Below, piece after piece: positions 1-5,483 of a DNA stretch of 5,483 nt. The position numbers were made by a program, and so were the translations under genes. Origin of the DNA: a virus; IMG/VR virus record IMGVR_UViG_3300045988_016400, positions 1 to 5,483 of that record. One strand, written 5' to 3'. The notes under the pieces were generated by a model. It did no database searches. It saw only the letters and a list, made by a program, of their open reading frames with translations, and was not told the DNA's origin. Each line of letters starts with the position of its first letter. Within the stretch, counting starts at the first letter, position 1.

Positions 1-55
1 AAAATAACATAAAGTGATGTATATTTCAAGAAAACAATTGACATACATCAAATAA
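1..55. repeat. Terminal direct repeat. It is identical to 5429-5483 and marks the assembly overlap of a circular genome with a 5428-nt unit.
   Basis: Read directly: aaaataacataaagtgatgtatatttcaagaaaacaattgacatacatcaaataa occurs at both ends of the window, 55/55 identical. Confidence 0.95.
30..51 (+). repeat. Copy 1 of the 22-nt element gaaaaYaattgacatacatcaa. It contains TTGACA at 38-43 and is a candidate regulator-binding site or partial promoter.
   Basis: It matches 3994-4015 at 21/22 positions, with a 16-nt exact core (aattgacatacatcaa, 36-51 = 4000-4015). atacatca (43-50) is the reverse complement of tgatgtat (15-22). No good -10 hexamer lies 16-18 nt downstream; the best candidate is atgaat at 62-67. 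Confidence 0.6.
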
Positions 56-126
56 TGGATGATGAATGGACAGATGCAATCTGCGAAGCACTAAAAAAAT
101 ACGAACAACAATAAGAATACCACAAA

Positions 127-158
127 ACACAGGACAAAAAAAGTCTTGTGTTTTTTTT
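127..158 (+). terminator. Rho-independent terminator
   Basis: Stem acacaggac (127-135) pairs with gtcttgtgt (143-151), 9 bp including one G-T wobble. The loop is A7 (136-142) and a T run follows through 158. Confidence 0.75.
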
Positions 159-390
159 ATTTTTAGTAAAATTGACAAAAAAGGAGGCGATCATATGGAC
201 AACCGCTTTTAATCCGAACCGAAAAGAAATCATCCGAGTATACGTAGGAGTCGTGGAAATATGGGCGATCGAAGAACTGGCACAGGAGTACTTTGTAACA
301 CAGGGACGAGTCATCCGGGACGCTATCAAAGTTGCTCTGAAGCACAAAGAAGAGCTATACGAGCTGTTAAAGATGGATACCGAGATTTAA
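148..390 (+). CDS. Hypothetical small protein with ribbon-helix-helix-like sequence features. The true start is unresolved.
   Basis: This is a tracked ORF. Residues KEIIRVYVGVVEIWAIEELAQEYFVTQGRVIRDAIKVALKH read as a beta-strand, helix, G-x turn and helix, as in CopG/Arc/MetJ proteins. Its third-position T usage resembles VP1 by my hand count. The tracked GTG start at 148 lies inside the terminator T-tract, so it is unlikely to be real. The strong AGGAGG at 182-187 serves an out-of-frame ATG at 195 (see finding). Confidence 0.5.
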   Translation: MFFLFLVKLTKKEAIIWTTAFNPNRKEIIRVYVGVVEIWAIEELAQEYFVTQGRVIRDAIKVALKHKEELYELLKMDTEI

Positions 391-497
391 AAAAGGCCAG
401 GACACTTGGAGAAGCCGAAGCAATCGTCCGTGAGATCTACGAAGCCAAAGCAATCATCACAGAGGAGGAGCTAAAATGGCTAAAAGAGTCAAAATGA
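261..497 (+). CDS. Hypothetical protein or overlapping frame. Only the part from about 387 to 497 looks convincingly coding.
   Basis: This is a tracked ORF. ATG 261 has AGGAG (246-250) 10 nt upstream. The N-terminal 42 codons overlap 148-390 and have atypically many T-ending codons. The C-terminal part (LKKARTLGEAEAIVREIYEAKAIITEEELKWLKESK) is helix-like with typical codon usage but has no ATG/GTG/TTG of its own. Confidence 0.35.
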   Translation: MGDRRTGTGVLCNTGTSHPGRYQSCSEAQRRAIRAVKDGYRDLKKARTLGEAEAIVREIYEAKAIITEEELKWLKESK

Positions 498-595
498 AGC
501 CCAGGAAAGACCAGAAAGTCTTTTCCAACACCGCAAAGAAAACCAAATCCATCAACATCACGCCAAAAATCATGCGTGGTGGTACGAGACTGTAA
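476..595 (+). CDS. Small basic DNA-binding/packaging peptide (gokushovirus ORF8/VP8-like, functional analogue of phiX174 J)
   Basis: Hand translation gives MAKRVKMKPRKDQKVFSNTAKKTKSINITPKIMRGGTRL, 39 aa and very K/R rich. The C-terminal MRGGxRL motif is one I recall from gokushovirus small basic proteins. GAGGAGGAG (461-469) lies 6 nt upstream of the ATG. The ORF is below the length cut-off of the ORF track. Confidence 0.75.
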   Translation: MAKRVKMKPRKDQKVFSNTAKKTKSINITPKIMRGGTRL

Positions 596-608
596 AGGAG
601 AAAACATC

Positions 609-887
609 ATGATTCTGGAATACTATGCCATCAAAGACACCAAGGTCGCCTTTATGAATCCGTTTCTGCAGCACAACAAGGCCGAGGCCATCCGATCTTT
701 CCGCAGCGTCCTGGTAGATGAACGCAGCGAAGCAGCCAAGAACCCGGCAGACTATGAACTCTGGTACGTCGGACAGTGGGACGACGCAACGGGCATCATG
801 ATGGGCGGACAGCCGCAGTTTATCGAAAACGGAGTGAAGGGGTTAAAAAATGCCGAAAACCGAAGTGCACATCTGGAGTCGATTTGA
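609..887 (+). CDS. VP5: VP5-like non-structural protein of Gokushovirinae
   Basis: The sequence MILEYYAIKDTKVAFMNPFLQHNKAEAIRSFRSVLVD...NPADYELWYVGQWDDATG fits the conserved VP5 pattern (AxxDxK...F..PF....AiR.F.....p.DyeL..vG.fDd.tG). AAGGAG (595-600) lies 8 nt before ATG 609. The tracked GTG start at 576 overlaps the upstream gene and has no SD. Confidence 0.85.
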   Translation: MILEYYAIKDTKVAFMNPFLQHNKAEAIRSFRSVLVDERSEAAKNPADYELWYVGQWDDATGIMMGGQPQFIENGVKGLKNAENRSAHLESI

Positions 888-1356
888 TCGACCCGACACG
901 ATCGCAGCACCTGAAGGTACCAGCACAGAGCCGAAATACATGGAAGCGATCGACGAAAACGGACACAGAACACTGGAACAGACCGGAGAAACCGACACTT
1001 ACGCCATGATCCAAGCAAGTCTCGAAGAAACCAAAATCGAAAACATCATCCGAAGAGCCACGCTGGGCGATCCGACCGCACTCACGCAAACCATGGGCGC
1101 ATACGTGGACACGACCGACATGCCAACAAGTCTGGCCGAAATGCAGAACGCCATTATCACGATCGAAAACGAGTTCAACAAACTGCCTCTCGAAACACGC
1201 TTAAAATTTAACCAAAGTCCGGAAAAATATATCTCTATGTACGGCACAGAAGAATGGGCCAAAATCATGGGATATGAAAAAATTCAGCAGAATGCACAAA
1301 AAACAACGACGAATTCGCACGACGAGGATCTGCAGAAAGGAGAAAATAAAGAATGA
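850..1356 (+). CDS. VP3: Internal scaffolding protein VP3
   Basis: The ORF is 168 aa. Its C-terminal half (SLAEMQNAIITIENEFNKLPLETRLKFNQSPEKYISMY) matches the conserved gokushovirus VP3 motif (F..LP.e.R..Fn.sPe.f). It sits immediately upstream of VP1, with its stop overlapping the VP1 start (ATGA at 1353-1356). Confidence 0.85.
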   Translation: MPKTEVHIWSRFDRPDTIAAPEGTSTEPKYMEAIDENGHRTLEQTGETDTYAMIQASLEETKIENIIRRATLGDPTALTQTMGAYVDTTDMPTSLAEMQNAIITIENEFNKLPLETRLKFNQSPEKYISMYGTEEWAKIMGYEKIQQNAQKTTTNSHDEDLQKGENKE

Positions 1357-3107
1357 ACCGCAATTCCGAAAGCCATTTCGCACAGATTCCGCATGCAGAC
1401 ATCAGCCGATCAAAGTTCTATCGGAACTCAGACCACAAAACAACATTCAACGCCGGACAGCTCATCCCAATCTACTGTGATGAAGTCTTACCGGGAGACA
1501 CTCACCAGATGGACATGAGCGCACTGATCCGCATGAGCACACCGATCTTTCCGACCATGGACAATCTGTTCTGTGATTTTTACTTCTTCTTCGTGCCAAA
1601 CCGTCTGGTGTGGAACCACTGGAAAGAATTCATGGGCGAAAACACAGAAAGTTACTGGACGCAACCGACAGAATACCAAGTACCAATCATTGACACAGAA
1701 ACAGATAAAAACAAAAACGAAAACTTAAAAGGAACCCAAACAGGCACCACACTCGACTACTTCGGTATACCGACAGGGATAGACGGACTAAAAATCAACG
1801 CACTACCTCAACGAGCATACCAGCTCATCTGGAACGAGTGGTTTAGAGACCAAAATATACAGCAGCCCTGCGAAATACCACTTGACGAAACAACCGTAAA
1901 GCTAAAAAGCACCGAATATGAAAAACACAACTCAAAAGAAGCATACGATTATTTTAAAAAAAATTACGTAACAAAAGCAAAAGAGGGTTATGCACCTCTT
2001 CCGGTCAACAAGTACCACGACTACTTCACGTCCTGTCTGCCGCAGCCACAGAAAGGCACAGCCGTACTGCTGCCGATAAGCGGAAACGCACCAATCAGGT
2101 CATACATCGACGAAAATATGACACAGCAAGCAGTCGCAATCGGAAAATCACCTAATTACTACTCACCATGGACATGGGGAGGCACAGAAGCAGAGCTAAC
2201 ACAGACCTACGACCTTAAAGAACCGCCTAATTTCTTCCAGAGCAGAATGCTGGGAAAAGCCAAAGAGGGCTACGAATTCGTAACACAAGAAAACAAAAAC
2301 CCAACTAAAACAGCTTATATCGGCGCAGACCTGAGCGCAGTCACAGGCGCAACAATCAACCAGCTCCGTCAAGCATTCCAGATTCAAAAACTTTTGGAAC
2401 GGGATGCACGAGGCGGAACCAGATACACCGAAATTCTGAAAGCACACTTCAACGTAACATCTCCAGATTCTCGCCAGCAACGACCGGAATACCTAGGCGG
2501 ATACCGAATGCCGATCAACATCACGCAGGTGGTGCAGAACAGTGAAACCACGGCAACCAGTCCGCAGGGCAACACCGCAGCATTTTCAGTCAGCGGCATG
2601 AATAAGAGCATGTTCACAAAGAGCTTTACCGAGCACGGATACATCATCGGACTGGCAGCGGTCAGAACCGAACACACGTATCAACAGGGCATTGAGCGCA
2701 TGTGGAGCCGTAAAGGCCGCTATGACTTCTACTGGCCGGAACTTGCGAACATCGGAGAACAGGCAGTCCTAAACAAGGAAATCTATGCACAGGGCACGGA
2801 CGCAGATGAAGAGGCATTCGGCTACCAAGAGGCATGGGCCGATTATCGGTACAAGCCGAGCCGAGTGTCTGGCGATATGCGTTCAAACTATAAACAAACG
2901 CTGGACAGCTGGCACTATGCCGACTACTACGCCGAACAGCCGAAACTGTCAAGTCAATGGATGATGGAGACCATGAACAACATCGACCGCACGCTTGCAG
3001 TACAGTCGAGCGTAGAAGACCAGTTTATCGCAGACTTCTATTTCAAAGCACAGACCACGAGACCGATGCCTGTTTACAGTGTGCCGGGCCTTATCGACCA
3101 TCACTAA
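1353..3107 (+). CDS. VP1: Major capsid protein VP1 (phiX174 F-protein family)
   Basis: The ORF is 584 aa. The N-terminus SHFAQIPHADISRSKFYRNSDHKTTFNAGQLIPIYCDEVLPGDT, and the segments INQLRQAFQIQKLLERDARGGTRYTEILKAHF and RPEYLGG, are hallmark Microviridae capsid sequences. AAGGAG lies at 1337-1342. Confidence 0.97.
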   Translation: MNRNSESHFAQIPHADISRSKFYRNSDHKTTFNAGQLIPIYCDEVLPGDTHQMDMSALIRMSTPIFPTMDNLFCDFYFFFVPNRLVWNHWKEFMGENTESYWTQPTEYQVPIIDTETDKNKNENLKGTQTGTTLDYFGIPTGIDGLKINALPQRAYQLIWNEWFRDQNIQQPCEIPLDETTVKLKSTEYEKHNSKEAYDYFKKNYVTKAKEGYAPLPVNKYHDYFTSCLPQPQKGTAVLLPISGNAPIRSYIDENMTQQAVAIGKSPNYYSPWTWGGTEAELTQTYDLKEPPNFFQSRMLGKAKEGYEFVTQENKNPTKTAYIGADLSAVTGATINQLRQAFQIQKLLERDARGGTRYTEILKAHFNVTSPDSRQQRPEYLGGYRMPINITQVVQNSETTATSPQGNTAAFSVSGMNKSMFTKSFTEHGYIIGLAAVRTEHTYQQGIERMWSRKGRYDFYWPELANIGEQAVLNKEIYAQGTDADEEAFGYQEAWADYRYKPSRVSGDMRSNYKQTLDSWHYADYYAEQPKLSSQWMMETMNNIDRTLAVQSSVEDQFIADFYFKAQTTRPMPVYSVPGLIDHH

Positions 3108-3118
3108 TCGCCACAGAG

Positions 3119-3150
3119 GCGGCTCAGAGGCTCTCTGAGCCGCTTTTCTT
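3119..3150 (+). terminator. Rho-independent terminator between VP1 and VP2
   Basis: gcggctcagag (3119-3129) pairs perfectly with ctctgagccgc (3133-3143), 11 bp, around a 3-nt loop, followed by ttttctt (3144-3150). It begins 12 nt after the VP1 stop. Confidence 0.7.
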
Positions 3151-3167
3151 ATCAGGAGGTAAACTAT

Positions 3168-4001
3168 ATGGGACTCTTAGGAAAAATCGCCGGAGCGGTG
3201 ATTCCAAGCGTTGTAAACTGGGGATTAGGGCAAATCTTCGGAGGAGGAGCCAACAGCACAACCCAAGGAGCCAGTCAAAGCCAAGGCGGAAGCACCACGG
3301 AAAGCCAGAGCGGAACAAACGACCAGTTTAACGCAGAGCAAGCACAGCTCAACCGGGACTATCAGACCATGAGCCAGGCGATCCAGGGCAACTACAACAT
3401 GAAAAGCATGCTCATGAGTATGGGCTACAACACCATGGGCGCCATCATGCAGGGCGTGTACAACGGAATCAGCCAAAAAGCAGCCATGAACTACAACAGC
3501 GCTGAGGCAGCAGCAAACAGAGCTTGGCAGACCGAAATGAGCAACACAGCCTATCAGAGAGCTGTACAGGACTTGAAAGCAGCAGGCCTTAACCCGATCT
3601 TAGCAGCACTCCACGGGGGAGCCGTCACAGGCTCAGGAGCATACGGCAGCTCAGGAGCCAGCACGATCGGAGCACCGAGCGCCAGTGCAGCAAGCATCTC
3701 AGCCATGCCAGGCACGTCAACACCATCAAGCCAATGGAGCTGGTCAAAGGGCGAAAGCTGGAACCAGAGCACAGCCTATAACATGGGCGAATCCATTATG
3801 CGATACTACGCAGACCCGAACACCAGCGCAAAGAACCTCAAAGAGACAGGAGACAAAGTTGTAAAAGCCGGCAAAGAGGCAGGCGAGCAGATCCAAAAAG
3901 CACTCGAACCAGCCAGAAAGTGGACAGACAACATTGGACTCACTGCACCAGAGGGAGGAGCAAAAGCAGCCTGGGAGAGCAGGCAGAAACATAGAAAATA
4001 A
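3168..4001 (+). CDS. VP2: DNA pilot / minor capsid protein VP2 (phiX174 H analogue)
   Basis: The ORF is 277 aa. It has a hydrophobic Gly-rich N-terminus, a Q/S/N-rich region, and the motif WQTEMSNTAYQRAVQDLKAAGLNPILA that is characteristic of gokushovirus VP2. AGGAGG (3154-3159) lies 8 nt before the ATG. Confidence 0.9.
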   Translation: MGLLGKIAGAVIPSVVNWGLGQIFGGGANSTTQGASQSQGGSTTESQSGTNDQFNAEQAQLNRDYQTMSQAIQGNYNMKSMLMSMGYNTMGAIMQGVYNGISQKAAMNYNSAEAAANRAWQTEMSNTAYQRAVQDLKAAGLNPILAALHGGAVTGSGAYGSSGASTIGAPSASAASISAMPGTSTPSSQWSWSKGESWNQSTAYNMGESIMRYYADPNTSAKNLKETGDKVVKAGKEAGEQIQKALEPARKWTDNIGLTAPEGGAKAAWESRQKHRK

Positions 4002-4015
4002 TTGACATACATCAA
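3994..4015 (+). repeat. Copy 2 of the 22-nt element gaaaaYaattgacatacatcaa. It overlaps the VP2 stop codon and supplies the -35 box of the promoter.
   Basis: It matches 30-51 at 21/22 positions, with an exact 16-nt core at 4000-4015. Confidence 0.85.
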
Positions 4016-4030
4016 GAACAGGTGTATAAT
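4002..4030 (+). promoter_or_regulatory. Consensus sigma70/sigmaA-type promoter for the RHH ORF, and probably for VP4 as well
   Basis: TTGACA (4002-4007), an exactly 17-nt spacer, then TATAAT (4025-4030). This is followed by AGGAGG (4038-4043) and ATG 4052. I found no other full consensus promoter in the genome. Confidence 0.8.
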
Positions 4031-4051
4031 CACTCTTAGGAGGTGTATGTT

Positions 4052-4219
4052 ATGAAATGCACAGTCAGAAGAATCAACGTGAATCTCACAGAGAAAGAAA
4101 ACAAAGCACTCAAACAGACGGCAAAAGCCATGGGAGAAAAGGAAAGTGAGATCGTACGCAAAGCAATCATGAGTTTTACCAGTTCTGTTAAAGATTTACA
4201 GGGAAATATTGGTCAGTAA
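4052..4219 (+). CDS. Ribbon-helix-helix (CopG/Arc/MetJ-like) DNA-binding protein, 55 aa
   Basis: Hand translation gives MKCTVRRINVNLTEKENKALKQTAKAMGEKESEIVRKAIMSFTSSVKDLQGNIGQ. It reads as a beta-strand (RRINVNL), helix A (TEKENKALKQTAKAMG) and helix B (SEIVRKAIMSF), the classic RHH layout. It has a perfect SD 8 nt upstream and a consensus promoter. It is absent from the ORF track because it is under 60 aa. Confidence 0.75.
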   Translation: MKCTVRRINVNLTEKENKALKQTAKAMGEKESEIVRKAIMSFTSSVKDLQGNIGQ

Positions 4220-4245
4220 ATAGGAACCGTTAGCGGCATCGCTGT

Positions 4246-4287
4246 CACCTAGCCCCCTTACATCAAGTAAGGCTCGGGGGCTAGGTG
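4246..4287 (+). promoter_or_regulatory. Stable GC-rich stem-loop between the RHH ORF and VP4, with no U-tract. It is a candidate regulatory or origin-type structure.
   Basis: cacctagccccc (4246-4257) pairs perfectly with gggggctaggtg (4276-4287), 12 bp. An inner 4-bp stem joins ttac (4258-4261) to gtaa (4267-4270), with loop atcaa. The sequence downstream is ccagggggaggagg rather than a T run. Confidence 0.6.
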
Positions 4288-4300
4288 CCAGGGGGAGGAG

Positions 4301-5341
4301 GTGAAGACCGATTTGGGCTGCAAATTTCCAATTGTGCAAGACACAATGACAGGCAGATTTTTGAAAGAATACGAAGGACATCTATACTACAAGTGGAACG
4401 ATTTCAATGGAACATCGCCAAAAGCAATCATCACTGACGCACGTTACCGACTCATTCCGTGCGGTAGGTGTACCGAGTGCCGATTAGCATACTCGAGAGA
4501 GTGGGCAAACCGATGCGTTCTCGAGTCGCTCATGTACAAGTCAAACTGGTTCGTAACACTGACCTACAACCCTGAACAGATTCCAACACTAAGGCTTGAC
4601 ACAGGAGAACTGTACAGAGGAGGTGTACAAGAAGTTCAAAATGGCAAAGTGCTGGTGTCTAACACGCTGTTCCATGACGACGTGCAGAAATTCCTCAAAA
4701 GACTGAGATTCCACCTTGCAAAAGCTAGAGAACCAGAAATCCGATACTACATGTGTGGAGAGTATGGCAGCACGACACAACGACCACACTACCACATGAT
4801 CATCTACAATCTGAGCGTGCCGGATCTCGAATTCTACAAGCTCAACGAACTACATCAACCATACTTCCAAAGCAAATGGCTTGAGGACATCTGGGGACAC
4901 GGATTCATAACACTCGGAGAGGTAAACTGGAACACATGTGCTTACGTGGCAAGATACATCATGAAAAAAGTGAAAGGAGATAAAGCAGAAGAATTTTATA
5001 AAAGCATCGGAAAAACACCAGAATATACAAGAATGAGTTTAAAACCAGGAATAGGAGAAAAATACTATGAACTGAATAAAGAACAGATCTATAAATTTGA
5101 TCAAATTATTATCCCAGGAAAACAAGCAAAAAAAGTACAACCGTCAAAATATTTCGACAAGCTGTATGATATAGAAAATCCAGAAAGGATGCAGGAAATC
5201 AAAAAAGCACGTGAAAAAAATGCACGCCTTGCTCAGCAGCTCAAGTTAAGCAAAACCACAAAGGAACTGTGGGAACAGCTTAAAATAGAGCACGAAGCCA
5301 AACAAGACGCTTACAAAAAACTGATAAGACCGCTAGAATAG
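4301..5341 (+). CDS. VP4: Replication initiation protein VP4 (HUH rolling-circle endonuclease, phiX174 A-protein family)
   Basis: The ORF contains a Cys cluster (PCGRCTECR), RCR motif I (FVTLTY, nt 4550-4567), the HUH motif (PHYHMII, with HYH at nt 4787-4795), and a double-tyrosine motif (YVARYIMKK, tyrosines at nt 4943-4945 and 4955-4957) like phiX174 A. The start is uncertain among GTG 4301 (abuts the SD), TTG 4313 and ATG 4346. Confidence 0.95.
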   Translation: MKTDLGCKFPIVQDTMTGRFLKEYEGHLYYKWNDFNGTSPKAIITDARYRLIPCGRCTECRLAYSREWANRCVLESLMYKSNWFVTLTYNPEQIPTLRLDTGELYRGGVQEVQNGKVLVSNTLFHDDVQKFLKRLRFHLAKAREPEIRYYMCGEYGSTTQRPHYHMIIYNLSVPDLEFYKLNELHQPYFQSKWLEDIWGHGFITLGEVNWNTCAYVARYIMKKVKGDKAEEFYKSIGKTPEYTRMSLKPGIGEKYYELNKEQIYKFDQIIIPGKQAKKVQPSKYFDKLYDIENPERMQEIKKAREKNARLAQQLKLSKTTKELWEQLKIEHEAKQDAYKKLIRPLE

Positions 5342-5348
5342 CTGAATA

Positions 5349-5393
5349 AGGGCGCAACACGGAATCTGACCTCCACGTTGCGCCCTGCTTTTC
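5349..5393 (+). terminator. Probable Rho-independent terminator after VP4
   Basis: agggcgcaac (5349-5358) pairs with gttgcgccct (5377-5386), 10 bp, around an 18-nt loop, followed by gc and tttt (5389-5392). The short T tract and large loop lower confidence. Confidence 0.45.
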
Positions 5394-5428
5394 ATCGGCA
5401 CCCAGTGCCGAGCGCAGGGCCTACAGAT

Positions 5429-5483
5429 AAAATAACATAAAGTGATGTATATTTCAAGAAAACAATTGACATACATCAAATAA
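5429..5483. repeat. Terminal direct repeat, the second copy of 1-55 (circular-genome overlap)
   Basis: It is 55/55 identical to 1-55. The TTGACA element at 5466-5471 is therefore the same physical site as 38-43. Confidence 0.95.

What the first reader, a model, noticed from the sequence alone, without database searches (positions are those of the whole stretch)
195..497. Gene whose coding signal changes frame twice at short T runs (+1 at 207-210, -1 at 386-388)
The best translation-initiation site in this region is AGGAGG at 182-187 followed by ATG at 195. It opens only a 5-codon ORF (MDNRF) that ends in ttt taa within a T4 run (207-210). Skipping one T continues into the frame of ORF 148-390, which otherwise has no credible start because its GTG at 148 lies in the terminator T-tract. 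That frame ends at att taa (385-390). Re-reading one T of the T3 run (386-388) continues into the frame of 261-497, which is the same frame as ATG 195. That downstream part reads LKKARTLGEAEAIVREIYEAKAIITEEELKWLKESK and has no start codon of its own. By my hand count, about 7 of 59 codons end in T in the middle frame (211-387). The figure is about 14 of 42 in the competing frame over 261-386, and about 8 of the first 50 codons in VP1, so the middle frame looks like the real one. The two shifts together would give a single protein of about 100 aa with an RHH-like core. There are three explanations. Two compensating homopolymer-length errors may exist in the assembly. There may be genuine recoding, since UUU-UAA is a plausible shifty-stop +1 site, although the -1 site has poor tRNA re-pairing. 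Or these may be separate overlapping genes with unusual starts.
Basis: partly seen in the sequence, partly recalled or inferred. Interest (0 to 1): 0.62.

Follow-up and report, generated by a model that had tools for sequence, protein, structure and literature searches.

The report
Microvirus regulator gene needing a +1 frameshift
In a small gut ssDNA phage, a conserved 5-codon ORF ending in UUU-UAA runs straight into a DNA-binding-like gene in the +1 frame, which is best explained by a programmed +1 ribosomal frameshift; the supposed second (-1) shift is really the overlap with a separate 78-residue gene.

Summary
They are not assembly errors: 26 independent records (10 haplotypes, 3 deep lineages, up to about 20% nucleotide divergence) align without gaps and keep the same frame structure.

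Junction 1 (207-212):
- All haplotypes keep SD + ATG/GTG195, the peptide MD(N/A)RF with frame-0 synonymous changes, TTTT, and TAA/TAG.
- Frame +1 constraint starts right after TTTT.
- A canonical frame +1 start at the SD exists in only 4 of 10 haplotypes, and is absent from the window.
- A +1 shift at UUU_UAR is the only route common to all 10. It would give a 64-aa RHH-like protein.

Junction 2 (386-390):
- The T3 run is not conserved (ATY TRA, all four combinations), and there is no slippery site.
- Frame 0 is already under selection from about 333, where variability falls to 12%, as expected for dual coding.
- The frame-0 part belongs to an independent 78-aa gene. It has ATG261, a GGAG 10 nt upstream, a disordered N-terminus and three confident helices.
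- This gene is probably a diverged member of a stand-alone ~75-aa gokushovirus ORF family that sits just upstream of the basic VP8-like gene.

No reads or expression data could be examined, so the frameshift remains an inference from comparative sequence data.

The parts
124..164 (+). Intrinsic terminator (12-bp stem and T-tract) that ends the upstream unit. GTG148 and TTG172 of the frame +1 ORF lie in or just after it.
   Evidence: The frame +1 reading of 172-195 is not conserved between haplotypes.
182..187 (+). Shine-Dalgarno AGGAGG serving the frame-0 start at 195 (spacer 7 nt).
   Evidence: Conserved as AGGAGG or AGAGGTGAT in all 10 haplotypes.
195..212 (+). ORF1, 5 codons + stop (MDNRF*), frame 0. 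Proposed N-terminus of the trans-frame protein.
   Evidence: ATG or GTG in 10/10 haplotypes. There are 8 variable sites: 4 synonymous in frame 0 and 0 in frame +1. CGC/CGT/AGA all encode Arg.
207..212 (+). Proposed +1 shift site UUU_UAA (UUU_UAG in two lineages). tRNA-Phe re-pairs perfectly from 207-209 to 208-210, with the 0-frame stop in the A site.
   Evidence: TTTT + TAA/TAG is invariant in 10/10 haplotypes, although TTC is the preferred Phe codon (63%). The coding constraint changes frame exactly here.
211..390 (+). ORF2 (gene X), frame +1, 59 codons + stop. An RHH-like small protein (beta IIRVYV, helix VEIWAIEELAQEY, helix GRVIRDAIKVALKHKEELYELL).
   Evidence: Over 213-321, 19 of 41 variable sites are synonymous in frame +1 against 1 in frame 0. 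No canonical frame +1 start sits near the SD in the window. NCBI TPA record DAX06527.1 names it 'PutA'. Pfam and PDB give no significant hit.
247..250 (+). GGAG, the likely SD of gene Y, 10 nt before ATG261.
   Evidence: GGAG is kept in 10/10 haplotypes while flanking synonymous sites vary. VP1 of this phage uses an 11-nt spacer.
261..497 (+). Gene Y, frame 0, 78 aa. The N-terminal ~26 residues are unconstrained and disordered. Residues 27-76 form three helices.
   Evidence: - ATG261 is kept through rare codons: ATA (11% of Ile) or TTA (12% of Leu).
- Over 391-475, 16 of 28 variable sites are synonymous in frame 0 against 2 in frame +1.
- AF2 gives pLDDT below 50 for residues 1-20 and 87-92 for 31-60.
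- hhalign against the stand-alone 75-aa gokushovirus ORF family gives P=2.1e-4.
- Gene callers call it as a gene in all lineages.
333..390 (+).
   Evidence: Only 7 variable sites in 58 nt (12%, against 33-40% in the flanks). Of these, 6 are synonymous in frame 0 and 3 in frame +1. The junction occurs as ATY TRA in all four combinations, which is Ile+stop in frame +1 and Leu in frame 0.
476..595 (+). Basic 39-aa VP8/J-like protein gene (frame 2). Its start overlaps the end of Y.
   Evidence: phrog_10695, E=1.7e-9. 20 of 26 variable sites are synonymous in frame 2. The overlap 476-497 has 1 variable site.

Best explanation
The region holds two overlapping genes, not one doubly shifted gene.

**Gene X (RHH-like regulator, 64 aa).**
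- Translation starts at the strong SD and ATG195 in frame 0.
- After five codons (MDNRF), peptidyl-tRNA-Phe sits on UUU(207-209) with the stop UAA in the A site.
- A fraction of ribosomes slip +1 onto UUU(208-210). They continue in frame +1 (AAU = Asn ...) to the stop at 388-390.
- Ribosomes that do not slip release the pentapeptide.
- The frameshift would therefore set a low level of X, possibly sensitive to release-factor activity.

**Gene Y (78 aa).**
- It starts independently at ATG261, with GGAG 10 nt upstream, in frame 0.
- Its first ~26 codons are overprinted on the RHH core of X and are unconstrained.
- Its folded three-helix part (nt ~339-490) overlaps the last 50 nt of X and the first 22 nt of the basic-protein gene.

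**What is shown and what is inferred.**
- Shown: the frames under selection, their boundaries, and the conservation of the signals.
- Inferred: that the ribosome actually shifts, at what efficiency, and the functions of X and Y.
For: **The structure is real.** The window and 25 other records give 10 haplotypes in 3 deep lineages, up to 87 differences in 419 nt, with no gaps.

**Frame-0 start.** ATG or GTG at 195 in 10/10 haplotypes.

**ORF1 is under amino-acid selection in frame 0.**
- The three lineages read GAC AAC CGC, GAT AAT CGT and GAC GCC AGA.
- These give D-N-R, D-N-R and D-A-R in frame 0. In frame +1 they give TTA, IIV and TPD.
- My rough estimate is P~1e-3 under no constraint.

**Shift site.** TTTT + TAA/TAG is invariant.

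**Frame switch.** Frame +1 selection begins at 214-217, directly after the site. NRKE is invariant, with synonymous changes at 216, 220 and 228.

**Frame +1 starts are inconsistent between haplotypes.**

| Haplotype(s) | Codon 193 in frame +1 |
|---|---|
| window | ATA |
| L032 | TTA |
| L031 | ATG |
| three others of group A | TTG |
| lineage C | CTG |
| lineage B | AAA, preceded by TGA |

- Window and L032 share ATG195 and have no frame +1 start. They differ at 26 of 419 nt.
- Within X they differ by 3 synonymous and 1 conservative change, so X is still under selection there.
- Within lineage C, the codons upstream of its internal ATG232 evolve synonymously in frame +1.

**Precedent.** UUU before a stop is a known +1 slippery codon. 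UUU_U replaces CUU_U in a minority of prfB genes (PMC5009743). UUU is among the next most slippery codons at the prfB site (PMC10885494).

**Gene Y is independent.**
- Variability drops to 12% over 333-390, with 6 of 7 changes synonymous in frame 0.
- AF2 order begins at residue 27.
- ATG261 is kept through rare codons.
- Y has the same length and the same position as a stand-alone 75-aa ORF family in other gokushoviruses. hhalign gives P=2.1e-4, against a control of P=0.46.
Against: - There is no expression, read or peptide data.
- There is no prfB-type SD-like stimulator 3 nt upstream of UUU, and no conserved 3' RNA structure.
- UAA-U is a strong terminator context in E. coli (my own knowledge).
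- Four of 10 haplotypes have ATG/TTG and three have CTG in frame +1 at codon 193, at good SD spacing. Lineage B has ATG214 one base after the stop. In most haplotypes X could therefore be started conventionally.
- Only three deep lineages exist, and no more distant homologues were found, so the number of independent observations is small.
- The RHH assignment of X is not confirmed by Pfam, PDB, hhalign or AF2.
- The SD spacing of Y (10 nt) is long, and its similarity to the 75-aa family is only 46% probability.
Confidence: 0.5

Rival explanations
1. There is no frameshift. X is initiated directly in frame +1 at codon 193 (ATG/TTG/CTG, 5-6 nt after the SD). The overlapping frame-0 GTG/ATG195 opens a competing 5-codon decoy ORF that tunes X initiation. 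Haplotypes such as the window (ATA) and L032 (TTA) make very little X, or use near-cognate initiation.
For: - Seven of 10 haplotypes have NTG at 193, and four of these are canonical.
- Gene callers produced 65-aa MWTTAF... products (P0029, P0030).
- The SD spacing fits.
Against: - The frame +1 residues 196-206 are not conserved (TTA/IIV/TPD), while frame 0 is.
- NTG follows automatically from GTG195 preceded by T.
- Lineage B has a TGA in frame +1 at 190-192 and AAA at 193.
- Window and L032 have no usable codon there, yet X stays under purifying selection.
- It does not explain why a decoy peptide keeps its amino-acid sequence.
Confidence: 0.2
2. MDNRF is a leader mini-ORF. After termination at 210-212, ribosomes reinitiate at a downstream frame +1 start: ATG214 in lineage B, ATG232 in lineage C, GTG253 in the window.
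For: - Lineage B has TAG-C-ATG, a classic coupling distance.
- Lineage C has ATG232, and the window has GTG253.
Against: - L032, L030 and L008 have no frame +1 ATG/GTG/TTG between 196 and 373.
- Starting at 253 would remove the conserved beta-strand.
- Frame +1 selection extends upstream of 232 within lineage C and upstream of 253 in lineage A.
- The start positions differ in every lineage.
Confidence: 0.1
3. One ~100-aa protein is made by +1 at 207-210 and -1 near the end of frame +1, either at the T3 run 386-388 or at the invariant A_AAG at 369-372.
For: - Frame 0 continues open and coding after the frame +1 stop.
- A_AAG (369-372) is a known single-tRNA -1 slippage motif in bacteria (PMC5009743) and is invariant here.
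Against: - The T3 run is absent in 7 of 10 haplotypes (ATCTGA, ATCTAA).
- tRNA-Ile cannot re-pair on GAU.
- There is no X_XXY_YYZ heptamer and no conserved structure.
- Frame 0 is already constrained over 339-368, upstream of both candidate sites: 3 of 4 changes are synonymous in frame 0 against 1 of 4 in frame +1.
- A conserved ATG261 and a homologous stand-alone gene family explain the frame-0 part.
Confidence: 0.07
4. Two compensating homopolymer-length errors in the assembly split one ordinary ORF.
For: Both junctions lie at short T runs in this window.
Against: - The frame structure is identical in 26 records from different samples, assemblers and sequencing projects.
- It persists across 10 haplotypes with up to 20% divergence and no length variation.
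- The second junction has four different sequences.
- Selection is visible in both frames across the overlap.
Confidence: 0.01

Closest known systems
prfB (release factor 2) programmed +1 frameshift, CUU_UGA (UUU_U in a minority of species)
   Same: - A short ORF1 ends in a slippery YUU codon followed by U of a stop.
- The P-site tRNA re-pairs +1.
- The functional protein is encoded mostly in the +1 frame.
- ORF2 lacks a start of its own.
- The site is conserved across relatives.
   Different: - ORF1 is only 5 codons, against ~25 in prfB.
- The stop is UAA or UAG, not the RF2-specific UGA, so there is no obvious autoregulation.
- There is no SD-like stimulator 3 nt upstream.
- The gene is a phage RHH-like regulator.
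- The shift is not demonstrated experimentally.
+1 frameshifts of Listeria phages PSA/A118-type (CCC_UGA in cps and tsh) and incidental +1 at the end of the pheL leader (CCC_UGA)
   Same: Shifty-stop +1 events in a phage or at the last codon of a very short leader ORF (PMC5009743).
   Different: - Those sites use CCC.
- The phage cases extend structural proteins at their C-termini rather than providing the only access to a gene.
- The pheL case is regarded as incidental.
Overprinted overlapping genes of Microviridae (phiX174 A/A*/B/K, D/E)
   Same: Gene Y overlaps X by 130 nt and the basic-protein gene by 22 nt. Nucleotide variability is suppressed in the overlaps.
   Different: The overlap here lies between an accessory RHH-like gene and a small helical protein of a gokushovirus lineage. 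No frameshift is known in the phiX174 cases.
Stand-alone ~75-aa ORF upstream of the VP8-like gene in gut gokushoviruses (e.g. MZ821031 746-973, KT264788-KT264792; unannotated or 'hypothetical')
   Same: - Same position, with the end overlapping the start of the basic protein.
- Same length (75-76 aa against 78 aa).
- Profile similarity over the C-terminal 44 residues (P=2.1e-4).
   Different: - The conserved N-terminal motif K[ST]WNVRDQT of that family is absent from Y. Y's N-terminus is free-running sequence dictated by gene X.
- Identity is only ~20%.
Ribbon-helix-helix regulators (CopG/Arc/PutA N-domain)
   Same: - X has the alternating hydrophobic strand, a helix, a G-x turn and a second helix.
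- The ...GRVIRDAIKVAL stretch resembles the ...S-x-lIReAl... signature.
- An automated TPA annotation names it PutA.
- The same genome has a second, better-scoring RHH gene upstream of Rep.
   Different: No significant Pfam, NCBIfam, PDB or hhalign match. The AF2 monomer model is low-confidence and all-helical.

Membership tests
Programmed +1 ribosomal frameshift at a shifty stop (prfB type) | The P-site codon allows re-pairing in the +1 frame (NNU_U run) | tested here: met
   UUU_U at 207-210 gives perfect re-pairing and is invariant in 10/10 haplotypes.
Programmed +1 ribosomal frameshift at a shifty stop (prfB type) | A slowly decoded 0-frame A-site codon (stop) directly after the slippery codon | tested here: met
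   TAA (lineage A) or TAG (lineages B and C) in all haplotypes.
Programmed +1 ribosomal frameshift at a shifty stop (prfB type) | Coding constraint switches from frame 0 to frame +1 at the site, and ORF2 has no conserved start | tested here: met
   - Synonymous changes fall in frame 0 over 195-206 and in frame +1 from 214-217.
- Frame +1 starts are inconsistent: none near the SD in the window, L032 or lineage B, CTG in lineage C, and ATG/TTG in 4 haplotypes.
Programmed +1 ribosomal frameshift at a shifty stop (prfB type) | SD-like stimulator about 3 nt 5' of the shift codon | tested here: not met
   The sequence upstream of TTT is ATGGACAACCGC. The only SD is the initiation SD, 19 nt upstream.
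Programmed +1 ribosomal frameshift at a shifty stop (prfB type) | A trans-frame protein product is observed | not testable with these tools
   There are no proteomic or expression data.
-1 programmed frameshift (X_XXY_YYZ plus 3' structure) | A slippery heptamer in the upstream frame at the junction | tested here: not met
   The junction reads GAG ATY TRA and contains no heptamer. The T3 run is absent in 7/10 haplotypes.
-1 programmed frameshift (X_XXY_YYZ plus 3' structure) | A conserved stimulatory RNA structure downstream | tested here: not met
   The fold of 300-480 has z = -0.37. The alifold of 380-480 gives -9.5 kcal/mol with no covariation, against a mean single-sequence energy of -17.7.
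Ribbon-helix-helix superfamily (gene X) | Significant match to an RHH profile or structure | tested here: inconclusive
   - Pfam gave no hit at E<=10.
- PDB profile search gave none.
- hhalign against the genome's own RHH gave E=0.068, but in the correct register.
- NCBIfam gave aCcr1 at E=0.067.
- AF2 gave pLDDT 64 and an all-helical model.
- A source names it 'PutA'.
Gokushovirus ~75-aa ORF family upstream of VP8 (gene Y) | Stand-alone ORF of ~75 aa with its own ATG and SD, whose end overlaps the start of the basic-protein gene | tested here: met
   Y is 78 aa, starts at ATG261 with GGAG 10 nt upstream, and ends at 497 against the VP8-like ATG476. The family layout was seen in 9 records.
Gokushovirus ~75-aa ORF family upstream of VP8 (gene Y) | Sequence homology | tested here: inconclusive
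   - hhalign of A3 against A5 gives P=2.1e-4, probability 46%, over 44 columns.
- The control with X gives P=0.46.
- tblastn with the window's protein found nothing.
Overlapping (overprinted) genes | Suppressed variability and purifying selection in both frames across the overlap | tested here: met
   - Over 333-390, 12% of sites vary, against 33-40% in the flanks.
- Of the 7 changes, 6 are synonymous in frame 0 and 3 in frame +1.
- The overlap 476-497 has 4.5% variable sites.

The most novel reading that the evidence does not exclude
The UUU_UAR site is a decoding fork that sets the ratio of two proteins from one SD. Ribosomes that slip +1 make the RHH-like regulator X. Ribosomes that terminate release the conserved pentapeptide and, staying in frame 0, reinitiate 48 nt downstream at ATG261 to make Y, and through Y the coupled basic protein. 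The X:Y ratio would then report the host's release-factor or termination capacity. That would be a translational sensor controlling a transcription factor in a 5.4-kb ssDNA phage.
Probability: 0.12. Interest if true: 0.8.

Novelty: new variant of a known kind. Interest (0 to 1): 0.55.

Why it matters
- In the papers searched here, no recoding event is described for Microviridae. These are among the smallest and best-studied DNA phages, and very abundant in the gut.
- A conserved +1 frameshift after only five codons, without the prfB-type SD stimulator, would be a minimal natural shifty-stop system. It would also show how a tiny genome regulates an accessory DNA-binding protein.
- There is a practical consequence. 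Gene callers either miss this gene or give it spurious starts inside the terminator, so the protein family is nearly invisible in databases. Only one 90% cluster was found among 5.8 billion proteins.
- Resolving the second junction as an overlap assigns the 78-aa ORF to a widespread, unannotated gokushovirus family.

Tried and rejected
- **Structure of the +1 fused 64-aa protein.** The fused sequence was not sent to any other tool afterwards. Only the frame +1 part (59 aa) was folded, and the model was low-confidence.
- **More distant relatives.** The following searches found nothing beyond the same clade:
  - word-based protein searches
  - the full HMMER scan of 1.84 billion representatives (only the own cluster plus two repetitive proteins)
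  - tblastn against 50,697 phage records
  - IMG/VR scans by protein, by Rep and by DNA pattern
  - the metagenome scan, which returned only CRISPR spacers
- **RNA stimulators.** Single-sequence folds and RNAalifold on 10 haplotypes showed nothing beyond shuffled controls or invariance.
- **Stop-codon readthrough of TAA210 into frame 0.** Rejected. Frame 0 over 213-260 has 0 of 19 synonymous changes, and lineage B has a further stop at 255.
- **TTG172 or GTG148 as the start of X, as gene callers chose.** Rejected. They have no SD and lie in or next to the terminator. The frame +1 reading of 172-195 is not conserved, and the frame is closed by TGA in lineage B.
- **Reinitiation at the Leu codon overlapping the frame +1 stop.** Rejected. 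That codon is TTA, CTA, CTG or TTG.
- **Fold search of Y against the PDB.** No match better than E=2.9.
- **Spacer search.** A BLAST of the phage against the fetched CRISPR loci of 80 genomes gave no hit.
Full report
**Context.** The window is a complete circular gokushovirus-type microvirus, an IMG/VR record with direct terminal repeats. Its genes are:
- the basic VP8-like protein, 476-595 (phrog_10695, E=1.7e-9)
- VP5, 609-887
- VP3, 850-1356
- VP1, 1353-3107
- VP2, 3168-4001
- a small RHH gene, 4052-4219 (weak RHH/Arc-like hits)
- Rep (VP4), 4301-5341

The finding lies between a strong terminator (124-154 plus T-tail) and the basic-protein gene.

**Observation.**
- AGGAGG at 182-187, then ATG195.
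- MDNRF followed by ttt taa, with the T4 run at 207-210.
- Frame +1 open to att taa at 385-390.
- Frame 0 open again from 213 to 497.

**Relatives.** Protein searches found only one small clade. From its members I fetched 25 contigs from different samples and assemblers.
- With the window they make 10 distinct haplotypes.
- These fall into three deep lineages. Lineage A contains the window, L032, L031, L030, L008 and L015. Lineage C contains L006, L024 and L027. Lineage B is L002.
- They differ at up to 87 of 419 positions and align without a single gap over 182-600.
- This alone removes the assembly-error explanation.

**Which frame is under selection where.** Counts are over the 10 haplotypes.

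| Region | Variable sites | Synonymous in frame 0 | Synonymous in frame +1 | Synonymous in frame 2 |
|---|---|---|---|---|
| 195-212 | 8 | 4 | 0 | 0 |
| 213-321 | 41 | 1 | 19 | 3 |
| 322-390 | 9 (13% of sites) | 6 | 5 | 0 |
| 391-475 | 28 | 16 | 2 | 0 |
| 476-497 | 1 | 1 | 0 | 0 |
| 498-595 | 26 | 1 | 0 | 20 |

The first change is sharp and lies at TTTT. The second is a 60-nt zone in which both frames are constrained.

**Junction 1.** All 10 haplotypes keep a frame-0 start (ATG in three, GTG in seven), TTTT, and a stop (TAA or TAG).
- ORF1 reads MDNRF in lineages A and C and MDARF in lineage B.
- Its substitutions are GAC to GAT, AAC to AAT, CGC to CGT and CGC to AGA. These preserve the frame-0 peptide.
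- In frame +1 the same substitutions turn TTA into IIV or TPD.
- By my own rough calculation this pattern has a probability of about 1e-3 without frame-0 selection.
- Frame +1 selection starts at 214-217. NRKE is invariant, with synonymous changes at 216, 220 and 228.

A frame +1 start is not conserved.
- Codon 193 is ATA (window), TTA (L032), ATG (L031), TTG (L030, L008, L015), CTG (lineage C), or AAA preceded by an in-frame TGA (lineage B).
- Downstream frame +1 starts sit at different places: ATG214 in lineage B, ATG232 in lineage C, GTG253 in the window and L031. L032, L030 and L008 have none.
- Within lineage C, the codons upstream of ATG232 still evolve synonymously in frame +1.
- Window and L032 share ATG195 and lack any frame +1 start near the SD. 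They have diverged by 26 nt, yet differ in X by only three synonymous and one conservative change.
- TTG172 and GTG148, which gene callers used, have no SD, and their frame +1 reading is not conserved.

The one route to X that works in every haplotype has three steps:
- Initiation at codon 195.
- Slippage of tRNA-Phe from UUU(207-209) to UUU(208-210), with the stop in the A site.
- Continued reading in frame +1.

Supporting and opposing points:
- UUU followed by U of a stop is a recognised +1 site. UUU_U replaces CUU_U in a minority of prfB genes (PMC5009743). UUU ranks among the next most slippery codons at that site (PMC10885494).
- Against it: no SD-like stimulator lies 3 nt upstream, and no conserved downstream structure exists.
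- Also against it: most haplotypes could in principle start X at NTG193.

I put the +1 frameshift at roughly 0.55.

**Junction 2.** The junction occurs as ATT TAA, ATC TGA, ATC TAA and ATT TGA.
- In frame +1 all four read Ile plus stop. In frame 0 they read Leu (TTA, CTG, CTA or TTG).
- Both frames are therefore being read here, and the T3 run is dispensable.
- There is no slippery heptamer, tRNA-Ile cannot re-pair on GAU, and no structure stands out.
- Frame 0 is constrained from about 333-341. Over 333-390, 6 of 7 changes are synonymous in frame 0.

Entry into frame 0 must therefore lie upstream, and ATG261 is the only canonical start.
- ATG261 is present in all haplotypes. It is maintained by rare codons in frame +1: ATA, which is 11% of Ile codons, and TTA in lineage B, which is 12% of Leu codons.
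- It is preceded by an invariant GGAG 10 nt upstream. VP1 of this phage uses an 11-nt spacer.
- AlphaFold2 of the 78-aa product gives a disordered N-terminus (pLDDT below 50 for residues 1-20). It gives helices at 27-45, 49-63 and 68-76, with pLDDT 87-92 over residues 31-60.
- The folded part therefore starts where frame-0 selection starts.

Other gut gokushoviruses carry a related gene at the same place. Examples are MZ821031, KT264788-KT264792 and MG945233/381/383/657.
- It is a stand-alone ~75-aa ORF with its own ATG, directly upstream of and overlapping the basic-protein gene.
- A profile of nine members matches Y residues 32-75 with P=2.1e-4 and 46% probability.
- The control with X gives P=0.46.

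Y is thus best read as an independent gene whose N-terminal third has been overprinted by X.

**What X and Y are.**
- X has the strand-helix-helix pattern of RHH proteins, and an automated TPA record names it PutA.
- No profile, structure or model confirms this, so RHH remains a reasoned guess.
- Y is a small helical protein with no informative match.

**Verdict.**
- The first shift is plausible and comparatively well supported, but unproven.
- The second shift is replaced by a gene overlap.

The papers I searched describe no ribosomal frameshift in Microviridae. If confirmed, this would be a new, minimal variant of the shifty-stop +1 mechanism.

Noticed in passing
L010 1000-1045 and L009 ~894-940 (protospacer = window ~231-275, lineage C sequence): Two metagenome contigs are CRISPR arrays with the repeat GGATCACCCCCGCGYRTGCGGGGAAAAG and a 61-nt period. 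One unusually long spacer (~46 nt) matches the X gene of lineage C almost exactly. The same repeat occurs in 92 stretches of Faecalibacterium, Ruminococcus and other Oscillospiraceae/Clostridia genomes. This points to Oscillospirales as the host group. No matching spacer was found in those fetched stretches.
   Followed up: partly
L126 746-973, L127-L134 ~692-928 (other gokushoviruses): A conserved but mostly unannotated ~75-aa ORF (M..K[ST]WNVRDQT...YK.LRK...AKK..DEIW) lies just upstream of the basic VP8-like gene in at least 27 phage records. In many of these it is preceded by a conserved 38-aa ORF (MALISIKDVKQAI..ILEKLDEIYHA).
   Followed up: partly
window 55-114: The 19-codon ORF MDDEWTDAICEALKKYEQQ matches MZ821031 at 89.6% nucleotide identity. 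There the same residues (DDEWTDAICEKLKEYE) form the C-terminal part of a 61-aa ORF. The window's tiny ORF may therefore be a remnant or a shortened version of a longer gene.
   Followed up: no
L002-L004, between the basic-protein stop and the VP5 start (window ~596-608): Lineage B carries an extra ~60 nt here and starts the basic-protein gene with GTG instead of ATG.
   Followed up: no
window 38-51 and 4004-4016: The duplicated TTGACATACATCA element noted by earlier readers is a natural candidate operator for one of the two RHH-like proteins (X, or the 4052-4219 product). This was not tested.
   Followed up: no

Follow-up and report, generated by a model that had tools for sequence, protein, structure and literature searches.

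A candidate ribbon-helix-helix autorepressor encoded upstream of the replication initiator in a gokushovirus lineage

In pMV158, the plasmid of the ribbon-helix-helix (RHH) protein CopG and the initiator RepB, an antisense RNA inhibits translation of rep. ORF56 of the Sulfolobus plasmid pRN1 is CopG-like, is encoded upstream of the replication protein and binds its own promoter, and the omega repressor of pSM19035, also an RHH protein, recognizes 7-bp heptads, arrayed directly or inverted, at several promoters, one of them for copy-number control. The RHH proteins Arc and Mnt of phage P22 belong to its immunity region and cover promoter core elements as dimers of dimers, and TraY, NikA and MbpA are RHH partners of HUH relaxases. 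Hallmarks of the fold are the alternation of polar DNA-facing and hydrophobic core residues in the N-terminal strand and a conserved S, T or N opening helix B. Microviruses rank among the most abundant phages of the human gut; their genes are usually given as a fixed set (capsid, pilot, scaffold, packaging and replication), and their expression is usually described as governed by promoter and terminator strength alone. In a large survey, methyltransferases and lysis peptidases were the only recognisable accessory genes of microviruses (PMC9239249).

The window, by which we mean the whole 5,483-nt stretch of virus DNA analysed here, is a complete circular gokushovirus genome with a unit of 5428 nt, positions 1-55 repeating 5429-5483. 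In a megablast against GenBank phages, this genome had no close relative (best match, 75% identity over 7%), and base composition did not single out the packaged strand. The frame at 211-390 was considered as a second RHH protein and rejected; its coding frame is genuine, and an RHH fold is unsupported by hhalign, Pfam, PHROGs and single-sequence AF2. The features downstream of VP2 are as follows.

4002-4030, plus strand: promoter P1, with -35 TTGACA at 4002-4007, a 17-nt spacer and -10 TATAAT at 4025-4030
4007-4013, minus strand: candidate operator half-site 1, GATGTAT on the minus and ATACATC on the plus strand, overlapping the end of the -35
4021-4027, plus strand: candidate operator half-site 2, GGTGTAT, overlapping the -10 hexamer
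4042-4048, plus strand: candidate operator half-site 3, GGTGTAT, overlapping the Shine-Dalgarno (SD) region of the 5' UTR
4052-4219, plus strand: gene for the 55-aa predicted RHH protein, with SD AGGAGG at 4038-4043, 8 nt, then ATG at 4052
4242-4291, no strand assigned: DNA hairpin with arms 4242-4257 and 4276-4291, 5' flank TGTCA and loop core ACATCAAG at 4260-4267
4301-5341, plus strand: VP4, the HUH rolling-circle replication initiator, with HYH and YVARYIMKK motifs
5349-5392, plus strand: terminator-like hairpin after VP4, arms 5349-5363 and 5372-5386, then GCTTTTC

A preliminary description had likened this locus to the CopG/RepB architecture, and the likeness holds for the gene order, the promoter and the operator-like repeats, but not for the Pfam CopG threshold, the RepB family or the antisense RNA. 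As in the CopG-RepB system of pMV158 (PMC2724298), a small RHH gene lies directly upstream of an HUH initiator, apparently behind one strong promoter; a pseudo-symmetric DNA element, here a candidate operator, overlaps that promoter; in structure, the 55-aa protein matches CopG best; and negative feedback on initiator dosage is expected. In contrast to CopG, the 55-aa sequence stays under the RHH_1 threshold, and Rep is the microvirus VP4 (PF23343) rather than a pMV158-type RepB. The origin-like hairpin separates the RHH gene from VP4 instead of preceding the promoter; the half-sites, rather than centring on the -35, fall in the promoter spacer, the -10 hexamer and the 5' UTR; and the replicon is a packaged virus. 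Nor is an antisense RNA component seen here: the minus strand of 4219-4400 has no promoter-like or terminator-like site, and Rfam gave no match to the hairpin or elsewhere in the window. The analogy describes well how the cassette probably works.

Other RHH systems resemble the locus in narrower respects. The small RHH protein upstream of a replication gene recalls pRN1 ORF56, which carries a plasmid copy-control annotation and appears among the top 50 PDB matches listed by Foldseek (2k9i and 3ft7); however, pRN1 is an archaeal plasmid, its Rep is a primase-polymerase instead of an HUH nuclease, and only the fold is in common. Arc (PDB 1par) is also among the matches listed. Like the present protein, Arc and Mnt, both repressors, are phage-encoded RHH proteins, and they read their half-sites by alternating polar ribbon residues, but their target is the antirepressor of a large, temperate dsDNA phage, and they are unlinked to a replication initiator. 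With omega, the locus shares 7-bp units at more than one promoter (candidate sites here), although the omega heptads are contiguous and read WATCACW, whereas the heptamers here stand 7-15 nt apart.

The 55-aa ORF, called untracked in the preliminary description, is present as described there, with a strong SD and an ATG start. On the sequence comparisons it is a real gene under purifying selection, a positive outcome of a check that had been proposed: all relatives found have a homologue between VP2 and VP4, and dN/dS is 0.13-0.30 in most close-relative comparisons. Its family comprises at least 241 protein clusters, exclusively on contigs of up to 5.85 kb, and the close homologues lie on human-gut contigs that are 3.5-5.7 kb long, most of them 5.3-5.7 kb, with the order VP2, RHH, VP4 throughout. 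A scan of 185,579 bacterial and archaeal genomes recovered no member of the family, and the gene carries no annotation in the GenBank records examined. Ten residues, M1, R7, N9, N11, L12, T13, S32, R36, A38 and I39, are invariant among 25 diverse members; R7, N9 and N11 alternate with the hydrophobic I8, V10 and L12, as in a DNA-reading ribbon.

The proposed RHH fold was borne out by structure prediction. The AF2 model (pLDDT 80.7) has residues 1-13 extended, followed by helices at 14-27 and 31-50; an extended N terminus is expected of a monomer, because the RHH ribbon forms only in the dimer. RHH proteins, antitoxins included, dominate the top 50 PDB matches listed by Foldseek, CopG being the first (probability 0.98, TM 0.81, rmsd 1.3 A), and the BFVD matches comprise many phage RHH, Arc-type and CopG-like proteins together with annotated repressors; E-values exceed 0.01 in both databases because the domain is tiny. 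At the sequence level, matches to RHH_1, RHH_3, DUF6290 and NikA are weak and consistent, and phrog_876, 'transcriptional repressor', matches at 1e-4. No curated RHH threshold of Pfam is reached by the protein (RHH_1, 14.7 versus 20.5 bits; RHH_3, 13.6 versus 21.6; DUF6290, 21.7 versus 27), and a search of the family profile against PDB sequences gave nothing significant. Within the family, RHH_1 is matched at E of 0.1 or less by 6 of the 25 members (best 6.4e-6), and one member, P0004, has a precomputed PF01402 match. The best explanation is that the 55-aa protein is an RHH transcription factor that would bind DNA as a dimer.

The -35 of P1 begins with the base that adjoins the VP2 stop codon (3999-4001). 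The consensus TTGACA-17-TATAAT promoter noted there is indeed present and is conserved as TTGAC(A/G)-17-TATA(A/T)T in some 30 distinct relatives, again right behind the stop of VP2; transcription is expected to start near 4036-4038. P1 is the sole 12/12 match to a sigma-70 promoter in the window. Looser matches number 9 compared with 6.0 +/- 2.5 in shuffled sequences, near the chance expectation, and only the perfect promoter is therefore remarkable.

Three copies of the heptamer GRTGTAT lie across P1 and the 5' UTR. The window holds 11 matches to this heptamer versus 0.93 expected, a number reached in none of 200 shuffles, and five of the nine unique copies fall in two promoter regions. Half-sites 1 and 2 form a palindrome matching at 6 of 7 positions with 7-nt spacing, ATACATC-N7-G(G/A)TGTAT, which spans the P1 spacer and the -10 and is perfect in relatives L013 and L016, its outer bases being partly dictated by the -35/-10 consensus. 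At the position of half-site 2, G(G/A)TGTA is kept in all subfamilies, and around half-site 3, TAGGAGGTGTAT is unchanged in six aligned close relatives. Across 30 distinct loci, half-site density is 2.56 per 100 nt from the -35 to the ATG versus 0.138 elsewhere, a figure that reflects conservation and not independent events, as these loci are kin.

The second promoter region, P2, lies within 1-60, where the preliminary description had implied a repeat. A copy of the P1 region is indeed found there (23 nt corresponding to 3993-4015, 22 of 23 identical); it is better described as the stump of a promoter that is intact in relatives, a deletion in the window having taken the -10, the SD and about two-thirds of a small ORF.

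16-49 (= 5444-5477), plus strand: P2 stump, with GATGTAT at 16-22, -35 TTGACA at 38-43 and ATACATC at 43-49
55-114, plus strand: accessory ORF remnant, the last 19 codons and the stop, aligned with L005 and L013

A strong terminator (124-165) follows this remnant. Intact P2, in L005-L009, L018 and L013, reads TTGACATACATCAAATCTAGATGTATAAT and is followed by an SD and an ORF of 53 or 48 aa; its structure is TTGAC-ATACATC-N7-GATGTAT-AAT, a perfect palindrome filling the spacer.

Downstream of the RHH gene, VP4 is the next gene in every locus examined. Its product matches PF23343 REP_ORF2-G2P (2.5e-21) and phrog_942 (7e-110) and no other family. It had been placed 82 nt after the ORF, which is compatible with GTG 4301 as its start, but TTG 4313 is more likely. 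GTG 4301 abuts the SD, whereas TTG 4313 sits 9 nt past GGAGGTG and is GTG in one relative; codons 4313-4345 differ among relatives mostly at third positions, and ATG 4346 is not conserved. In agreement with the earlier claim that the two genes are not separated by an intrinsic terminator, a terminator scan of 4219-4301 was empty. The hairpin after VP4 is preserved in relatives through compensatory changes, although it falls under the T-run rule of the scan. We infer from this arrangement that the RHH gene and VP4 are co-transcribed from P1.

The intergenic hairpin had been counted as part of the control cassette; it is instead a separate, replication-type DNA element that is far more widely conserved, recurring in small microviruses that have no RHH gene. 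Its arms are 94% complementary and its DNA fold has an energy of -18.1 kcal/mol (z = -4.7); one strand contains TTACATCAAGTAAGG and the other CCTTACTTGATGTAAGG, the complementary strand of the whole reading ACTTGATGT. The element is unchanged in close relatives although the neighbouring sequence diverges, 11 of 13 stem pairs show compensatory changes with an invariant loop, it is homologous to the hairpin of Chlamydia phage Chp2, and its complement bears the phiX174 origin core ACTTGAT. Because of this covarying stem, the invariant loop, the Chp2 homology and the ACTTGAT core, the hairpin is probably a replication origin element. In other microviruses it is found on the non-coding strand as well, and its conserved role must therefore lie with the DNA; in a scan of viral contigs with a loose pattern, most matches were due to chance, and matches were counted only with a real stem. 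A role as terminator or attenuator was rejected, the hairpin being GC-type without a T-run and the RNA fold of the region in context showing no unusual stability (z = -0.87). Standing between the RHH gene and VP4, a stable hairpin could nonetheless lower read-through, which would count against an operon. Our literature search found no paper mapping a gokushovirus origin, and the hairpin is a testable candidate for one.

We consider it fairly probable that the RHH protein is an autorepressor of P1, encoded in a two-gene operon with VP4, and that it would dimerise, bind and repress as outlined here. Autorepression is the best-supported mechanism because the GRTGTAT repeats lie across P1 and the 5' UTR and the same palindrome recurs in the P2 of relatives. 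The RHH gene would be the first and VP4 the second gene of the operon, RNA polymerase starting at P1, transcribing the RHH gene, continuing past the T-less hairpin into VP4 and stopping near 5349-5392. With growing amounts of the protein, two dimers would place their beta-ribbons, with R7, N9 and N11 as the exposed residues, in the GRTGTAT half-sites, which overlap the spacer between -35 and -10, the -10 itself and the first bases of the transcript. Binding would thereby occlude P1, a promoter that should need no activator, and the negative feedback would keep both RHH protein and Rep low and buffered. In relatives, the same protein may also shut off the identically built P2 and its small accessory ORF.

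Alternatively, the RHH protein might serve mainly as a replication accessory that, in the manner of TraY, NikA and MbpA, binds near the origin and helps VP4 to nick or recruits host replication proteins, a role we regard as unlikely. The RHH gene adjoins both the origin-like hairpin and the HUH Rep, there are weak matches to NikA-like (E 0.005) and MbpA models, and 7 of 42 family representatives (50% identity) end in an acidic (D/E)xLPF tail resembling the SSB C-terminal tip, to which PriA, DnaG and further partners dock (PMC5872125, PMC5531588). The tail hints that the members bearing it act at replication forks or are targets of proteolysis. However, the protein of the window lacks it, and the half-sites occupy the promoter core, about 195-250 nt from the hairpin, with none flanking it. 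The same sites occupy P2, which has no origin-like hairpin, and the hairpin of small microviruses without the RHH gene indicates that the origin works without this protein.

We are also doubtful that the protein is an immunity or maintenance repressor whose occupancy of P1 silences the genome, establishes a plasmid-like carrier state and excludes phages with the same operator. Apart from P1, no coding-strand promoter exceeds 10/12, so P1 read-through may feed all genes; Arc and Mnt offer a precedent; and the nearest capsid relatives found in bacterial assemblies (50-55% identity) are embedded in long Clostridia MAG contigs, suggesting that this broad group can be temperate. Yet these embedded relatives, distant ones found in a VP1 scan, lack the RHH gene, neither the 185,579 bacterial and archaeal genomes nor any contig above 5.85 kb yielded a family member, the phage has no integrase, and an autorepressor sharing the promoter of Rep cannot alone maintain a stable off state. 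It is highly improbable that the ORF is an RHH-type antitoxin or the remnant of a toxin-antitoxin pair: weak RelB and BrnA model matches (E 0.002-0.09), the DUF6290 match and the antitoxins found by Foldseek would fit, but they reflect the common RHH fold, with scores far under curated cut-offs (18.5 versus 50 bits). This role was dropped as no toxin gene lies beside the ORF, VP4 being next in every genome examined.

An autorepressor of P1 would carry a familiar type of circuit into a new viral context; our literature search found no paper describing such a regulator in Microviridae. A wider, plasmid-like circuit would combine Rep dosage set by the RHH protein, an SSB-tail mimic, episomal persistence, exclusion of relatives and possibly antisense packaging, the last because the genes and the origin hairpin have opposite orientations; that all of this holds jointly seems to us improbable. 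If it did, a widespread gut gokushovirus lineage would set Rep dosage from the only strong promoter of its genome, the SSB-tail mimic of some members would tie the protein to the replication or proteolysis machinery of the host, and 'obligately lytic' phages would persist as regulated episomes and exclude their relatives.

In summary, a conserved, selected phage transcription factor tied to the replication initiator would alter the picture of microviruses as carriers of a fixed gene set. It would supply an annotation for the RHH gene and show that Rep dosage is regulated in at least one microvirus lineage. The protein, its candidate operator and the promoter together provide a handle for testing low-copy or carrier states in Clostridia-type hosts.

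The window is a complete circular gokushovirus genome with a unit length of 5428 (1-55 = 5429-5483, a terminal redundancy of 55 nt), every gene of which lies on the + strand; no close relative of it was found among GenBank phages.

Genes of the window (positions, strand, product)
172-497, +, small ORFs
476-595, +, 39-aa basic protein (phrog_10695), taken to be a VP8/J-type DNA-binding protein
609-887, +, VP5
850-1356, +, VP3
1353-3107, +, VP1
3168-4001, +, VP2
4052-4219, +, 55-aa ORF
4301 or 4313 to 5341, +, VP4 (PF23343, 2.5e-21; phrog_942, 7e-110)

Within the first of these regions, an SD at 181-187 is well placed before a conserved 5-codon mini-ORF (ATG195 GAC AAC CGC TTT TAA, MDNRF), which shows only synonymous changes in two relatives (L005 and L010). 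The +1 frame after it forms a 59-codon ORF over 211-390 that lacks a canonical start 3' of the SD, and third-position variation marks it as the true coding frame in 261-330; the 78-aa ORF chosen by gene callers (261-497) is constrained only from about 391 on. This pattern suggests, for 181-497, +1 frameshifting at UUU_UAR, near-cognate initiation at 193 or termination-reinitiation (relative L016 has UAGCAUG here), plus an overlapping gene. The 211-390 product looked RHH-like by eye (…GRVIRDAI…), and no tool supported this.

The preliminary description proposed a plasmid-style copG-rep cassette between VP2 and VP4, and its elements were all recovered. The promoter P1 (TTGACA-17-TATAAT, 4002-4030) is the sole 12/12 sigma-70 site in the window, its -35 beginning at the base directly after the VP2 stop, and is followed by AGGAGG (4038-4043), a gap of 8 nt and ATG 4052. 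Scanning revealed no terminator-like site between the stop of the 55-aa ORF and VP4, a bona fide HUH initiator with HYH and YVARYIMKK motifs. From its codons, VP4 probably starts at TTG 4313, 9 nt 3' of GGAGGTG; changes among relatives are mostly third-position from 4313 on, and ATG 4346 is not kept. In MG945373 (L003 3769-3954), an additional 61-aa ORF follows the conserved promoter and precedes the RHH gene, whose start it overlaps; this indicates that the promoter-proximal slot accepts insertions.

The 55-aa ORF is a real, conserved gene, and the anticipated conservation of a small ORF in the VP2-VP4 gap was found, with purifying selection by dN/dS (0.13-0.30 pairwise among close relatives; 0.3-0.6 against the most divergent relative). 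Four nearer homologues (63-91% identity) lie in unchanged gene order on contigs from human gut, 3.5-5.7 kb long and for the most part 5.3-5.7 kb. When GenBank phages were queried by tblastn, five weak matches appeared, four of them in Microviridae; all four were unannotated, lay between VP2 and VP4, and were intact ORFs of 54-70 aa starting MKSQ(V/I)xxR(I/F/V)N(V/I)NLT. The gene was unannotated in all six GenBank records where it was found, and JGI automatic annotation calls one family member 'Arc/MetJ-type ribon-helix-helix transcriptional regulator'. Profile searching placed at least 241 clusters in the family (longest contig among the 120 clusters listed, 5851 nt), and an exhaustive HMM search yielded 67 representatives at 50% identity; additional loci were taken from IMG/VR. 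A scan of 185,579 genomes of bacteria and archaea yielded no member.

As expected from the preliminary description, the protein is predicted to adopt an RHH fold. AlphaFold2 with the family alignment (pLDDT 80.7) gave an extended N-terminus and helices at 14-27 and 31-50, and the best 50 PDB Foldseek matches listed were mostly RHH proteins, led by CopG (1ea4, 2cpg, 1b01; probability 0.98, TM 0.81 on target, rmsd 1.3 A), then CopA(SO), PutA, ORF56, Arc and RHH antitoxins. Matches in the viral structure library included annotated repressors as well as many RHH, Arc-type and CopG-like proteins of phages. Sequence-model matches were sub-threshold and mutually consistent (DUF6290, NikA-like, RHH_1, RHH_3, phrog_4113, Arc-like PHROGs and phrog_876, labelled 'transcriptional repressor'). 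Ten residues are invariant in 25 diverse members (M1, R7, N9, N11, L12, T13, S32, R36, A38 and I39), and the alternation of R7, N9 and N11 with hydrophobic I8, V10 and L12 is the pattern predicted for a DNA-reading ribbon.

In some relatives an acidic run plus LPF (for example EEEDLPF or DDDDDLPF) closes the protein. Among the 42 representatives of the family at 50% identity there are 7 such members, and among the 120 clusters listed there are 42; they include L001 5204-5416 and the proteins P0015, P0123, P0139, P0140, P0146, P0149, P0154 and P0160. This tail resembles the SSB C-terminal tip DDDIPF/DDDLPF, which recruits PriA, DnaG and others (PMC5872125, PMC5531588) and, in Streptococcus mutans, is reported to serve as a ClpXP degron (PMC5143411). 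The acidic tail is absent from the window protein, whose subfamily shares a GKD(L/S)QGN-type tail instead.

The heptamer GRTGTAT, a candidate operator half-site, has 11 matches in the window, representing 9 unique copies, where 0.93 would be expected; none of 200 shuffles reached this count. Three copies fall within 42 nt at P1 (-35 edge, -10 and SD region), and two further copies form a perfect inverted pair (16-22 and 43-49) at a second site, which belongs to a 23-nt repeat of the P1 upstream region. This second site is explained by alignment to relatives L005-L009, L018 and L013, which carry another 12/12 promoter, P2 (TTGAC-ATACATC-N7-GATGTAT-AAT); one palindrome is thus common to the spacers of two consensus promoters, P1 and P2. 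The P2 cassette comprises promoter, SD, a 53- or 48-aa ORF without family match and a strong terminator (L005 2296-2512; L013 4242-4442; window 16-114 = 5444-5483 + 1-114). This moron-like cassette varies in presence among close relatives, being intact in those seven and missing from L010-L012, L016 and L017; in the window, a deletion of ~135 nt has taken away its -10 and SD together with two thirds of the ORF. The promoter is no less conserved in the more distant subfamilies, with G(G/A)TGTA copies in and just 3' of the -10, often arranged GGTGTA-N7-TACACC. These leaders hold 2.56 half-sites per 100 nt versus 0.138 elsewhere, a contrast that reflects conservation and not independent recurrence because the loci compared are related.

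P1 matches the consensus in full, and the repeats overlie both its core and its start site, so autorepression is the most economical reading, and a fairly probable one: the 55-aa protein would occlude its own promoter, VP4 would be carried on the same transcript, and the feedback would buffer the dosage of a nuclease likely harmful in excess. ORF56 of pRN1 is regulated by the same scheme. CopG/RepB of pMV158 also relies on autorepression by promoter occlusion (PMC2724298). The cassette is not of the same family as CopG/RepB: the window protein falls below Pfam thresholds, its Rep belongs to a different family, and no antisense RNA signals were seen in the window. The reading given in the preliminary description is largely right. 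Two other roles appear unlikely, namely that the protein is a replication accessory factor or, equally doubtful, a genome-wide immunity or maintenance repressor; that it is an antitoxin, a class represented among its structural matches, is highly improbable. Autorepression remains our preferred reading.

The hairpin noted after the RHH ORF was confirmed (arms 4242-4257 and 4276-4291; -18.1 kcal/mol as DNA, z = -4.7; no T-run), and is an element distinct from the control cassette. It is unchanged in close relatives although the RHH gene end and adjoining spacer diverge. In a comparison of 13 diverse loci, compensatory changes were seen at 11 of the 13 stem pairs, and the loop ACATCAAG and 5' flank TGTCA are fixed. 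The same hairpin occurs in 4.1-4.6 kb microviruses without the RHH gene, there on the non-coding strand, and Chlamydia phage Chp2 (L167, AJ270057, about 2904-2945) has a homologous one with a 12-bp stem in its VP3-ORF8 spacer, where the minus strand TCACCTAGC…ATCAAGTA… matches the window + strand. The Chp2 loop on the coding strand contains ACTTGAT, which in phiX174 forms the core of the viral-strand origin (CAACTTG^ATATT, annotated at 4306), as does the complement of the window hairpin; the phiX-like reading lies on the coding strand in Chp2 and the small RHH-less microviruses and on the non-coding strand in the window's lineage (loci compared: L091, L097, L106, L055 and L107). Covariation, invariant loop, Chp2 homology and phiX174 core make the hairpin most likely a Rep nick site or another strand-specific replication origin. 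Conserved hairpins 5' of Rep in other microvirus clades have been discussed as possible complementary-strand origins (PMC9865509). A makes up 36% and T 17% of the window's coding strand; were the hairpin a viral-strand origin, the strand packaged in this lineage might be the antisense one.

The 8-mer ACATCAAG (4260-4267) has one other exact copy in the genome, beside the P1 -35 (4007-4016), the final base of which is not kept in relatives; the sharing may be chance or could reflect Rep recognition of the promoter region. In L001 (5417-5490) and pig-gut subfamily equivalents, a second conserved GC hairpin (GCCGGG-GAGA-CCCGGC) lies right after the RHH stop with a T7 run about 25 nt further on; a tiny CCG-TTAG-CGG stem (4228-4237) is all that the window has.

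The nearest VP1 relatives in bacterial assemblies (L154-L157 and L164; 50-55% identity) belong to complete sets of gokushovirus genes embedded in longer Clostridia MAG contigs (Lachnospiraceae, Oscillospiraceae and a 317-kb Peptostreptococcaceae contig), with two copies 5173 nt apart in L157. Such contigs suggest Clostridia as likely hosts and the existence of temperate relatives; none of these gene sets includes the RHH gene.

A full-text literature search found no link of Microviridae or gokushoviruses to RHH, CopG or Arc proteins or transcriptional regulators. A global survey lists as microvirus accessory genes only methyltransferase and peptidase, plus small proteins without known function (PMC9239249), and no regulator is mentioned in the gokushovirus resurrection paper (PMC7062461), in the 81-genome paper or in the one on Bacteroidetes proviruses. 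The circuit type is already well known from rolling-circle plasmids and phage RHH repressors; a conserved, lineage-wide RHH-Rep module in Microviridae appears undescribed so far and is readily testable.
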